In this document: one piece after another, positions 1 to 64,000 of the stretch
Numbering within the stretch: position 1 is the first letter of the stretch
How the letters are laid out: each line of letters begins with the position of its first letter
Origin: an uncultured Desulfobulbaceae bacterium
GTDB taxonomy: Bacteria > Desulfobacterota > Desulfobulbia > Desulfobulbales > BM004
Assembly: GCA_945787325.1 (NCBI GenBank)
Contig: CALZHP010000002.1
Coordinates: 51,831-115,830 of the forward strand
Direction: 5' to 3'
Length of the DNA stretch: 64,000 bases
Position numbers and translations under genes: made by a program
Notes under the pieces: model-generated
Database searches by the model: none
Told to the model about the DNA's origin: nothing
What the model saw: only the letters and a program-made list of their open reading frames with translations

Positions 1-619
1 CACCGACATTATATGCTTTGAATCCTTCAGAAACTTCGCAAAACAGTGTTGCCGTATTTGCTGCGCGGCCCGCTCCTGAGGCGCCCGACTTTGAGTCTAC
101 AACAATGGTGGACGGGTTAATTTTGCCTGCTTTCAGCAGAGGTGCAAGCCCCAATATAACACTGGTCGGGTAACAGCCTGGATTAGCAACAAGGCGGGCA
201 TTCTTAATACTGTTCCGGTATATTTCAGGAAGACCGTAAACCGCCTCGTTCAAATATTTTTTAGCGGTATGAGGCTGGTACCATTTTTCATAGGTACCTG
301 CATCATTAAGGCGGAAGTCGGCGCTCAGGTCCACCACTTTCTTGCCGGCTTCCAGCAAATCGGGGACGATTGCCATAGCAGTTTTATGCGGGACCGCCGT
401 AAAAAAGAAATCGGCCCGTTTTACTAGATCAGAGACAGACAAGTTTTCGCAAATAATATCTGTAATGTTTTTGAGGCTTGGGAAAACAGTGGATAGTGGT
501 TGGCCATCATATTGACGTGATGTTACAACTTTTAAGTCAACATTGGGGCAATTGCTCAGGATTCTGGCAAGTTCTACCCCGGTATAACCTGATACTCCTA
601 TAATGCCAACTTTAATCAT
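1..619 (-). CDS. argC: N-acetyl-gamma-glutamyl-phosphate reductase, 3' end outside window
   Basis: Manual translation from ATG at 619: MIKVGIIGVSGYTGVEL...VVDLSADFRL...VYGLPE...ANPGCYPT...SGASGAGR. Absent from the ORF track because it runs off the window. Confidence 0.96.
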   Translation of the reverse strand, partial: MIKVGIIGVSGYTGVELARILSNCPNVDLKVVTSRQYDGQPLSTVFPSLKNITDIICENLSVSDLVKRADFFFTAVPHKTAMAIVPDLLEAGKKVVDLSADFRLNDAGTYEKWYQPHTAKKYLNEAVYGLPEIYRNSIKNARLVANPGCYPTSVILGLAPLLKAGKINPSTIVVDSKSGASGAGRAANTATLFCEVSEGFKAYNVG

Positions 620-691
620 ATCTTCACCCATTTTTCATTATATAGCTTATAAACTGACCACTCATTTCTCAGCTTGCATATATTGTGCAAC

Positions 692-733
692 AAAAAAAGG
701 GGAAGACAATTCAGCGAATTGTCTTCCCCTTTT
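692..733 (-). terminator. Intrinsic terminator after rpsI
   Basis: Inverted repeat AAAAGGGGAAGACAATT-CAGCG-AATTGTCTTCCCCTTTT with a U-tract on the minus strand. Confidence 0.85.
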
Positions 734-758
734 GAAAATTTCTTGATTGGAGCTGAAA

Positions 759-1154
759 TTATCGTTTTGAGAACTGGAACTTCGCTCTTGCTCCTTTCTG
801 ACCATATTTCTTTCTTTCTTTGCAACGTGGATCCCTGGTAAGCAGGCCTGACTTTTTCAACGAGAGGCGATATTCAGGATCTACTTCAAGGAGCGCCCTG
901 GAAATTCCATGACGGAGCGCTTCAGCCTGGGCAGATTTGCCGCCGCCCCGGAGGGTAGCGATTACATCAAATTTTCCACTGGTCTCGGTTACATAAAAAG
1001 GGGTTTCAATTTTCTGCTGAGCAATACCAGCACCACCGAAATATTCTTCAGGGGTCAGGTTATTTACCTTATATGTCCCTTTACCCGGTGTGATCCAAAC
1101 TCTGGCGACTGCTGTTTTTCTTTTGCCTGTTGCGTAATGTCGGTTGTCTGCCAT
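759..1154 (-). CDS. rpsI: 30S ribosomal protein S9
   Basis: TGKRKTAVARV, GGGKSAQAEALRHGISRAL, ERKKYG..ARAKFQFSKR; follows rplM. Confidence 0.99.
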   Translation of the reverse strand: MADNRHYATGKRKTAVARVWITPGKGTYKVNNLTPEEYFGGAGIAQQKIETPFYVTETSGKFDVIATLRGGGKSAQAEALRHGISRALLEVDPEYRLSLKKSGLLTRDPRCKERKKYGQKGARAKFQFSKR

Positions 1155-1181
1155 TAGCTTTCTCCATCAGCACTGTTGCTG

Positions 1182-1610
1182 TTAAATATCTAGTTTTTCA
1201 GGTTGTTGAGCTTCGTGCGGATGCTCACCGCCTGCATATATTTTAAGTTTTTTCAACTGTTGACGGCCCATGGTGTTTTTGGAGAGCATTCCTTTAACCG
1301 CAAGCCTGAGAAGATTTTCCGGTTTTTTCTCAAGGACTTCCTTAGCGGTTTGTTCTGTAATGCCGCCAATGTAACCGCTATGACGGTAATACATTTTGTT
1401 GTCAAGTTTGGCACCGGTAAGTTTCACTTTCTCGGCGTTAACCACAACAATGAAATCTCCAACATCCATAAAAGGAGAATAGTTTGGTTTATGCTTTCCC
1501 CTTAAAATGGTAGCAATTTCCGAGGCCAGGCGCCCTAGGACTTTACCCTCGGCATCAACGACATACCATTTTTTTTCAATCTCTTTGACCGGGGTATAGT
1601 AAGTCTTCAT
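1182..1610 (-). CDS. rplM: 50S ribosomal protein L13
   Basis: [37 protein letters not shown]. Confidence 0.99.
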
Positions 1611-1706
1611 CGTTTGTTATCCTCAACATATATAATGATGTATCAAATGAAATTCTGCTTATTCCTGAAACAGCGCAACTTATAGTGAACAGCTCAATAT
1701 GTCAAC

Positions 1707-1736
1707 AAAAAAGGCCCGATTACAAGTCGAACCTTT
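1707..1736 (-). terminator. Terminator downstream of tRNA-Gly(GCC)
   Basis: Minus strand AAAGGTTCGA-CTTGTAA-TCGGGCCTTT-TTT hairpin with U-tract. Confidence 0.65.
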
Positions 1737-1762
1737 CTCGTGACTTATACGAAATCAATAGG

Positions 1763-1837
1763 TGGAGCGGGAAACGAGATTCGAACTCGCGACTTCAACC
1801 TTGGCAAGGTTACACTCTACCACTGAGTTATTCCCGC
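1763..1837 (-). tRNA. tRNA-Gly (anticodon GCC)
   Basis: Reverse complement GCGGGAATAACTCAGTGGTAGAGTGTAACCTTGCCAAGGTTGAAGTCGCGAGTTCGAATCTCGTTTCCCGCTCCA: cloverleaf, TTCGA T-loop, encoded CCA. Confidence 0.98.
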
Positions 1838-1865
1838 TCGTTTTTTTCTTGTAAAGAAAGGCGCG

Positions 1866-1894
1866 AATATAACGAGCCGGGCAATTATTGTCAA
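1866..1894 (-). promoter_or_regulatory. sigma-70 promoter of tRNA-Gly(GCC)
   Basis: Minus strand TTGACA-N17-TATATT about 30 nt upstream of the tRNA. Confidence 0.7.
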
Positions 1895-2093
1895 CAAAAA
1901 ACATAGCGGAAGCTACTTCTAAAAGTAAGTGATACCAGCATAACGAATATAGAAAAATTAACATATGGCTATTGCCACCAAACCGGGGAAATTGTATAGA
2001 TAGTAATTTGATTGATGCGAGGGTGTATTGATACCCTCTTGTAAGAGTGATTGCTCTCAAAAAGAAATGTAATCAATGCAATTCGGAGAATTC

Positions 2094-2693
2094 ATGGAAT
2101 CTTCAAGTGAAAGAAAGGCGCAGGTCCAGAGAAAAACAAAAGAAACAGACATTAACCTGGCATTGAACCTTGACGGCAGAGGTAAGGCGGACATAGCAAC
2201 CGGTGTTTCATTTATGGACCATATGCTGACGCTTTTTACCGTTCATGGTTTTTTCGACCTGACAATATCCGGAAAAGGAGATGTTGAGGTGGATGACCAT
2301 CATACCGTGGAAGACCTTGGTATTTGCCTTGGCCAGGCACTTAAGTCTGCCCTTGGAGATTTCAGTGGCATCTGTAGATACGGCCACAGTATAATCCCAA
2401 TGGACGAAGCGTTGGCGAGAGTTACAGTCGATATTTCCAATCGCCCCTACCTGAATTACGATGTATCCATTGCAGACCAGAAAGTGGGAAGATTTGATAC
2501 AGCTTTAACCAAGGAGTTCTTACGGGCGTTTTCTTTGCATGGCGGCCTGACTCTTCACGTCGATCTTCTGCATGGTGAAAATACGCATCATATAATTGAG
2601 GCGATTTTCAAAGCAATGGGCCGTGCTATACGGCAAGGATGTACTGTTGATTCCAAGATCAGTGGACCGCTTTCATCAAAAGGATCGCTGTAG
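2094..2693 (+). CDS. hisB: Imidazoleglycerol-phosphate dehydratase
   Basis: RKTKETDI, DDHHTVEDLGI, NTHHIIEAIFKA; start at 2094 after GGAG (ORF track opens at 2076). Confidence 0.97.
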   Translation: MESSSERKAQVQRKTKETDINLALNLDGRGKADIATGVSFMDHMLTLFTVHGFFDLTISGKGDVEVDDHHTVEDLGICLGQALKSALGDFSGICRYGHSIIPMDEALARVTVDISNRPYLNYDVSIADQKVGRFDTALTKEFLRAFSLHGGLTLHVDLLHGENTHHIIEAIFKAMGRAIRQGCTVDSKISGPLSSKGSL

Positions 2694-2728
2694 ATAAAAA
2701 AAATTGCACGAAAAAAGGAGGCCCATTC

Positions 2729-3385
2729 GTGAAAACATTTCCTTCCGTGTCCTGTTTCATTGCCACCATGGCATTAATTTTTACATTGTATGCCTGCGCT
2801 ACTATTACTCCTGGCGATCAAGTCGAAAAGATTGAGGATAATCTTCTGCCAATAAATTCAATTGTAGTAATGCCGGCAGAGATGCTGCTTGATCATGACC
2901 ACAGCGGTCTGGATATTGAAACGCACCAGCTGGAAGAAGGATTGCAGGTGTTTGATGGACTTCTTGCAGAATTTTTTGCAGATGTTGAGGGGGTTACAAT
3001 TTTAACACCCGGAAGAAAAGAGAGTATGGAGGGTGAACTTACCGGCAGCAGGTTGGATGTTGCTAGGGGGATTGGGAAAAAACTTCAGAGTGATGCTGTG
3101 CTTATTACGACAATAAATCGATATTTTCCCAGGAAAGGCACGCAATACTCCATTGATCGCCCCGCATCTGTTGCCTTTGATTACAAGCTTGTTTCTGTTA
3201 AGACAGGTCAGACGTTGTGCGCTGGGGTTTACGATCAGACGCAGCAAACAGTCATGGAGAATATATTTGCGTTACCAAAGGCTTTTGGCAGGGGGTTCAA
3301 GTGGATCAGTGCTGAACAGCTTGCCAGGGAGGGAATTGGAGAAAAATTTAACAAATGTCACTATCTGAAACGCAAAAAAAAATAG
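2729..3385 (+). CDS. Putative lipoprotein of unknown function
   Basis: Hydrophobic signal ending in LYAC lipobox-like motif; AGGAGG RBS before GTG. Confidence 0.7.
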   Translation: MKTFPSVSCFIATMALIFTLYACATITPGDQVEKIEDNLLPINSIVVMPAEMLLDHDHSGLDIETHQLEEGLQVFDGLLAEFFADVEGVTILTPGRKESMEGELTGSRLDVARGIGKKLQSDAVLITTINRYFPRKGTQYSIDRPASVAFDYKLVSVKTGQTLCAGVYDQTQQTVMENIFALPKAFGRGFKWISAEQLAREGIGEKFNKCHYLKRKKK

Positions 3386-3389
3386 GTCT

Positions 3390-4178
3390 ATGAGTGTACT
3401 CTCTAAACCTGTCAATCGCCGGATCGGGCAGGCTATGCATCTTTACAAGATGTTGCAGGACGGCGACCGGGTAATAATCGCTGTCTCCGGTGGCGTAGAC
3501 AGCCTTGTGCTTACCTGGCTTCTCGCCAACTGGAAAAAGAAGGCACCCATTAACTACGAACTGCTGGCCGTTCATATTGATAACGGCTTTGGCGAGCCGG
3601 AGAACAGAACATCTATAAAAGTGGGTGAACAGCTGGAACGGTTGTCTGTGCCCTACCTTGTTGAAGAGACTGATTTCGGGAAAAAAGCTCAGGAAGCTGA
3701 AGATGGCAAAAGCACATGTTATCATTGTGCACGTCAGAGGAGAAATCGGCTGTTTGAACTAGCTCAGGAAAAGGATTTTTCTTCCATTGCTTTCGGTCAT
3801 CACAAGGATGACCTGCTAGAAACCTTTTTCCTTAATCTGCTATACGGGGGTAACTTAAGCACCATGGTGCCGCGGCAGGATCTTTTTGAGGGAAAGATGA
3901 AGATTATCCGGCCTATGGCTTTTATTGATAAAATAGAAGTTCAGGAAATAGCTGCTGCGCTCGATCTTGTTCCCGTGAAGAATCCATGCCCGATGGACAG
4001 CGACTCCAAACGTCAGGATGTAAGAAGTTTGCTCGCATCATTGTATGACAAAAACCCATCACTAAAGGCCAACATTTTTTCTGCACTGAGTAACGTTAGA
4101 GAAGGGTATCTCCTGAAACCCTACACGATGAAGCAAAACCCAGAAAAAGTAATCAATTTTCATGCGGACAGCCCTTGA
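3390..4178 (+). CDS. ttcA: tRNA 2-thiocytidine biosynthesis TtcA-family PP-loop ATPase
   Basis: SGGVDS PP-loop, CYHCARQRR, GHHKDD..ETF, IIRPM, NPCP. Confidence 0.85.
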   Translation: MSVLSKPVNRRIGQAMHLYKMLQDGDRVIIAVSGGVDSLVLTWLLANWKKKAPINYELLAVHIDNGFGEPENRTSIKVGEQLERLSVPYLVEETDFGKKAQEAEDGKSTCYHCARQRRNRLFELAQEKDFSSIAFGHHKDDLLETFFLNLLYGGNLSTMVPRQDLFEGKMKIIRPMAFIDKIEVQEIAAALDLVPVKNPCPMDSDSKRQDVRSLLASLYDKNPSLKANIFSALSNVREGYLLKPYTMKQNPEKVINFHADSP

Positions 4179-5070
4179 ATGTCTGCCGTGTTTTCTTATG
4201 CAGACCCTCCATACAGTCAGGCTCAGTACTTCTGATCCTTCCCTGCAATTCGAGGTAATGGCGCAGGTTTCGCGACTTCTTTCCCGGATCGACCTTGATT
4301 TGTCTCCTCCCGAAAATTCTATTGCCGTATATAATCTAATTGCAGAAATATCAGGTTGTGCAGATCCCTTTGCTGATATCAAAGAAAAAAGCAATGCTTT
4401 TGCTATGAGACTAGTTCCGGAACTGCGCAAGAAGATACAAGCCTCAGAAGATCCGTTGCTGACAGCAGTAAAATTTGCCATTGCCGGTAATATTATTGAT
4501 TATGGATCGCAACAAAAATTTGATGCTCAAAAGGCAGTTGACAATTGTATTGAAAGCAAACTTTCCATAGATGATTATTCCATCTTCCGCGAAGATCTTG
4601 CAGAGGCGGAAACCATTCTGTACCTGGGAGACAATTGTGGGGAAATTATATTTGACGCACTTTTGGCGCAGCTTATTTCTGAGTCCGGCAAAAGCGTAAT
4701 TTTTGCAGTAAAAGATCGCCCGATAATAAATGATGCAGTAATTGAAGACGCGCTTTCATGTGGACTTGGAGAATACTGCGAAGTAATTTCCAATGGTACT
4801 AACTGTCCGGGTACACCGCTTGAAAGTTGCAGCCCAGCTTTTCAGAAAGTGTTTCGAAATGCCGATCTCATTATAAGCAAAGGGCAAGGCAACTTTGAGA
4901 CATTATCAGAAAACCAAGGTCCGATCTATTATATGCTGACTGTAAAGTGTCCTGTAGTGGCCAGCCATATTGCCGGTCATGCCTGCAGAACAAAAAATGT
5001 GGCAGAATTCGTTAAAGGGAATGGAGAGCTGGTATTATACAAAAACAACCTGTTCACATCGTCTTCTTAA
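4162..5070 (+). CDS. DUF89/ARMT1-like damage-control phosphatase
   Basis: N-terminal ECLPC, AIAGNIIDYG, DNCGE, PIINDA, SKGQGNFETL, VKC. Confidence 0.9.
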   Translation: MRTALECLPCFLMQTLHTVRLSTSDPSLQFEVMAQVSRLLSRIDLDLSPPENSIAVYNLIAEISGCADPFADIKEKSNAFAMRLVPELRKKIQASEDPLLTAVKFAIAGNIIDYGSQQKFDAQKAVDNCIESKLSIDDYSIFREDLAEAETILYLGDNCGEIIFDALLAQLISESGKSVIFAVKDRPIINDAVIEDALSCGLGEYCEVISNGTNCPGTPLESCSPAFQKVFRNADLIISKGQGNFETLSENQGPIYYMLTVKCPVVASHIAGHACRTKNVAEFVKGNGELVLYKNNLFTSSS

Positions 5071-5109
5071 TGAATTGATAAGATAAGAAACTGAAATATT
5101 CGGGATAAG

Positions 5110-6342
5110 ATGTCGCTTTTTAATAGTATCGCCATACTGCTGACCCTGGCAGCTGTGCTCAGTTACATAAATTACCGATATATACGTTTGCCTACTACTA
5201 TCGGCTTGATGCTGATAGCGCTTGTTCTTTCCATGGGTTTGGTATGGCTAGGTAAAATGGGTTATGGAATTGGTAAAGATGCTGAGCTGTTTTTGCGGGG
5301 CATTGATTTTGAGGAAACATTACTGCATGGTGTTCTCAGTTTCTTGCTATTTGCTGGGGCATTGCACGTAAATATTAATGATCTTGCAGACCAGAAGAAG
5401 GTTATCGGGCTTCTTGCCACAGCTGGGGTAATAGGTTCCACCTTTATTATCGGTGGAATGGTTTATTTTCTGTTCAGATTTATGGGATTCGATGTACCAA
5501 TGATATTCTGTCTCCTGTTCGGCTCACTTATCTCACCAACTGATCCAATCGCCGTATTGGGAATAATGAAGACCGCCGGCGCTAAAAAAAGTATTGAAAC
5601 AAAAATTGTTGGTGAATCTCTCTTTAACGATGGTGTAGCCGTCGTTGTTTTTCTTGTTTTACTGGAAATTGCTACCGGGCATCAGGATGTCGGTGTAGTA
5701 AAAGTTGTGTCGCTTTTTGCCACTGAAGCAATCGGGGGTCTTTTATTCGGGCTTGCCGCAGGATTCCTAGTATATCGTATGTTGAAGAGTGTCGATAATT
5801 ACCAGGTGGAGGTATTGATCACGCTGGCTCTGGTAACAGGCGGGTATGCCATGGCGGAAAAATTACACATTTCTGCTCCCATAGCGATTGTGGTGGCCGG
5901 CCTGCTTATAGGAAATCATGGTAGAATGCTGGCCATGTCCGATCGTACCCGTGATAATATCGACACTTTCTGGGAACTGATTGATGAAATATTGAACGCT
6001 GTGCTGTTTTTATTGATTGGCCTGGAAGTTCTTGTGATTACCTTTACCACGAAATTTATTCTTGCAGGACTGCTAGTCATCCCCATCGTTCTTCTGTCTC
6101 GCTTTATAAGTGTTAGCATCCCGGTGATGCTGCTCAAACGTTTCCGGTCTTTCAGCCCAAGGATTATCAGGATATTGACCTGGGCGGGGTTGCGAGGAGG
6201 TATATCAGTGGCAATGGCTCTGGCACTGCCAATTAATCCGCACCGGGATATTTTGATCGCCGTTACCTATTCAGTTGTGGTTTTTTCTATTGTCGTTCAG
6301 GGGTTGACGGTCGGAAAGATGTTTGCAGAAAATAAACAGTAA
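5110..6342 (+). CDS. Na+/H+ antiporter, CPA1 (NhaP-like)
   Basis: Multi-TM; SPTDPIAV, GESLFNDG, GLRGGIS motifs. Confidence 0.93.
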   Translation: MSLFNSIAILLTLAAVLSYINYRYIRLPTTIGLMLIALVLSMGLVWLGKMGYGIGKDAELFLRGIDFEETLLHGVLSFLLFAGALHVNINDLADQKKVIGLLATAGVIGSTFIIGGMVYFLFRFMGFDVPMIFCLLFGSLISPTDPIAVLGIMKTAGAKKSIETKIVGESLFNDGVAVVVFLVLLEIATGHQDVGVVKVVSLFATEAIGGLLFGLAAGFLVYRMLKSVDNYQVEVLITLALVTGGYAMAEKLHISAPIAIVVAGLLIGNHGRMLAMSDRTRDNIDTFWELIDEILNAVLFLLIGLEVLVITFTTKFILAGLLVIPIVLLSRFISVSIPVMLLKRFRSFSPRIIRILTWAGLRGGISVAMALALPINPHRDILIAVTYSVVVFSIVVQGLTVGKMFAENKQ

Positions 6343-6371
6343 ACGATAAAATTTGCAAGATATAGTTGTCA

Positions 6372-7145
6372 TTAAATCTGCAATAATTTCCCGGGTTTGT
6401 CTTGCGTACCAATGGATATGTCGGGCTGTCGGATTTCACCGTTTTTTAGGATACCTGTTACTGTCTTGAAGGCAAGATCAGGTCTGTTGTTGGTCTCGCT
6501 TATGTGTGCCAGGACTACGTGGGCAAGCCTATCGTGAACAAGATCTTTCAAAAAAGTTGCAGCGTCTATATTTGCCAGATGGCCTTTATTGCCGCGCACC
6601 CGCTGTTTAAGGAAAGGAGGGTATGGACCGTTATTGAGAATTTCCGGATCGTGATTGCTTTCCAATATAATCCCGTTGCACCCGAAAAGTCGGTGATGCA
6701 TTAGTCGTGAAACAGTACCTGTGTCCGTGCAGTAGCCGATGGAAGACTTACCGTCCGAAACTATAAATCCCACAGGATCAGAAGTGTCGTGAGAAATGGA
6801 AAAGGGGTGGATTTCAAAGTCTTCAAAAGAGAATGAAACACCGGTGGTGAACTCTTCGAAAGAATAAAGGTTTTTAAAGTTTTTACCAGCGGCGGAGTGG
6901 GTTGCCCTGTTCGCGTAAACAGACATTTTCCCTTTTCTTGAAAGTACGGGCACACCCTGGATATGATCGTTGTGTTCATGGGTTACAAGAATTGCAGAGA
7001 GTGAATCAAAGTCTATACCAACAGCTGCAAGTCGTCGCTGGACCTCAATTCCAGAGAACCCGGCATCAATGAGTATAGATGTTTTTCCGGAGGATATGTA
7101 GGTGCAGTTACCCTTGCTGCCGCTGCCAAGTACGCAGAATTTCAT
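6372..7145 (-). CDS. MBL-fold metallohydrolase, YycJ/WalJ-like
   Basis: LGSGSKGN, THEHNDH, TDTG, ESNHD, GHLAN, AHISETNN. Confidence 0.9.
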   Translation of the reverse strand: MKFCVLGSGSKGNCTYISSGKTSILIDAGFSGIEVQRRLAAVGIDFDSLSAILVTHEHNDHIQGVPVLSRKGKMSVYANRATHSAAGKNFKNLYSFEEFTTGVSFSFEDFEIHPFSISHDTSDPVGFIVSDGKSSIGYCTDTGTVSRLMHHRLFGCNGIILESNHDPEILNNGPYPPFLKQRVRGNKGHLANIDAATFLKDLVHDRLAHVVLAHISETNNRPDLAFKTVTGILKNGEIRQPDISIGTQDKPGKLLQI

Positions 7146-7190
7146 GAGATGAAGATTATAAATATATGCAAGATTTTCAGGCGTATCGGC

Positions 7191-7646
7191 TCATATTCCT
7201 GTGTGGCCGAACCCCCCTTCCTGGCGGACGGTTTCATCGAGAGAATCGACAACAGTCAGCTTGGCCCTGTTAACCGGGGCCAGAACAAGCTGGGCAATAC
7301 GATCACCCCGATTAATTGTAAAAGTTTGATTGCCGAGATTTATCAGTCCGATTTTTACTTCTCCCCGGTAATCAGAATCTATGGTTCCAGGCGCGTTGAT
7401 TACCGTGATTCCATGTTTAATAGCCAGACCGCTTCGCGGCCGTACCTGTATTTCATGTCCGGCTGGAATAGCAATAGCAAATCCGGTCGGAACCATTGTT
7501 ATTTCACCGGGTGAAAGGGGGAGGGGTAAGTCAATTGCAGCCGCAACATCCATGCCCGCGGCCTCATCAGAATGGTATAAGGGAAGCGGCAGATCCTTTG
7601 CGGATTTCTGGTTGAGCCAGCAGAAGTTTACCGTTATATGATTCAT
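7191..7646 (-). CDS. dut: dUTP diphosphatase
   Basis: [39 protein letters not shown]. Confidence 0.98.
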
Positions 7647-7714
7647 AACCTTCCCCTCTGTGTCAGTAATAAAATATCGTCTATTTTATTATAGCAATTG
7701 ATAATTACTCAGAA

Positions 7715-8974
7715 TCAGCCTAACTGATTCCAGTCGATTTCGTTGGAACTTAATGGCCCAACCGCGGCCACAGTCAAGTCGTTGTTCTTGAAAACATTTT
7801 CTGCAAGCCTGCAAATATCTTCGTTGTTTACCTTGTTGATTTCCGTAGCTACTTCATCAAGAGAAATATAACGGTTAAATGCCATTTCATTTCTGGCAAT
7901 CCTCGTCATAATTGATTCCATGTTTTCTGCAGACAGGTATAGACCGCCTTTGATGAACTCCTTGGCATTATCTAGTTCTGCTTCCGTGACCGGTTCTGCT
8001 GATATTTTACTGATTTCGCGTTGGATCAATGAAAAAGCCTTATTTACAGCCCCATGATCAATGCCGAGGTATGTGGCCATGTATCCGCTATCCATGTAAG
8101 ATGCAATGTATGAGTAGACTGAATAGGCGAGGCCTCTTTTTTCACGTATTTCCTGGTATACTCTCGAGCTCATATTGCCACCGAATATGGTATTCAGTAA
8201 CAGATAAGCGTAGCGGTCCGGAGAAATATTCGATAATCCGTAAGTGCCTAGGATTATGTGAGTTTGCTCCAGGGGTTTATGATATATGGTTCGTTTAGCC
8301 TGACAGGTTACAGGTACTTCTCTTTTGATGCTATCATCTCCATTGCCACTCATTTTAGAAAATTTGCTCTCGCAAAGTTCCACAAAAGTTTCGTGATCGA
8401 TATTGCCTGCAGCAGCAATCAGGATTTTCTCAGGCTGGTAATGCTGTGCAATATAATCCCGGAGTTTTTTGGAATCCATGGAGGAAATCACTTCTCTTGC
8501 CCCAAGCACTGTTTTCCCCAAGGGGTGCATTCCCCAGAGTTGGGCCGCGAAAAGATCGTGAATGTGGTCATCGGGAATATCTTCCACCATATTTATTTCC
8601 TGGTGGATCACCTGGCATTCCTTGTCTATTTCATCATCGCTCAGTTGAGAGTTAAGGAAAATGTCTGACAATAGTTCAACAAGTTTTGGGAGGTGATTAT
8701 CTAGAACAGTGGCGTAATAGCAAGTGTTTTCCCTGGAGGTGAAGGCATTGGCTGTTCCGCCAAGAGCATCAAACTCCCTGGAAATCTGCTGGGCGGAACG
8801 GTCGGCTGTGCCCTTGAAAAGCATATGTTCCACGAAATGAGCACAACCATTATTGAGATCGTGCTCGTCACGGGATCCTACGTCGACCCAGATTCCGACT
8901 GAGATGATTCTGGAATGAGAAAAGCGCTCGGATACGATCCGAACGCCATTGGAAAGAACAGTTTTATTATACAT
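7715..8974 (-). CDS. M16 family (pitrilysin-like) zinc peptidase
   Basis: HFVEH (HxxEH), NAFTSRE, QEIREKRGLAYSV; usual position after pnp; start moved to MYNKT at 8974. Confidence 0.93.
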   Translation of the reverse strand: MYNKTVLSNGVRIVSERFSHSRIISVGIWVDVGSRDEHDLNNGCAHFVEHMLFKGTADRSAQQISREFDALGGTANAFTSRENTCYYATVLDNHLPKLVELLSDIFLNSQLSDDEIDKECQVIHQEINMVEDIPDDHIHDLFAAQLWGMHPLGKTVLGAREVISSMDSKKLRDYIAQHYQPEKILIAAAGNIDHETFVELCESKFSKMSGNGDDSIKREVPVTCQAKRTIYHKPLEQTHIILGTYGLSNISPDRYAYLLLNTIFGGNMSSRVYQEIREKRGLAYSVYSYIASYMDSGYMATYLGIDHGAVNKAFSLIQREISKISAEPVTEAELDNAKEFIKGGLYLSAENMESIMTRIARNEMAFNRYISLDEVATEINKVNNEDICRLAENVFKNNDLTVAAVGPLSSNEIDWNQLG

Positions 8975-9006
8975 TATTCCTATTATAGGAGTTCCAAGCA
9001 ATAAAA

Positions 9007-11103
9007 TCAGTCATTTTTCATCTCAGCCAGAGCCGCCTTGCGGCTCAGTCTAATTTTGCCGCGTCGATCAATTTCTAGAACTTTGACATTAACTTCGTCT
9101 CCCTCTTTCAGGACATCGGTTACTTTTTCAACCCGTCTGTCCTCAAGTTCGGAAATGTGAACCAGCCCGTCAGTACCAGGTAGAATTTCAACAAAGGCAC
9201 CAAAATCCTTAATGGTTTTGACTGTTCCTTTGTAAATTTTGCCTACCTGGGCTTCTTGGGTCAGGTCTTCAACACGGCTGATTAATTGACCGGCAATTTC
9301 ACCATTGGGTGAAAATATCTTGACGACACCTGAATCATCAACTTCAATTTTAGCACCGAACTCAGCGGTAAGGCCCTTAATTACTTTACCACCAGGGCCG
9401 ATAAGGTCACGTATTTTGTCCGGATTTATAGAAAGTGTGAAATACTTGGGTGCATGCTCCGCAATTTCTTCACGCGGTTCGGAGATAGCCTCCTGCATTT
9501 TTTCAAGAATATGAAGACGACCGCCTTTTGCTTGTTCAAGAGCTGTTCCCATGATCTCGCGGTTAACTCCGGTTATCTTGATGTCCATCTGCAGTGAAGT
9601 GATACCTTCTTCGGTGCCTACCACTTTGAAGTCCATATCACCTAGATGATCTTCATCACCAAGGATGTCGGAAAGCACAACTATTTCATCGCCTTCCTTG
9701 ATCAGGCCCATGGCAATGCCCGATACGGGTTTCTTAATGGGGACTCCGCCATCCATTAGAGCAAGACTTGCGCCGCAAACAGTTGCCATGGATGATGAAC
9801 CGTTTGATTCCAGCACTTCGGAAACAACCCGCATGGTGTATGGAAAACTGTCCATATCAGGAAGCACTGCACGGATTGCCCGCTCCGCCAGAGCACCGTG
9901 GCCTATATCCCTGCGGCTGGGACCACGCAAAAAACGAACCTCGCCCACGCAATAGGGTGGGAAGTTATAATGCAGCATAAACTTTCTGAAGGAGTCACCT
10001 TCCAGGGTTTCAATTCTCTGCTCATCCCCTTCACTACCCAATGTTGCCGTGACAATGACCTGGGTTTCTCCGCGGGTGAACAGGGCTGAACCATGTGTTT
10101 TAGGCAAACAGCCAACTTCACAAGTTATGGTACGCACTTCATCAAAGGTCCTGCCGTCAATACGGGCGTGTTCTTTGACGATGCGGTCACGCATCATTTT
10201 CTTGTTGAGTTCCTTGAAAAGACCTTTGGCATCCTCGGTGTTACATCCTTCGTCTTCTTCTTGGAGCTGAGTGATAACTTTTGATTTCAGCTCGTCAAGG
10301 GCGCTGCCACGCTCCATTTTGTCCGCAGTTGTAATAACGGACAGCATTTCTTCAGAAGCCAGCTCAGCGATCCTTTTTTGAAGCGCTTCGTTGATTTCAA
10401 TCGCGGACACTTCCATTTTTGGTTTGCCCAAAGCCGAACGCAACTCATCCTGCATGTCGAGAATCGGTTGCATTTCACGGTGTCCGAAAAATATACCTTC
10501 CAGTATCTCATCTTCTGAGAGACTGTCTGCTCCACCCTCAACCATGACTACGGCATTGCGGGTACCAGCAACAATCAGGTTCATCCGTGACTGTTCCAAT
10601 TGGTCTGCTGTGGGGTTAAGAACGTACTGGTTGTCGATGTATCCGACACGCACACCTGCAACTGGTCCAAGGAAAGGGATTTCGGACACCATCAGGGCCG
10701 CAGATGCGCCAATAATTGATAAAACATCAGGATCGTTCTGCTGGTCTGCCGATAGAACTGTGGCAATAACCTGGGTTTCGTTAGTGTATCCGTCAGTAAA
10801 TAAAGGCCGCAGCGGACGGTCGATGAACCGGCATGTCAGTGTTTCTTTTTCACTGGGGCGGCCGATTTCTCGACGAAAGAAACTTCCAGGTATTCGACCA
10901 ACGGAATACAGTCTTTCCTGATATTCTATAGTCAATGGCAAAAAACCTAAATCTGGTTTTGCCTCTTTAGATTTGGTGGCAGTAACCAGAACAACGGTCT
11001 CGCCATATGATACCAGCACCGATCCGTTGGCCTGTTTGGCCAAACGTCCGCTTTCAATAGAAAGAGTGCGGCCGCCAATATCGGCTTCAACTTTTTTAAA
11101 CAT
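9007..11103 (-). CDS. pnp: Polyribonucleotide nucleotidyltransferase
   Basis: Two RNase PH domains (ESNGSSSMATVC, EDHLGDMDFK), KH and S1 domains. Confidence 0.99.
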   Translation of the reverse strand: MFKKVEADIGGRTLSIESGRLAKQANGSVLVSYGETVVLVTATKSKEAKPDLGFLPLTIEYQERLYSVGRIPGSFFRREIGRPSEKETLTCRFIDRPLRPLFTDGYTNETQVIATVLSADQQNDPDVLSIIGASAALMVSEIPFLGPVAGVRVGYIDNQYVLNPTADQLEQSRMNLIVAGTRNAVVMVEGGADSLSEDEILEGIFFGHREMQPILDMQDELRSALGKPKMEVSAIEINEALQKRIAELASEEMLSVITTADKMERGSALDELKSKVITQLQEEDEGCNTEDAKGLFKELNKKMMRDRIVKEHARIDGRTFDEVRTITCEVGCLPKTHGSALFTRGETQVIVTATLGSEGDEQRIETLEGDSFRKFMLHYNFPPYCVGEVRFLRGPSRRDIGHGALAERAIRAVLPDMDSFPYTMRVVSEVLESNGSSSMATVCGASLALMDGGVPIKKPVSGIAMGLIKEGDEIVVLSDILGDEDHLGDMDFKVVGTEEGITSLQMDIKITGVNREIMGTALEQAKGGRLHILEKMQEAISEPREEIAEHAPKYFTLSINPDKIRDLIGPGGKVIKGLTAEFGAKIEVDDSGVVKIFSPNGEIAGQLISRVEDLTQEAQVGKIYKGTVKTIKDFGAFVEILPGTDGLVHISELEDRRVEKVTDVLKEGDEVNVKVLEIDRRGKIRLSRKAALAEMKND

Positions 11104-11286
11104 GGGGTCTCCTTGTTTTGGTTAACGAGTGGGAGCAGTGTTCAGTTTAGGATAATTACAAAAAGCAACGTGCCGCTATTTTCGAAAGAACTGGCAAGGC
11201 ACTATTTTTCGTAGTCAGCAAAAGTTCCGTATAGTGGAAGTTTCTGCAGATATAATTGAACACCGTTCACAGACTTCAACCGATCA

Positions 11287-11556
11287 TTACTTCCGGATAC
11301 TTAGATCCTGGATAAGCTTACGATACTTGCTGATGTCTTTTCTCATCAGATAGTTCAGTAACCTGCGTCTTTGACCGACCAGTTTCAAAAGCCCTCGCCT
11401 TGAATGGTGGTCTTTCTTATGAACTTTGAAATGTTCAGTCAGGTAAGTGATCCTGTCACTCAAAAGAGCAATCTGCACTTCTGAGGAACCGGTATCTTTT
11501 TCATGTGTTTTGTAATTTTCGATTATTTCTTGTTTTTTTTCAGCTTGTTGTGCCAC
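11287..11556 (-). CDS. rpsO: 30S ribosomal protein S15
   Basis: [32 protein letters not shown]; GTG start at 11556 after AGGAGG gives 89 aa. Confidence 0.98.
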
Positions 11557-11670
11557 GATTAGCCTCCTACGCATTTTAAAAACTGGAAACCTGATCGATT
11601 GATACAGATATTAAGTTATGTTTTATGTCAGTTTCCATTATTAGTTTTGAAATTTCCTTTATACATCCAT

Positions 11671-12450
11671 CTAGTTATTTACAGCCGTTAGAACACGTTC
11701 AACAGTCAGGAGGTGCTGTTGAAGTATCTGCCGACTATGGCCTGAGTTAACTAATTGCTCACCGTCCACAGCGTCATTAACGGAAAAAGGTCCGTTTTTC
11801 GTTCTTCTGAGGGCTGAGAGATGGGCGCCACAGCCAAGGGTTTTTCCAATATCCGCGGCCAAGGTACGGATATATGTTCCCTTGCTGCATAGTACTTTGA
11901 GACTTAGGGTGTGTCCTTGAACAGACAGACATTCAATGTCCTTTATCTCAATGCGCCGTGCTTCTTTTTTCACCTCTATACCTTTTCGGGCATAATAATA
12001 AAGAGGCTTTCCATTATGTTTTAGCGCTGAATAACGGGGGGGGATCTGGAGCTGTTCTCCCTTAAAGCCCGCCAGACAGCAAGTTATTTCTTCCATGCTA
12101 ATGACCGGAACCGGTTTGGTCGAAACAACTTCACCTTCCGGATCATGTGTATCGGTTTCAACTCCCAGGTGCAGAGTTGCTTCATATTCTTTATCACCAT
12201 CCATCAGGAGGGGGATTATTTTCGTAGCCGGACGACCGGCACAAACAATCAGCAAACCTGACGCAAATGGATCCAGTGTGCCAGAGTGACCCACTTTTTT
12301 TATTTTAAGTGCACGACGGACAAGTTGAACAATTTTAAAAGAGGTCGGCCCTTCCGGTTTGTCTATAAGGAAAACTCCGGCTTCAATAGGCTTGTTGTTC
12401 TCCGTGGATTGAACAGTAATTTTTTCTGCCGTTTCGCTCATGCTTAACAT
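11671..12450 (-). CDS. truB: tRNA pseudouridine(55) synthase
   Basis: KVGHSGTLDPFASG, PPRYSALK, CSKGTYIRTL; short form without a clear PUA domain. Confidence 0.97.
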   Translation of the reverse strand: MLSMSETAEKITVQSTENNKPIEAGVFLIDKPEGPTSFKIVQLVRRALKIKKVGHSGTLDPFASGLLIVCAGRPATKIIPLLMDGDKEYEATLHLGVETDTHDPEGEVVSTKPVPVISMEEITCCLAGFKGEQLQIPPRYSALKHNGKPLYYYARKGIEVKKEARRIEIKDIECLSVQGHTLSLKVLCSKGTYIRTLAADIGKTLGCGAHLSALRRTKNGPFSVNDAVDGEQLVNSGHSRQILQQHLLTVERVLTAVNN

Positions 12451-12462
12451 CGAGGTACTTCA

Positions 12463-13440
12463 TTACAAAATTTTGTGAAGCTCTTGTAAAACATCATCCA
12501 TGACTTCGGAGCTCAAACGATTTTCAACGCGGAATCCCGCAGCATTTCTATGGCCGCCACCGCCAAATTTTAAAGCAACCTGGGCAACATTATATTGTTT
12601 TTTAGAGCGCATACTCACTGAGATAAAGTTGTTGTCTGCCTCTTTTACAAATAATGCAATTTTCACAGAACCTAAAGCACGTGGAAAATTGATTAAATCT
12701 TCAGTGTCCTCATGGGTGGCTCCTGTTGCAGCAAACATTTCTCGTGTTACTTTAATCGTTGCAATCCGATTATCTGCATGGAGGCTGAGTGTTGCAAGCA
12801 CCTCTTTCATCAACTGCAGTCGCGGTATTGAGTAATTGTCGAAGAGCTTACCGGCGACTTCAGCCGGCTTAACTCCTCTGGCGACCAGTTCTCCTGCAAC
12901 CTGAAAAGTTCTGGCTGAGGTGGAATCATATTTAAAAGATCCAGTGTCAGAGACAATTGCAGTATAAAGGCAAAATGCTGCATCCTCAGAAATATCAACC
13001 CCAAGTGCCTGTGCGAGCTCATAAATCATCTCACCTGTCGATGAGCGTCTTGGCTCAACCCAGCTCTGATCTCCAAACTCTTTATGCCCTTCATGGTGAT
13101 CGATTACCAATACGAGGTGCGTGTCAAGAATCTTTTCCATATTCAGGCCAAGTCGATAACGATCACCGCAGTCTAGAGCAATTGCAGCATCGAAATTGTT
13201 TTCGTCCGGCAGTTGAGTTTCGAGTTTGTCGCACCCTGGCATAAAACTGTAAAGGTGTGATGCTGGCGTTTCACTGTATAAAACAACTTTTTTCCCTAAT
13301 GACTCAAGGATCGATCCTAATGCTAACTGCGACCCCAAAGCGTCTCCGTCGGGAAACACGTGGGTAGCCACCAGAATATGATCGGATTTCTGTATAGTCC
13401 TTATTATGTTTTCAAAGAGCTCAGTCGGCTGTGTCGTCAC
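12463..13440 (-). CDS. nrnA: DHH/DHHA1 phosphoesterase (NrnA-like)
   Basis: THVFPDGDALGS, IDHH, DTGSF, GGGHRNAAG; between rbfA and truB. Confidence 0.9.
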   Translation of the reverse strand: MTTQPTELFENIIRTIQKSDHILVATHVFPDGDALGSQLALGSILESLGKKVVLYSETPASHLYSFMPGCDKLETQLPDENNFDAAIALDCGDRYRLGLNMEKILDTHLVLVIDHHEGHKEFGDQSWVEPRRSSTGEMIYELAQALGVDISEDAAFCLYTAIVSDTGSFKYDSTSARTFQVAGELVARGVKPAEVAGKLFDNYSIPRLQLMKEVLATLSLHADNRIATIKVTREMFAATGATHEDTEDLINFPRALGSVKIALFVKEADNNFISVSMRSKKQYNVAQVALKFGGGGHRNAAGFRVENRLSSEVMDDVLQELHKIL

Positions 13441-13837
13441 TTCTGATTTCCTTTAATAATCGCTCCATCTCTTCCTGGTGAACCATGGAAAGATCGTGCT
13501 GAAACGATAGTTCCGGAGTAACACGCAGGCCAAGTACACGGGCAAGATGGCTACGGATAAAACCTTTTGCGCTAGAAAGACCGGAATTTGCCTCCAGCAC
13601 TTTTTTCTCTTCGCCGAGAACGCTGAAAAAAACTTTCGCCCTGCGCAGATCTTTTGTCACAATTACTTGAAGAATAGTGACATTTGAAAGCCTAGGATCA
13701 CGTAACTTGCTCACCAGCAAGAGAGAAATCTCATTTTTTATCATATCAGCCACACGCTGTGGCCTGTTGTATGAGCTGCGAGAATGCCCTATCGGTGGCA
13801 AATCGTTTTTAGGGTTCCATGACATAACTTTCACCAT
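13421..13837 (-). CDS. rbfA: Ribosome-binding factor A
   Basis: RPQRVADMIK, LRDPRL, DLRRAKVF, LRVTPELSF; exact start uncertain. Confidence 0.95.
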   Translation of the reverse strand: MVKVMSWNPKNDLPPIGHSRSSYNRPQRVADMIKNEISLLLVSKLRDPRLSNVTILQVIVTKDLRRAKVFFSVLGEEKKVLEANSGLSSAKGFIRSHLARVLGLRVTPELSFQHDLSMVHQEEMERLLKEIRSDDTAD

Positions 13838-13890
13838 ATAACCGCTTAAACAATTTTCTCAGCTTTCATTTTAGCACGGGGAAGCGAAGT

Positions 13891-16626
13891 TTATAGAACT
13901 CCGGCAACTTCGTCCATCAAGAAAGACTCTATAGTGTCTCCAACCTTGATGTCGTTAAAGTTTTCAATTCCAATTCCGCACTCGTACCCGCTTTGAACTT
14001 CCTTGACATCATCTTTAAAGCGCCTGAGGGACCCGATATCACCGGTATAAACAACTACGCCGTCACGAAGGATGCGTGCCTTGGCATTGCGCTCCACCTT
14101 GCCGTCAATAATATAGCACCCGGCAATTGTCCCAATTTTAGGTACCTGGAAAGTATCACGAACTTCTGCAGTGCCGATTACCCTTTCAACATATGTGGGC
14201 TCCAGCATACCTGTCATCGCTTTTTTAATGTCATCAAGAGCATGATAAATTACATCATAGGAGCGGATATCGACCTTTTCTTTTTCAGCAAGCTCCTTAA
14301 CCTTAATGGAAGGCCTAACATTGAAACCGATGATGATAGCCTCAGAAGCAGAAGCGAGAAGAACGTCTGAATCAGTGATTGTGCCAGTCCCTTCGTGCAG
14401 GATGCGTACTTTGATCGCATCTGTGCTGAGCTGCTCTATAGCCTTGCCAAAAGCTTCAAGTGTCCCTTGCACATCTGATCTAAGAATTATTTTAAGCTCC
14501 TTGACTTCTCCTTCCTGCATCTGCTCAAAGAGTTTGTCCAGAGAAATTTTTGTGATCGACGCCAATTCGGTTTCTCTTGCTTTGAGTTGACGTGATGTGC
14601 TGACATTTTTGGCCATTTTTTCATCTGTTACAACGATGAATTCGTCACCTGCGAGGGGAACACCGGAAAGTCCCTGCACTTCAACTGGCATTGCAGGTCC
14701 GGCTTTGTCAACCTGCTCTCCTTTATCGTTTATAAGCGATCGGACTTTTCCGTGATGCTGTCCGACAACGAAGGGTTCGCCCTGGCTTAATGTGCCTTCC
14801 TGAATAAGAATGGTGGCAACAGCACCACGGCCTTTGTGCAGTTGTGCTTCTACTACTCTTCCACGGGCTTTTCGTTTTGGGTCTGATTTAAGCTCAAGTA
14901 CTTCTGCCTGCAGCAGAATGTTGTCCAGTAACTCGTTAATGCCGGTACCCTGCTTGGCTGATGTTTCACAGTATATTGTTTCTCCGCCCCAATCTTCTGG
15001 AACCAAGCCGAGTTCTGCCAGTTCACGTTGCACCCTTGATGGGTCGGAATTAGCTTTGTCAATCTTGTTAACGGCAACTACGATTGGAACACTGGCAGCC
15101 TGGGCATGATTGATGGCCTCTTTTGTTTGATCCATAACGCCATCGTCTGCGGCAACAACCAATACAACAACATCGGTTACCTTGGCACCACGGGAGCGCA
15201 TTTCTGTAAATGCGGCGTGGCCAGGTGTGTCGAGGAATACAACATCGCCAACAGATGATCTGACGTAATAAGCGCCAATGTGCTGCGTTATACCACCGGC
15301 TTCGCCAGTGGCAACATCTGTTTTTCTGATTGCGTCAAGGATAGATGTCTTACCGTGATCAACATGGCCCATTACGGTAACTACCGGAGGTCGTGGAAGA
15401 GGTTCTCCACCAGCCTCCTTTTCCTCGAGTTGCAGAACGTTCAGTTCTTCGGTAGCTCCCTGTTCCACCTCGTATCCAAAATCAGTGGCAACAAGTGTAG
15501 CGGTGTCGATATCAAGAGCCTGGTTGACAGTTGCCATAACGCCGAGACCCATGAGCTTGGCAATAAGCTGATTGGCCCTGACTCCCATACGGTGGGAGAG
15601 ATCTCCGACTGCGATGGTATCATAAACCTTTATTCTTTTTTTGATGGCTTTTGTTTCGGCAGCCACCGGTTCAGCAGCTATCTTTTCTTTTTTCTTGGAG
15701 GGCCGACGACCACCCCTTGGCATACGATCATCGTCACCAATCTGAACAAATCTCTTGCCTTTACGTTTGGGTCCGGCAGCTTTTCTTCCGCGCTCTCTTC
15801 CAACTTCCTCGTCGCTGAACTGTACGAAACGTTTACCTTTCTTTTTACCTTTACCAGCTTTGGCTGGGGTAGTTGGCACATCTTCTTTAGTTGTGTCTAC
15901 TTTTACAGAGACAGATGGGCGTCCTTTTTGCTTAGCCTTTGCAGGCTTGGGTGCTGGTTCTTCAACTGGTATCTGTATCGCAGATTTTTTTATGACTTTG
16001 GCAAGCCCTTTGCGGCGCTGAGGTGCTGCTTTTTTCTTCTTTTCTTTCTCAACTACTTCAGGCTTTTCGGCAACAGCTGGTTCAGTGGTGGCTTCTTCAT
16101 CAAGTTGATCAGCCTCTGTGGTTTCCACAGCAACCTTCTTAGGTTTCAACTCCTTTTCTTCAACTTCAGGAAGTTCTATTGTTTCAGCAAGTTTGTCTGA
16201 CTTTGTCTCTTCAGCTTCAACAACCTTCTCAACTGTTTCAGCTTTTGTTTTTGAGACTTTTTTTCTAGCTTTAACTTTCTTTTTTGACGGTTCTTCAGCA
16301 GGTTCAACGATAGCTTGTTCTTCTTCAACAACAACTTCAGCTGGTTTTTCTTCAGGGGAAGGTGGAGGCGGGGTCTCTGTCTCCTGACGTACGGTTTTTG
16401 AACGTCGGCGAATAACGGTTGTCCTCCCTTTACCGCTTATACGTTTTTCCACAACTTCTGTCTTGGTAGTTCCCAAAACCTTCATGCGGATTTCGTCAGC
16501 CACGTCTTCTTCCAGTGTTGAGCTGTGGCCTTTTATATTGTAGCCCAGGTCAATAAGCTTGTCCGCCAAAGCTTTGCCGGTCAAACCAGCCTCTTTGGCC
16601 AATTCATAAACTCTGATCCTGCTCAT
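13891..16626 (-). CDS. infB: Translation initiation factor IF-2
   Basis: IF2_N domain, charged linker, [18 protein letters not shown]-terminal [12 protein letters not shown]. Confidence 0.99.
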
Positions 16627-16892
16627 TCTATACTCCCACTCCTCTTCAACTCGTCATTCCACTCGCAAACTTTTACGTGCAAAGCCTTTGCAAGTTTCTT
16701 TCTGTTTTTTTTGAAACGTTTGAGGCAGTTATCGTTGTCACAGCAATAAATACCACGACCACCTTTTTGTTGTTTTGCGTCATATACTAAGAGACTGCCC
16801 AATATTATAAACCGTAAGAGATTAATTTTATCTTTCCTGCAATGACATCCGAGACACGTTCTAATATTTACTGCTTTTCTGGCTTTCATCAA
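16623..16892 (-). CDS. ylxR: YlxR/DUF448 family RNA-binding protein
   Basis: RTCLGC...GRGIYCC...C motif; canonical position between nusA and infB. Confidence 0.88.
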
Positions 16893-16944
16893 TGCTATCT
16901 GACAATAATCTAGCTTTGGTCACAAGCATAATTATGACAGTTGT

Positions 16945-18414
16945 TTACAGTTCCAGAACATTTTTTCGGATCTCGTCGGCAACTTCGGCTTTTACAGAGG
17001 AATTATATCCCTTAATATCGTATCCTAATTTAATAAGCTTTTCGGCCAGTTCTTTGCTTTTCATCCCGGCTTCCTTGGCCAGGTCGTAAACTTTAACTTT
17101 TACATCTTTAGCAGCACCTTCTTCCTTCGACTCAACTACTTCCATGTTTTCATCATCAGTTGATTCCGATCTTGGTGCATTTTTTAAATATTCACGGGCA
17201 GATTCAACAAGCTGACTGATAACATCTGGCTCCATATCCAGCAATTCCTGAATCTGCTCTGCAGGTGCCTCAGTAAGGTACTGTGCTGAAGTGATACCGT
17301 TGTCATGGAGGATGTCAGCCTGTTTTTCATCTAAACCAGTAACTGCAAGCAGTGACTTGTATCCATCCTCTTCAAGTTTTGCGTAGCGCTTCTGGCTCTT
17401 GACGTCAATTTTCCAGCCAAGCAGCTTGGATGCAAGTCTGACATTCTGCCCTTGACGACCAATAGCGAGGGAAAGCTGGTCATCCGGGACAACAACCAAC
17501 AGAGATTTTCTGTCTTCATCAACGATAACCATAGATACCTGGGCCGGTGCCATAGCATTTGAGACAAATTTGGCAGGGTCAGGACTCCACGGGACAATGT
17601 CAATTCTTTCCCCCTGAAGTTCCTGGACAACGTTCTGAACACGTGATCCCTTCATCCCGACACAGGCTCCAACAGGATCCACATCTGATTCGCTTGAAGA
17701 AACGGCTATTTTTGCCCGGAATCCAGGTTCCCTGCTTACCCCAAGAATTTTTACAACCCCTTCGGCTATTTCAGGAACTTCCATGTCAAAAAGTTTTGCC
17801 AGGAAATCATTGTGGGTTCTGCTCAATACTAGTTGGTGGTCCCTTGTGCTCTGACGGACTTCCAAGAGGTAAGCCCTGATACGGTCTCCTTGACGGTAAG
17901 ATCTTTTCGGTATCTGTTCAGAGTGAGGAAGTATAGCATCTGTACGTCCGAGGTTTATTATCATGTTTCCCCGTTCAAATCTCTGTACAATGCCGTTAAT
18001 TATTTCACCTTTACGGTCTTTATACATTTCATAAATAACATCAAGCTCGGCATCCTTCATTTTCTGAATGATAACCTGCTTGGCTGATTGAGCGGCAATT
18101 CTTCCCAATTCAGCGATGTTTTCCATTTTAGCACCCAGTTCATCATCGATTTTGACTTCCGGGTCGAGAACCAGGGCCTCTTTTAGGGAGACCTCAGTCT
18201 GTTCATCTTCAACCTTGTCTACAACGATACGGAACTGGAAAACTTCAACTTCACCAAGATCATCGTTGTACTGGACTTCGATGTCACGCCTGCTGCCATA
18301 TCTTTTTCTTGCAGCAGAGCGTACTGCCTCTTCTATAGCTTCGATAAGCAGGTTTCTTTCAATCCCCTTATCTCTACTGATTTGATCAATGATTCTTTTT
18401 AAGTCCGTAAGCAT
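16945..18414 (-). CDS. nusA: Transcription factor NusA with a C-terminal IF2_N-like domain
   Basis: GRIAAQSAKQVI, S1, KH (DPVGACVG, SLAIGRQGQNVRLA), HhH-like region, then a tail 29/46 identical to the IF2 N-terminus. Confidence 0.98.
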   Translation of the reverse strand: MLTDLKRIIDQISRDKGIERNLLIEAIEEAVRSAARKRYGSRRDIEVQYNDDLGEVEVFQFRIVVDKVEDEQTEVSLKEALVLDPEVKIDDELGAKMENIAELGRIAAQSAKQVIIQKMKDAELDVIYEMYKDRKGEIINGIVQRFERGNMIINLGRTDAILPHSEQIPKRSYRQGDRIRAYLLEVRQSTRDHQLVLSRTHNDFLAKLFDMEVPEIAEGVVKILGVSREPGFRAKIAVSSSESDVDPVGACVGMKGSRVQNVVQELQGERIDIVPWSPDPAKFVSNAMAPAQVSMVIVDEDRKSLLVVVPDDQLSLAIGRQGQNVRLASKLLGWKIDVKSQKRYAKLEEDGYKSLLAVTGLDEKQADILHDNGITSAQYLTEAPAEQIQELLDMEPDVISQLVESAREYLKNAPRSESTDDENMEVVESKEEGAAKDVKVKVYDLAKEAGMKSKELAEKLIKLGYDIKGYNSSVKAEVADEIRKNVLEL

Positions 18415-18677
18415 ATTTGATACTCCAGGATATCACTATGTTTCCCAAATTTTAATACTCAATTTCAGATTGCACAGCATACATTCAGCTGACTTTATTA
18501 GTTTGTCCCGGCGGATATATGATGTAGTTACAAAGCAATTTAATTTGCCAATATCCATTCAACTGGATTTGTTTTCTAACATAATCGGAATTAATTTGAG
18601 CAAACGGTCATGATTGCAAATAATGTTTGCCGTATTATTAATACCGTGAATGATTATATGAATTTCTTGAAAAATTA

Positions 18678-19127
18678 TTATAACTCTACTTCCAATCGGG
18701 CTTTTTCTATAATGTCAAAAGGGATTTCAATGACCTCATGCCCGGTTTTCATAAAAACTGTATGATTTTCGTATTTTAAAATTGTACCTGTAAATGCCTG
18801 CATATTGTTAACAGGCAATTTTGTTTTTAATTTAGCCTTGCGCCCTGCAAAGCGAACATAATCTTGTTCCTTATGTAGAGGACGGTCAAGACCAGGTGAC
18901 GACACTTCCAGCCGGTATGCATGATCAATAAGATCTTCTACGTCGAGAAGATGGCTAATTTCTCTACTGACTTCGCTGCAGTCATCGAGTGTGACACCAC
19001 CTCCCTTGTCTATTATCAGCCTCAGCACCCAGCCGGACCCTTCTCGCCGGTATTGGGTGTCAACCAGCTCAATATCCTGTTCGTCAAGTACCGGCGTTAT
19101 CAGCAATTTAATTTCATCAATCAGCAT
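18678..19127 (-). CDS. rimP: Ribosome maturation factor RimP
   Basis: VTLDDCSEVS, YRLEVSSPGLDRPL; start placed at ATG 19127, downstream of the leader hairpin. Confidence 0.95.
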   Translation of the reverse strand: MLIDEIKLLITPVLDEQDIELVDTQYRREGSGWVLRLIIDKGGGVTLDDCSEVSREISHLLDVEDLIDHAYRLEVSSPGLDRPLHKEQDYVRFAGRKAKLKTKLPVNNMQAFTGTILKYENHTVFMKTGHEVIEIPFDIIEKARLEVEL

Positions 19128-19166
19128 TTGTTGAACGGGTTTGCAAAAAACTTGTTCCCTTAAAAT

Positions 19167-19194
19167 AAAAAAAAGCGGGCAAAGCCCACTTCCC
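19167..19194 (-). promoter_or_regulatory. rimP leader (short attenuator-like terminator hairpin)
   Basis: Minus strand GGGAAGTGGGC-TTT-GCCCGC-TTTTTTTT about 40 nt before rimP; matches the widely conserved GGGC...GCCC rimP-leader pattern. Confidence 0.8.
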
Positions 19195-19379
19195 AATTCC
19201 AGTACAGGCATATTGAAAAAGCGCCCATACCATATCCTGCCTTACTCATAACGGCAAGAAAAATATCTTCCCGACGGGGCGCAACCAAAGTGAATTTAGT
19301 TTATCCCCGTTGTCTTTTCAACGAGTAAGATAAACCTAATTACTACTCAATACAGCAAACTTGTTGCCGAGTTTTAAGT

Positions 19380-19455
19380 TGGAGCGGGCAACGGGGATCG
19401 AACCCGCGACCCCAAGCTTGGGAAGCTTGTACTCTGCCAACTGAGCTACGCCCGC
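19380..19455 (-). tRNA. tRNA-Gly (anticodon CCC)
   Basis: Reverse complement GCGGGCGTAGCTCAGTTGGCAGAGTACAAGCTTCCCAAGCTTGGGGTCGCGGGTTCGATCCCCGTTGCCCGCTCCA; anticodon arm CAAGC-TTCCCAA-GCTTG. Confidence 0.97.
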
Positions 19456-19481
19456 CCTGAGGCTTCACTTGAGAAACGACA

Positions 19482-19509
19482 AATATAACCTAAATTATTG
19501 TCTTGTCAA
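19482..19509 (-). promoter_or_regulatory. sigma-70 promoter of tRNA-Gly(CCC), possibly also the rimP operon
   Basis: Minus strand TTGACA-N16-TATATT. Confidence 0.6.
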
Positions 19510-19680
19510 GAAAGATCAACCTTTCAATTGTAAACTATTGGTTGACAAATTGTAATACTATTGGAGTCTGTTCTTGGCTTTTAGGGTAACTATTTTAAAT
19601 GAAAGTATTGCTGAATTCTACCTTTGAAAATACTAAAAACCAGAGAATAGAATCCTACTGTGTAAAGGTAATTCAATTAA

Positions 19681-20175
19681 CTATGAATTGGATGAAGCTG
19701 CATCAAGAGCCAAGTTAACAGCATCGACGGCATTTTTCGCTATTAGAATGTCGTTTTCAACAGTCATCCCTTTCCGTGAAAGGTTCCACGAATCGAATAG
19801 AATAATGGGGCATCTGCATTTTAAAGCAAGTGCAATTTCAGATAGTGTGCCGTATTCGCCGCCAATGGCAATAGCCGCATTACAACTTTTAACGTTTAAA
19901 ACATTACGTGCTTCACCCATTCCAGTGTATATTGCAATATCCACATAACTGTTAGGAGCGCTTGTTGTCCTGTCGCCTGGAAGTATGCCCACAGTGAGGC
20001 CTTTCCCACTTTTTGCACCCGCACTTGCCGCCAACATTACGCCTCCCAGTCCACCGGTGAGGACAACGACACCGTGTTCTGCAAGCAGTCGCCCTGTCTC
20101 ATGAGCAGCCTGCCACTCTCCAGACCCCTTAGTGACATTTCCACCACCAAAAATGCCGATAACCAACTTTCCCAT
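19681..20175 (-). CDS. TIGR00725-like LOG/SLOG family protein
   Basis: LTGGLGGVM, TVGILPG, TGMGEARN, IGGEYGTLSEIALA; start MGKLV after GGAG. Confidence 0.88.
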   Translation of the reverse strand: MGKLVIGIFGGGNVTKGSGEWQAAHETGRLLAEHGVVVLTGGLGGVMLAASAGAKSGKGLTVGILPGDRTTSAPNSYVDIAIYTGMGEARNVLNVKSCNAAIAIGGEYGTLSEIALALKCRCPIILFDSWNLSRKGMTVENDILIAKNAVDAVNLALDAASSNS

Positions 20176-20465
20176 ATCATCATGTCTCCAGAATTTAATT
20201 ATTGTCAGTCTTAACAATTTCACACATGATATCTCCTTTGTGAAAAAAATAACTTGTTGTTAGCGTCTTAATGTCTTTGATGAATTTTTTCAAACCCTTC
20301 AGAATTCGAAATAATGATGAAGATCGAGGTGATATGGAAATGACACTTGAGCAAATGGCGTCATTGTGTTAACGAAATATTCTGATTAATGGTTATGTCC
20401 AGTTACGTTAAGCAGAGGATCATTTTTTAAGTTGTTTAAAATAGTTAAGTTCCAGGGAAACTGCG

Positions 20466-21500
20466 ATGTCAATTGATGATATGTCATACAAATCCATGGG
20501 GTGGCGATTCTTAATAATTGCGGCAGCTTTTGTTGTTGTCGTAGCAGGCATGAAAGCTGCAGAACCCTTGATAGTACCTTTTCTGCTTGCTGCTTTTGTA
20601 GCTATTGTTTGTACGCCTCCTCTTTTCTGGTTGCAGCGAAAAGGGATTCCGCAGGTAATGGCACTTGTCATAGTTGTGATGAGTGTCATGTGCTTGGGCC
20701 TTCTTGTTGTTGCACTGATTGGAACTTCTTTAAAAGATTTCTCTAGTAACCTTCCCTTTTATCAGGAACGTCTTACAGAAAAAACATCCGAACTTGTAGC
20801 GTGGGTCAGCGGTTTTGGAATTAATTTATCTGACAAAAATCTACTTGAATATGTAAACCCCGGCGCCGCAATGGGTTTTGCGTCAACAATGTTCAGCGGC
20901 CTGGGAGGTGTGCTCAGCAACAGCTTCCTGATTATGCTAACAGTAATATTTATTTTATTTGAAGCGTCGAGTTTTCCCGGAAAACTACGAACCGCTCTTG
21001 GTGATCCGGATGCATCTTTGAAAAATTTTGAATTATTTTTAAGCAATGTAAACCAGTATATGGCAATTAAAACCTGGATAAGTCTTTTGACTGGTTTTCT
21101 TATAACCGTATGGTTGTTGATACTTGGTGTTGATTTTCCTTTATTGTGGGGCCTGCTTGCGTTTCTTCTAAATTTTGTTCCCAATATTGGATCCATCATA
21201 GCCGCGGTTCCAGCATTTCTGCTTGCATTTGTCCAGTTGGGAACAGGATCTGCTCTGCTTACGGGACTGGGATATGTTGTTGCCAATGTGGTTGTGGGAA
21301 ATGTTATCGAGCCACGCTTTATGGGGAGAGGCCTTGGATTGTCTACCCTGGTTGTTTTTGTTTCTTTGGTATTCTGGGGCTGGGTGTTGGGTCCTGTGGG
21401 CATGTTGCTCTCAGTTCCATTGACGATGACTGTAAAAATTGCTCTGGACAGCTATGAAGATACGCGGTGGATAGCAATACTGCTTGGTTCAGATTCATAG
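20466..21500 (+). CDS. AI-2E family transporter
   Basis: Multi-TM; LNFVPNIGS, GNVIEPRFMG, FWGWVLGPVGMLLSVPLT. Confidence 0.93.
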   Translation: MSIDDMSYKSMGWRFLIIAAAFVVVVAGMKAAEPLIVPFLLAAFVAIVCTPPLFWLQRKGIPQVMALVIVVMSVMCLGLLVVALIGTSLKDFSSNLPFYQERLTEKTSELVAWVSGFGINLSDKNLLEYVNPGAAMGFASTMFSGLGGVLSNSFLIMLTVIFILFEASSFPGKLRTALGDPDASLKNFELFLSNVNQYMAIKTWISLLTGFLITVWLLILGVDFPLLWGLLAFLLNFVPNIGSIIAAVPAFLLAFVQLGTGSALLTGLGYVVANVVVGNVIEPRFMGRGLGLSTLVVFVSLVFWGWVLGPVGMLLSVPLTMTVKIALDSYEDTRWIAILLGSDS

Positions 21501-21647
21501 TTTTTTTTATTATAACAATCAGTTAATTGTCGGTCAGTTTTGTTTTTTTGGCTTTGGAAAAAGTGAGATTAGGGTAACAGGAATGAGTTTCTTGGATGGT
21601 TTTGAAGTTATTTCTGTTTATCACTAAAAAGTTGTAGAAATTTTGTT

Positions 21648-21875
21648 ATGAGAAAGACTACTGAAAAAAATATTGTGTGCTACTGCTTTGGTTATACTGA
21701 AGATGATATTTTACATGATGCCATAAAGCATGGCCATTCAACAATTATGGAAAGAATAGCACGAGAAAAAAGTGTCGGAAAATGCAGCTGTATAGAAAAA
21801 AACCCGAAACGGCGATGATGCCTTGGGGATGTTCGCCAGGTGGTGAAAAGAATAAGTAATAGAAAAACGTTTTAG
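21648..21875 (+). CDS. BFD-like [2Fe-2S]-binding protein, probable selenoprotein (UGA at codon 57)
   Basis: Manual translation MRKTTEKNIVCYCFGYTEDDILHDAIKHGHSTIMERIAREKSVGKCSCIEKNPKRR-U-CLGDVRQVVKRISNRKTF; TGA at 21816-21818 sits at the first Cys of the family NPxGxCCLGxV motif; SECIS-like hairpin follows. Confidence 0.85.
21832..21847 (+). promoter_or_regulatory. Candidate bacterial SECIS hairpin
   Basis: TTCGCC-AGGT-GGTGAA; apical loop begins 19 nt after the UGA with G at loop position 2. Confidence 0.7.
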
Positions 21876-22202
21876 ATTAATGATGAAATATTAGGGCTAG
21901 GATGGTGAAACGGAAAAATCGTGTACTTCTTTTAGATTTGAAAGATTTGTTTTATTGAGATCAAGACAGGCCTTCCATGATCATTTCCTTAATTGTGTCT
22001 AACAGTTTTTTAATAGAGCTATACTGTATAGGCATAATTTATCTGCAACTTGTTTTCTTCAAAAATATTAAACAACTACGAATTGAAAAATAACCTGAAT
22101 TGTAGTATGAACAAGGTTGATTGATACTCATGTTTTTGGGCAATGGAATAATCTAGGTCCACAATTATTAAAATAAAGACGTAAAGTGAGACAAAAAATA
22201 TC

Positions 22203-23093
22203 ATGTCGTCAATAGTTGCAGAAAAGGAACTTTATCGGGCCTGTCAGATTATATTCGGACTCGAAGCGAGTATCAGCCGTGAATTTCTTGAGTACCTCCA
22301 ACCATCAGGCATAAAATCCGCTTACAGAAAGAAAGCTCTAGAAACTCATCCGGACAGGGTCATACACTGTGATGAGTTAACCAGAAAAAAGAGCGAAGAC
22401 CTGTTCAGGACTATTCAACAGGCTTATGAAAATCTTAATTCCTATATAAAAGCCCGTGAAAGAGGCTTTTGTTTTTCTGCAAGGATCAATAATAATAGTA
22501 GCAATAACGATTTAAGAAAAAAAGAATGGCGGTTTTCGAGTAAGCAGAAGTATGATGGACACTTCTCTAAAGCCGGTGCTGGTGGTACGGATTACAAAGA
22601 AACTAAGAGCGGCAATAACTCCTCTGGTAGAAATGGACAGAAAATAATAAAGCCACAGCCGACTGAAAAACTTTACCACGGTCCCATTCCATCCTGTAGA
22701 CTATTGTTCGGCCGTTTTCTATACTATTCTGGGGTAATTAGGTGGCGTACCATAATAGACGCTCTGGTTTGGCAGACCAGTAAACGCCCCCGCCTGGGAG
22801 AAATCGGCTGCCGTTTTGGCTGGTTGTCTGAAGACGATACGTTGATGATTCTTAAAAACAGAAACAGGGAACATCCATTTGGCCGATCGGCTGTAGAGCT
22901 TGGTTTGCTTACAGAGGATCAATTAAATGCCATTCTTCTACAGCAGAAATTCACACAGAAAAAAATTGGGACATTTTTTGTTCAAAATGGAATGCTCTCA
23001 CCTGACAGTCTTAATGAGCAGATTATCAATCATAGAAAGCACAACTCCAGGTTTCCGAGGCAGGAATCAAGGGGTGGTTTCTTTAATCCTTGA
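22203..23093 (+). CDS. J-domain protein with C-terminal MshEN-like repeats
   Basis: IKSAYRKKALETHPD..FRTIQQAYENL (J-domain, HPD); four tandem (R/F/I)xG-x6-G-hh repeats in the C-terminal half. Confidence 0.85.
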   Translation: MSSIVAEKELYRACQIIFGLEASISREFLEYLQPSGIKSAYRKKALETHPDRVIHCDELTRKKSEDLFRTIQQAYENLNSYIKARERGFCFSARINNNSSNNDLRKKEWRFSSKQKYDGHFSKAGAGGTDYKETKSGNNSSGRNGQKIIKPQPTEKLYHGPIPSCRLLFGRFLYYSGVIRWRTIIDALVWQTSKRPRLGEIGCRFGWLSEDDTLMILKNRNREHPFGRSAVELGLLTEDQLNAILLQQKFTQKKIGTFFVQNGMLSPDSLNEQIINHRKHNSRFPRQESRGGFFNP

Positions 23094-23169
23094 AAGTACC
23101 TTCATTACACTTTTTACAACCTATTAAGTAACATAAATCAGGTGCCAAAATTCAAAGCATCGGATTGTG

Positions 23170-23328
23170 TTACATTATTGTAATTAATTAATTGCCAAGA
23201 TTGTAAGTTTGAGCATTACTCGCATTACATAAAGCAATTCGCCATGGAATAAACCTTCAGAATTTTGATATTCACAGCAAAGTGACACAAAAATGTAAAA
23301 CATAAATTGAGTTATTACATATTTGTAA
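23170..23328. promoter_or_regulatory. Three TTACA-N4-TGTAA-type palindromes, candidate activator sites for amtB
   Basis: TTACA-TTAT-TGTAA (23170-23183), ACACA-AAAA-TGTAA (23285-23298), TTACA-TATT-TGTAA (23315-23328). Confidence 0.6.
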
Positions 23329-23405
23329 TATTCCTCAGCCTCTTCTTTTTTGTATTTTCAGCATATAGAACAGAATTACAGATATATATTTTATTTCTCA
23401 GGGAG

Positions 23406-23420
23406 TGGTACGGTTCTTGC
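23406..23420 (+). promoter_or_regulatory. sigma-54 (-24/-12) promoter of amtB-glnB
   Basis: TGGTAC-GGTTC-TTGC with exact GG-N10-GC spacing, 60 nt upstream of amtB. Confidence 0.8.
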
Positions 23421-23479
23421 CAAATACCAACTATTTAATGCCTGGTAGAAATTATATGAAATATAAACGGGAGGAGAGT

Positions 23480-24808
23480 ATGCGAAAAACAATCAAAGTT
23501 ATTTTGGGAGGAATACCCCTCATTTTTTTACCGCAAATTGTGGGTGCCGCCGAAAGTGGATCAGTTGATACGGGAACGACATCGTGGATGCTAATTTCAA
23601 CAGCACTTGTGCTGTTGATGGTCCCGGGTCTTGCCATGTTTTATGGGGGACTGGTAAGAACAAAAAATGTTCTGGGTACTATGATGCACAGTTTTGTGTC
23701 TATGGCTATAATAGGTGTACTTTGGGTGGTTTGCGGTTATTCTCTAACGTTTGGGGAGAGCATTTGGGGTGGGTTAATCGGTTGGAACAGCGATTATTTT
23801 TTCCTGCAGGGGATTGATGATGCAATCTCTGATGGTGTTCCTGAATATGTACTTGCAATGTTTCAGGGAAAATTTGCCATTATCACTCCGGCTCTTATAA
23901 GCGGTGCTCTTGCTGAGCGTGTCTATTTCAGGGGATACAGCCTATTTATAATTCTTTGGTTTCTATTCATATACAGTCCCCTCTGCCATTGGGTTTGGGC
24001 CTCAGATGGTTGGCTTTTTAATGCGGGTGCAGCAGGTGTAATTGATCTTGCAGGGGGGTTAGTTATTCATGTTTCGGCAGGTATAAGCGCCCTCGTTGTC
24101 GCTTTATTTCTTGGACCACGTCGAGGCTATCCAAAAAGCGCCATGAGTCCAAATAATCTGGTTATGACAATGATGGGAGCAGGTCTTTTATGGGTCGGCT
24201 GGTTTGGATTTAATGCCGGATCTACTGTACAGAGCGGTCTTGATACAGCACGAGCCCTAACAATGACACAGGTTTCAGCTGCAAGTGGTGCTCTTACCTG
24301 GTTGATTATCGAATCGATAATGTTCCGTAAGTCTACAGCCCTTGGTCTTGTTTCCGGAATTCTTGCCGGTCTAGTGGTAATTACTCCGGCAGCAGGAGTT
24401 GTAAAACCTGTTGGTGCAATCACTCTGGGGGCGCTTTCTTCAATCGCCTGTTATTACGCGCTAGTGGCAAAGGGCAAATTGGGATATGACGACAGCCTTG
24501 ACTGTTTTGGCATTCACGGTATTGGGAGCGGTTTAGGTGTTGTTCTATTGCCATTTTTCATCCGTGAAAGCTGGATGGCTGATGCTTCAGCTGCTATCGG
24601 CAAAGCTTGGACTACCTGGGATCAGCTTCTCGTTCAGTTAACCGGAATGGGTGCAACAATTGCTCTTTCAGCAATAGTATCGCTTATTATCTGTGTTGTT
24701 GTGGAGAAAACAGTAGGTTTCAGATTGGATGAAGAGCAGGAGGTGGCGGGCCTAGACTATTCGTTGCACGGTGAGCGTGGTTATGGAATGTTAACTTCCG
24801 ACCACTGA
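23480..24808 (+). CDS. amtB: Ammonium transporter
   Basis: PGLAMFYGG, FQGKFAIITPAL, DLAGGLVIH, LWVGWFGFNAGS, DDSLDCFGIHG; start ATG 23480 after GGAGG. Confidence 0.97.
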   Translation: MRKTIKVILGGIPLIFLPQIVGAAESGSVDTGTTSWMLISTALVLLMVPGLAMFYGGLVRTKNVLGTMMHSFVSMAIIGVLWVVCGYSLTFGESIWGGLIGWNSDYFFLQGIDDAISDGVPEYVLAMFQGKFAIITPALISGALAERVYFRGYSLFIILWFLFIYSPLCHWVWASDGWLFNAGAAGVIDLAGGLVIHVSAGISALVVALFLGPRRGYPKSAMSPNNLVMTMMGAGLLWVGWFGFNAGSTVQSGLDTARALTMTQVSAASGALTWLIIESIMFRKSTALGLVSGILAGLVVITPAAGVVKPVGAITLGALSSIACYYALVAKGKLGYDDSLDCFGIHGIGSGLGVVLLPFFIRESWMADASAAIGKAWTTWDQLLVQLTGMGATIALSAIVSLIICVVVEKTVGFRLDEEQEVAGLDYSLHGERGYGMLTSDH

Positions 24809-24888
24809 TTTATGCTGCGCTCCATATGCGAAACCTGAAGTGATTATTTACTGCATTTGTACAATTATATTGGTAGTATGTGCAATAA

Positions 24889-25257
<369 letters not shown>

Positions 25258-25323
25258 TCCTTTATATATAATAGATTTAAAATTAAAATGATTCTCTGTT
25301 AGATGTTTATTCTTATTTAACGG

Positions 25324-25362
25324 CGGCCTCATCAATATATTGGTGGGGCCGTATTTGTTTTT
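25324..25362 (+). terminator. Terminator after amtB-glnB
   Basis: CGGCCTCATCAAT-AT-ATTGGTGGGGCCG followed by a T-rich tract. Confidence 0.7.
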
Positions 25363-25675
25363 CCTTCCTGTAATAACCAGCATAATTTGCGGGAATCTCC
25401 GGGCATTAGATTGTTACTCCGACCTCTCTGGTTTTCATCGGCAAAATTGAAAAACTTCCACCAGCCCCACATTGTGGCACATATTTCCGATTCGACAAAT
25501 AGGAAGAAACGATTAGTATATTTTCGTCTATAGGTTTATCATATTTTTATAGGCAATAGCTTATTGTTATTGTTTTGAAAGTGTATTTCAATGATTCTGA
25601 ACTGTCAGAGCTTGATGTATACCTGACAGTTATTATGAATATTGATAAACCATGATTCCATTATGAGGAAAAACT

Positions 25676-26725
25676 ATGGACTTTTTTAAAAAGAAGACAT
25701 TGACCGGACTTGCCCGGACATGCGGCTGAGCAGCTAAAATAGGTCCGACAGTTCTGTCGGAAGCGCTTTCGGGACTTACACCACCTTCTGATCCCAGCCT
25801 GATGGTTGGATTCGACACAGCGGATGATGCGGCGGTGTATAAGTTGTCGCATGATATCGCCATGATCAATACGGTAGATTTTATTACCCCGCCGGTAGAT
25901 GATCCATACTGGTTCGGTCAGATATCTGCTGCCAACTCTATTTCGGATGTTTATTCTATGGGAGGAAAGCCTCTGACAGCACTAAACGTTGTTATGTTCC
26001 CGTCAAAACTTCTTGATATGGGAATTCTCAGAGATATCCTGCATGGAGGGCACGATAAGGTCGTTGAGGCGGGCGCATGCCTTGTCGGCGGTCATAGCGT
26101 GGATGATGAAGAGCCTAAGTACGGTCTCTGTGTCAATGGAACTGTGCATCCTGACAGAATTATAACTAATGCGGGATCAAGACCGGGTGACGCCCTCGTT
26201 TTGACAAAACCAATTGGCTCAGGTGTCCTTTTTAATGCCGTACGCTCCGGGAAGTTACCATTTAAAGAAATTGAAAAAGAGGTGCTTCCACAAATTGCAG
26301 CATTGAATGGACCGGCAATAGAAGCGGCACTTAATTTTGAACTCCATGCATGTACTGATATTACCGGGTTCGGTATTGCAGGTCATGCTCTTGAAGTTGC
26401 AATTGGCTGTGCTGGAAAGATTATCCTGGAATATGACAGACTTCCATTTTACCCTGATTCCCGGGAAATGTATGACAAGGGAGAGAGTACCGGTAGCAAC
26501 AAACCAAATCGCCAGATGAGCGCTGACTATCTGGTTCTTGAGAAGGCTCTTTCGAAAACAGATGAGGAATTACTTTTTGACCCACAAACTTCCGGAGGGT
26601 TATTACTTTCAGTTCCAGATTCACAGGCAGATGATCTCATAAGTGCGCTCACTGGTGCAGGAGTGAAAACTGCCGCCCGAATCGGCAAGATCGAGAAAGG
26701 CGCTTCGGAAATAATCGTGGTATAA
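25676..26725 (+). CDS. selD: Selenide, water dikinase; selenoprotein form (UGA at codon 18)
   Basis: ATG 25676 after GAGG: MDFFKKKTLTGLARTCG-U-AAKIGP continuing in frame into the ORF-track protein (DDAAVY, TVDFITP, DITGFG, DPQTSGGLL). Confidence 0.96.
25744..25761 (+). promoter_or_regulatory. SECIS hairpin of selD
   Basis: TCCGACA-GTTC-TGTCGGA perfect stem; loop starts with G, 21 nt after the UGA at 25727-25729. Confidence 0.8.
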
Positions 26726-26728
26726 GCA

Positions 26729-27508
26729 ATGGATCTGTTTTTCCTGATTGGTTTGCTGGGTATTGTTTCCGGTTTTCTCTCAGGGCTGCTCGGCATCGGT
26801 GGAGGCATTATCATGGCACCGCTTCTCCTGTATGTGCCGCCAATTTTCGGGCTTGAGCCGCTATCGATGCAGTCAGTTGCTGGATTAACAATTGTCCAGG
26901 GACTTCTCGGTTGTTTTGCTGGAATGCTGATGCATCGAAAATTCAAATTTGTATCCGACAGCCTAACTGTATACATGGGTGTAAGCATTTTTATTGCTGC
27001 CTTGATCGGGGGGGCAAGTTCAATGCTTGTTTCCAATAACACTCTGTTGTTTCTGTTTGCCTGTTTAGCAATTGCTGCCGCAGTCCTGATATTTATATCA
27101 GATAAGGGTGAGGAAGAATATCCTGACCCAAAACTCATTGATTTCAGTAAAACCAAGGCGATTACAACAGCAACCGGTGTGGGCCTGCTGGGAGGTATGG
27201 TTGGGCAGGGCGGCTCGTTTATATTGATTCCGCTGATGACCTGGTTCGTGAAAATTCCAACCAGGATTGCTATAGGCAGTAATTTGGGGATAGTCCTACT
27301 TTCAACATTCGCAGCCTTTATAGGGAAGGTATTTACCGGCCAAATTGAATGGTATTTAGTACTGCCTGTTGCTGTTACAGTTATTCCAGCAGCCTTTTTG
27401 GGAAGTTTGGTAAGTCGAAATTCTCCAGTGCAAGTATTACGGCGTGTTTTAGCAGTATTAATTGGATTTACTGCATTGAGGATCTGGTTTTCAATCTTAT
27501 TTACATAA
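26729..27508 (+). CDS. TSUP (TauE/SafE) family membrane transporter
   Basis: Two repeats GLLGIGGGIIMAP and GMVGQGGSFILIP; about 8 TM; 3 nt after the selD stop. Confidence 0.9.
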   Translation: MDLFFLIGLLGIVSGFLSGLLGIGGGIIMAPLLLYVPPIFGLEPLSMQSVAGLTIVQGLLGCFAGMLMHRKFKFVSDSLTVYMGVSIFIAALIGGASSMLVSNNTLLFLFACLAIAAAVLIFISDKGEEEYPDPKLIDFSKTKAITTATGVGLLGGMVGQGGSFILIPLMTWFVKIPTRIAIGSNLGIVLLSTFAAFIGKVFTGQIEWYLVLPVAVTVIPAAFLGSLVSRNSPVQVLRRVLAVLIGFTALRIWFSILFT

Positions 27509-27555
27509 TTTTTAATTAATATCTCTGATATTAGTTTAGACGAGGGCAGTACAAG

Positions 27556-27990
27556 ATGATCACATTTCAGATAAAAGAACTTGATGGCGTTGTTTATGCA
27601 GTAGGAAAAGGAGAAATTACCATCGAACAGTTCAGAAATTTCTTTACTGAATTGTACAGTAATTACATGGTCAACCCTGAAAACATTCGTGTAGTAATGG
27701 ATATGCGTGAAGTGAAAACACTTCAATTTAAGTATGATGATATTCAGACTGAAATGTGGGAAGCGAATGCTCTTCTGAAGTCAAAAGATTTTATAAAAGT
27801 GGCTGTTGTCGCTGAAAGAGATGCGGTTTATGGCACTGCCAGGATTGCCATGTCTGTAACTGAAAACACCGCAATTAATATTAATGTATTCAGGTCTGAG
27901 AAAAAGGCCATAACGTGGATGAAGGAATATTATTTGGCAGAGCCGGAAATTCCCAGCCAGGTCAAATCATCAATCTGCACTGGAAGTTAA
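27556..27990 (+). CDS. Hypothetical protein, possible SpoIIAA/STAS-like fold
   Basis: GEIT..VVMDMR..KVAVVA..YGTAR..VFRSEKKAITW pattern; GAGG RBS. Confidence 0.6.
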   Translation: MITFQIKELDGVVYAVGKGEITIEQFRNFFTELYSNYMVNPENIRVVMDMREVKTLQFKYDDIQTEMWEANALLKSKDFIKVAVVAERDAVYGTARIAMSVTENTAININVFRSEKKAITWMKEYYLAEPEIPSQVKSSICTGS

Positions 27991-28010
27991 ATTTCTAAAT
28001 CAGCGATCAA

Positions 28011-28460
28011 TTAGAAAAGTTTTGACGAATCCAGAAGCAGTGTGACAGGGCCGCTGTTTGTAAGTTCAACCTCCATCATGGCCTGAAACTTTCCACTCTC
28101 AACCGGGATACCCTGTTTTAATAAATAATCTTTAAAGGTTTTATACAGCTCTTTTGCTTTTTCAGGCGGCGCCGCATCAGAGTAACCGGGTCTCCTGCCT
28201 TTACGACAGTCCCCAAACAATGTGAACTGGGAAACAACCAGAATTTCTCCTCCCACATCCTTTACCGAAAGGTTCATTAATTTTTCCCCGTCCGGGAAAA
28301 TGCGCAGGTTGACAATTTTCTCTGCAAGGTATTTTGCGTCTTTAATCGTGTCCTCTTTTCCAACACCGAGCAGAACAACAAGACCTTTGCCGATAGATCC
28401 GGTTAGCTGATTTTCAACTTTTACAGCAGCTTGACTCGTCAGCTGTACGACTGCTCGCAT
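28011..28460 (-). CDS. dtd: D-aminoacyl-tRNA deacylase
   Basis: MRAVVQ, LRIF, VSQFTL, GRRP, NSGPVT. Confidence 0.97.
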
Positions 28461-28484
28461 GTATATGGTTTCCTAGTAGTCATA

Positions 28485-29237
28485 TTAATTTAAGTTGCCC
28501 ATTAAGTATTGAAGAATTGATATAGCTGACAGAGAGGCTGTTTCAGCTCTCAAAATTCTCTGTCCAAGAGTGACAGATAGAAAGCCTGCTTTCAATGCGC
28601 TGTCAACTTCTTTCCTGCTGAATCCTCCTTCCGGCCCTATGAGAGCAAATACGGATTTTACTGACCTGATGTTGTCAGATATTGATTCGAGAGTCCGTCT
28701 GCTCTCTTCTTCCCAGAAAATTAATTTCAAATCATATTCTGTTAAGCCTGAAGCGTCGTCAATCAGCCTGTCAAAACTTTTAAGATGTGCGCATTCCATT
28801 GGTATGGCCCGATTGCTCTGCTTGCATGCTTCCAAGGTGATTTGAGCCCAGCGTTCATTTCGGTGTGATTTCTTTTGTCCAGTTATACTTCGTGAAACAC
28901 TGTACCTCGAAATAAAAGGGTGAAAGCCGGCAACTCCAAGTTCAGTTGCTTTCTGGATAATAGTGTCGGTTTTCTTCCCCTTCATCAGGGATTGGCCAAC
29001 GTGTAATGGAACTTTTGTATCAGTCTTTTTTTCAATTGTAGAAAGAATCGATGCTTCCACCTTTTTTTTATCAATGGACGTAATCGAGGCTTCATATACT
29101 CTGCCTTTGCCGTCAAAAAGGCGTACCAGTTGTCCTGTTTCACAGCGAAGAACCGTAGCAAGATGATGAGCTTCTCTACCGGTAATAATCGCCGTCTTTT
29201 CGGATATATCGTCAGGATTTACAAAAAATCGTCGCAT
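28485..29237 (-). CDS. rsmE: 16S rRNA m3U1498 methyltransferase
   Basis: HHLATVLR, QKATELGV, EACKQS, IGPEGGF, LGQRILRAETA. Confidence 0.97.
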   Translation of the reverse strand: MRRFFVNPDDISEKTAIITGREAHHLATVLRCETGQLVRLFDGKGRVYEASITSIDKKKVEASILSTIEKKTDTKVPLHVGQSLMKGKKTDTIIQKATELGVAGFHPFISRYSVSRSITGQKKSHRNERWAQITLEACKQSNRAIPMECAHLKSFDRLIDDASGLTEYDLKLIFWEEESRRTLESISDNIRSVKSVFALIGPEGGFSRKEVDSALKAGFLSVTLGQRILRAETASLSAISILQYLMGNLN

Positions 29238-29252
29238 AATATTAATCAGTAT

Positions 29253-30194
29253 TCAATTGCAAAAAACAAGTGACACCCATTCGTCAAGATTATCAGTTTT
29301 GAGATGTCGCAGCCCCAGATCAACATACTTCATTTTGGTGGACTTTTCCTGTTCGCCTTTCAGAATTCCAGAGAGGAGGAGAATACCACCGGGGCCCAAT
29401 AAGCCTGTTAGAACAGGGGCCATTTCATTTAATACATCATAAACAATATTGGCAACAATGAGATCATAACTTCCCTTTAAATCTTCAATTTTTCTGCTAC
29501 TCACTGATATTTTTGCTTCAAGAACATTCTGAGCTGTATTTTCACCTGCGACAATGACAGCATCAGGATCATTATCTATGGCAAGTACCTCTTTTGCGCC
29601 GAAAAGCGCACAGGCGATGGATAAGATTCCTGTGCCGGTACCAACATCAAGAACTTTCCTTAAATGATTCGGACTTTCTTTTAAGTATATTGAGTCAATA
29701 TGACGCAGAGCAAGTAGGGTGCTGGCATGGTGCCCCGTTCCAAAGGCCAGGCCGGGATCAATTTCAATGACAACTTCTCCAGTATGTTCTTCACCGGGAA
29801 CAGACGTGTAAGTTTCCCAGGAGGGTTTAATTATCACTCGCTGTGAAGCACGGAACGTTTTGAAATGCTTTTTCCAGTTATGCCCCCAGTCCTCTTCCAG
29901 GACGAGTTCCAGGTGTTCTTTTGGTAGAGGAATGCCTGGAAAATTTTCATTGAGATTTGCGAGAAATGATCTCAATACGGCTCTTTTTTTTTCTAAGGAT
30001 TCATCGACTGCTAGGTAGCCGATCACCGTCTCTTTTTTGGGGATGGTAGTTTTTTTAGATTCGATAGTTTCAACGCCAGATCCTGTGAGCTGCGAGAGGA
30101 AGGCCGCAACGGCTTCAGATATTTCAGGAGCTATATCTAGAGTAATTTTTTGCCACTTTCTTGCTGGTCTGTGATTAATGAAAGATGTCGACAT
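29253..30194 (-). CDS. prmA: Ribosomal protein L11 methyltransferase
   Basis: EEDW..WKKHF, IDPGLAFGTGHHAST, LDVGTGTGILSI, VANI, LSGIL. Confidence 0.96.
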   Translation of the reverse strand: MSTSFINHRPARKWQKITLDIAPEISEAVAAFLSQLTGSGVETIESKKTTIPKKETVIGYLAVDESLEKKRAVLRSFLANLNENFPGIPLPKEHLELVLEEDWGHNWKKHFKTFRASQRVIIKPSWETYTSVPGEEHTGEVVIEIDPGLAFGTGHHASTLLALRHIDSIYLKESPNHLRKVLDVGTGTGILSIACALFGAKEVLAIDNDPDAVIVAGENTAQNVLEAKISVSSRKIEDLKGSYDLIVANIVYDVLNEMAPVLTGLLGPGGILLLSGILKGEQEKSTKMKYVDLGLRHLKTDNLDEWVSLVFCN

Positions 30195-30218
30195 TTTTTC
30201 ATTATTAGTTGAAATATT

Positions 30219-31226
30219 TCAAATATTTTTATCCGGATCGGAGTTATTATTCTCAGGTCGTGGTGCTGTTACTTCATGTACGGTCCATTCATCGAGGCCT
30301 TCAGAATCACAGACGCGATCAGGGCAAGGTTCAACATCACAACAGTAACAATAGGATGACTCGCACGGGTCAACATGGACCATTACATCGCCTTCTTCAT
30401 CAAGTGCTTCAAGTAAAGCTTTTGTCAGCTCTTCCTGGGTCTCATGAACTTTATATAAGGGCCAGTGATTTGGCAGTGAGATGTGCAGATCGACATGATG
30501 GTGTCTTCCAGAGCGAATGCTTCTAAGCTTATGGGGGGCAGTCCATCCAGTTTTGGGGATTTTGTTTAAGGCTTCGACAACACGTTCAAGAAACTCCGGA
30601 TCTGCCTCATCCATCAAGTTTCTCAAAGAATTTCTGAAAAGTCTTACCCCATGAATAAGAATATTAAAGGCCACAAGGCAGGCAACAAATGGATCAAGCC
30701 ATACTATGCCGGAAAACTTGACCAGCATTAAACCGATAATAACACCAGCGCTTGTGTAAAAATCTGTAAGAAGATGTCTTCCATCCGCGGTAAGTGCTTC
30801 AGATTTGAGTTTTTTCCCTGAATGAAGTAGATACATGCCAACCAGCATGTTGATAGTACCGGCACCGAAAAGTATAAGGATTCCGGAATTAATATTTTGA
30901 GGTAGTGAAGGTGAAAAAAAGGATGGTATAGCTTCAACCAGTATCATTATGCCGGCAAGGGTTATAAGACCACCTTCAAGTCCTGCTGAAAAAGCCTCTA
31001 TCTTGCCATGCCCATATGGATGATCTTCATCTGCCGGCATGGTGCTGATATTAATACTTATAAGCAGAAAAAATCCCGTTATGACGTTGATAATTGATTC
31101 AATGGCATCAGAGAGAACTGCTTTGGAGCCTGTGAGGTAGAATGCAAAAAATTTAGCAGCCAGCAAAGTAAAAGAAGTGCTGAAAGCTATAATCGCTGCC
31201 CGGCGCAGTTGAGCTGTTTTTTCCAT
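30219..31226 (-). CDS. Cation diffusion facilitator (FieF-like) with Cys-rich tail
   Basis: LSDAIES, PADEDHPYGHGKIE, ADGRHLLTD, VHVDPC followed by several Cys. Confidence 0.92.
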   Translation of the reverse strand: MEKTAQLRRAAIIAFSTSFTLLAAKFFAFYLTGSKAVLSDAIESIINVITGFFLLISINISTMPADEDHPYGHGKIEAFSAGLEGGLITLAGIMILVEAIPSFFSPSLPQNINSGILILFGAGTINMLVGMYLLHSGKKLKSEALTADGRHLLTDFYTSAGVIIGLMLVKFSGIVWLDPFVACLVAFNILIHGVRLFRNSLRNLMDEADPEFLERVVEALNKIPKTGWTAPHKLRSIRSGRHHHVDLHISLPNHWPLYKVHETQEELTKALLEALDEEGDVMVHVDPCESSYCYCCDVEPCPDRVCDSEGLDEWTVHEVTAPRPENNNSDPDKNI

Positions 31227-31417
31227 TTTTATATACTAGGCAAATCATTATCTCTTTGCAAGATAACATGAAAGGACAGGAATATAAGATGTGAGGTGAT
31301 TGAGATTTTTTTTCAGGTCATCTATATGGAATCTTCTGTTGCAGCAACTTTCCTTGTTTCCTATTGTAGTATTAAGAACAACAAATCTTACAAATTCATT
31401 TATTCGGAAACGTTATT

Positions 31418-32179
31418 ATGAATGAAAAAAAAATGAAAGAGCTGCTTGAGCAAGTACGTACCGGACAGTGTGAAGTTGCCGATGCCATGGATCTTTTGAA
31501 AAGCTGGCCTGCCGAGAAGATGGATTTTGCATGCCTGGATCATCATAGATCGCTGCGAACAGGTTTTCCCGAGGTTGTATATGGCGAAAACAAATCTGCA
31601 GAGCAGATAGCTGCCATAATGGCAAAGATGATGAAACATTCCTGCGTATCTCTGGCTACCAGGGTTGATGCTGAAAAGGCTGAAGCTGTATGCCGTGAAG
31701 TCCCAGAACTTACATATCATGAAACTGCAGGCATGCTTGTAGGTAATGAAGAATGTATTGATACATCTGCCGGAAGTGGAACAATTGTGGTTGTGTCGGC
31801 CGGTACCTCTGATATTCCAGTAGCTGAAGAGGCTGCTCTTACGGCGCGATGTCTTGGCAATACGGTCGAAAAAGTCTTTGATGTGGGGGTAGCCGGCATT
31901 CATCGGCTGTTATCACAGAAGGATCTACTGCTGTCAGCAAGAGTACTTATCGTCGTTGCTGGAATGGAAGGAGCGTTACCAAGTGTAGTGGGGGGGCTGG
32001 TAGACAGGCCGATAATCGCGGTACCTACAAGCGTGGGATATGGTACTGGGTTCGGTGGTATTGCCGCACTTCTTGGAATGCTCAACAGCTGTGCCCCTGG
32101 TGTGGCGGTTGTAAACATCGACAACGGTTTTGGGGCTGGTTGTATTGCATCATCAATAAATAGATCACAGAGCTCTTAA
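31418..32179 (+). CDS. larB: Nickel-pincer cofactor biosynthesis protein LarB
   Basis: DHHRSLRTGFPEVVY, AGTSDIPVAEEA, DVGVAGIHRL, AGMEGALPSV, PTSVGYG, VNIDNGFGA. Confidence 0.95.
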   Translation: MNEKKMKELLEQVRTGQCEVADAMDLLKSWPAEKMDFACLDHHRSLRTGFPEVVYGENKSAEQIAAIMAKMMKHSCVSLATRVDAEKAEAVCREVPELTYHETAGMLVGNEECIDTSAGSGTIVVVSAGTSDIPVAEEAALTARCLGNTVEKVFDVGVAGIHRLLSQKDLLLSARVLIVVAGMEGALPSVVGGLVDRPIIAVPTSVGYGTGFGGIAALLGMLNSCAPGVAVVNIDNGFGAGCIASSINRSQSS

Positions 32180-32211
32180 TATATTGTCTATCACAAAAAC
32201 GTGAATGCAAA

Positions 32212-32239
32212 TTGACACTTTTCGCATGTAAGGTATAAT
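32212..32239 (+). promoter_or_regulatory. sigma-70 promoter of secDF
   Basis: TTGACA-N16-TATAAT, both boxes perfect consensus, about 100 nt upstream of secDF. Confidence 0.75.
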
Positions 32240-32337
32240 CGCACCGCACAAAGAAATAAATCGGGTTCGAATTGATCTTCTGTACCCGGTATTCATATTG
32301 AAAGAAATAATCATTTTTTAAGTAAGGAGCTTGACGG

Positions 32338-34932
32338 ATGAATACGTCTTTGAAATGGAAAATTTTTCTGTTGATATCGATAATCTTTTTTTCTGGATTG
32401 ATAATAGTACCTTCGATATATGACAATGCCCCCAAGTGGTGGGGAGATTATCTGGCCCCACAGGGAGGGTTGCGTAAAGGGCTTGACTTGAAAGGCGGTA
32501 TGCACTTGGTCCTCAGGGTTGATCTTGAAAAAGCCATAGAAAAATCACTTGACCTTGGAGCCCAGGACCTGAAGGAAGCGCTTGCCGAGAAAAAGATTAC
32601 AGCAGTAAGGACTAAATCAACAGACCCAAGTATCGTTAATTTTACTCTCCCCAATACCGGTGCGCTCGCTACTGTAGAAGATGTAATCACGGATGATTTT
32701 CCCGACTTTGATATTAAATCTTTTTCTGAGGAGGGGACCTTCCCACGCATTCAACTGAGTCTCAAGAGTGAAAAAATTGAATTTATTAACAAAAACGCTG
32801 TGGCCCAGTCTTTGGAAATAATCAGGAACCGTATTGACCAGTTTGGTGTAGCGGAACCGGTCATAATTCGCCAGGGTACAGATGAGATAGTGGTACAGTT
32901 GCCAGGAGAAAAAGATCCCAAACGGGCCATTCAGATATTGAAATCAACTGCTCTGCTTGAGTTCAAACTGGTAGATGACGAATCAAGAGTCGATCTTATA
33001 CAGCTAATCAGCCAGGCGGAGAGTTCAGGTCAATGGGTGCGTGGGCAGCTGAACAACAGCGCTAGCAGAAAACAACTCAACATGGCTCTGCAGAATAAAC
33101 TGCCAGCAGGAGCGGAAGTTTATTTCGAAAAAGTTGTTAATGCTCAGACCGGAATTGAGACTGAAAACCCTATTCTTATCAAAAGCCAGACAATGATGAC
33201 TGGCGACATGGTGAAAAATGCCCAGCCACGTATTGGCGGAAGTTTTAACGAGCCCGTTGTTAATTTGGACTTGAACAGCAAGGGTTCCAGGATTTTTGCC
33301 CGGGTTACGGAACAAAATGTGGGTAAACGATTTGCCATAATACTTGATGATGTAGTCCGTTCAGCGCCTGTTATTCGTGAAAGGATTCTTGGAGGTAGTG
33401 CACAGATTTCAGGTAATTTCACTTTTGAAGAGGCAACCGATCTGGCAATCGTTCTTAGGGTTGGCGCCCTGCCTGCACCTGTTTCAATTATTCAGAACCT
33501 AACTGTTGGCGCATCTTTGGGGCAGGACTCTATAGACAAAGGGTTCAGATCTGGTTTGCTTGGAACAATTCTGGTTCTTCTGTTTATGATTATTTATTAC
33601 AGGATGTCAGGGGTTATTGCCAATTTCGCCCTTATGATGAACATCCTGCTTCTTTTTGCCGGGCTTGCTGCGCTTTCAGCTACGCTCACACTGCCTGGTA
33701 TTGCAGGTATTATTCTATCAATCGGTATGGCAGTTGATGCGAATGTGCTCATATTTGAAAGGATGCGCGAAGAATTTGCCATCGGTAAATCTGTAAAATC
33801 AGGAGTTGAGGGTGGTTATGAAAAAGCGTTTTGGACCATTGTCGACTCTCAGGTGACGACCCTTATTACCGCACTTGCGCTGTTTTTATTCGGAACAGGT
33901 CCGATAAAGGGTTTTGCTGTAACACTTTCACTGGGTGTTACTTTCAACCTTTTTACAACTCTTTTCGGGACCAGGCTGGTATATGATGTGATGTACAGCA
34001 AGCGCTGGCTCAAACCTCTGAAGTTTTTCCAATTCATTAAAAAACCAGATATAGATTATATGAAGGTGAAAAATATTACCTTCGCTATTTCCGGTATTTT
34101 GGTTCTGGTCGGCCTCTTGGCTTTTATGCAGATTACCAGGGGTAAAGCCAACCTTGGTGTAGATTTCACCGGTGGCACCATTGTGCAATACAAATCCTCC
34201 AAAGAGTTTGCTTTGGAAAATGTGCGTTCAATTCTTAACGATAACGGGCTTGGGGGCGTGGTGCTGCAACAGGTCGAAAATGAAAATCGTCTCATCGTTA
34301 AGTTGAAGAAAAGCGAGGAAGTAGTTGGAGACCTAGGTGATGAGATTGCCCAAATATTGAATAATAATTTGGCGGAAATGAATTTCATCATGGAGAGTCA
34401 ATCGGCTATTGGCTCGTCTGTGAGCGAGGTTCTCAGGAATAAAGCCCTGCTGGCAATTGCCATTTCCCTTTTCGGGGTAATCTGTTATCTGGCGTTCCGG
34501 TTCGATCTTTCATTCGGATTTGCCGCCGCAATTGCTACTTTTCATGATGTGCTTGTGGTGCTTGGAATCTGTTTTATTTTCAATATCGAAATTACCCTGT
34601 TAATTGTGACAGCATTGCTGACTCTTGCTGGGTATTCATTAAACGATAGTGTTGTTGTTTTTGACCGCATACGTGAAAACCTGCACAAGTCATCCCAGGG
34701 AATGCTTGGCAAAAAGAATTTCGCAGGAATTATTAATATAAGTATTAATGAGGTGATAAGTAGAACGATTGTAACATCGCTTACATCGGCATTGGTTTTA
34801 CTTGCTCTTTTTCTACTGGGCGGTTCGGTCATCCATGATTTTTCCTTTGCACTTCTTACTGGTGTTGCAGTCGGTACATACTCATCTATTTTTATTGCCA
34901 GCCCACTGCTTAGTATGTGGCGCAAGGAATAA
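32338..34932 (+). CDS. secDF: Fused protein translocase subunit SecDF
   Basis: SecD motifs (GLDLKGG, RIDQFGVAEP, GMAVDANVLIFER) and SecF motifs (GVDFTGG, FHDV, GYSLNDSVVVFDRIRE, GTYSSIFIA) in one ORF. Confidence 0.97.
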   Translation: MNTSLKWKIFLLISIIFFSGLIIVPSIYDNAPKWWGDYLAPQGGLRKGLDLKGGMHLVLRVDLEKAIEKSLDLGAQDLKEALAEKKITAVRTKSTDPSIVNFTLPNTGALATVEDVITDDFPDFDIKSFSEEGTFPRIQLSLKSEKIEFINKNAVAQSLEIIRNRIDQFGVAEPVIIRQGTDEIVVQLPGEKDPKRAIQILKSTALLEFKLVDDESRVDLIQLISQAESSGQWVRGQLNNSASRKQLNMALQNKLPAGAEVYFEKVVNAQTGIETENPILIKSQTMMTGDMVKNAQPRIGGSFNEPVVNLDLNSKGSRIFARVTEQNVGKRFAIILDDVVRSAPVIRERILGGSAQISGNFTFEEATDLAIVLRVGALPAPVSIIQNLTVGASLGQDSIDKGFRSGLLGTILVLLFMIIYYRMSGVIANFALMMNILLLFAGLAALSATLTLPGIAGIILSIGMAVDANVLIFERMREEFAIGKSVKSGVEGGYEKAFWTIVDSQVTTLITALALFLFGTGPIKGFAVTLSLGVTFNLFTTLFGTRLVYDVMYSKRWLKPLKFFQFIKKPDIDYMKVKNITFAISGILVLVGLLAFMQITRGKANLGVDFTGGTIVQYKSSKEFALENVRSILNDNGLGGVVLQQVENENRLIVKLKKSEEVVGDLGDEIAQILNNNLAEMNFIMESQSAIGSSVSEVLRNKALLAIAISLFGVICYLAFRFDLSFGFAAAIATFHDVLVVLGICFIFNIEITLLIVTALLTLAGYSLNDSVVVFDRIRENLHKSSQGMLGKKNFAGIINISINEVISRTIVTSLTSALVLLALFLLGGSVIHDFSFALLTGVAVGTYSSIFIASPLLSMWRKE

Positions 34933-34955
34933 TCCGGGGAAATCTGCTATTTTTT

Positions 34956-35006
34956 AGGGGCACATGTTGCGTGGCAGTTTACACGTTCATGTGCCTCTTG
35001 CTTTTT
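34956..35006 (+). terminator. Terminator-like hairpin after secDF
   Basis: AGGGGCACATG...CATGTGCCTCT then TGCTTTTT. Confidence 0.55.
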
Positions 35007-35103
35007 CCTTTATTTTTTATGAAATATTCGGGCTAGCCACGAAAATTAAGATTGATGAAATTTATTATCGAATTGAAGATATATATCTTCAAGATAAGCT
35101 GAT

Positions 35104-35841
35104 ATGGATATGCAATTACCAAAAAATGTTAAGAAGCTTAAGGATAATGAACGGTTTTCCTTTGCATGCAATCCTTCCGTGGAGTGTTTTACTGACTGTT
35201 GCCGTGAACTTGAACTTGCGCTCACCCCTTATGATGTTATGCGGCTAAAAAACAAACTCCAAATGACCTCTGAGGAATTCCTGAAGCGTTATGTTGTTAT
35301 AGAAGCGGAAATGGGCCAATTCCCCCGCTTTTACCTTGGAATGGTTGATGATGGCAAGGCAAGCTGCCCATTTGTTTCTGCTGCAGGATGCAAGGTTTAC
35401 GATAGCCGGCCGGGGCCTTGCCGAGCTTATCCTGTTGGCCGTGCCGCATCAATTGCCGAAGATGGTAGCAATATTGCGTTTCATGTTTTGCTGTCCGAGC
35501 CTCACTGCCAAGGATCTGGTGGTTCCACGCAGTTTACCGCCAAGGAGTGGATGAGCGACCAGGAACTTGATCTGTACAATGAGTTTAATGATGATTTCAT
35601 GGGACTGCTTCAACATCCCAAGATAAGAGAGGGATTTAGCTTGTCGAAGGAACAGATTCAAATGTTTACTCTTTCCTTGTATAATCTTGATGAATTTCGA
35701 TCTTACGTTTCGAGTGATAAATTTTCATTGAAATATTCTTTGAATAAAAATGAACTTCAGCGCATTAATTCTGATGACAGCGCTTTGCTGCGTTATGCTG
35801 TTCGTTGGCTGAAGAAAGAATTGTTTGGGAGTGGATCGTGA
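35104..35841 (+). CDS. YkgJ-family (CxxCxxCC) cysteine-cluster protein
   Basis: FAC..VECFTDCC, CPFV..GCKVYDSRPGPCRAYP. Confidence 0.9.
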   Translation: MDMQLPKNVKKLKDNERFSFACNPSVECFTDCCRELELALTPYDVMRLKNKLQMTSEEFLKRYVVIEAEMGQFPRFYLGMVDDGKASCPFVSAAGCKVYDSRPGPCRAYPVGRAASIAEDGSNIAFHVLLSEPHCQGSGGSTQFTAKEWMSDQELDLYNEFNDDFMGLLQHPKIREGFSLSKEQIQMFTLSLYNLDEFRSYVSSDKFSLKYSLNKNELQRINSDDSALLRYAVRWLKKELFGSGS

Positions 35842-36533
35842 AGGCCTTCAATGAAATTGATGATTTCCCTCTGGGTAAAGAGTTAACCAACCATCTCTGC
35901 AAAATTTCTGCTGAATACCAGGATGGCGAGGGTGGATGCCATGGACCTGATCATGTTGTGAGGGTGCACCAGACTGCTTTGTATATCGGTAAATTGATGG
36001 GGGCTCAGTTGGACGTATTAAGTGCTGCGGCCCTTCTGCATGATATCGGTCGCAAGATTGAAATGGAAAAGCAGGGAGGGATATGTCATGCTGAAAAGGG
36101 CGCTGAGCTAGTTTATGATATATTACGTGACCTGGACTTTCCGAACGAGAAGATAGATGAAGTGGCACACTGTATAGAGACGCATCGGTATAGGAATGAA
36201 AAGGTCCCGAAAACTCTGGAAGCCAAAATTTTATTTGACGCAGATAAACTTGATTCAATCGGAGCCATTGGAATAGGCAGGGCATTTTTGTTTGCTGGAC
36301 AAGTCGGAGCAAAGCTGCATAATGGTGACGCAGATATTCTTGCCAGCAGATCATACTCAACGGATGATACAGCTTATCGGGAATTCAAGGTCAAGATGTC
36401 TAAAGTAAAAGACCGTATGTTGACTCAAATGGGAAGGCAGCTTGCATGGGAGCGCCACGCGTTCATGGAAATATTTTTTGACAGGCTCGAAAAAGAGATC
36501 GAAGGGAGTGCAGTCTCCTCGGATTGTGATTAA
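35838..36533 (+). CDS. HD-domain phosphohydrolase
   Basis: HGPDHVVRV, ALLHDIGR, H, DADKLDSIGAIGIGR; GTG start overlaps the upstream TGA. Confidence 0.9.
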   Translation: MKAFNEIDDFPLGKELTNHLCKISAEYQDGEGGCHGPDHVVRVHQTALYIGKLMGAQLDVLSAAALLHDIGRKIEMEKQGGICHAEKGAELVYDILRDLDFPNEKIDEVAHCIETHRYRNEKVPKTLEAKILFDADKLDSIGAIGIGRAFLFAGQVGAKLHNGDADILASRSYSTDDTAYREFKVKMSKVKDRMLTQMGRQLAWERHAFMEIFFDRLEKEIEGSAVSSDCD

Positions 36534-36584
36534 TAAAAATTATAATGTTAAGCCGATAGATGTTTGCCAATAGATATAAAGGGA

Positions 36585-36848
36585 CTAGCCCGAATATTTC
36601 ATGAATCATTTTGAAAAGTTTGTATAACATCTTAATTTATCGACTGTGCCAGCACATTGCTAAAAGGTTTTTTGAAATCCAATTTGTACCAAACAGGTGA
36701 AGTATTATATATTCAATATTACTCACCAAAGGGTGAGCCAATCAGGCCGAATCTACTTCGGTTTAAAGCAATTCGCATACTTCAGTATAGCGAATCACTT
36801 TGAACCTCGTATCTTCAACCAACTTGACTCGTGAAATATCCAGGTTAG
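36585..36848. mobile_element. MITE-like non-coding element with imperfect terminal inverted repeats
   Basis: Left CTAGCCCGAATATTTCATGAATCA and right TGACTCGTGAAATATCCAGGTTAG (19/24 match as an inverted pair); internal hairpins; further end copies at 5092, 21884 and 35020. Confidence 0.6.
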
Positions 36849-36883
36849 ACTGGCAATCTTACTGACCGATTATAGGTGATTTT

Positions 36884-37708
36884 ATGGCAGATAAAGTGAA
36901 AGCCATTGTGCTTACAGGCTATGGAACTAACTGTGAAGTTGAAATGGCTCATGCATGTAAACTGGGTGGGGCCGACCAGGTGGACATAGTCCATATGAGT
37001 GAGCTTGTTCACGGCGAGTATTCATTGGATGACTATCATTTCTTGAACCTGCCAGGTGGTTTTCTGGATGGTGATGATCTTGGCGCCGGTCAAGCGGGTG
37101 CACATCGTATCAAGTACATTACGGTTAAAAGCACCGGGGAAAAGCTCATGGATCAGATGCTAAGGTTCATAAGAGATGGCAAGCTTGTGATTGGTGTTTG
37201 TAATGGGTTCCAGCTTATGGTCAAAATGGGACTTCTTCCAGGCTTTGATAATAATTATGAAGAACGCGAAGTTAGCTTAACATATAACGATTCAAGCAAG
37301 TTTGAAGATCGCTGGGTTACCCTGGCGGTAGATGAAAGTTCCCCTTGTGTGTTTACAAGGGGTTTAAAACAACTTTACTACCCGGTCCGCCATGGTGAAG
37401 GTAAGTTTGTCTCAAAGAATGATTTGGTTCACAAACGTATCCAGGATAATAATCTCGTTGTATTACGTTACAGTGATCCGAAAACAGGTGAGGCGACAAT
37501 GAAATATCCGGAAAACCCTAACGGTTCCCCGGACGCAATTGCAGGAATTTGTGATCCCACTGGAAGACTGTTTGGTTTGATGCCTCATCCCGAAGCTTTT
37601 TTGCACAGGACTAATCACCCTCGGTGGACAAGAGAAGAGCTTCCCGATGAAGGTGAGGGGGTAGCCCTGTTCCGGAACGGAATAGATTTTATCCGCGAAA
37701 ATCTATAA
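36884..37708 (+). CDS. purQ: Phosphoribosylformylglycinamidine synthase subunit PurQ
   Basis: GTNCE, PGGFLDGDDLGAG, GVCNGFQ, HGEG, NPNGS, MPHPE. Confidence 0.96.
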   Translation: MADKVKAIVLTGYGTNCEVEMAHACKLGGADQVDIVHMSELVHGEYSLDDYHFLNLPGGFLDGDDLGAGQAGAHRIKYITVKSTGEKLMDQMLRFIRDGKLVIGVCNGFQLMVKMGLLPGFDNNYEEREVSLTYNDSSKFEDRWVTLAVDESSPCVFTRGLKQLYYPVRHGEGKFVSKNDLVHKRIQDNNLVVLRYSDPKTGEATMKYPENPNGSPDAIAGICDPTGRLFGLMPHPEAFLHRTNHPRWTREELPDEGEGVALFRNGIDFIRENL

Positions 37709-37836
37709 TTAACTTTTTGTCACAATGAATTGTGTTGAATACTCAGATTTTTGTACTTTTACAGATATATATGCCTGACATATTTTTTAGATCCAGATAA
37801 ACCCGGGCATTGGTGATAAATGAAATTGAGGTCCAC

Positions 37837-38469
37837 TTGTCTATACTTAAACTCGTAATATTTGATTGTGACGGAGTTTTATTCGACTCCAAGGAAGCAA
37901 ACAGATTTTACTATAACAGAATTCTCGACCACTTTGGCCACCCGCCGATGGATGACGAAGAGTTGGGATATGTGCATTCCCATAATGTTATGGATTCTGT
38001 GGATTTTATTTTCAGGAGATATTCTCCTGAGCAAATCACAGAGGCACATGATTACAGAAAGGCGGTCGATTATGCACCTTATCTGGAGCACATGATAATG
38101 GAGCCCGATCTGTTAGAGTTTCTTGATTTTCTTAAACCGGATTACCATACGGCGATAAGTACAAATAGAACAACCACAATGCCAACTGTCCTGAAAATAT
38201 TTGGGCTGGAAGGTAAATTTGAAAAGGTTGTTACAGCTCTTGATGTACAAAAACCTAAACCGCACCCGGAAGCACTGGTCAATATACTCAATCATTTTGA
38301 CCTTTCAGTGGAAGAGTCTGTATTTATAGGTGACTCCATGGTAGACAAGGAACATGCTGCTGGGATCGGTATGAGACTTATCGCCTTTAAAAGTCCTGAC
38401 CTGCCAGCGGATTACCATGTGAGCAGTTTCATGGAAATTACCGAATTGCCGATTTTCAAATCAAATTAA
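37837..38469 (+). CDS. HAD-family hydrolase (phosphoglycolate phosphatase-like)
   Basis: FDCDGVL, TN, KPHPE, IGDS..D; TTG start at 37837 after GAGG. Confidence 0.9.
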   Translation: MSILKLVIFDCDGVLFDSKEANRFYYNRILDHFGHPPMDDEELGYVHSHNVMDSVDFIFRRYSPEQITEAHDYRKAVDYAPYLEHMIMEPDLLEFLDFLKPDYHTAISTNRTTTMPTVLKIFGLEGKFEKVVTALDVQKPKPHPEALVNILNHFDLSVEESVFIGDSMVDKEHAAGIGMRLIAFKSPDLPADYHVSSFMEITELPIFKSN

Positions 38470-38507
38470 ACAGAATTACTAAGCAGCATTCAAGGGAGGA
38501 GAGTATC

Positions 38508-39005
38508 TTGAACCTGCAAGCATCTCATGAAATTCTATTAGCTGGTAACAGCTTTGAAGATTGCCGGAAAAAAGTGCTTCGTTTCTTTGATCGAATATTG
38601 CTGGTCAAATACGAGAAAATCACAATTGATGAAGAAAGGTCGCTTTCATCTGTCGATCAGGATTTCTGGAGCAGGGTGGATCAGGGAATAGCTATCAATA
38701 AACAAGTTATTCATGGCCTGGTAGAGGAATTAAAAGGTGAAGGGCTGCAGACCATGGATGATTTGAAAGATCTGCAGCGCGGATATTTAAGCAGTATGTT
38801 TCATACTGCCATTCATCTGCTAGATGGTTTTTTCGGAATTGACTCCTTCTTTTATAACCTGGAAGAGGACTCTCACGGTCTTTCTGGAAATATGAGTGGA
38901 ATTATTGAAAGATCATCCAACATCTACTGGCTTATCAGTGTTAAAGCCGGTTCCGATAAGGATAGATTTGAACAGTTCGACAGTCTCCGTTCGGCCGGTA
39001 AATAA
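38508..39005 (+). CDS. Hypothetical protein
   Basis: 165-aa ORF with GGAGG RBS; no family recognised. Confidence 0.7.
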   Translation: MNLQASHEILLAGNSFEDCRKKVLRFFDRILLVKYEKITIDEERSLSSVDQDFWSRVDQGIAINKQVIHGLVEELKGEGLQTMDDLKDLQRGYLSSMFHTAIHLLDGFFGIDSFFYNLEEDSHGLSGNMSGIIERSSNIYWLISVKAGSDKDRFEQFDSLRSAGK

Positions 39006-39024
39006 TAAACTGTCAAAAAAGTAA

Positions 39025-39267
39025 TCAGTGATGATGGTGATGATGGTCGTTCTTATCTTCCAAGGGCCCGCCAATTTTTTCAAGTGCTTCAGCAAGTGCT
39101 GTATTAGCATCCTTCATACATGAAACAGCTTTGTTAACAAGTAAAGCTATTTCCGAAGCATCACTTTGTTTCATAATATCGGACCACTTTTGGAACTCAG
39201 CCTCATGGCTATGGTTATGTTCAATCCAGTGTGGCAGCAAAACCCTTAGTTTATCAATATCGTTCAA
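39025..39267 (-). CDS. Small His-rich protein, putative metal chaperone
   Basis: HWIEHNHSH motif and C-terminal DHHHHH; GGAG RBS; directly downstream of cooT. Confidence 0.8.
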   Translation of the reverse strand: MNDIDKLRVLLPHWIEHNHSHEAEFQKWSDIMKQSDASEIALLVNKAVSCMKDANTALAEALEKIGGPLEDKNDHHHHHH

Positions 39268-39285
39268 TGCAAATATCTCCTTATC

Positions 39286-39489
39286 TTATGATGAGGCATC
39301 CTCTACAGCGAGGGTGGTTATGCCACCCATAAAATCTATTTTTTTTACGACAGCTTTCGGTACCAGCCTTGGTTCCTCGAACAGAGTGTTTATTTTCACT
39401 CCATCAGGTGTTACCTCAAGTTGAGTGGCATTTTCCATAATTTTTTCTGACTGGCCTTTTTTGTCCAGCATTATACTCATTTGGCACAT
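39286..39489 (-). CDS. cooT: CooT-family nickel-binding protein
   Basis: 67 aa, N-terminal Met-Cys, IMEN, LFEE, IDF pattern. Confidence 0.8.
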   Translation of the reverse strand: MCQMSIMLDKKGQSEKIMENATQLEVTPDGVKINTLFEEPRLVPKAVVKKIDFMGGITTLAVEDASS

Positions 39490-39551
39490 TTGTTTGTAAT
39501 CCTTTATAGTTTGAGTTGAGAATTACCCTTTTATTAGAAAAATTATTCAAC

Positions 39552-40523
39552 TTATACTAGAAACCTGAATTCACCTTTACCTAGCAAGTCATGAAGGTGA
39601 AGTATGCCAGCCAGACGGCCGTTGTGATCCGTTACCGGCAGTGTGGTGATTTCATGTCGTTGCATGATGCTCAGGGCATCAGCTGCAAGAATATCACCCT
39701 TGATAGTTTTCGGGGTGGGTGTCATATCATCTGATGCAAGCCTTTTATCCAGGTCGCTGTGTTTTGTGATAAGACGCCTAACGTCACCGTCAGTAAGGAT
39801 ACCTGCCACCTTATCCTTTTCATCAACTATCAGTACGGCTCCAATATTTTTTTCATTCAGTACCTTTATAGCTTCTAACAAGGAAGTCTCCATTGTAACT
39901 TTTGGAACCAAATCCCCGGTTAACATTACCTCAGAAACATTAACTTTCAGGCGTTCACCTAAACTGCCTCCTGGGTGGTTTCTTCTAAAATCACTAACCT
40001 GAAATTCCTTAAGTCTTAATAAAACAACTGCCAGAGCATCACCCATTGCAAGAGCTGCGGTTGTGCTGGCAGTAGGTGCCAACCCCAAGGGGCAGGCTTC
40101 CTGGGGGACGGCTACATTCAAAACAGCTTGGGCACATCGAGCGAGGGTAGAGTCGGTATTCCCAGTCATGGCAACGATATTAATAGATCGCTTTTGAAGG
40201 CTTGTAATTAACATATTGATTTCTACTGTTTCGCCGCTGTAAGAAATTGCAACAACAACATCACGCGGATCCACTATCCCCAGATCCCCATGCATTGCTT
40301 CGACCGGATGCAGAAAAAAGGATGCGGTACCGGTACTGTTCAATGTGGCAGATATTTTTTGTGCAATGATACCGGACTTTCCAATACCGGTAATGATTAC
40401 CCGACTGGGACATGACATAATCAAGTCAACAGCTTTTTCAAAATCAGGGCCGACCTGATCTACAAGGGAGAGGATTCCCTCCGCTTCTATTTTAAGAACT
40501 TCCTTCGCCTGTTTGATCGACAT
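39552..40523 (-). CDS. kdsD: Arabinose-5-phosphate isomerase (KpsF/GutQ family)
   Basis: GIGKSG, HPVEAMHGDLG, EACPLGLAPTAST, HPGGSLG, two CBS domains. Confidence 0.93.
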   Translation of the reverse strand: MSIKQAKEVLKIEAEGILSLVDQVGPDFEKAVDLIMSCPSRVIITGIGKSGIIAQKISATLNSTGTASFFLHPVEAMHGDLGIVDPRDVVVAISYSGETVEINMLITSLQKRSINIVAMTGNTDSTLARCAQAVLNVAVPQEACPLGLAPTASTTAALAMGDALAVVLLRLKEFQVSDFRRNHPGGSLGERLKVNVSEVMLTGDLVPKVTMETSLLEAIKVLNEKNIGAVLIVDEKDKVAGILTDGDVRRLITKHSDLDKRLASDDMTPTPKTIKGDILAADALSIMQRHEITTLPVTDHNGRLAGILHLHDLLGKGEFRFLV

Positions 40524-40927
40524 GGAGTTAACCTTATGTATTTCTTCCTGAAAGTCAGGGTGTTGTTTATATTACTGAAATTTTATCATTACTTAACAGT
40601 TTCTTAAATCAGTACAAGACAAAATATTTATTGTACCTCGTGTGAGTTGAAATGTAAATCTCCCTAGATAAATCATGAACTCGCTGGGCATCGGATAAAA
40701 AATATACAACAGACGTTTTATTTCTGTATAAAAAAGAATCAATAGAGGCGTTTCCTGATATTATACAATGAGATATTCACCTAGTAATATATTTTATTCA
40801 CTTTAATTTCAGCATGTTAATTAGTTTGCGTACTTTTTGGCACATAAAGTGTTAAGTAAAAGGCAAACGTATGCAATTTGTAAGGCTAAGGATAGAAAGA
40901 TAAAACTTAAATCAAAAGAGGTATGCA

Positions 40928-41407
40928 ATGAAAAGCAAGCAATTGAAAATGGTGGTTGCAGCATTATTCACTTTTGCGCTTATTTATGCCACTGCTGCCA
41001 GTGCCGGACCCGGGTGGGGTCAGCGGGGTGGTGGTGGCTATGGATGCGGGAACTGTGATGGGCCTGTAGCTCAACTAGATGAAAAACAGATTGAAGAACG
41101 TGACAAATTCTTTGACGAAACCCAAGACCTGCGAAAAGAGTTGATTACAAAAAAGGCTGAACTTCGAGCAATGATGAACCAGGAAAATGCTGATCCTAAA
41201 GCTGTAGGACAGCTAAGTGGTGAGGTTTTTGAACTTCAAAGTTCCCTCCAGAAAAAAGCCCGGGAAGCTGGGCTCCCACTGTCTAGAGCAGGAAACTGCA
41301 ACGGTCCCGGAATCAGCGGCGGTAAAGGTTTTGGTCCAGGATACGGTATGATGCGTGGCTATGGCCCCGGTAAGCGAGGCGGCCGCTACGGTGGATCCTG
41401 GAATTAA
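40928..41407 (+). CDS. Periplasmic Spy/CpxP-family protein (ZraP-like)
   Basis: Signal peptide, Gly-rich termini with CGNC, helical core LRKELITKKAELRAMM..DPKAV. Confidence 0.82.
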   Translation: MKSKQLKMVVAALFTFALIYATAASAGPGWGQRGGGGYGCGNCDGPVAQLDEKQIEERDKFFDETQDLRKELITKKAELRAMMNQENADPKAVGQLSGEVFELQSSLQKKAREAGLPLSRAGNCNGPGISGGKGFGPGYGMMRGYGPGKRGGRYGGSWN

Positions 41408-41441
41408 TTATGATAATTCTATAACACCTCCCTTCCTTTCT

Positions 41442-41479
41442 AATATCCCTGGCTGGTTTTCCCGGCCAGGGATATTTTT
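41442..41479 (+). terminator. Intrinsic terminator
   Basis: AATATCCCTGGCTGG-TTTTC-CCGGCCAGGGATATT-TTT. Confidence 0.8.
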
Positions 41480-41716
41480 ATGGCTTAGTAACAATTTAGA
41501 TCTACAACTCCGTGGCATATTTTTATTAGTTCTGTCCTCTTAAGGCGGGTATTGCCTCATATAAAAACTTCGCTACTCATCAAAGTTTCGTAATGCTCGT
41601 TTTCTACTTATCCAAATTCTCGAAGTCTACTCTTATTTACTTAACCATCTTGTCATTAGTTACGAGTTTCTGATTCCTTCCTTGTTAAGAAAACAGCTCT
41701 GCTGTATAAAGGGCGC

Positions 41717-42289
41717 ATGGATTTTCTGACAATATTTGTTATTGCTTTGGCCCTTGCGGTTGATGCGTTTGCAGTTGCTTTGGCTACCGGTGTATGCCTT
41801 AGGGTAGTAAGCTTGCGGCAGACTTTTCGGCTTGGTTTCCATTTCGGGCTCTTTCAAGGATTAATGAACATTGCCGGCTGGGCTGCGGGATTAAGCTTCA
41901 GAGAGCTAATCGAAAGCGTTGACCACTGGGTTGCATTTGGTCTCTTGTCATTCGTTGGTATCAAGATGATAGTAGAGGCCGTAGGCGGCAGGAGTGAAGA
42001 TGCGCAGAGAATAGATCCAACCAGGGGCACGTCAATGGTTATGCTTTCGGTGGCAACAAGTATAGATGCTCTTGCCGTAGGTTTGAGTTTTTCTTTGCTG
42101 AATATCTCGATATGGGTGCCTGCATTGGTGATCGGTATTACTGCCGCAGTATTAACTACAATAGGTATGCATTTAGGGTGTCGTTTAGTTGGAGTAGCTT
42201 CAAAAATTGCTTCAAAGGTTGAGATTTTCGGTGGACTTGTCCTTATAGGTATCGGTATAAAAATCCTACATGAACATGGTGTTTTTTAA
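41717..42289 (+). CDS. mntP: Manganese efflux pump MntP family
   Basis: ALAVDAFAVA, FGLFQGLM, DHWVAFGLL, ATSIDALAVG, GGLVLIGIG. Confidence 0.92.
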   Translation: MDFLTIFVIALALAVDAFAVALATGVCLRVVSLRQTFRLGFHFGLFQGLMNIAGWAAGLSFRELIESVDHWVAFGLLSFVGIKMIVEAVGGRSEDAQRIDPTRGTSMVMLSVATSIDALAVGLSFSLLNISIWVPALVIGITAAVLTTIGMHLGCRLVGVASKIASKVEIFGGLVLIGIGIKILHEHGVF

Positions 42290-42317
42290 AAAATACGCCT
42301 TCTATTAGCTGATTCAA

Positions 42318-42359
42318 TCAATAAGTCCCGTGTTATCTTCTAGGCACGGGACTTATTGA
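42318..42359. terminator. Bidirectional terminator between convergent mntP and FKBP genes
   Basis: Perfect 15-bp stem TCAATAAGTCCCGTG...CACGGGACTTATTGA. Confidence 0.75.
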
Positions 42360-42372
42360 AGTATTTAAATGG

Positions 42373-43086
42373 TTAATTCTTCTCTTTCTGTTCTTCAATT
42401 GACAGCAATTCAACTTCAAAATCCAATGTAGCGTTGGGCCCGATTACACGCCCAGCTCCTTGCTCACCGTATGCAAGTTTCGCAGGTATATATATATGAT
42501 GTTTACTTCCGACATTCATTAGTTGCAACGCTTCAGTCCAGCCAGGAATAACTCCACTTACTGGGAAAACAGCCGGTTCATCCCTCTCATATGAGCTATC
42601 AAATTCATCACCGTTAATTAGCTTTCCACGGTAATGAACTTTAACCGTATCAGTCTGCTTTGGTTTTTCACCATCACCTTCTCGTAGAATTTCATACTGT
42701 AGGCCACTGGCAGTAGTAATGACACCTTTTCGTTTTTTGTTTTCTGCGAGAAAAGCTTCGCCTTCTTTTAAGTTTTTATCAGCAAGTTCCTTAATCATCT
42801 TTGCCTGCTTCTCCTGCATTTTTGCAATAAACTGCTGTTTGATTTCAGCAGCCTGCTCTGGAGTGAGAAGTGGAGTATTACCTTTAAAACCATCAACCAG
42901 GCCATCGGTGAGTATATTGATATCGACATCATCTTTCATGTTTTGCAGAGAAGTGCCAATCTCCAACCCAACAGAATAACTGAGCTTTTCTGTGTCGCTT
43001 TTTAGTGGGGATTCTTCACCAAACGCCTTGGATATTGGCAATAAAGCCACAATAATAACGGTCATCACAGTAATAATTCGTTTCAT
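42373..43086 (-). CDS. FKBP-type peptidyl-prolyl isomerase (FkpA/Mip-like)
   Basis: Signal peptide from MKRII (AGGAG RBS), LSYSVG, SGLQY, HYRG..FDSS, VIPGWTEAL, LAYG. Confidence 0.95.
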   Translation of the reverse strand: MKRIITVMTVIIVALLPISKAFGEESPLKSDTEKLSYSVGLEIGTSLQNMKDDVDINILTDGLVDGFKGNTPLLTPEQAAEIKQQFIAKMQEKQAKMIKELADKNLKEGEAFLAENKKRKGVITTASGLQYEILREGDGEKPKQTDTVKVHYRGKLINGDEFDSSYERDEPAVFPVSGVIPGWTEALQLMNVGSKHHIYIPAKLAYGEQGAGRVIGPNATLDFEVELLSIEEQKEKN

Positions 43087-43168
43087 ATTAACTCCTTTTG
43101 TTGTGGAATTTTTATTATTGTAAAGATTATTTACTTTATTGTGTGATCTATAATTCGTTCTACTACAA

Positions 43169-43441
43169 TTAATCCTTTTCCCAAGGAATCTTTGGCAGGC
43201 GGTTGAGAGCCTTAATGAATTGCTCTTCGTTATACCTTCTTCCCTGCCCCAGGACTTCAAAGACTTCCGAAGCAACAACATAACCGATAAGCTTACGAGC
43301 CTCACCTTCTGCAATACCTTGAGACATTAGACGTTTTAACGTTGCCCTGGTCTCGGGAGGTTTTCCGTCACGGAGTTGATTTTCAACAACCTCAAGAATT
43401 GCATTTCGAAGCTTTTTGTTTTCATTATCCGCCAAATTCAA
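43169..43441 (-). CDS. Conserved hypothetical protein
   Basis: EVVENQLRDGKPPET..LKRL motif; GAGG RBS before TTG. Confidence 0.7.
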   Translation of the reverse strand: MNLADNENKKLRNAILEVVENQLRDGKPPETRATLKRLMSQGIAEGEARKLIGYVVASEVFEVLGQGRRYNEEQFIKALNRLPKIPWEKD

Positions 43442-43520
43442 CCTCGCTCCACTATAAAGAAAAATCTACTACAACCAGTCAGCGCATGTCTTGTCCCAAT
43501 AGATAACCCGGTGGTCGGGT

Positions 43521-44147
43521 CTATGGTAAATGAGGTGGCCCCAGTGCCAGCATCTGTGCCAGAGTGAGTTTAACTTTCGGGGCATTTATCCGCCTTGAAC
43601 CAAGAAAATCTACTTCGAGCTCGACCATGCTGCGGAAGAAATTTGTGCGATCCATTTCGGATCCATTATATGGTGTATCTTTTTGAAATTTTACTAAATC
43701 TTGGCACCTGAAGCAGCCAGGAAAGCTAATCTTATGGTCGTCAGGGCGTTTAAATGAGGCTGGCACACCGTGCAGGCGGCAAATCATAAGCCGGTGGGAA
43801 TAGAGGACACAGAGGCCGTTTTCATTAAGAGGACACATCAGGTTGGGGCGTTCACCCCTTACGAGCATTTTTTCACTTTCAGTTATATATGTTTCTACCC
43901 GTTCCATTATCCGGGTCACAACTTTGTCGGGAAGTGACCTGATCCCTTCCCATAAATATGCCCATTCGACATATGTATGGTGCAGGAAATAACTGTCACA
44001 ACAGTTGTCCTTACATTCATGGCATGAAAAATTCAGCTCTTTAGCGACCTGGTCATAATTTTCCTCCATGTCTTCGTAGAGTTCTGAAATTCTATTTGAT
44101 AATTCCCTACTTAAAGTGAGTTCTTTCATTGTGCTGCAAAACGGCAT
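43521..44147 (-). CDS. Cysteine-cluster protein, YkgJ-like
   Basis: CHECKDNCC, CPLN..LCVLYSHRLMICRLHG, GCFRC. Confidence 0.75.
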   Translation of the reverse strand: MPFCSTMKELTLSRELSNRISELYEDMEENYDQVAKELNFSCHECKDNCCDSYFLHHTYVEWAYLWEGIRSLPDKVVTRIMERVETYITESEKMLVRGERPNLMCPLNENGLCVLYSHRLMICRLHGVPASFKRPDDHKISFPGCFRCQDLVKFQKDTPYNGSEMDRTNFFRSMVELEVDFLGSRRINAPKVKLTLAQMLALGPPHLP

Positions 44148-44285
44148 TAATTTATACTTTGGCCATTATCGTAAAAAGGGATCTTGTTAACATATTACTT
44201 ACAGAAAATAGTTCTACGAAAAAGGTTTATATGCAGATAAAGCGGGACAATTAAACCATTAATAAAGAAAAAATGAAAATATAAT

Positions 44286-44894
44286 TTAGCTTTGCTCTTC
44301 ACTGGTAGTTTCTTGGAATTTCTGTACTATGTAAGTTTCAACTTCTAAATCACCATCTTTCCAGGAGTCCATATTTAATCCGGCCTTATTGCATAAGTGA
44401 GAAAGGAAATTTTCAGGCTGTGGCAGTTGGTCCCAGACTTGGGGGAGAAAAGTTGCGCATGCTATACCTTTGCGGATAATCACGCCATCAACATTAGGCC
44501 GCAGGCAGTTAAGAAGGTCATTACCATCCTTATACTGTAATGCCTGTGGTTTTGTAAGAATACTGACTTCGATATCTACCCGGGAGAATTCATCAGGGGT
44601 AAGCTGCGAAAACCGGGGATCATTGAAAGCCGCATTTACAGCGTTTCGTTTCACACCTGCATAGATAGATTCTTCTCCGGAAAGGCTGCCAATACATCCT
44701 CTTAATTGACCTTTAATTTTAAGGGTGACAAATACACCGAGTTTTTCTTTAAAGATAGGTTCTTCAAATCCATATTCAAGCCCATTATGTTCAGAAATAC
44801 CAAGTTCTTTTGCGATGGTTGCACGTGCTAAACGAACTAGAAGTTGTCCTTGCCGGTCTGTTAGTCTTAGGTTGTTTCCACTAGTATTATCCAT
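44286..44894 (-). CDS. amrA: AMMECR1-domain protein (AmmeMemoRadiSam protein A)
   Basis: GVFVTL..LRGCIG, AAFNDPRF, EVSILT, ATFLPQVW, LCNKAGL. Confidence 0.92.
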   Translation of the reverse strand: MDNTSGNNLRLTDRQGQLLVRLARATIAKELGISEHNGLEYGFEEPIFKEKLGVFVTLKIKGQLRGCIGSLSGEESIYAGVKRNAVNAAFNDPRFSQLTPDEFSRVDIEVSILTKPQALQYKDGNDLLNCLRPNVDGVIIRKGIACATFLPQVWDQLPQPENFLSHLCNKAGLNMDSWKDGDLEVETYIVQKFQETTSEEQS

Positions 44895-44948
44895 GTTTTA
44901 ACACTATAGCCCGTTTATGATTTTGTGAGGTTCCATTGAATAATACAG

Positions 44949-45983
44949 CTACCATTCAATACCGAGCATCAGGCAATTAATGCCACTCCCTATTCCGAGA
45001 AGAGCAGCTCGCTGACCGGACTGCAGAGCATTCTTCTCTATACCGATTGCCATAGTGATCGGTGCTGAAACTGAACCGACATTTCCAAAAAATGGGAGTG
45101 TTTCAAAATTTTTCTTTGGGTCAAGAGCAAGAGTTTCAAATAGCAAACTTGCGTGAGCCTTTCCTACCTGGTGACTAAAGAAAACATCCACAGAATCACC
45201 ATCCCATCCCAATTCTCCTTTAAATTTGGTCCAGGCTGCCATAGCGGTTTCTACCCCCCGCTTTAAAAGCTCTTCAGAATCGGTATCCATCAAGGTAGAG
45301 CCTGATTTCATGTCTCCCCCCTGACAGAGATCGATGTGTGAAGTATTAGCGAGAAAAGTACCGCCAACCAGCTTATGCCCGGTTTCGTTATGTTTTGCAT
45401 TTCCCATGACAAGGGCCACTGAACCAGAACCAATGGTAAGTGAGGCAAAGGATGATTTGATAGATTTCCGGGTTAATCCTGAGTCAGCAAGCAATTCGGT
45501 AATTGTAGATTCAAGGAGATTCTCAGCTGTTTCTCCAGCAACAAGCAGACCATATTTAACTTGTCCCAGTTCAATCATGTTTGCCAGCATAATCATACCG
45601 TCCAGAAAACCGAGACAGGCGTTGGATATATCAAAAATCAGGCAATTTTCCTGTAGGCCAAGATGTTTATGAACAAAAGAGGCGGTTGCCGGTTCCATCA
45701 TGTCTCGTGATACTGAAGTGAAAATCAGACACTCAATCTCGCTAGCATCAATGCCGGAAGCATTGAGGGCATTTTTGCCAGCGAGGGCTGATGCTTCGCT
45801 GGGTTTTGTACCTTTTTCCCAGAGACGTCTTTCACTGATGCCGCTCATGAGTTCCAATCGGCCTTCAGGTAGTTTTAGACGTCTATACAGAGGAGAAAGC
45901 CTTCTTTCAATGTCTTCTGAAGTAAGAATTTTTGGTGGGAGTTCATACCCGAAGGAATGTAAGCGGACGTCATTGTATTTCAT
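44949..45983 (-). CDS. oleA: OleA-like acyl-CoA condensing enzyme (thiolase/KAS III superfamily)
   Basis: SRDMMEPATA (OleA Glu), FDISNACLG (catalytic Cys), IELGQ, LTIGSGS, HQVG, GNVG, LGIGSGINC..GIEW. Confidence 0.8.
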   Translation of the reverse strand: MKYNDVRLHSFGYELPPKILTSEDIERRLSPLYRRLKLPEGRLELMSGISERRLWEKGTKPSEASALAGKNALNASGIDASEIECLIFTSVSRDMMEPATASFVHKHLGLQENCLIFDISNACLGFLDGMIMLANMIELGQVKYGLLVAGETAENLLESTITELLADSGLTRKSIKSSFASLTIGSGSVALVMGNAKHNETGHKLVGGTFLANTSHIDLCQGGDMKSGSTLMDTDSEELLKRGVETAMAAWTKFKGELGWDGDSVDVFFSHQVGKAHASLLFETLALDPKKNFETLPFFGNVGSVSAPITMAIGIEKNALQSGQRAALLGIGSGINCLMLGIEW

Positions 45984-46041
45984 AATATAGTGCCGGGGCA
46001 AATAAAAAAAATATCAATCAGTATAGGTTATTATAGATCAG

Positions 46042-46845
46042 TTAATCAACTACTCTCGAAATGATGTCAGAGTCGAAATAGTTTATGGCCATGCCGGCAT
46101 CAACTACAATGTTCTGAGCATTAATTCCTGAGGACCTTTCTGATAGGAGAAACGCGGCAAGATCGGCCACTTCTGCAGTTTTAACACCTTTATTTCTTGG
46201 GATAACTTTTTCCGCAAAAAGATAGCTGTCGATATAGCCGGGGATTCCCGCGGAAGCTGAAGTTTTAAGAAGGCCCGCACAGACAGCGTTGAACCTGACC
46301 TGTGAAAATTTTGAAAAGCTTTTAGCCAGAAAGCATAAAGATGATTCAAGTGCAGCTTTAATAGGGGCCATGTAGCCATAGTTTTCTGCAGCCATTCTGG
46401 TAGTTGATATAGAAATTGTTATCACTGAAGCCGTTTCCGCAAGCATATTTTTGAATTGGTTACATATGGCCACTAAAGAAAAGCATGAAATGTCCAAAGC
46501 CTGCAAAAAATCTGCTTTAAGTGTTTCGTGGAAAGGTTTCATCCCTTCAGAATAATTTGCAAAAGCAATTGAATGAACGAGGCCATTAATTTTTCTGTTG
46601 CCAATGGTAGAAGCAATTTCTCCTTTAACGCGGGAAATATTATTCTCATCCACAACGTCACAAACAAAAACATGTGAGTCAGGGAAAAGTTTTCTGGCAG
46701 TTTTCCTGCGTTCTTCAGTTCGTACAACATGTATTACTTCAGCGCCTTCCGTAACAAGGGCTTTTCCTATAGCACAGGCTACTGATTTTTTGTTGGCTAG
46801 GCCAAAAATAACAAATAACTTTTTGTTTAAATTGAGGAAACTCAT
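46042..46845 (-). CDS. fabI: Enoyl-ACP reductase, FabI-like SDR
   Basis: [28 protein letters not shown] (YxxMxxxK), SASAGIPG. Confidence 0.8.
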
Positions 46846-47276
46846 AATGGTTTATGTGTGATGGTTTGGTGTCTAAGCATATATATTGGCAGTCCATCCA
46901 AGGAATTCATAGTGACTTCAAAAATCAAAGTACAAGAAAGAGAATCAAAAAAATACCTTAATGGTTACGCAGTCTTTCCCTTAAGCCAGAAGAAACCTCA
47001 TGTTTAATGTAACTATTACTGAAGGGTAGCGCAGTTTATATATGCCGGCTCATGATGTCAAAGTAATTTTGAATTGATTTAGCTGACCTAATCATTAATA
47101 AAGGTATAACGAGCAACAATATCAGACAAATCGCCCTAATTTTTCATAATTTATTGGTCGTTAGACCACCTGTACTCGTCTGTGTGTTCACTCTCTGTAA
47201 TTATCTCCGAAGTACTCTTAAATATATTAATAATTTCCCTTGTCCAATTAATAAACTTACTGCTATATTTGTCGCC

Positions 47277-48938
47277 ATGAAATCTTCAAAGCCAACTACT
47301 CGGACCAAGTTTATTTTTGTTACCGGAGGGGTTCTTTCCTCTCTTGGTAAGGGATTAGCGGCGGCATCCATAGGAGCTTTGCTGGAAAGCCGCGGGTTGA
47401 CGGTTACTTTTCAGAAACTCGACCCATACATTAATGTTGATCCCGGAACCATGAATCCTTTTCAGCACGGAGAGGTCTTTGTTACTGACGATGGTGCTGA
47501 GACAGATCTGGATATGGGGCATTATGAGCGTTATACCAATGCTGTTATGGCCCAGATAAACAATTACACTTCAGGTCGCATCTATCATTCTGTTATTTCC
47601 AAGGAGAGGCGAGGTGAATACCTTGGTGGTACAGTACAAGTAATTCCCCACATCACCGATGAGATTAAAAACTCTATTCTGCAGCTTGCAGATACTGTTG
47701 ATGTGGCAATTATTGAGATTGGCGGCACAATCGGTGACATAGAAAGTCTGCCATTTCTGGAAGCCATTAGGCAGTTCCGTTTCGACATGGGGAAAGAGAA
47801 CTCACTTTTCATTCATGTTACATTGGTTCCTTATATTAAGACTGCTGGGGAAGTTAAAACTAAACCTACTCAGCATAGTGTTAAAGAATTACGGGCAATA
47901 GGTATTCAACCGGACATATTGCTCTGCAGGACTGAAGGCCAACTGAACCAGGGCTTGAAGGATAAAATAGCGCTATTCTGTAATGTTCCTACTGAAGCTG
48001 TAATAACGGCTCGTGATGTTGAAAGTATTTATGAAGTGCCGCTTTTGTTCCATAAAGAAAAACTGGACGATAAAATCCTGGAGCTGCTCAACATTTGGGC
48101 AAGAGCTCCTCGCCTTGCTCCCTGGAAAGAGCTTGTCAGAAAAATAAAAGAACCGAAAAACAAGGTTGTTATTGCTATAATCGGTAAATATGTTGAGTTG
48201 ACCGAATCCTACAAAAGCCTGCATGAATCTCTGGTTCACGGTGGTGTAGGTAACGATGCCCAAGTGGAACTTCGTTATGTAGGTGCCGAAGATCTTGAGA
48301 AAAAGGATGCGAATCAGAAAAAGCTTCTTGATGGCTGTCATGGCATCCTGGTTCCAGGTGGTTTCGGGCAGCGCGGTGTTGAAGGGAAAATGCGTGCCAT
48401 AACTTACGCCCGAGAGCAGAAGATACCTTTTTTTGGAATTTGTCTTGGTATGCAATTAGCTGTTGTAGAGTTTGCCAGAAACATTGCGAAAATGAAAGAC
48501 GCCCACAGCACGGAATTCAATAAAAAAACAAAACATCCTGTCATATACCTTATGAAAGAGTGGTACGATTATCGTACTGAGAAGGTGCAGGTTCGTGATG
48601 AAAAATCGGATATGGGCGGGACTCTCAGATTGGGCAGTTATCCTTGCCGCCTGCAGAAGTCAACCTATGCCTCTAAAGCTTACGAAGAGGAAGAAATTCA
48701 AGAGAGGCACCGGCACCGGTATGAATTCAATCCTGAATTTCGTGATGAATTGACGAAAAAAGGACTTGTTGTAAGTGGTGCTTCTCCAGACAACAACCTG
48801 GTCGAAATAGTTGAGCTTTCTGATCACCCCTGGTTCCTTGGCTGTCAGTTTCACCCCGAGTTCAAATCTAAACCCATGAAGCCGCATCCCCTGTTCAGGG
48901 ATTTTATCAAGGCAGCGCTTGACTATTCCGCTTCCTGA
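47277..48938 (+). CDS. pyrG: CTP synthase
   Basis: [44 protein letters not shown]; start at ATG 47277. Confidence 0.99.
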
Positions 48939-49042
48939 AAATGTGCCGCTCGATCTGACAACCGAACACATCTGCCCGCTTTACATTTTGATGTTGCAGG
49001 TCGGATTATGACGTATCAATTTCTCAGCCGGTTATAAATATC

Positions 49043-49894
49043 ATGGAACCAGTTGCAATTGAAACTCCCTCAGATACTACGTCGATAAAGATTGGCAAGG
49101 GGAACCCCTTTCTCCTGATTGCCGGACCCTGTGTCCTCGAATCGGAAACGATGGCGCAAGAGACAGCCCAGCGTTTAAAGAAAATAACCGATAAGTTGAA
49201 TATACCCTTTATTTTTAAAGCTTCTTTCGACAAAGCAAACCGTACTTCACTGGATTCTTTTCGAGGACCCGGCTTGAAAAAAGGGCTAGAGACACTAGGT
49301 CGTATACGGGCTGATGTAGGGGTGCCGATAGTATCGGACATTCATGAGACCTCACAGGTAAATCTAGCTGCCGAGGTACTGGATGTTCTGCAAATTCCTG
49401 CTTTCCTCTGCAGACAGACAGATTTACTTGTTGCAGCTGCAGAAACCGGTAAACCTGTCAATATTAAGAAAGGGCAGTTTCTGTCTCCTTGGGATATGCA
49501 GAACGCTGTTAATAAGGTGAGGTCCGCTGGAGGGAAAAAAGTAATTCTTACCGAACGAGGTTTTTGCCTGGGGTACAATAATCTTGTTGTCGATATGCGT
49601 TCGCTGCCGATCATGCGTTCATTTAACTGTCCGGTCATATATGATGCCACCCACAGTGTTCAGCTTCCAGGTGGAGCCGGAGGCAGTTCCGGTGGTCAGA
49701 GAGAGTTTATCCCTCCTCTGACCAGGGCTGCAGTGGCAGCAGGGGTTGACGGCCTTTTTATGGAAGTGCACCCTGAACCAGACCAAGCGCTCTGTGACGG
49801 TCCTAACTCTCTGCCCATTGATCAGTTGGAAGCCTTGCTGCATTCCCTTCTTAAAATACGTACAGCAGTTGCAGATAACCCAGAAATTTCGTGA
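49043..49894 (+). CDS. kdsA: KDO 8-phosphate synthase
   Basis: [40 protein letters not shown]. Confidence 0.98.
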
Positions 49895-49903
49895 GGATCA
49901 GGT

Positions 49904-50548
49904 ATGTCAGATAAGGAATTTTGTCCAGCTTCCGGCGGTAAATATCCTTCTGATTGCGAGTTGACGGAGGCCCTTAGGAATAAGGCTATGTCGAGACAAA
50001 AGGTCGATGAGCGTGGCTATTTATGGAAATCCTGCTTACCCAAGGCAGAACCTGTTAAACTTCTCCTGCTGGATGTTGATGGAGTACTCACCGATGGCAC
50101 CATTACATACACTCATGAGGGGACGGAATTAAAATCATTTAATACCCAGGACGGATTGGGTATCAGGTTGCTCCAGGAGATAGGTGTTGAGGTAGGCCTT
50201 ATTACGGCCCGCCGTTCTGAAGCCGTCACAAGAAGGGCGCAAGACCTTGGCTTGAAGCATGTATACCAGAAGGCAGGCCAAAAACTGGAAGTTTTTGAAA
50301 AACTTCTTGCAGAGCTTGATCTTACGCCAGAAGAGGTTGCCTATATGGGAGACGACTGGCTCGACTTACCGTTGCTGACCCGGGTAGGTTTTTCATCAAC
50401 GGTTGCCAATGGTGTTCCCGAGGTGCAAAAGGTTGTTGATTTCGTCACAAAAAGGTCCGGAGGAAAGGGGGCAGTTCGCGAACTTTGCAACCTGATCCTG
50501 GCGGCTAAGGGAAAGGACAGAGAACTACTTGAAAGGTATTTGAAATGA
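49904..50548 (+). CDS. kdsC: KDO 8-phosphate phosphatase with N-terminal extension
   Basis: DVDGVLTDG, FNTQDGLG, GDDWLD, GGKGAVRE. Confidence 0.93.
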   Translation: MSDKEFCPASGGKYPSDCELTEALRNKAMSRQKVDERGYLWKSCLPKAEPVKLLLLDVDGVLTDGTITYTHEGTELKSFNTQDGLGIRLLQEIGVEVGLITARRSEAVTRRAQDLGLKHVYQKAGQKLEVFEKLLAELDLTPEEVAYMGDDWLDLPLLTRVGFSSTVANGVPEVQKVVDFVTKRSGGKGAVRELCNLILAAKGKDRELLERYLK

Positions 50549-51126
50549 TTCACGGAATAAGAAACATTTTATGGATTCTTCCCCTGCTGCTTTTAGTAAC
50601 ATCACCTCTCTGGAAGCAGGCCTTCACAGATTTCCTCAAGCCAAGAGGTGACTTTATTGCCTCAGCAGATCAGCTTTCCGTCCGTTCAAGAACTTTTTCC
50701 ATGGAAGATGTACAGATGGTGCAAAGCAGCAAGGGCAAGGATAAATGGCATGTTGATGTTAAATATCTGTTTACCAAAGAAGATAAAGAGGACCAGTTGC
50801 AGTTGCAGGATGTGTCTGCAGTGTTTTATGGCAGCAAAAAGGGTCCAGGTGGGGAAATGCGTACTAAAATTGACAGCGGAGAGGGGATTTTTGATACTAA
50901 ACAGAAAATCCTGACTCTGAGCGATGGTGTTACATTAAAGCCTGAAAACGGCAATGAACTGAGGACCAGGGTTCTCCAATACAATGAAAAAGGGAGAAAG
51001 ATTGAGGCCTCATCAGGTGTCAGCATCAAGAGTGATAACTTTTATGTGCGCGGTCAGAATATGGAATATGATCCTGATACAGGGGATTTCAAGGTGAGCG
51101 GTAGCGTAGTCGGAAGGGCCTGGTAA
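50545..51126 (+). CDS. lptC: LPS export periplasmic protein LptC
   Basis: N-terminal TM anchor, beta-rich periplasmic domain, position after kdsC. Confidence 0.75.
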   Translation: MIHGIRNILWILPLLLLVTSPLWKQAFTDFLKPRGDFIASADQLSVRSRTFSMEDVQMVQSSKGKDKWHVDVKYLFTKEDKEDQLQLQDVSAVFYGSKKGPGGEMRTKIDSGEGIFDTKQKILTLSDGVTLKPENGNELRTRVLQYNEKGRKIEASSGVSIKSDNFYVRGQNMEYDPDTGDFKVSGSVVGRAW

Positions 51127-51129
51127 TAT

Positions 51130-51930
51130 TTAAGTGACAGAATTCAACAGCTTAAGAGCGTTTTCCCGTAGAATGAGTTTTTCCAGTTTGTCCCCAAGCT
51201 TCAACCCCTTAACCATTTCATATGTTTCCTGCTGACTCGACCATGGTGAATCTGTCGCAAATAATAAGTGCTCACCTGAGTGTTTGAAAATTATTTCACG
51301 GGCTTTTTCTTTGTCGAGCTGATCCAGTGTATATGAAATGTCCATGTATACCTGTTTGCCGGCAAGAATATCAGATACTTCATCCCAGAGCTCCCATGCT
51401 CCCAAATGGGTAGTAACAAGCTTCATTTCAGGAAAACGTGTAATGACGTTCATGATTCTTTCCGGATCAGCAAGCCTCGTGCGTGGAAAAGCTATATCAA
51501 AACCGGTATGCATTACTAGAATCAAGTTTTCTTCGGTAATCACCTCATAGGCACGCATTAGTCGTTCTTCGTCCAGATAAAAATCTTGATAGTACGGATG
51601 CATTTTGATGCCCTTGAATCCTTCTGCCTTTATCTGCCTTATCCGGCTGGCGACATTGGAATCGGCTGGGTGGAATGAAGGAAAAGGTATCAGCCTCTCA
51701 GACCTGATTTCTTTCGACCAGGATAGGATTGAGGAAAATTGTGAAGGTTTGGTGGCTATGGAACAGATAACACTTTTTTCGACGCCTGCCTTGTCCATGG
51801 AAGCCAGTAGAGAAGCAACAGTGCCATTAAGATGTGCTTTAACATTGCCTTCCTGTTCGAGATATGGAACGGCATTTTTTGCAAGCTCATCCGGAAACAC
51901 ATGGGTGTGAAAATCTATAATACCTGTCAT
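51130..51930 (-). CDS. Amidohydrolase-2 family metallohydrolase
   Basis: IDFHTH, GIKMHP, HTG, HLG, LFATDSPW. Confidence 0.88.
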   Translation of the reverse strand: MTGIIDFHTHVFPDELAKNAVPYLEQEGNVKAHLNGTVASLLASMDKAGVEKSVICSIATKPSQFSSILSWSKEIRSERLIPFPSFHPADSNVASRIRQIKAEGFKGIKMHPYYQDFYLDEERLMRAYEVITEENLILVMHTGFDIAFPRTRLADPERIMNVITRFPEMKLVTTHLGAWELWDEVSDILAGKQVYMDISYTLDQLDKEKAREIIFKHSGEHLLFATDSPWSSQQETYEMVKGLKLGDKLEKLILRENALKLLNSVT

Positions 51931-52159
51931 AATAAAGTTTTCCGCTAAATCTTCAATTTGAAGGAATTAATTTTTTTGTCGTGCAGAAGCAGCAGTTAGG
52001 GTATAGTATTATGATTGATGCTGTTAACTGCCTGATAAAACTGCCGAATTACAAAAAATCCTGGCCTGTCCAGTTGTGATCATTGGGCCCAGCAAAAGCG
52101 GCACTATACCAGCCTCCAATCAGAATAAGCAATATATAAACAACAAAACAGGTGCGTAA

Positions 52160-52885
52160 ATGTCGAAGAAAAATATTCCTCTGGAAGAAAGAATTATTTT
52201 GGCACTGGATATTGATAATCCTAAAAAGGCCAAAGAAATTGTCAAAAAAACAGAGGCGCGCATCCATTTTTACAAAGTTGGGCTGCAGCTATTTCTGGCG
52301 GGTGGATTTGATATAATCGAATGGATAAGAGGCAGGGGCCATAAAATAATGGTCGACCTGAAATTTTTTGATATACCTGAAACTGTTAAACTCGCTGTAG
52401 CACAGCTAAATGACCGCGGAGTTACATTTGCAACAGTGCACGGTAATGATCCAATTATACGGGCCGCAGTTGAAGCAAAAGGTGATGTCGGCTTGCTTGC
52501 TGTTACCGTTCTTACCAGTTTTGGCGAAGAAGATATGCGGGAGATGGGCATGACAAAAAGTATAGAGGATCTTGTTTATTTTCGCGCTAAAAGAGCTCTG
52601 GAGCTTGGTTGTGACGGCGTCGTCTCCTCAGGGCTTGAGGCCGCTCGTCTTCGTGAAAACCTCGGTGATAAACTTATGATTGTAACTCCGGGAATAAGGC
52701 CAGGAGCCAATGTTTACGATAACAGTGACGACCAGAAACGAATAGTTACCTCCCGTGAGGCCATTTTAAGCGGGGTTGACTATGTGGTAGTCGGAAGGCC
52801 GATAACCAAAGCCGTTGATCCGCTTTCGGTTATAGCAACACTCCAACAGGGAATTTCCGATGGTTTAGAGGACATAACGAAATAA
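52160..52885 (+). CDS. pyrF: Orotidine-5'-phosphate decarboxylase
   Basis: ALD, KVG, DLKFFDIPET, VTVLTS, TPGIR, DDQKR, VGRPI. Confidence 0.97.
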   Translation: MSKKNIPLEERIILALDIDNPKKAKEIVKKTEARIHFYKVGLQLFLAGGFDIIEWIRGRGHKIMVDLKFFDIPETVKLAVAQLNDRGVTFATVHGNDPIIRAAVEAKGDVGLLAVTVLTSFGEEDMREMGMTKSIEDLVYFRAKRALELGCDGVVSSGLEAARLRENLGDKLMIVTPGIRPGANVYDNSDDQKRIVTSREAILSGVDYVVVGRPITKAVDPLSVIATLQQGISDGLEDITK

Positions 52886-53317
52886 TCCCTGCAGAACTAC
52901 AAAACTGTAAATTCCTGCAACCACATCGTCGAGCATGATTCCGACCCCTCCCTGGATCCTTCTGTCGAGCCATCCTGCAGGAAAAGGCTTCATAATATCA
53001 AATACCCTGAAGAGAAGAAAACCGATAATTAATGGAAGAATACCGGGTGGTGCCGCAATCATCGTTATCAGCATACCAACAATTTCGTCGATAACAACTG
53101 GGCCGGGATCCTTTTTGTCCAGTATTTTTTCGACAGAGCCTGCAGCGAAGAATCCTACGACCAGAAGAACGGCTATCAGGATACAGTAAGTCGGCAGAGA
53201 AAGACCTTTTATGAGAAAATATATTGCAAGTCCTACCAGAGAACCCCATGTGCCTGGAGCATAGGGCAAAAATCCCGAGTAGAATCCTGTCGCTATTATC
53301 ATGAGTATTGTTGTCAT
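52865..53317 (-). CDS. pgpA: Phosphatidylglycerophosphatase A
   Basis: APGTWGS, DPGPVVIDEIVG, FRVFDIMKPFP, GIMLDDVVAG. Confidence 0.96.
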   Translation of the reverse strand: MTTILMIIATGFYSGFLPYAPGTWGSLVGLAIYFLIKGLSLPTYCILIAVLLVVGFFAAGSVEKILDKKDPGPVVIDEIVGMLITMIAAPPGILPLIIGFLLFRVFDIMKPFPAGWLDRRIQGGVGIMLDDVVAGIYSFVVLQGLFRYVL

Positions 53318-53473
53318 TGTTTACGTATCAAGAAAGTAGTTTTAAATCAGCAGTATAGTATTTAGAAGGCTTTCAATATAATTTTAGCCTGGCCAGGGCA
53401 TGAGACTAAGGAATCAGGGGGCAGGTAAGAAACTTAAAGGATCGGGTTTGGGATGTCTGTGTTAAATCTTCTA

Positions 53474-53542
53474 GCCCTGTGCCCTACGCCTTATGCCTTA
53501 CGCCTTTCAGTTAATCATTCTTCAATCTTCATTATTCATTCC
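53474..53542. repeat. Short tandem heptamer repeats
   Basis: GCCCTGT GCCCTAC GCCTTAT GCCTTAC GCCTTTC (53474-53508) and TCATTCT TCAATCT TCATTAT TCATTCC (53515-53542). Confidence 0.7.
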
Positions 53543-54727
53543 AAAGCCTCTCACCTCATCATATACCCGTTTCAGACTCACTTTGTGCTTTTGGGCAATT
53601 TTACGGCATTCTTCATACTCGGGATAGAGTACCGGACCCTCTGGAGTCTGGACCTTCTTCACATGCATCGGCCCCCACGTTGAATCAATTGTTATTATTT
53701 CCCTAGGAAGGGTCATGCGTTTTTCTGTGCGATAACGAAGGCCGATAGCTGTCGTTTCAGAGAGAATAATTTTTTTAATTTCATAGGCATGGGCTGGATG
53801 GCAAATAACTTGAAGTGAAAATCCGGGCCGTCCCTTTTTCATATGAACCGGAAATACGCTGGCATCAAGTGCACCAGCAGTAAACAGGAGGTCGAAGAGA
53901 TATGGAAAACCTTCCGGGGTCCAATCATCAATATTGGTTTCGATCACCTCAACTTCCTGGGACTCATCCACCTGATGCGACATACCAATTATTAAGCGTA
54001 AAACGTTAGGTCGGCCATCTGATAGCTTGTGGCTGCCGGCCCCGTATCCGGTTGCTTTTATTTGCATGGCCGGCATAGGGCCAAAATTACTCCCTAAGGT
54101 TTTTGCAATTGCTGCACCAGTGGGGGTTACCAGCTCCTGTTGCAGCTCAGTACCATATACCGGTGTGTCCCGCAGGATTTCGCAAACTGCAGGAGCCGGC
54201 AGGGGTAAAAGCCCATGATCGCATAATACGAACCCTTGTGACATTGGCAGGGGAGAAATATCCAGCCTGTCGATATTTAAATATTCAAGGCCTATGGCGG
54301 TGCCAACAATGTCTATGATGGAATCAACAGCACCCACTTCATGAAAATGTACATCATCGATTTTGCACCCGTGAACTTTTGCTTCTGCTGTCGCAAGCTG
54401 CAAAAACACGGCGTGAGATTTATCTTTTACGGTATTTTGCAACGTACTCTGTTTTATGAGTTTTTGAATAGTTTTCCAGGTTCGGTGTGGCTGGTCTTTT
54501 TCTACACTGATTCTAACGTGACAAGCCTTAATAGCGTTTTCAGTTGTTTCTGAAGTTTCAAGCTGCCATCCTTCAACATCAAGCAATGTGAGTTGTTCTT
54601 TCAGTTTGCTGACGGGCAGGCCGGCATTAATGAGGGCTCCAAGGAACATGTCGCCACTTATACCGGCAAAGCAGTCAGCATACGCAATGGTTGTGTCACC
54701 GGATTGTGATTTAGATGAAGAGCTCAT
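53522..54727 (-). CDS. larC: Nickel-pincer cofactor nickel insertase LarC
   Basis: DCFAGISGDMFLGAL, HFHEVGAVDSIIDI, ELVTPTGAA, ETNIDD, MKKGRPG, PEYEEC. Confidence 0.96.
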   Translation of the reverse strand: MSSSSKSQSGDTTIAYADCFAGISGDMFLGALINAGLPVSKLKEQLTLLDVEGWQLETSETTENAIKACHVRISVEKDQPHRTWKTIQKLIKQSTLQNTVKDKSHAVFLQLATAEAKVHGCKIDDVHFHEVGAVDSIIDIVGTAIGLEYLNIDRLDISPLPMSQGFVLCDHGLLPLPAPAVCEILRDTPVYGTELQQELVTPTGAAIAKTLGSNFGPMPAMQIKATGYGAGSHKLSDGRPNVLRLIIGMSHQVDESQEVEVIETNIDDWTPEGFPYLFDLLFTAGALDASVFPVHMKKGRPGFSLQVICHPAHAYEIKKIILSETTAIGLRYRTEKRMTLPREIITIDSTWGPMHVKKVQTPEGPVLYPEYEECRKIAQKHKVSLKRVYDEVRGFGMNNED

Positions 54728-54859
54728 ATTCTTTTATTGAAATTTTTGCTTAGCCATCCCAATACTTTTTACGATAGCATCAATATTGGGTGTGGATTGA
54801 GATTTCAGGCTCCAAGTTACAAACAGAGGGGGCAGGGTGCAAGTGTAAAGATGTGCTTC

Positions 54860-55627
54860 TTAGTTTTCAGAAGATGATTTTGAGTTTCCTCCTGAATGAG
54901 TAGAGTTGTTCTCCAGGTTATATAAGTTCAGGCGGGTCATAATTTGTTTGTGAAAGATGATGCAAGGAAGTGCAACAGCGAGAGAGGCAATAATCAAAAT
55001 CAGCAGGTTACTGAAATCTTTCTCATATACATGGGCACCCTGGAAAGAAAGCATGAGAGTGCCCGGCATTCGAGCAATGGCTGCAATGAATAGAAAAGCC
55101 CGGAAAGGCATGAGGCTGAGCCCCAATATATACGAAAGGATATCTTTAGGAAATCCTGGCAGGAGAAACAGTACGAAAGGAATGACAAAATCACTTTTAT
55201 AAACAAGATGGTTAAATTTCTGATATGTGACCGTTTCCTTTATTCTAATTTTAAAGGCATCGCCAAAGATTCGTCCTAATGCAAAAGCAGTAGCTGACCC
55301 AAAGGTAAGCCCAATCGATGAAAAAAGAAAACCGGGCCAGGCACCAAACAGGTAGCCACCAAGAAATCCACTTGCTTCTCCTGGAACAGGTGCCATAACA
55401 ACCTGCAAAACCTGTAGAATCATAAAGAGCAGCGGGGCAAGTGGACCATGCGCAAGGATCGAAGCTCGCAGGCTAGTGCCATTGTCTAAAACCTGTTCGA
55501 GATGAAAAAGAGCTTTGTAAAGAAGTGTGTCGCCCCATGCACTACGGAAGAAGAGGGCGAGTAGGGCAGTGATTGCGAGGACGGCAAGAAGAATCCAGAA
55601 AAGTTTGCGTGCGGGCTTCTGTTCCAT
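54860..55627 (-). CDS. TVP38/TMEM64 (DedA/VTT) family membrane protein
   Basis: LQVVMAPVPGE, GGYLFG, LPGFPKDILSY, RMPG; start moved to MEQKP. Confidence 0.9.
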   Translation of the reverse strand: MEQKPARKLFWILLAVLAITALLALFFRSAWGDTLLYKALFHLEQVLDNGTSLRASILAHGPLAPLLFMILQVLQVVMAPVPGEASGFLGGYLFGAWPGFLFSSIGLTFGSATAFALGRIFGDAFKIRIKETVTYQKFNHLVYKSDFVIPFVLFLLPGFPKDILSYILGLSLMPFRAFLFIAAIARMPGTLMLSFQGAHVYEKDFSNLLILIIASLAVALPCIIFHKQIMTRLNLYNLENNSTHSGGNSKSSSEN

Positions 55628-55658
55628 TATGCAGAGACACTCGATGGATTGATTTATG

Positions 55659-56639
55659 TTATCCCAGCTTTGTTCCTCTTTCAAGCTGATGGCCACGCAG
55701 ATATGCATCAACTGTCATGCGTCTGGAGTTTTCAGGCTGAATTTCCCTGACTCGCAAGTATCCTTCACCTGTGGTAACGAGAAGTCCATTTGCATTCGCA
55801 CTGTGAACAGTTCCCGGCTCAAGGCTGCCTGCAACTGCTTGGGCTGAGGTTTGCATACCGAGATCCGGATTGTCAACAACTGTAGGGTTGAATATACGCA
55901 GACGCTTGTCATTTAACAATGTATAAGTACATGGCCAGGGATCAAGACCCCGTATAAGACAGCTTATTTCGGAAGCAGATTTTGACCAATCTACAAGACC
56001 CAGTTCTTTGGTAAGTGGAGGAGCCAGTGTTGCATGGCTGTCATCTTGAGGAGTGGGGAAAAGCTTATTGCCCTTCATAAGATCAAGTGCTTTCGCCATT
56101 GTACTAGCGCCAAGCTCTGAAATTTTCACTGCCATGGTGGCACTGGTATCCTGCCGTTCTACATCAATTTTTTCAACCAGCAGTATATCCCCTGTGTCGA
56201 GCCCTTCATCCATTTGCATAATGGTTACACCGGTTTCCGTTTCTCCATTAATAATAGCCCACTGGATTGGCGCCGCTCCACGGTATTTGGGCAGTAAAGA
56301 GGCGTGTACGTTAATAGTCCCTTGTGAAGGAAGATTTATAATGTGGCCTGGCAGTATTCGTCCATATGCCACAACAATGATAAGATCAGGTGATAATTTT
56401 TTCATCTTAACGAGAAATTCATCGCCCCTGATTTTGGTGGGCTGCATTACCGGAATGTCGTTGTTTTCTGCCAATATTTTAACTGGTGGGGCAGTTAGCT
56501 TTCTGCCCCTGCCCTTGGGTCTGTCCGGCTGAGTGACAACGCCTACAATATGTTCTTTCCTTTTTATGAGGGTATCAAGGGTTGGAACGGCAAAGTCCGG
56601 GGTTCCCATAAAGACAATGCGCAAATCATTTGTTGTCAT
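55659..56639 (-). CDS. fmt: Methionyl-tRNA formyltransferase
   Basis: FMGTPDFA, TQPDRPKGRG, NVHASLLPKYRGAAPIQ, DEGLDTGD. Confidence 0.98.
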   Translation of the reverse strand: MTTNDLRIVFMGTPDFAVPTLDTLIKRKEHIVGVVTQPDRPKGRGRKLTAPPVKILAENNDIPVMQPTKIRGDEFLVKMKKLSPDLIIVVAYGRILPGHIINLPSQGTINVHASLLPKYRGAAPIQWAIINGETETGVTIMQMDEGLDTGDILLVEKIDVERQDTSATMAVKISELGASTMAKALDLMKGNKLFPTPQDDSHATLAPPLTKELGLVDWSKSASEISCLIRGLDPWPCTYTLLNDKRLRIFNPTVVDNPDLGMQTSAQAVAGSLEPGTVHSANANGLLVTTGEGYLRVREIQPENSRRMTVDAYLRGHQLERGTKLG

Positions 56640-57159
56640 TAGCAGCCTGTTTTTCTTTTAGGATTTTTTTGAGCTTCTTCTTATATAGAGCACGTTTAAG
56701 TGAGCTTATGTGGTCAATAAAAAGTACACCGTTCAAATGGTCCACCTCGTGCTGGATGACTCTGGCAAAATGATCTTCCGCTTCAAATTCAGTAACCTTG
56801 CCATCAGGGCTTTGGGCTTTAACCCGTATTTTTTGATACCTTTTTACATCCGCAGAAAAATCCACAACACTCAAACACCCTTCCTCGCCTACCTGAGACC
56901 CTTCGCAATCTGATATTTCAGGATTGATAAGTGCGAGAAATTCCCTTTTATCTTCATCCGTTGATGAAGGCATGTCGATGATTACTACCTGAATGGAAAT
57001 TCCAATCTGGTTAGCAGCAAGTCCTGCCCCGGGAGCGTCATACATTGTTTCGGCAAGATCATTGATGAGCTCTTTGAGACTTTCGTCAAATTCAATTACT
57101 GGTTTTGTTTTTTGACGCAATAAAGGATTCGGGTATTTTATGATTTCTTTTATGGCCAT
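56626..57159 (-). CDS. def: Peptide deformylase
   Basis: GAGLAANQ, EGCLS, QHEVDHLNG. Confidence 0.98.
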   Translation of the reverse strand: MAIKEIIKYPNPLLRQKTKPVIEFDESLKELINDLAETMYDAPGAGLAANQIGISIQVVIIDMPSSTDEDKREFLALINPEISDCEGSQVGEEGCLSVVDFSADVKRYQKIRVKAQSPDGKVTEFEAEDHFARVIQHEVDHLNGVLFIDHISSLKRALYKKKLKKILKEKQAANDNK

Positions 57160-57361
57160 TGTTTTAGATTGAGTGAAATTATTAAGTTTGTATCACGGAA
57201 TTACGACTCACATAATAATAATCATTATCAGTTGAATTGTCATGCAGTGGCTATTGCTCGAGAATCCGGTAACATAAATCAAAACATTTCATTTTGCTAG
57301 GGAAAAGGAATTGTAGCGTAGGGATTGTGTCAATCATCAGCTGTAACTGTAAGCTGATAAT

Positions 57362-57389
57362 AATGAAGAATGAAAAGCGAAAAATGAAT
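57362..57389. repeat. Short tandem heptamer repeats
   Basis: AATGAAG AATGAAA AGCGAAA AATGAAT. Confidence 0.5.
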
Positions 57390-57493
57390 ATTGTAAAACA
57401 TCGACCGCATAGATTGCGATATATTTTCTATAATATTGACATGCCAGACTCGATCCTTTAAGTTTTTCCCTGATTCCTGAGCCCTGAAAAAAT

Positions 57494-58426
57494 ATGACAA
57501 CGAAAGAAAAAATAACAAATATAACTATAAATCAGGATGGCTTACAGCTGCTACAACATCCTGCTCTGCCAGTAGTTCGAATTGTAGAATTTTTATTTCT
57601 TTCCGGTCCTTTTGAGGACATCGAATCTCTTCTGGGAGAGTTGGTAGAGCCAATTGAGACAAATACAGCAACTTATGAAGATCCTGCCGGTATTCTCAAA
57701 AACTATTTGACCACACTTAAAGAGCTGGAGTCGCTAAAGAAGGAAAGCGATAGTATAAGTCCCAAGCAAATTATACTTGATGAAAATCTTAATAAACTGG
57801 AACAGTTTACTGCCACTTCTCTATGGGTAACCCAACAGATACTCACCATGGAGCTTGAGAGAATCAACAGTTTCCTTTGTGGTCCTTGCAACTGTATTCT
57901 CTGTTGTGTAGGACCGGACAGTGATGGTGAAAAATCAAGTGGAGCAGAAAAGCAACAGCATTTTTTTGAAATTCCGCTGACTGAAGCAGAGACAGATCTT
58001 TTTGACTTACCTATAATTTCAACTGAAGAGAGCATTGTTACACACGCCAACGCAGATTTTACACTTCAGTGTGACGGCAAACCTTTTTACGAGACAGGAA
58101 GTGCCATATATAAGTGGCAGAATGGTTGGAGTATGATTCTTCCCCGGGGAGAGGTATGCTCCCATCTTGAAAAATCGAAAGGCGCCTGTCGTATCTATCC
58201 GGAAAGGCCTACAGTTTGTCGCAGACCACAAATTTTCCCCTACGCCCTTGAGAAGACACCTGAACATGATCGCAAAATTGATGGAAATTCTATTCCTGCC
58301 TATGTAAACCGCGGAAAGATTCTCGCCGTTTGGGATTGTCCGTATGTGCGTGAATTAAAGGACGAAATTGCTCTCTATGCGGAAACATGCGGGCTGGAAC
58401 CTGTTTTTATGGAAAATAAGGGATGA
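57494..58426 (+). CDS. YkgJ-like cysteine-cluster protein with N-terminal extension
   Basis: CGPCNCILCC, CSHL..GACRIYPERPTVCRRP, WDCP. Confidence 0.8.
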   Translation: MTTKEKITNITINQDGLQLLQHPALPVVRIVEFLFLSGPFEDIESLLGELVEPIETNTATYEDPAGILKNYLTTLKELESLKKESDSISPKQIILDENLNKLEQFTATSLWVTQQILTMELERINSFLCGPCNCILCCVGPDSDGEKSSGAEKQQHFFEIPLTEAETDLFDLPIISTEESIVTHANADFTLQCDGKPFYETGSAIYKWQNGWSMILPRGEVCSHLEKSKGACRIYPERPTVCRRPQIFPYALEKTPEHDRKIDGNSIPAYVNRGKILAVWDCPYVRELKDEIALYAETCGLEPVFMENKG

Positions 58427-58433
58427 AGATATA

Positions 58434-58571
58434 ATGGTATATGGCATACGGCATTAGGCGCAAGGAAGTTTGCCTACAGCTTGTGTGTAAATGTTTGTAA
58501 TTACATCTGATAGCTGATATGCTCTTTATGAAGTTATTATGAATTTTTCCTAAGCCATTAGCCCTAAGCCC
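58434..58571. repeat. Heptamer repeat arrays between the YkgJ-like gene and plsY
   Basis: ATGGTAT ATGGCAT ACGGCAT TAGGCGC (58434-58461) and TAAGCCA TTAGCCC TAAGCCC (58551-58571). Confidence 0.55.
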
Positions 58572-58573
58572 TA

Positions 58574-59191
58574 ATGAACTATCTCTTCATCTTTCTTTCA
58601 TATCTCATTGGTTCTATCCCATCTGGCCTGTTACTGGCAAAAATTAAGGGTATAGATATTCGTCAATCCGGTAGCGGCAACATAGGTGCTACCAATGTGA
58701 CCCGACAGCTTGGCAAGGCCCTGGGCATTCTTACCCTGATCGCAGATGTTGCCAAGGCGCTGGTTCCCATGCTTGTCGTGCGTTGGTTGCTGCGTGATAC
58801 AGGTGATCATGTGGAGCAGCATTTTATTGTCGCTATGTGCGGTTTTGCTGCTTTCATAGGTCACATTTATCCAATATATCTCAAGTTCAAAGGTGGTAAA
58901 GGTGTGGCAACCGGCCTTGGTATTTTTCTGTATCTTGAACCTGTATCAGTATTGATTGCCCTGGTTGTTTTTGTAGGGGTGGTGTATTTCTCCGGCTATG
59001 TGTCCCTCGGTTCACTCAGTGCGGCAGCGCTCATGCCGGCTGCCATCTGGCTGGTTAATGGAGCACCTGTTAATATTGCCCTGGCTCTGAGTATTGCATT
59101 TTTTATCTGGTTGAAGCACCTGGATAACATCGAACGCCTGCTGCGCAACGAGGAGAACAGTTGGAAAAAGAAAAAGGAACCGGAATCATAA
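58574..59191 (+). CDS. plsY: Glycerol-3-phosphate acyltransferase
   Basis: YLIGSIP, GSGNIGATN, GHIYPI..FKGGKGVAT, HLDNIERL. Confidence 0.97.
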   Translation: MNYLFIFLSYLIGSIPSGLLLAKIKGIDIRQSGSGNIGATNVTRQLGKALGILTLIADVAKALVPMLVVRWLLRDTGDHVEQHFIVAMCGFAAFIGHIYPIYLKFKGGKGVATGLGIFLYLEPVSVLIALVVFVGVVYFSGYVSLGSLSAAALMPAAIWLVNGAPVNIALALSIAFFIWLKHLDNIERLLRNEENSWKKKKEPES

Positions 59192-59349
59192 TAGCCCGGA
59201 ACATGTTAACCTCCTTGTGTTTCCTGCCATTTCATTATATATTCCCTGATCGTTCAACTTGTTGGATTGATTTGCTTTGTTTTCCATAGCCTGAGTTTTT
59301 AGAATGAAGAGCAAGGTTCAATATAAACCAAGTATTAAGCTAACTGCCG

Positions 59350-59988
59350 ATGCTTATGTCATCACAACACAATAATAACCATAAAGAAAACAATAACTGT
59401 GTCCGTCACCATGCATCTGTATCGCGGAACAGACGTGAAAAGCTTAATAACCACAAAAGCGTAAACCTCTGGTTTACAGGTCTTTCGGGTTCAGGTAAGT
59501 CCACCCTGGCTCATGCGGTGGAAGAAGAACTTCATAAGCGCGGTTGCCGCACCTATGTTTTTGACGGAGATAATGTTCGGTATGGCCTGTGTTCTGATCT
59601 CAGTTTCAGCGTGGAGGACCGTTCAGAAAACATCCGCCGCATTGCCGAAATGGTGAAGCTTTTTCTTGATGGCGGTATCATAGCCCTTACCGCATTTATA
59701 TCACCACTTGCCAATGATCGGAAAAAAGTAAGGGATCTTCTGGGTGAAGGTAATTATCTGGAAATCTATTGCAGGTGCCCTCTTGAGGTCTGTGAGGAAC
59801 GCGATGTGAAGGGGCTTTATAAAAAGGCACGTGCCGGTGAGATAAAGAACTACACTGGTATATCGTCACCATACGATGAACCTATAGATGCTGACCTGGT
59901 GCTCGATACCGGTGGTGGTCAGTCATTGGAAGAGTGTGTTGAGATCGTGGTTCAAATGCTGGAGGAAAAAGGAGTATTGACTAAATAG
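59350..59988 (+). CDS. cysC: Adenylyl-sulfate kinase
   Basis: [45 protein letters not shown]. Confidence 0.97.
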
Positions 59989-60125
59989 GCTCGTCGTCAG
60001 GAGAACGGCAGTAATCTGGGAAATAAAGATCAAGTATTTTTCAATGAATACCCGGAGAATAGTTTCCTGGGTTTCCATGCTTGTCGCCAATATTCTGGCA
60101 TGAACTAATATCAGGCAGAAATTGC

Positions 60126-61241
60126 ATGGAACTCTACAAAAAGAATCATAAGAAACTTGCCGTTTTTTCTGTATTGGCCCTGATCAGTATTCTTTTTGCG
60201 AATGTTTTTGAACCCTATCGTGTTGTTGGCCCGGAACTCCTTGTAAATCATGATTTCAGACAAGAACTTTCCGGCTGGGAACAATCCGGACCGACAGGCC
60301 TTGTTAAATATGAACACCCGCAAACAGTCCATATACTTTCAAATAGACCTGAGCTTTTTATCGGTCTCTCCCAGAAGATAGAAAACCCTGAGCGATTCAA
60401 ATATCTGAGCCTTTCCGGTGAGGTTCGTACAGAAAATGTTACTTCAGGTAATAAAGGCTGGAACAAAGCTCGGTTGATTATGAGCAGTCATGACCAGCAT
60501 GGTCGATGGTTGCCGGCCCCCCATCATGTGATTCTTTTGACCGGCACAAATTCCTGGCATCCTTACGGTAATGTTTTTGAAGTGCATAAAGATGCATCAG
60601 AAGTAAGGGTTACGGCTCAGCTTCCAAAGGCAACTGGAAGTTTGTGGGTTAAAAACATGAGTGTTCGTCAGGCAGTCCCCAGGGTTAGTGCCAAGTTCTT
60701 TCTTATCTCGGGAATTGCTATCTGGAGTATTTTTCTTTTATCACTTTTACTGCCATATTTCCGCCGGGCACGTAATGGTATCTTACAGATTGCCGTTTGT
60801 ACGGTGGTCGTTTCATTACTAGCAGGAACTCTTTTACCTTCCGATATAAACACTCAGTTGCGAAAAGAATCTGTAAATATACTGCATAATGTCAAGCATT
60901 ACAGCTTACAGGAAACACAACCTGGTTCAGTTCAACAAAGACTTAAACATGACCTACCTGTCAGAAAGATACTCAGGATACAGAAAATCGGTCACTTTTC
61001 CCTTTTTGTACTTCTTAGCCTTTTACTTGCCGTCGCATACCCAAAAGTGTCTAAGTGGCAGCTTTTGATCGATGTTACAATTTTGGCAGCAGCAACAGAG
61101 CTCATGCAAATATTTATCGAAAGTCGCACACCTCTTCTCGATGATTTGTTGCTTGACAGTTCAGGTGCTTTGCTTGGTCTAGGTATTATATGGTTGTCGC
61201 AAAGATGGGGGGCTCCCCTGAAAATAGAAAATAGATTATAG
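60126..61241 (+). CDS. VanZ-like membrane protein with a periplasmic carbohydrate-binding-like domain
   Basis: N-terminal TM; LVNHDF..SGW..TGTNSW beta-sandwich pattern; C-terminal KIGHFSLF..TELMQIFIESR..DLLLD. Confidence 0.75.
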   Translation: MELYKKNHKKLAVFSVLALISILFANVFEPYRVVGPELLVNHDFRQELSGWEQSGPTGLVKYEHPQTVHILSNRPELFIGLSQKIENPERFKYLSLSGEVRTENVTSGNKGWNKARLIMSSHDQHGRWLPAPHHVILLTGTNSWHPYGNVFEVHKDASEVRVTAQLPKATGSLWVKNMSVRQAVPRVSAKFFLISGIAIWSIFLLSLLLPYFRRARNGILQIAVCTVVVSLLAGTLLPSDINTQLRKESVNILHNVKHYSLQETQPGSVQQRLKHDLPVRKILRIQKIGHFSLFVLLSLLLAVAYPKVSKWQLLIDVTILAAATELMQIFIESRTPLLDDLLLDSSGALLGLGIIWLSQRWGAPLKIENRL

Positions 61242-61371
61242 TAAAAAGAATGAGTGTGTTATATGTAATAACCACTCTATATTAACAGTTTAGTGCACCG
61301 AAATTATGAACATGAACTTGACGTTCTAACAAATTGATCATTTTTAAGAAAACGAATCTAATATTAAACAC

Positions 61372-64000
61372 ATGTATCTTTCTTATTATAATCTAAAGAA
61401 AAAACCTTTTCAGACGACTACAAACCCGAATTATTTCTGGCACGGAGATAAATATAAAGCCGCCTTGGAATACCTCAATAAGGGTGTTGCTGAAAATGAA
61501 AGGGCGTTACTTCTGACTGGTGATACTGGGCTCGGTAAAACTACTCTTGTCAATTACCTTATAAACAGCCTTGATGATGAAATAATTGTCTGCCCTATCC
61601 TGAATCCTTTGCTGGAAAGTATGGATTTTTACAGGGCTATCGGGAATGCCTTTTCTATCGAAAAAGAATTCAGCGGTAAGGAAGATTTTATCAGTGAAGT
61701 GAAATTTTTTCTTACTATAGCTCACTCGCAAAAGAAAAAAGCTCTTCTGGTTATTGATGAGGCACACCTCCTGGACTTAGAACTTCTTCAAGATATTTCT
61801 GCATTGCTTGATTTGGCCGGAGAGTCAACCCCACTTCAAGTCTTATTTGTTGCACAGAAAGAATTTGAAGTAACCCTTAGAGATCCTTCTGCCAGCTGGC
61901 TGGACGAAAAAATTAAGGTTAGGTACCGTCTTGAACCATTTACCGAAGAAGAAACCGCGGAATATATACGCTATCAACTTATGCAAGCAGGAGCCACTAG
62001 AGATATATTCGGTACCAGCGCGATACAGAAAATATTTGTTTATTCCGGCGGATATCCCAGGGTCATAAATAACATTTGTGATCTGGCCCTGGTTGATGGT
62101 TACGGTGAGGGAGCAGATTTTATTGATTCATCTGTAATAAGGGAGTGTGGAGAGAAGCTAATATTTCCTAATGAAGGAAGTGAAAAGAAGAAAGCAAAGA
62201 AAAAGCAAAAAATAAAAGAAAAAGCAGCCAAAAGAAGAAATAAAATATCTAAAAGTACAGGTGAACAGAAAGACAGATCAGGATTATTGATAGGTGGTAC
62301 TGTATTTACATCGTTTCTGGTACTTTTTTTGACAGGTGCTGGCTACCTGTATATGACAGGTTATTTTGATAATAAACTTCCTGAGATAACTAGTAACGTT
62401 AATGACTCAGCAAATGAGGCTGAACAAGTTGCACCTGCTTTTATTTCTAGCGAAACGGAACAAAAGGCAGATGTGAATAATACTCCACAAGAATTTGATC
62501 CATCCGTTCAAAAAGAAGGCTATGAAACAGAACCTTCATTGCCTGAGCCCCCTTTAAGAGAGGCAGAAGAGGTAGCGGCTCCTGCTGTTCAACAAATTGA
62601 AATCCAGCCTATTGATGTAATCCCGGAAGAGATAAAGCCAGAGTTTGAGATAGTACAGAATACTGAGCCGGCAGAACCTCCAATTGCAGAATATCTTCCC
62701 CAAGTCGAACCGGAAGAGGAAAATATAATTGCTGAATCCAATATTCCTCAGGAGCAGGACAACTCCATACCTGAGTCCGATCCTGTAGAATCAGAGCAGC
62801 CTGAATATAAACCTTTACCGGTTATTAATCCTACAACTAATAAAATAACACCTGAACCAAGCGTGGAGCCGGATACTTCACATCAGGAAGCTGTTACCGT
62901 AGTAAACGAACCTTCAAGTTCCGATGTAGTTACCCAAACTGCGGTGGAGACGGACTTTCCGGTTGTTGCTGAAATAATAATGCCGGAGGTTGCAAGTGAA
63001 GCTCCAGTTATTGCGGAGGATGATGTTTCAGATGCAGCTTCAGAAAAGTCTCAGAAAGTAGAACAGGAAAGAGATTCCCAAGATTCCCCTACAGTTGAAA
63101 TAAACAGCAGTAAAAGCAAAACACCTGAGAAAGAAGAATCAGAAGAAAACATGAGCGCCCGCCAGCTTTCACAACGAAGTTATGAACACTTGTCGCGTAA
63201 AGAATTCGACAAGGCAATTTATTACGCTACCGTGGCAATTCATAAGAATCCAAAACTTGTTTCACCTTATGTGAATAGGTCATGGGCATATGTTATCAAG
63301 AAGGAATATGAAAAGGCTATCAAGGACGGCAATGTCGCTCTCCAACTGGACCCGGAAAATTCTTTTGCCTACAACAATAGAGGCCTTGCTTTTGAGCTTT
63401 CTGGAAGAACAGAAGAGGCTCTTTCAGATTATAAAATAGCCTGTGAAATGGGTGTAGAGGTCTCCTGCAACAATCAAAAAGATTTATTTGAAGAAGGACG
63501 CATCAGCAGGATGACAGCCCAGGGGAGAAAAAACCTGGAGCAGGGAAAATTGGATGCTGCCTTTGAGCTGGCGTATGATGTGCTCCAAGAAGAACCGGAC
63601 AATAAAGACGCTAAGGATATCCGTTCCCGGGCCTTATCCGGCATGAACATACACCAGAAAGCCCAGGAATGGACACAGAAAAGTTATGAGCACTTATTGA
63701 AAAAAGATTTTACTGCGGTCATTAAAACAGCATCAATAGCAATAGAAATTAATTCCGAACTAACCAGCCCATATATTAACAGAGCCTGGGCTTACAGCGA
63801 AACCGGCATGTACGACAAGGCCATTGAGGATTGTAATATAGTATTAACCCTCGATCGCAATAACGTGCTGGCGCTTAATAATAAAGGGTTGGCGTTTGAG
63901 CGGTCTGGGAGATTGGAACTTGCACGGGCAGAATATAAAGCTGCATGCGACCTGGGCCTGGGTGTAGGGTGTTCAAACTTCAAGCTCCTTGAAGGGGAAT
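61372..64000 (+). CDS. ExeA/GspA-like AAA ATPase with TM segment, Pro/Glu-rich linker and TPR modules; 3' end outside window
   Basis: MYLSYYNLKKKPF, Walker A GDTGLGKT, Walker B LLVIDEAH, SGGYPRVINNICDLAL; TM near 62281-62355; TPR-like repeats from about 63150. Not in the ORF track because no stop lies in the window. Confidence 0.88.
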   Translation, partial: MYLSYYNLKKKPFQTTTNPNYFWHGDKYKAALEYLNKGVAENERALLLTGDTGLGKTTLVNYLINSLDDEIIVCPILNPLLESMDFYRAIGNAFSIEKEFSGKEDFISEVKFFLTIAHSQKKKALLVIDEAHLLDLELLQDISALLDLAGESTPLQVLFVAQKEFEVTLRDPSASWLDEKIKVRYRLEPFTEEETAEYIRYQLMQAGATRDIFGTSAIQKIFVYSGGYPRVINNICDLALVDGYGEGADFIDSSVIRECGEKLIFPNEGSEKKKAKKKQKIKEKAAKRRNKISKSTGEQKDRSGLLIGGTVFTSFLVLFLTGAGYLYMTGYFDNKLPEITSNVNDSANEAEQVAPAFISSETEQKADVNNTPQEFDPSVQKEGYETEPSLPEPPLREAEEVAAPAVQQIEIQPIDVIPEEIKPEFEIVQNTEPAEPPIAEYLPQVEPEEENIIAESNIPQEQDNSIPESDPVESEQPEYKPLPVINPTTNKITPEPSVEPDTSHQEAVTVVNEPSSSDVVTQTAVETDFPVVAEIIMPEVASEAPVIAEDDVSDAASEKSQKVEQERDSQDSPTVEINSSKSKTPEKEESEENMSARQLSQRSYEHLSRKEFDKAIYYATVAIHKNPKLVSPYVNRSWAYVIKKEYEKAIKDGNVALQLDPENSFAYNNRGLAFELSGRTEEALSDYKIACEMGVEVSCNNQKDLFEEGRISRMTAQGRKNLEQGKLDAAFELAYDVLQEEPDNKDAKDIRSRALSGMNIHQKAQEWTQKSYEHLLKKDFTAVIKTASIAIEINSELTSPYINRAWAYSETGMYDKAIEDCNIVLTLDRNNVLALNNKGLAFERSGRLELARAEYKAACDLGLGVGCSNFKLLEGE

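Follow-up and report, generated by a model that had tools for sequence, protein, structure and literature searches.

In E. coli, the distal N1 sub-domain of IF2-alpha Domain I binds to the C-terminal part of NusA, an interaction that the section of the study drawn on here bases on pull-down, on photo-crosslinks at residues 13, 50 and 88 and on the loss of binding in NusA-deltaC (Metelev and Johansson, 2025; PMC12297416). The N1 site itself, at KH2/AR1 of NusA, comes from an AlphaFold 3 model, and two beta strands that follow N1 (residues 57-90) contribute to the modelled interface. In the same section the authors propose early transcription-translation coupling, note that both interacting termini, that of IF2 and that of NusA, are poorly conserved, and describe an autoinhibition of E. 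coli NusA through AR2 and KH1 (PMC12297416). It was only in 2025, and in E. coli, that IF2 and NusA were found to be physically linked, and that section, with the poor conservation of the termini in mind, left the presence of the link elsewhere open. A second copy of the IF2_N fold, the G-proximal N2 sub-domain, behaves differently: in the part of the P. aeruginosa work used here, N2 anchors IF2 on helix h16 of the 16S rRNA via S277, V278, K279, R259 and a basic extension that, with R259, wraps the h16 minor groove, while the N/G1 domain of Thermus is said to be like N1 in sequence and like N2 in structure (PMC9192638).

[quoted passage not shown] However, in E. coli the domain belongs to IF2 and binds in trans, whereas here a second copy, known from sequence and models, is covalently attached to NusA. 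In E. coli-type NusA, an N-terminal domain, S1, KH1 and KH2 precede a first AR-type HhH domain, and the window NusA follows the same order, with a putative AR-type domain after KH2; both then end in a small C-terminal domain on a flexible connection at the AR2 position. In E. coli this domain is AR2, an HhH domain that binds the C-terminal domain of the polymerase alpha subunit and autoinhibits KH1, but it is replaced here by the unrelated IF2_N fold. The relevant features, in window coordinates, are:

18678-19211, minus strand: rimP, the first gene of the cluster (Pfam RimP_N and DUF150_C)
16945-18414, minus strand: nusA, open reading frame of 489 aa plus stop (Pfam NusA_N 4-123, S1 132-191, KH_5/KH 230-342)
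17176-17382, minus strand: putative single acidic-repeat (HhH)-type domain, NusA 345-413, five helices, pLDDT about 80 (AlphaFold)
17107-17175, minus strand: disordered acidic linker, NusA 414-436, pLDDT below 50, with 8 acidic and 3 basic residues
16948-17106, minus strand: IF2_N (N1-type) tail, NusA 437-489 (Pfam match 439-484, that is 16963-17100)
16948-17091, minus strand: the span given to the tail by the first-pass annotation, NusA residues 442-489
16623-16892, minus strand: ylxR (DUF448), between nusA and infB (Pfam YlxR, 51.6 bits)
13891-16626, minus strand: infB, encoding IF2 of 911 aa (Pfam IF2_N twice, GTP_EFTU, EF-G_D2, IF-2, GTP_EFTU_D2)
16471-16617, minus strand: N1 domain of IF2 (residues 4-52), paralogue of the NusA tail (Pfam match about 6-51)
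15469-15618, minus strand: second, G-proximal IF2_N copy of IF2 (residues 337-386, N2-type; Pfam best stretch 337-386)

The window nusA sits in the conserved rimP-nusA-ylxR-infB-rbfA cluster, as is the case for bacterial NusA, with infB two genes downstream and rbfA, a DHH/DHHA1 gene, truB, rpsO and pnp following infB. By Pfam its product is a bacterial NusA, with NusA_N, S1 and two KH domains in order, and the solved structures closest to it are bacterial NusA chains (E 1e-92 to 1e-81). The protein is co-linear with residues 6-474 of E. coli NusA, its AR-like domain aligning with the AR1 region and its tail occupying the AR2 position. The first-pass annotation, a reading of the sequence without database searches, had stated that E. 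coli-type NusA carries acidic repeats in place of the module seen here, and the alignment agrees, since it is the second acidic repeat that lies where the tail sits. Indeed, the C-terminal domain of the window NusA is an IF2_N domain and not HhH, and AR2 is absent. The AR-like domain itself gave no HHH_5 match at E<=0.01, while many relatives carry a precomputed PF14520 HHH_5 label.

The NusA tail is a folded IF2_N domain of the N1 type. Pfam IF2_N matches NusA 439-484 with 37.5 bits against a cut-off of 25.3. In a scan of the genome this stretch reaches 40.8 bits; apart from it, just the two copies in infB exceed the cut-off, which makes three in all. The tail is read in frame with nusA, and the domain stops two to three residues before the nusA stop codon. 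The AlphaFold model of full-length NusA, built on 90 sequences, is of moderate quality overall (pLDDT 66.8), with values of about 80 for residues 345-412, below 50 for 414-436 and about 81-83 for a compact tail. When the tail was modelled alone, on an alignment of 46 tails and N1 domains, pLDDT rose to 90.4, and the elements run in the order strand-helix-helix-strand-helix. In both sequence and fold, the best solved match to the tail is the N (N/G1) domain of Thermus thermophilus IF2 (PDB 4B3X, 4B44, 4B47, 4KJZ), onto which Foldseek superposes the tail-only model with a TM of 0.80-0.81 and an rmsd of 1.6-1.7 A at 39-40% identity (probability 1.00). Identification of the tail as IF2_N, as proposed in the first-pass annotation, is thus borne out by HMM scan and fold alike. 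A sequence search with the tail also matches Thermus IF2, and a profile of tails and N1 domains matches the Thermus IF2 N domain at E 1.5e-14; against the solved IF2 chains, the same profile gave no E. coli or P. aeruginosa IF2 match at E<=10. The tail-only model superposes on the P. aeruginosa N2 sub-domain bound to h16 (7UIU) with a TM of 0.78, and poorly on the E. coli N1 NMR model 1ND9 (TM 0.42). Lower Foldseek matches are MerR/excisionase-type DNA-binding domains. In Thermus IF2 the N domain is the sole one and is connected by a long helix to the G domain, near the 30S subunit, whereas the NusA tail hangs on a disordered acidic linker.

Within the same genome, the closest counterpart of the tail is the N1 domain of IF2. 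The reported ungapped alignment of NusA 442-487 with IF2 6-51, at 29 of 46 identical residues, proved exact: it starts after the acidic linker, ends two residues before the stop, and the runner-up 46-residue window of IF2 reaches only 9 identities. BLASTP extends the pair to 49 columns (29/49 identical, 42/49 positives, E 1e-20). At the nucleotide level the two stretches agree at 92 of 138 positions (66.7%), with a longest identical run of 9 bases, and the codons of the 29 identical residues are the same in 10 cases and different in 19. These values rule out a recent duplication of the tail and N1, and likewise recent gene conversion between them; moreover, the tail and N1 of the same genome never pair in the domain tree described below. 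The view in the first-pass annotation that this is neither a recent duplication nor an assembly repeat therefore stands, and the 105 database relatives considered below, all of which carry the domain, add to it. The tail keeps those residues that hardly vary among the N1 domains of the order, and R4, K10, E11, K31 and R46 of alignment A2, which are charged and probably exposed, are kept in both tails and N1 domains, a pattern that fits a retained binding surface as far as the sequences suggest. At other positions the tails differ consistently from the N1 domains of the family, for example with Tyr for His and Lys for Ala, and a conserved basic segment that follows N1 in IF2 is missing from the NusA tail. 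The second IF2_N copy of the window IF2 aligns with residues 304-367 of E. coli IF2 and 256-318 of P. aeruginosa IF2, the h16-binding N2 sub-domain.

It is conceivable that the tail is a neutral leftover of a local duplication, or that mis-assembly joined nusA to the start of infB. Such a reading could point to the three genera of the family in which the tail is missing, and to one genome (G124, genus g2) with a scrambled contig end at the tail, where the tail is inverted and carries a stop codon. The inverted tail of G124 is an assembly artefact. In the window, however, nusA is followed by ylxR and then by a complete infB with its own N1, and different codons are used at 19 of the 29 residues shared with that N1. 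A search of 5.8 billion proteins with NusA 345-489 returned 105 matches among 1483 candidates, and all 105 combine NusA domains with PF04760, in every case at the extreme C-terminus; where the source is named, they are NusA proteins from metagenome-assembled genomes of uncultured Desulfobulbales, Desulfobulbaceae or Desulfobacterales. Among public reads and contigs, the stretch 16500-17500 was represented in two runs only, with word shares of 0.12 and 0.07, and no RNA run was listed for it; the pieces recovered come from conserved parts of relatives only and leave 16900-17200 uncovered. The junction is supported not by reads but by the 105 independent database proteins, drawn from many assemblies and all with the tail intact.

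Selection on the tail argues in the same direction. Pairwise Nei-Gojobori comparison of 13 nusA genes from genomes of the window's family gave a dN/dS of 0.03 in the core (residues 1-344), 0.14 in the AR domain and 0.10 in the tail, against 0.54 in the linker; with dS at 1.0-1.4, near saturation, these ratios are rough, but the contrast between linker and tail is nonetheless clear. Across the 13 genomes the linker varies in sequence and is similar in length. The tail is under purifying selection, and the linker much less so. The first-pass annotation had held that a tail missing from relatives and evolving neutrally would speak against a functional fusion; the tail is indeed absent from three genera of the family, yet where it is present its dN/dS is far from neutral. 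With the confident fold of the tail-only model added, a neutral remnant or an assembly error is exceedingly improbable, and we are all but certain of a real, selected domain fusion of single origin.

How widespread is this architecture? In the window's family, nusA was found in 18 of the 19 genomes and the tail in 13 of these 18, which belong to genus g1 (that of the window), to g2 (11 genomes) and to g6. In the tail-less NusA proteins of g3 (two genomes), g4 (one) and g5 (one), the AR domain is followed by an acidic stretch with which the protein ends. Genomes of the order (121) and of the phylum (401) were scanned with Pfam IF2_N, the window genome being counted in both sets. In the order, G106 and eight genomes of family f1, that of the window, were the only ones with a third IF2_N copy; in the phylum, the window genome, G311 and G473 alone had one. 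The third copies of G106, G311 and G473 were rejected as NusA fusions, as they lie in non-NusA frames of 812, 191 and 317 aa, respectively. At 20 nusA-infB loci from 13 other families of the order, NusA ends in acidic or low-complexity sequence with no IF2_N. Among 80 listed loci from species-representative genomes of many phyla, the NusA core was found in 77 frames and IF2_N together with it in three, all three with tails of the genus-g2 type; the 74 further nusA loci of this set showed no IF2_N in a scan that is biased to N1-like patterns. When the tail alone served as query of a word-based search, the same clade and fragments of IF2 came back, and for NusA 340-489 the ESM Atlas gave HhH clusters alone, whose value of 0.77 is too low to count as a lead. 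Among the genomes sampled, the survey of NusA architectures that had been proposed along with the first reading places the fusion in one family of uncultured sulfate-reducer-type bacteria, in three of its genera only, which is not to say that it is absent elsewhere.

The origin of the tail was addressed with a tree of IF2_N domains from nusA and infB (113 rows, 48 columns; quick IQ-TREE run, with SH-aLRT supports only), likewise suggested at the outset. It places 78 of the 79 tails in one clade (SH-aLRT 95), apart from N1, with the long-branched g6 tail just outside and unresolved. The 14 N1 domains of the family, those of tail-less genera included, form a separate clade (91), and tails, family N1 domains and the N1 of family f17 group together with a support of 91. 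The second, N2-type IF2_N of the window IF2 is far from the tail (branch length 5.35). With the tails in a single clade next to the N1 domains that IF2 has in this family, the tree fits one old duplication of N1 that dates to the base of the family or close to it. It also fits that the N1 copy was appended to an acidic C-terminal tail which NusA already possessed throughout the order, this acidic tail having become the flexible linker of about 23 residues. A tree of the NusA core leaves the genera of the family unresolved, with the window core closest to that of the tail-less genus g5 (87%). Given this proximity to a tail-less genus and the single tail clade, we lean towards loss of the tail in some genera as likelier than several gains.

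Thus, the fusion is genuine, selected and lineage-restricted, and a candidate mechanism for it rests on analogy with E. coli. NusA, riding on RNA polymerase, would carry a tethered copy of the N1 handle by which E. coli IF2 docks. The tail could then be a built-in mimic of this handle that folds back on the N1 docking site of NusA (KH2/AR1), or competes for it, and would thereby set the ease with which IF2, and with it the 30S subunit, is recruited to the transcribing polymerase. Such a fold-back would parallel the autoinhibition of E. coli NusA by AR2. That the tail acts as a cis mimic or competitor of IF2 N1 at the NusA docking site is the reading we tentatively prefer, because the tail is an N1 paralogue, keeps the nearly invariant N1 residues and sits on a flexible tether beside the AR domain, next to which the disordered linker holds it in the model. 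More speculatively still, and with some doubt on our part, the tail may be a natural tethered competitor of N1 that occupies the NusA site until NusA is engaged on a transcribing polymerase or the tail is displaced, gating early transcription-translation coupling; the fusion would then amount to 'Rosetta stone' evidence of an old IF2-NusA link in a distant phylum.

Several observations weigh against a cis mimic. In sequence, the N1 type of this order is much nearer to the N domain of Thermus than to N1 of E. coli, and as the profile finds no E. coli IF2 chain and the E. coli N1 model superposes poorly, it is uncertain whether the E. coli interaction can be transferred. The tail is also without the beta-strand extension that follows N1 in the E. 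coli interface. By eye, the AR domain of the window NusA resembles that of a tail-less genus more than that of another tail-bearing genus, so that no co-adaptation of AR domain and tail is visible, and the tail must be dispensable, as three genera of the family lack it. That the two genes are neighbours could by itself account for a fusion of nusA with IF2_N. Complex modelling of NusA 200-413 with the tail (437-489), both from alignment A1, speaks neither for nor against binding: the two runs, made without controls, each scored 0.00.

An alternative, in line with the first-pass annotation, is binding of the tail to the shoulder of the 30S subunit or to helix h16 of nascent 16S rRNA, as the G-proximal IF2_N does, such that NusA on the polymerase would hold a 30S subunit or aid co-transcriptional folding of 16S rRNA in the rRNA antitermination complex. 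NusA is an RNA-binding protein and a member of the rrn antitermination complex, which counts for a 30S anchor, as does the Thermus N/G1 domain being the closest solved relative of the tail. The part of the P. aeruginosa study used here equates that Thermus domain with the 30S-contacting region (PMC9192638), and the N2 sub-domain of 7UIU has the same fold as the tail and superposes on it; with the register set by a shared D-L motif, G450-M451-K452 of the tail align with the h16-contacting S277-V278-K279, K452 thus falling on a contact residue. Lys452 is kept in at least 90% of the 90 NusA sequences, while N1 domains vary at this position, but Glu takes its place in the g6 tail and in the Thermus domain. 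The surroundings of the domain differ as well: the basic extension with R259 that wraps h16 in N2 has its place taken in NusA by the acidic linker, NusA ends right after the domain with no extension following it, and the window tail has a net charge, by count, of about +2, compared with about -2 for the tail type common in g2. Moreover, N2-type sequences, including the true N2-type copy of the window IF2, are distant from the tail. The first-pass annotation had associated IF2_N with ribosome and RNA contact; this part of the claim holds for N2, which binds h16 (according to the section of PMC9192638 cited), but is incomplete, as the distal N1 of E. coli binds NusA itself (according to that of PMC12297416). 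We consider a 30S or 16S anchor, the main rival of the cis mimic, unlikely though worth keeping in view.

The partner of the tail need not be NusA or the ribosome at all, since N1-type IF2_N also occurs in unrelated architectures. It may be a portable docking module which, on NusA, recruits another protein or a nucleic acid, or links NusA molecules in trans, its likeness to IF2 reflecting only the origin of the DNA. A profile search of 1.84 billion representatives gave 8404 matches at E<=0.001, and 10 of the best 150 of these, in which a domain copy lies away from the N-terminus, were examined by Pfam; they include two Ser/Thr kinases, a caspase-like peptidase, a KH protein, a cold-shock-domain protein and two tandem arrays. 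In the same order as the window, one protein combines IF2_N with an AAA_5 ATPase domain. The DNA-binding domains among the lower Foldseek matches would suit a different partner too, as would the set positions at which tails are consistently unlike the family N1 domains. However, the analysis brought up no candidate partner, and the nearly invariant residues common to tails and N1 domains suggest that the ancestral surface was kept, so that recruitment of some other partner strikes us as improbable, if not strongly so.

No description of a NusA-IF2_N fusion was found in the literature searched, supplements lying outside the search, in keeping with the first-pass annotation, which named no earlier description; the architecture can be read from the precomputed Pfam labels that at least 105 database proteins carry. 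A 2026 preprint on IF2 extensions reports the correlation of NusA C-terminal length with IF2 N-terminal length (r = -0.18), and its passages on NusA leave the fusion unmentioned (10.64898/2026.02.08.704698). A distant lineage that keeps a copy of the IF2 handle on NusA under selection gives an independent hint, at the level of genomes, of a joint role for this domain and NusA, and the fusion may tune the start of translation on RNA that is still being made. It also makes the IF2-NusA link testable in a second lineage, with NusA carrying or lacking the tail and with the tail set in competition against IF2 N1. Should its partner be the 30S subunit, the tail would instead form a direct, NusA-borne bridge between polymerase and ribosome. 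Either way, the fusion adds a case to a pattern in which unrelated proteins borrow the IF2_N module. Among the best 150 of the 8404 profile matches, most of those other than the 10 examined start at residue 1, like IF2 fragments.

The N1-type IF2_N domain, the form found at the distal N-terminus of IF2 and present in paralogous copy at the C-terminus of the window NusA, looks like a widely reused module. Outside IF2 it is carried by two Ser/Thr kinases, by a caspase-like peptidase that also has a CarboxypepD_reg domain, by a KH protein 1364 aa long and by a cold-shock-domain protein, and some non-IF2 proteins carry tandem arrays of three to four IF2_N copies each. Among the 10 proteins examined with Pfam, drawn from the best 150 of 8404 profile matches, the domain lies outside IF2 in P0122, P0123, P0124, P0127, P0134, P0205 and P0206. 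In G106, a genome from another family of the same order, an N-terminal N1-type IF2_N (48 bits) is followed by an AAA_5 (dynein-related) ATPase domain (contig C62, L029:1-1710:-), and the protein is an open frame of 812 aa in the genome. In G473, a genome of the same phylum, a protein of 317 aa (L034:733-1683:+) combines a DUF4405 membrane domain with a partial IF2_N match (29.2 bits) at its C-terminus.

In IF2 of the window's order, a conserved Arg/Lys-rich basic segment directly follows N1 (window 13891-16626, minus strand; IF2 starts in loci L005-L054). This segment, which may be the counterpart of the strand segment after N1 in E. coli, was not inherited by the NusA tail.

Two further genes accompany the cluster in the window:

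12463-13440, minus strand, DHH/DHHA1 (NrnA-like) gene, flanked in the cluster by rbfA and truB
19681-20223, minus strand, SLOG cluster4 (LDcluster4) family gene, a short way upstream of rimP

The nusA tail of G124, from genus g2 of the window's family, is present but inverted, and a TAA interrupts it (L018 / L023). It lies within the first 200 bases of contig C2, at the contig's extreme end; this is a fold-back assembly artefact, not to be taken for a broken gene. The NusA of G013 (family f13; L045:493-1965:+) ends in a Lys/Leu-rich helical stretch of ~35 residues instead of an acidic tail; this stretch is without a Pfam match and may be a further lineage-specific C-terminal module.

Follow-up and report, generated by a model that had tools for sequence, protein, structure and literature searches.

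A predicted selenoprotein family named '(2Fe-2S)-binding protein (CopZ family) form 1' (cd10141) is listed in two reviews with Sec directly before Cys in the motif GxUC, the 2026 review giving GxUC as the form 1 motif, and alongside it stands a 'form 2', the Csac_0668 family with CU (PMC13188914, PMC9312934). In the parts of the two reviews accessible to us, nothing past a table row is said of the function of form 1, and both credit it to Zhang & Gladyshev 2008 (PMC13188914, PMC9312934). The form 1 wording was not found in the accessible parts of the text and supplements of Zhang & Gladyshev 2008, nor was it found in Peng et al. 2016. In full-text literature searches, whose scope takes in a minority of subscription papers, no paper was found that pairs selenoprotein with BFD-like, none of the papers listed joins BFD-like and arsenic, and CopZ-NT was not found as a term. 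Related curated families are NF047645 (CopZ_Nterm_CC, 'putative iron-sulfur cluster-binding metallochaperone') and NF045877 (CopZ_Nterm_CU, 'Csac_0668 family 2Fe-2S cluster-binding (seleno)protein'), and solved structures exist for the N-terminal domain of A. fulgidus CopZ (PDB 2hu9) and for Bfd (PF04324; PDB 4e6k, 6e6r), a small helical [2Fe-2S] protein with an N-terminal CxC. The cluster in the A. fulgidus CopZ N-terminal domain is said to have been described by Sazinsky and colleagues in 2007.

We analysed a stretch of 64,000 nucleotides, referred to here as the window, in which a short gene with an in-frame TGA is predicted to encode a protein of this kind. The features that the analysis draws on are the following:

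21648..21875, + strand: stand-alone gene for a putative BFD-like selenoprotein, 75 codons and 75 amino acids (ORF, TGA-bearing homologues, AlphaFold2 model, Bfd Z 5.8)
21648, + strand: ATG start of the 75-codon ORF, with its TAG stop at 21873-21875
21678..21686, + strand: C11-Y-C13, first Cys pair of the BFD-like domain, both invariant (aligned with Cys75 and Cys77 of 2hu9_A)
21783..21791, + strand: C46-S-C48, middle Cys pair (C48 invariant, C46 at least 90% conserved)
21816..21818, + strand: in-frame TGA, codon and residue 57, first position of the predicted U-C dyad (homologue alignment)
21819..21821, + strand: C58, invariant Cys directly after the predicted Sec (aligned with Cys119 of 2hu9_A)
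21831..21848, + strand: predicted SECIS hairpin (RNAalifold, covariation, absence from Cys homologues)
21832-21837, 21838-21841 and 21842-21847, + strand: 5' arm TTCGCC, loop AGGT and 3' arm GGTGAA of this hairpin
25676..26725, + strand: selD (selenophosphate synthetase), itself a selenoprotein gene (TGA 25727-25729, SECIS hairpin 25744-25761)

The open reading frame proposed in the initial annotation is borne out by its translation: 21648-21875 reads through the TGA and continues for 18 codons beyond it, and a product of 75 residues results when the TGA is taken as U, MRKTTEKNIVCYCFGYT ... GKCSCIEKNPKRR-U-CLGDVRQVVKRISNRKTF, including the segment ..VCYCFGYT... No GGAG Shine-Dalgarno-like run was seen in the 25 nt upstream of the ATG at 21648, and a consensus scan found no promoter-like site on the + strand before the gene and no terminator-like site. 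The sequencing-run search listed no RNA run and one DNA run, from a marine sediment metagenome, with a share of 0.10.

Compared with the described systems, the window gene resembles form 1 in having a BFD-like/CopZ-like domain whose single Sec is immediately followed by Cys and, as the family consensus K-G-R-U-C shows, preceded by a Gly two residues upstream. The window copy itself reads K-R-R-U-C, with R, not G, two residues before the Sec, and the accessible parts of the reviews give the GxUC row without context (PMC13188914, PMC9312934). The features that describe form 1 are found here: within a BFD-like domain the TGA follows NPxGx and immediately precedes a conserved Cys, and homologues have Cys in place of the Sec. 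Since the motif fits the catalogued form 1, the gene is best read as a member of a known family, catalogued and uncharacterised, to which we assign it by motif and catalogue description; the early surmise that the family may already be catalogued was thus correct (PMC13188914, PMC9312934). New here are the Sec forms in ars operons, the long Cys forms at mer loci and the covariation of the SECIS hairpin. With NF047645 and 2hu9 the window protein shares the fold and a homologous C-terminal half with CxC ... C ... NPxGxCC, its U57 corresponding to the first C of the dyad, but those proteins differ in having an extra N-terminal zinc-binding zf_CopZ domain, a length of ~140-160 aa or a fusion, and Cys instead of Sec. 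NF045877 is similar in that its Sec, too, belongs to this Cys-Cys dyad in a homologous domain, although its Sec comes second (C-U) and that of the window protein first (U-C). Bfd has the same small helical fold and N-terminal CxC, yet it has four Cys, no Sec-Cys dyad and no NPxGx loop. There is no bacterioferritin gene beside the window selenoprotein gene.

The genome encodes the machinery for selenocysteine insertion, a point that the initial annotation had singled out for checking: selA (614 bits), selB (373.5 bits), selD (333.5 bits) and tRNA-Sec (75.3 bits) were all found, each above its curated cut-off. The selD gene has one TGA of its own and lies 4 kb downstream of the selenoprotein gene, and its post-TGA part scores 306.6 bits against TIGR00476. 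A general reassignment of TGA was considered and rejected; in-frame TGA is absent from neighbouring genes such as 20466-21500, so TGA is not a general sense codon here. The amt gene terminates at TGA.

When 61 genomes (60 relatives and that of the window) were searched in six frames, 24 gave a match. Each of the 22 matches with E <= 7e-15 has one in-frame TGA and no more; one of these matches is a second copy of the selenoprotein gene in the window's own genome. Twenty-one of these 22 were aligned, L035, a strong match with the TGA, falling outside the extraction pattern; L042-L044 and L046-L047 were left out as weak or partial matches. The TGA occupies the identical codon in all 21, and C11, C13, G29, S31, I37, C46, C48, N52, P53, U57 and C58 are invariant. 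Beyond the TGA, L59, V62, V65 and V66 are at least 90% conserved in the same alignment, and the sequence is kept as CL(A/G)DV(R)QVV, so that nine residues past the TGA persist in homologues, in agreement with the family-like continuation reported earlier. A pattern scan of metagenome contigs, which itself demanded the TGA, matched at least 120 stretches; among 80 loci examined from these, 69 have the full motif C-x-C ... NPxxx-U-C, and the 11 without it were left out. Neither TAA nor TAG, which the initial annotation had named as signs against decoding, occurs at the TGA site among the relatives examined (genome matches and metagenome loci).

The same site was followed in protein collections. 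A profile search of 1.84 billion representative proteins returned 1522 relatives at E <= 0.001 and 884 at E <= 1e-10. When 151 related proteins were sorted by their residue at the Sec site, 92 proved to have Cys-Cys, including the stand-alone proteins P0006, P0015 and P0021 of ~70 aa, and 43 end exactly at the site, i.e. are truncated gene calls; a further 10 have Trp, which we infer to be TGA rendered as Trp by the gene caller, 2 have Arg, and 4 were left unclassified by the pattern. The ordinary protein homology search returned only 3 relatives, all with W at the Sec site. The earlier prediction that gene callers would truncate or miss such genes is matched by the 43 cut and 10 Trp-bearing entries. 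A scan of genome contigs was built from the Cys-read alignment and served as a control, not as a survey of Sec forms; because that alignment has Cys in place of Sec, the scan finds only Cys-Cys forms, and the motif is present in 78 of its 80 loci, with all 80 sites there Cys-Cys. Cys at the aligned site in 78 of these 80 loci (80 sites) and in 92 of the 151 proteins is the Cys/TGA pairing that had been looked for, and Sec/Cys pairing at codon 57 is firmly established. On these comparative data, the TGA at codon 57 almost certainly encodes selenocysteine, and we have high confidence that this is a real Sec-decoded gene of the CopZ-family form 1 selenoproteins.

Downstream of the TGA, the hairpin TTCGCC-AGGT-GGTGAA is present as initially described; it begins 13 nt past the TGA, and its loop lies 19 nt after the UGA. 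The geometry is indeed close to that of selD, as had been claimed, where 21 nt separate the UGA from the loop of a 7-bp hairpin with a 4-nt loop, GUUC (z -2.69). The consensus helix has 7 bp, and that of the window copy 6 bp, with the outer G21831 and A21848 unpaired. RNAalifold predicted this helix unaided on the 21 aligned sequences, in which 95.2% of cells are paired. Across 88 distinct sequences the figure is 93.3%, to be read with the metagenome pattern in mind, which fixed columns 28 (purine), 29, 38, 40 and 41, the pairs free on both sides in the 67 metagenome rows being 30-43, 31-42 and 34-39 only. Pair 30-43, left unconstrained by the search pattern, is C-G in 64 sequences, U-A in 22 and G-U in 2, and is broken in none (n = 88). 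Column 30 falls on the third, synonymous position of a Val codon and column 43 on the first position of an Asp, Asn, Lys or Glu codon, and protein constraint alone is insufficient to account for their coupling. Furthermore, none of 500 shuffles reached the covariation score, and slid registers all pair far worse (88 sequences).

The Cys-Cys forms provide a control that is good but imperfect, since they are a more distant subfamily: the same columns pair in 48.4% of their cells (78 loci) versus the 93.3% of the Sec forms, at least 6 of the 7 pairs form in 1 of 78 Cys-Cys loci versus 83 of 87 Sec forms, and the mean folding energy of the downstream 42 nt is -7.8 kcal/mol versus -13.9 kcal/mol in the Sec forms. 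Taken alone, the hairpin of the window copy is a weak, A/U-rich variant (-6.7 kcal/mol, ~26% of the ensemble, z -1.04); a competing fold reaches -8.6 kcal/mol, so that the hairpin is not the minimum free energy structure of the 45-nt stretch, and it becomes so once the first 12 nt after the UGA, which a ribosome at the UGA would cover, are excluded. A SECIS had been proposed for this site, and a conserved, covarying stem-loop that lies shortly 3' of the UGA and is absent in the Cys forms is what the comparison reveals. We therefore designate the hairpin in the window copy a putative SECIS, with comparative support.

The protein itself was compared with domain profiles and structures. Pfam PF04324 (Fer2_BFD) matches residues 9-49 at 20 bits, below its gathering score of 26 (E 9e-4); NF047645 matches at 50.3 bits against a cut-off of 100, over profile positions 80-137 of 138 only, and NF045877 at 28.8 bits against a cut-off of 190, over positions 93-158 of 161. 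Because these scores are sub-threshold and cover part of each profile, we read the window protein as the BFD-like half of the CopZ families standing alone. A long Cys form passes NF047645 at 124.1 bits with zf_CopZ present; the short Cys forms and the Sec forms all lie at ~48-59 bits against the same model. The family profile matches the A. fulgidus CopZ N-terminal domain 2hu9_A (E 6.9e-5), and in the alignment C11 corresponds to C75, C13 to C77, C48 to C109, U57 to C118 and C58 to C119, C46 having no counterpart. The TGA had been said to replace the first Cys of a CC pair, and U57 does align with Cys118 of 2hu9_A and with the first Cys of the CC homologues.

An AlphaFold2 model built with 68 sequences (pLDDT 87.3, pTM 0.73) has four helices and a short strand. 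Foldseek places 2hu9_A at the top (prob 0.98, E 0.17) and P. aeruginosa Bfd next (rows 3-5), and VIA-align gives a Z of 5.8 for Bfd 4e6k_G (rmsd 2.4 A, 53 of 57 residues) and of 3.6 for 2hu9_A; modest scores of this kind are to be expected when a domain is so small. As modelled, then, the protein is predicted to be one BFD-like domain. By analogy with these relatives, we consider it fairly probable that it binds a [2Fe-2S] cluster. The spacing in Bfd gives C11, C13, C46 and C48 as a candidate ligand set.

Beside the window copy lie a gene for an AI-2E transporter upstream and, downstream, genes for a DnaJ/c-di-GMP-motif protein, amt and glnB, followed by selD; no ars- or mer-type neighbours are found beside it. 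The same genome has ACR3 and a weak arsC-like gene on other contigs. We examined 90 Sec-form loci, 21 from genomes and 69 from metagenomes (these out of at least 120 stretches, with 26 of the metagenome loci shorter than 3 kb). No neighbour is universal across the 90, and arsenic resistance is the most recurrent theme: ars genes lie within ~3.5 kb of 13 of the 90 loci, or 16 when ArsE-type thioredoxins are counted, a minority of loci from related genomes that are not independent. Among the metagenome loci, 7 of 69 have ACR3, ArsM, ArsC or a permease within ~3 kb, and 3 more have an ArsE-type thioredoxin only. Of the 21 genome loci, six belong to ars operons, listed here with the selenoprotein gene written as SEC:

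L128: arsR, ArsP_1-type permease, thioredoxin, DsbD_TM, ACR3, arsC, SEC
L131: arsR, permease, rhodanese, thioredoxin, arsC, SEC
L132: arsD, arsA, arsC, SEC, arsM
L134: arsR, permease, SEC, adjoining a divergent arsR-ACR3-arsM
L136: arsR, permease, ACR3, ArsB-like, arsC, SEC
L147: permease and arsR, divergent from SEC

In L128, L131 and L132 the arsC stop and the SEC start overlap as ATGA, and in L136 the gap is 5 nt. Thioredoxin-fold and DsbD_TM neighbours recur at Sec-form loci, and one such locus adjoins a MerB-like organometallic lyase, SaoL (144.8 bits versus a cut-off of 140). Among the 78 loci of the long Cys forms, MerA-like (22), MerB (9), MerR (21) and ArsR-family (22) genes lie nearby, and 45 of the 78 have at least one of the MerA-like, MerB and MerR genes. 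One MerA is confirmed at 590.9 bits versus a cut-off of 454.45; the remaining MerA-like calls rest on BLAST to this confirmed MerA, and other flavoprotein disulfide reductases may be among them. Some of the long Cys forms also contain, by fusion, a membrane CCxGP segment and an HMA domain. ArsD, an As(III) metallochaperone, offers a possible analogy for the ars-linked members as a small Cys-rich protein in ars operons, the likeness being one of operon setting alone and not of sequence or fold; because L132 encodes both, ArsD and the Sec protein are not simple substitutes. These neighbourhoods hint at a role for the family in the handling of arsenic or mercury.

The explanation that we favour, and consider very probable taken as a whole, is a Sec-decoded, stand-alone BFD-like protein of form 1, for which a cluster and a soft-metal or redox mechanism are proposed. 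SelB and tRNA-Sec would insert selenocysteine at UGA codon 57 under the direction of the short SECIS hairpin that lies inside the coding sequence 13 nt past the UGA. A [2Fe-2S] cluster would be ligated by four of the residues C11, C13, C46, C48, U57 and C58, on the pattern of Bfd and of the N-terminal domain of A. fulgidus CopZ, and the Sec-Cys dyad, at or beside the cluster, would present a highly nucleophilic selenol. The candidate substrates of this selenol are soft metals and metalloids (As(III), Hg(II), Cu(I)), which it may bind or pass on; alternatively it may act in thiol redox chemistry through selenenyl-sulfide cycling. On this view the protein would be small and redox-active and would either deal with soft metals or metalloids or pass reducing equivalents in thiol chemistry, with Sec as the reactive or ligating atom. 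That the family works in metal(loid) or thiol-redox handling is put forward tentatively, as a possibility somewhat short of probable, and such a role is less likely still for the window copy because it has no ars or mer neighbours.

How the dyad relates to the cluster bears on two other explanations of the protein. Sec57 may itself be one of the four [2Fe-2S] ligands, as the title of the initial annotation suggests, and tune the cluster potential rather than bind substrate; the conservation pattern would allow this: across 68 Sec and Cys forms, C11, C13, C48, U57/Cys and C58 are invariant, and C46 is only ~90% conserved. The A. fulgidus protein has no equivalent of C46, so that its cluster would have to be completed by one of the two dyad Cys, and in the sister family NF045877 the Sec sits at the other dyad position ('CU'). 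Against this, Bfd aligns full-length to model residues 8-74 and its second Cys pair falls near C46/C48 by spacing, an arrangement that would put the U-C dyad off the canonical site, and the ligand in 2hu9 is presumably Cys119 (= C58), not Cys118 (= U57); we regard Sec57 as a ligand as unlikely. A protein that carries no Fe-S cluster in vivo, its CxC, CxC and UC binding As(III), Hg(II) or Zn directly in the manner of ArsD or a metallothionein-type chaperone, would suit the ars and mer neighbourhoods and the sub-threshold Fer2_BFD score. As(III) prefers three thiolate or selenolate ligands. The fold and Cys spacing nevertheless match two solved [2Fe-2S] proteins, and NCBI curators named the sister families 2Fe-2S or iron-sulfur cluster-binding, which makes a cluster-free protein distinctly improbable.

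The decoding of the TGA has a rival of its own, in which it is a plain stop that ends a 56-residue product, the downstream similarity being the relic of an ancestral Cys-form gene, truncated or decaying. Gene callers do end 43 of the 151 related proteins at the TGA, the hairpin of the window copy is weak when taken alone, and the second copy in the same genome may be broken at its 5' end. Decay, however, would not keep a TGA, never TAA or TAG, at one fixed codon through 21 genome sequences and 69 metagenome loci, nor nine conserved residues past it, nor a hairpin that covaries and is absent from the Cys forms, and we see very little chance that the tail is a decaying one.

For the favoured explanation, a Sec-decoded BFD-like protein with a cluster and a reactive dyad, the neighbourhoods permit a more extended joint reading, which we offer as rather doubtful. 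In it, the stand-alone Sec form would be a hitherto unrecognised working part of ars operons coupled to ArsC, the BFD domains like that of the CopZ N terminus would be general handlers of soft metals and metalloids, and the window copy would be a housekeeping version. The ars-linked Sec form would be translationally coupled to the thioredoxin-type arsenate reductase ArsC, and its selenol-thiol dyad beside the [2Fe-2S] cluster would carry As(III) from ArsC to efflux or methylation proteins, or would serve to re-reduce ArsC. The Cys forms would serve mer operons, and the Sec forms would serve ars and organometal (Sao-type) loci.

The practical bearing is on annotation: the selenoprotein gene is missed by gene callers or cut at codon 56, and the short form falls below the cut-off of every NCBIfam model, in a family that is common (884 representatives at E <= 1e-10; at least 120 metagenome stretches). 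Since the family is already in selenoprotein catalogues, the result is mainly an annotation fix, and the window selenoprotein opens no new category. The ATGA coupling to arsC, together with the Cys relatives in mer operons, provides a concrete, testable lead, which, if true, would mean a selenium-dependent step in arsenic or mercury handling, adding to the selenoproteins in metal and metalloid detoxification.

The gene directly downstream of the selenocysteine (Sec) gene encodes a product with matches to DnaJ (Pfam, 32.9 bits) and to an MshE-type c-di-GMP-binding motif (NCBIfam, 56.5 bits), and selD, itself a selenoprotein gene, lies further along the window with a clear SECIS hairpin (7 bp, 25744-25761, loop GUUC, z -2.69).

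Features in the window
22203-23090, directly downstream of the Sec gene: DnaJ-domain protein with an MshE-type c-di-GMP-binding motif
25676-26725, + strand: selD, in-frame TGA at 25727-25729

A second selB-like match in the same genome (contig C113:2880-4211), near a contig end, scores 117.8 bits, below the cut-off, and spans model positions 194-581 only.

Elsewhere, the Sec gene is directly followed on the same strand by an unknown protein of ~105 residues in six of the 69 metagenome loci among the matches listed (6 of the 90 Sec-form loci). All six proteins share the word AWDIYLFY; the four compared with Pfam and the one compared with NCBIfam matched nothing there.

The ~105-aa AWDIYLFY proteins in metagenome loci
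L151:121-450, - strand
L157:2-268, - strand
L181:1370-1693, + strand
L212:470-862, + strand
L223:5404-5712, - strand
L225:1-333, - strand

Contig C99 of the window's own genome carries a further copy of the Sec gene, 56% identical (locus L130:4460-4675; also L045:1501-1716), in which the TGA and the hairpin are both intact. An in-frame TAA stands four codons upstream of its CYC motif, with no ATG, GTG or TTG between the two, and an ATG six codons further upstream reads into the same TAA. Decay to a pseudogene, an error in the assembly or an unusual start could each account for this copy. It is adjoined by a HigB/HigA pair and a TehB-like methyltransferase.

In two close relatives, proteins P0008 and P0009, the Sec position is occupied by Arg (K-G-K-R-C and K-R-R-R-C); the codon CGA differs from TGA at a single base. 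The Arg residues may reflect genuine variation or errors in the reads. In a related genome, the Sec form at L041:1087-1488 is longer at its C-terminus, where a Cys-rich stretch (CDGCG ... CRAC ... CGCSD) follows and the frame closes at a further TGA; this extended form could be a fusion or could contain a second Sec.

The Cys-Cys relatives that combine zf_CopZ and BFD-like domains, found in the genome-contig scan, are frequent in Methanoperedens MAGs, and some occur as fusions with a CCxGP membrane segment plus an HMA domain. They lie mostly in mercury-resistance-type loci, with MerA-like, MerB or MerR proteins nearby in 45 of 78.
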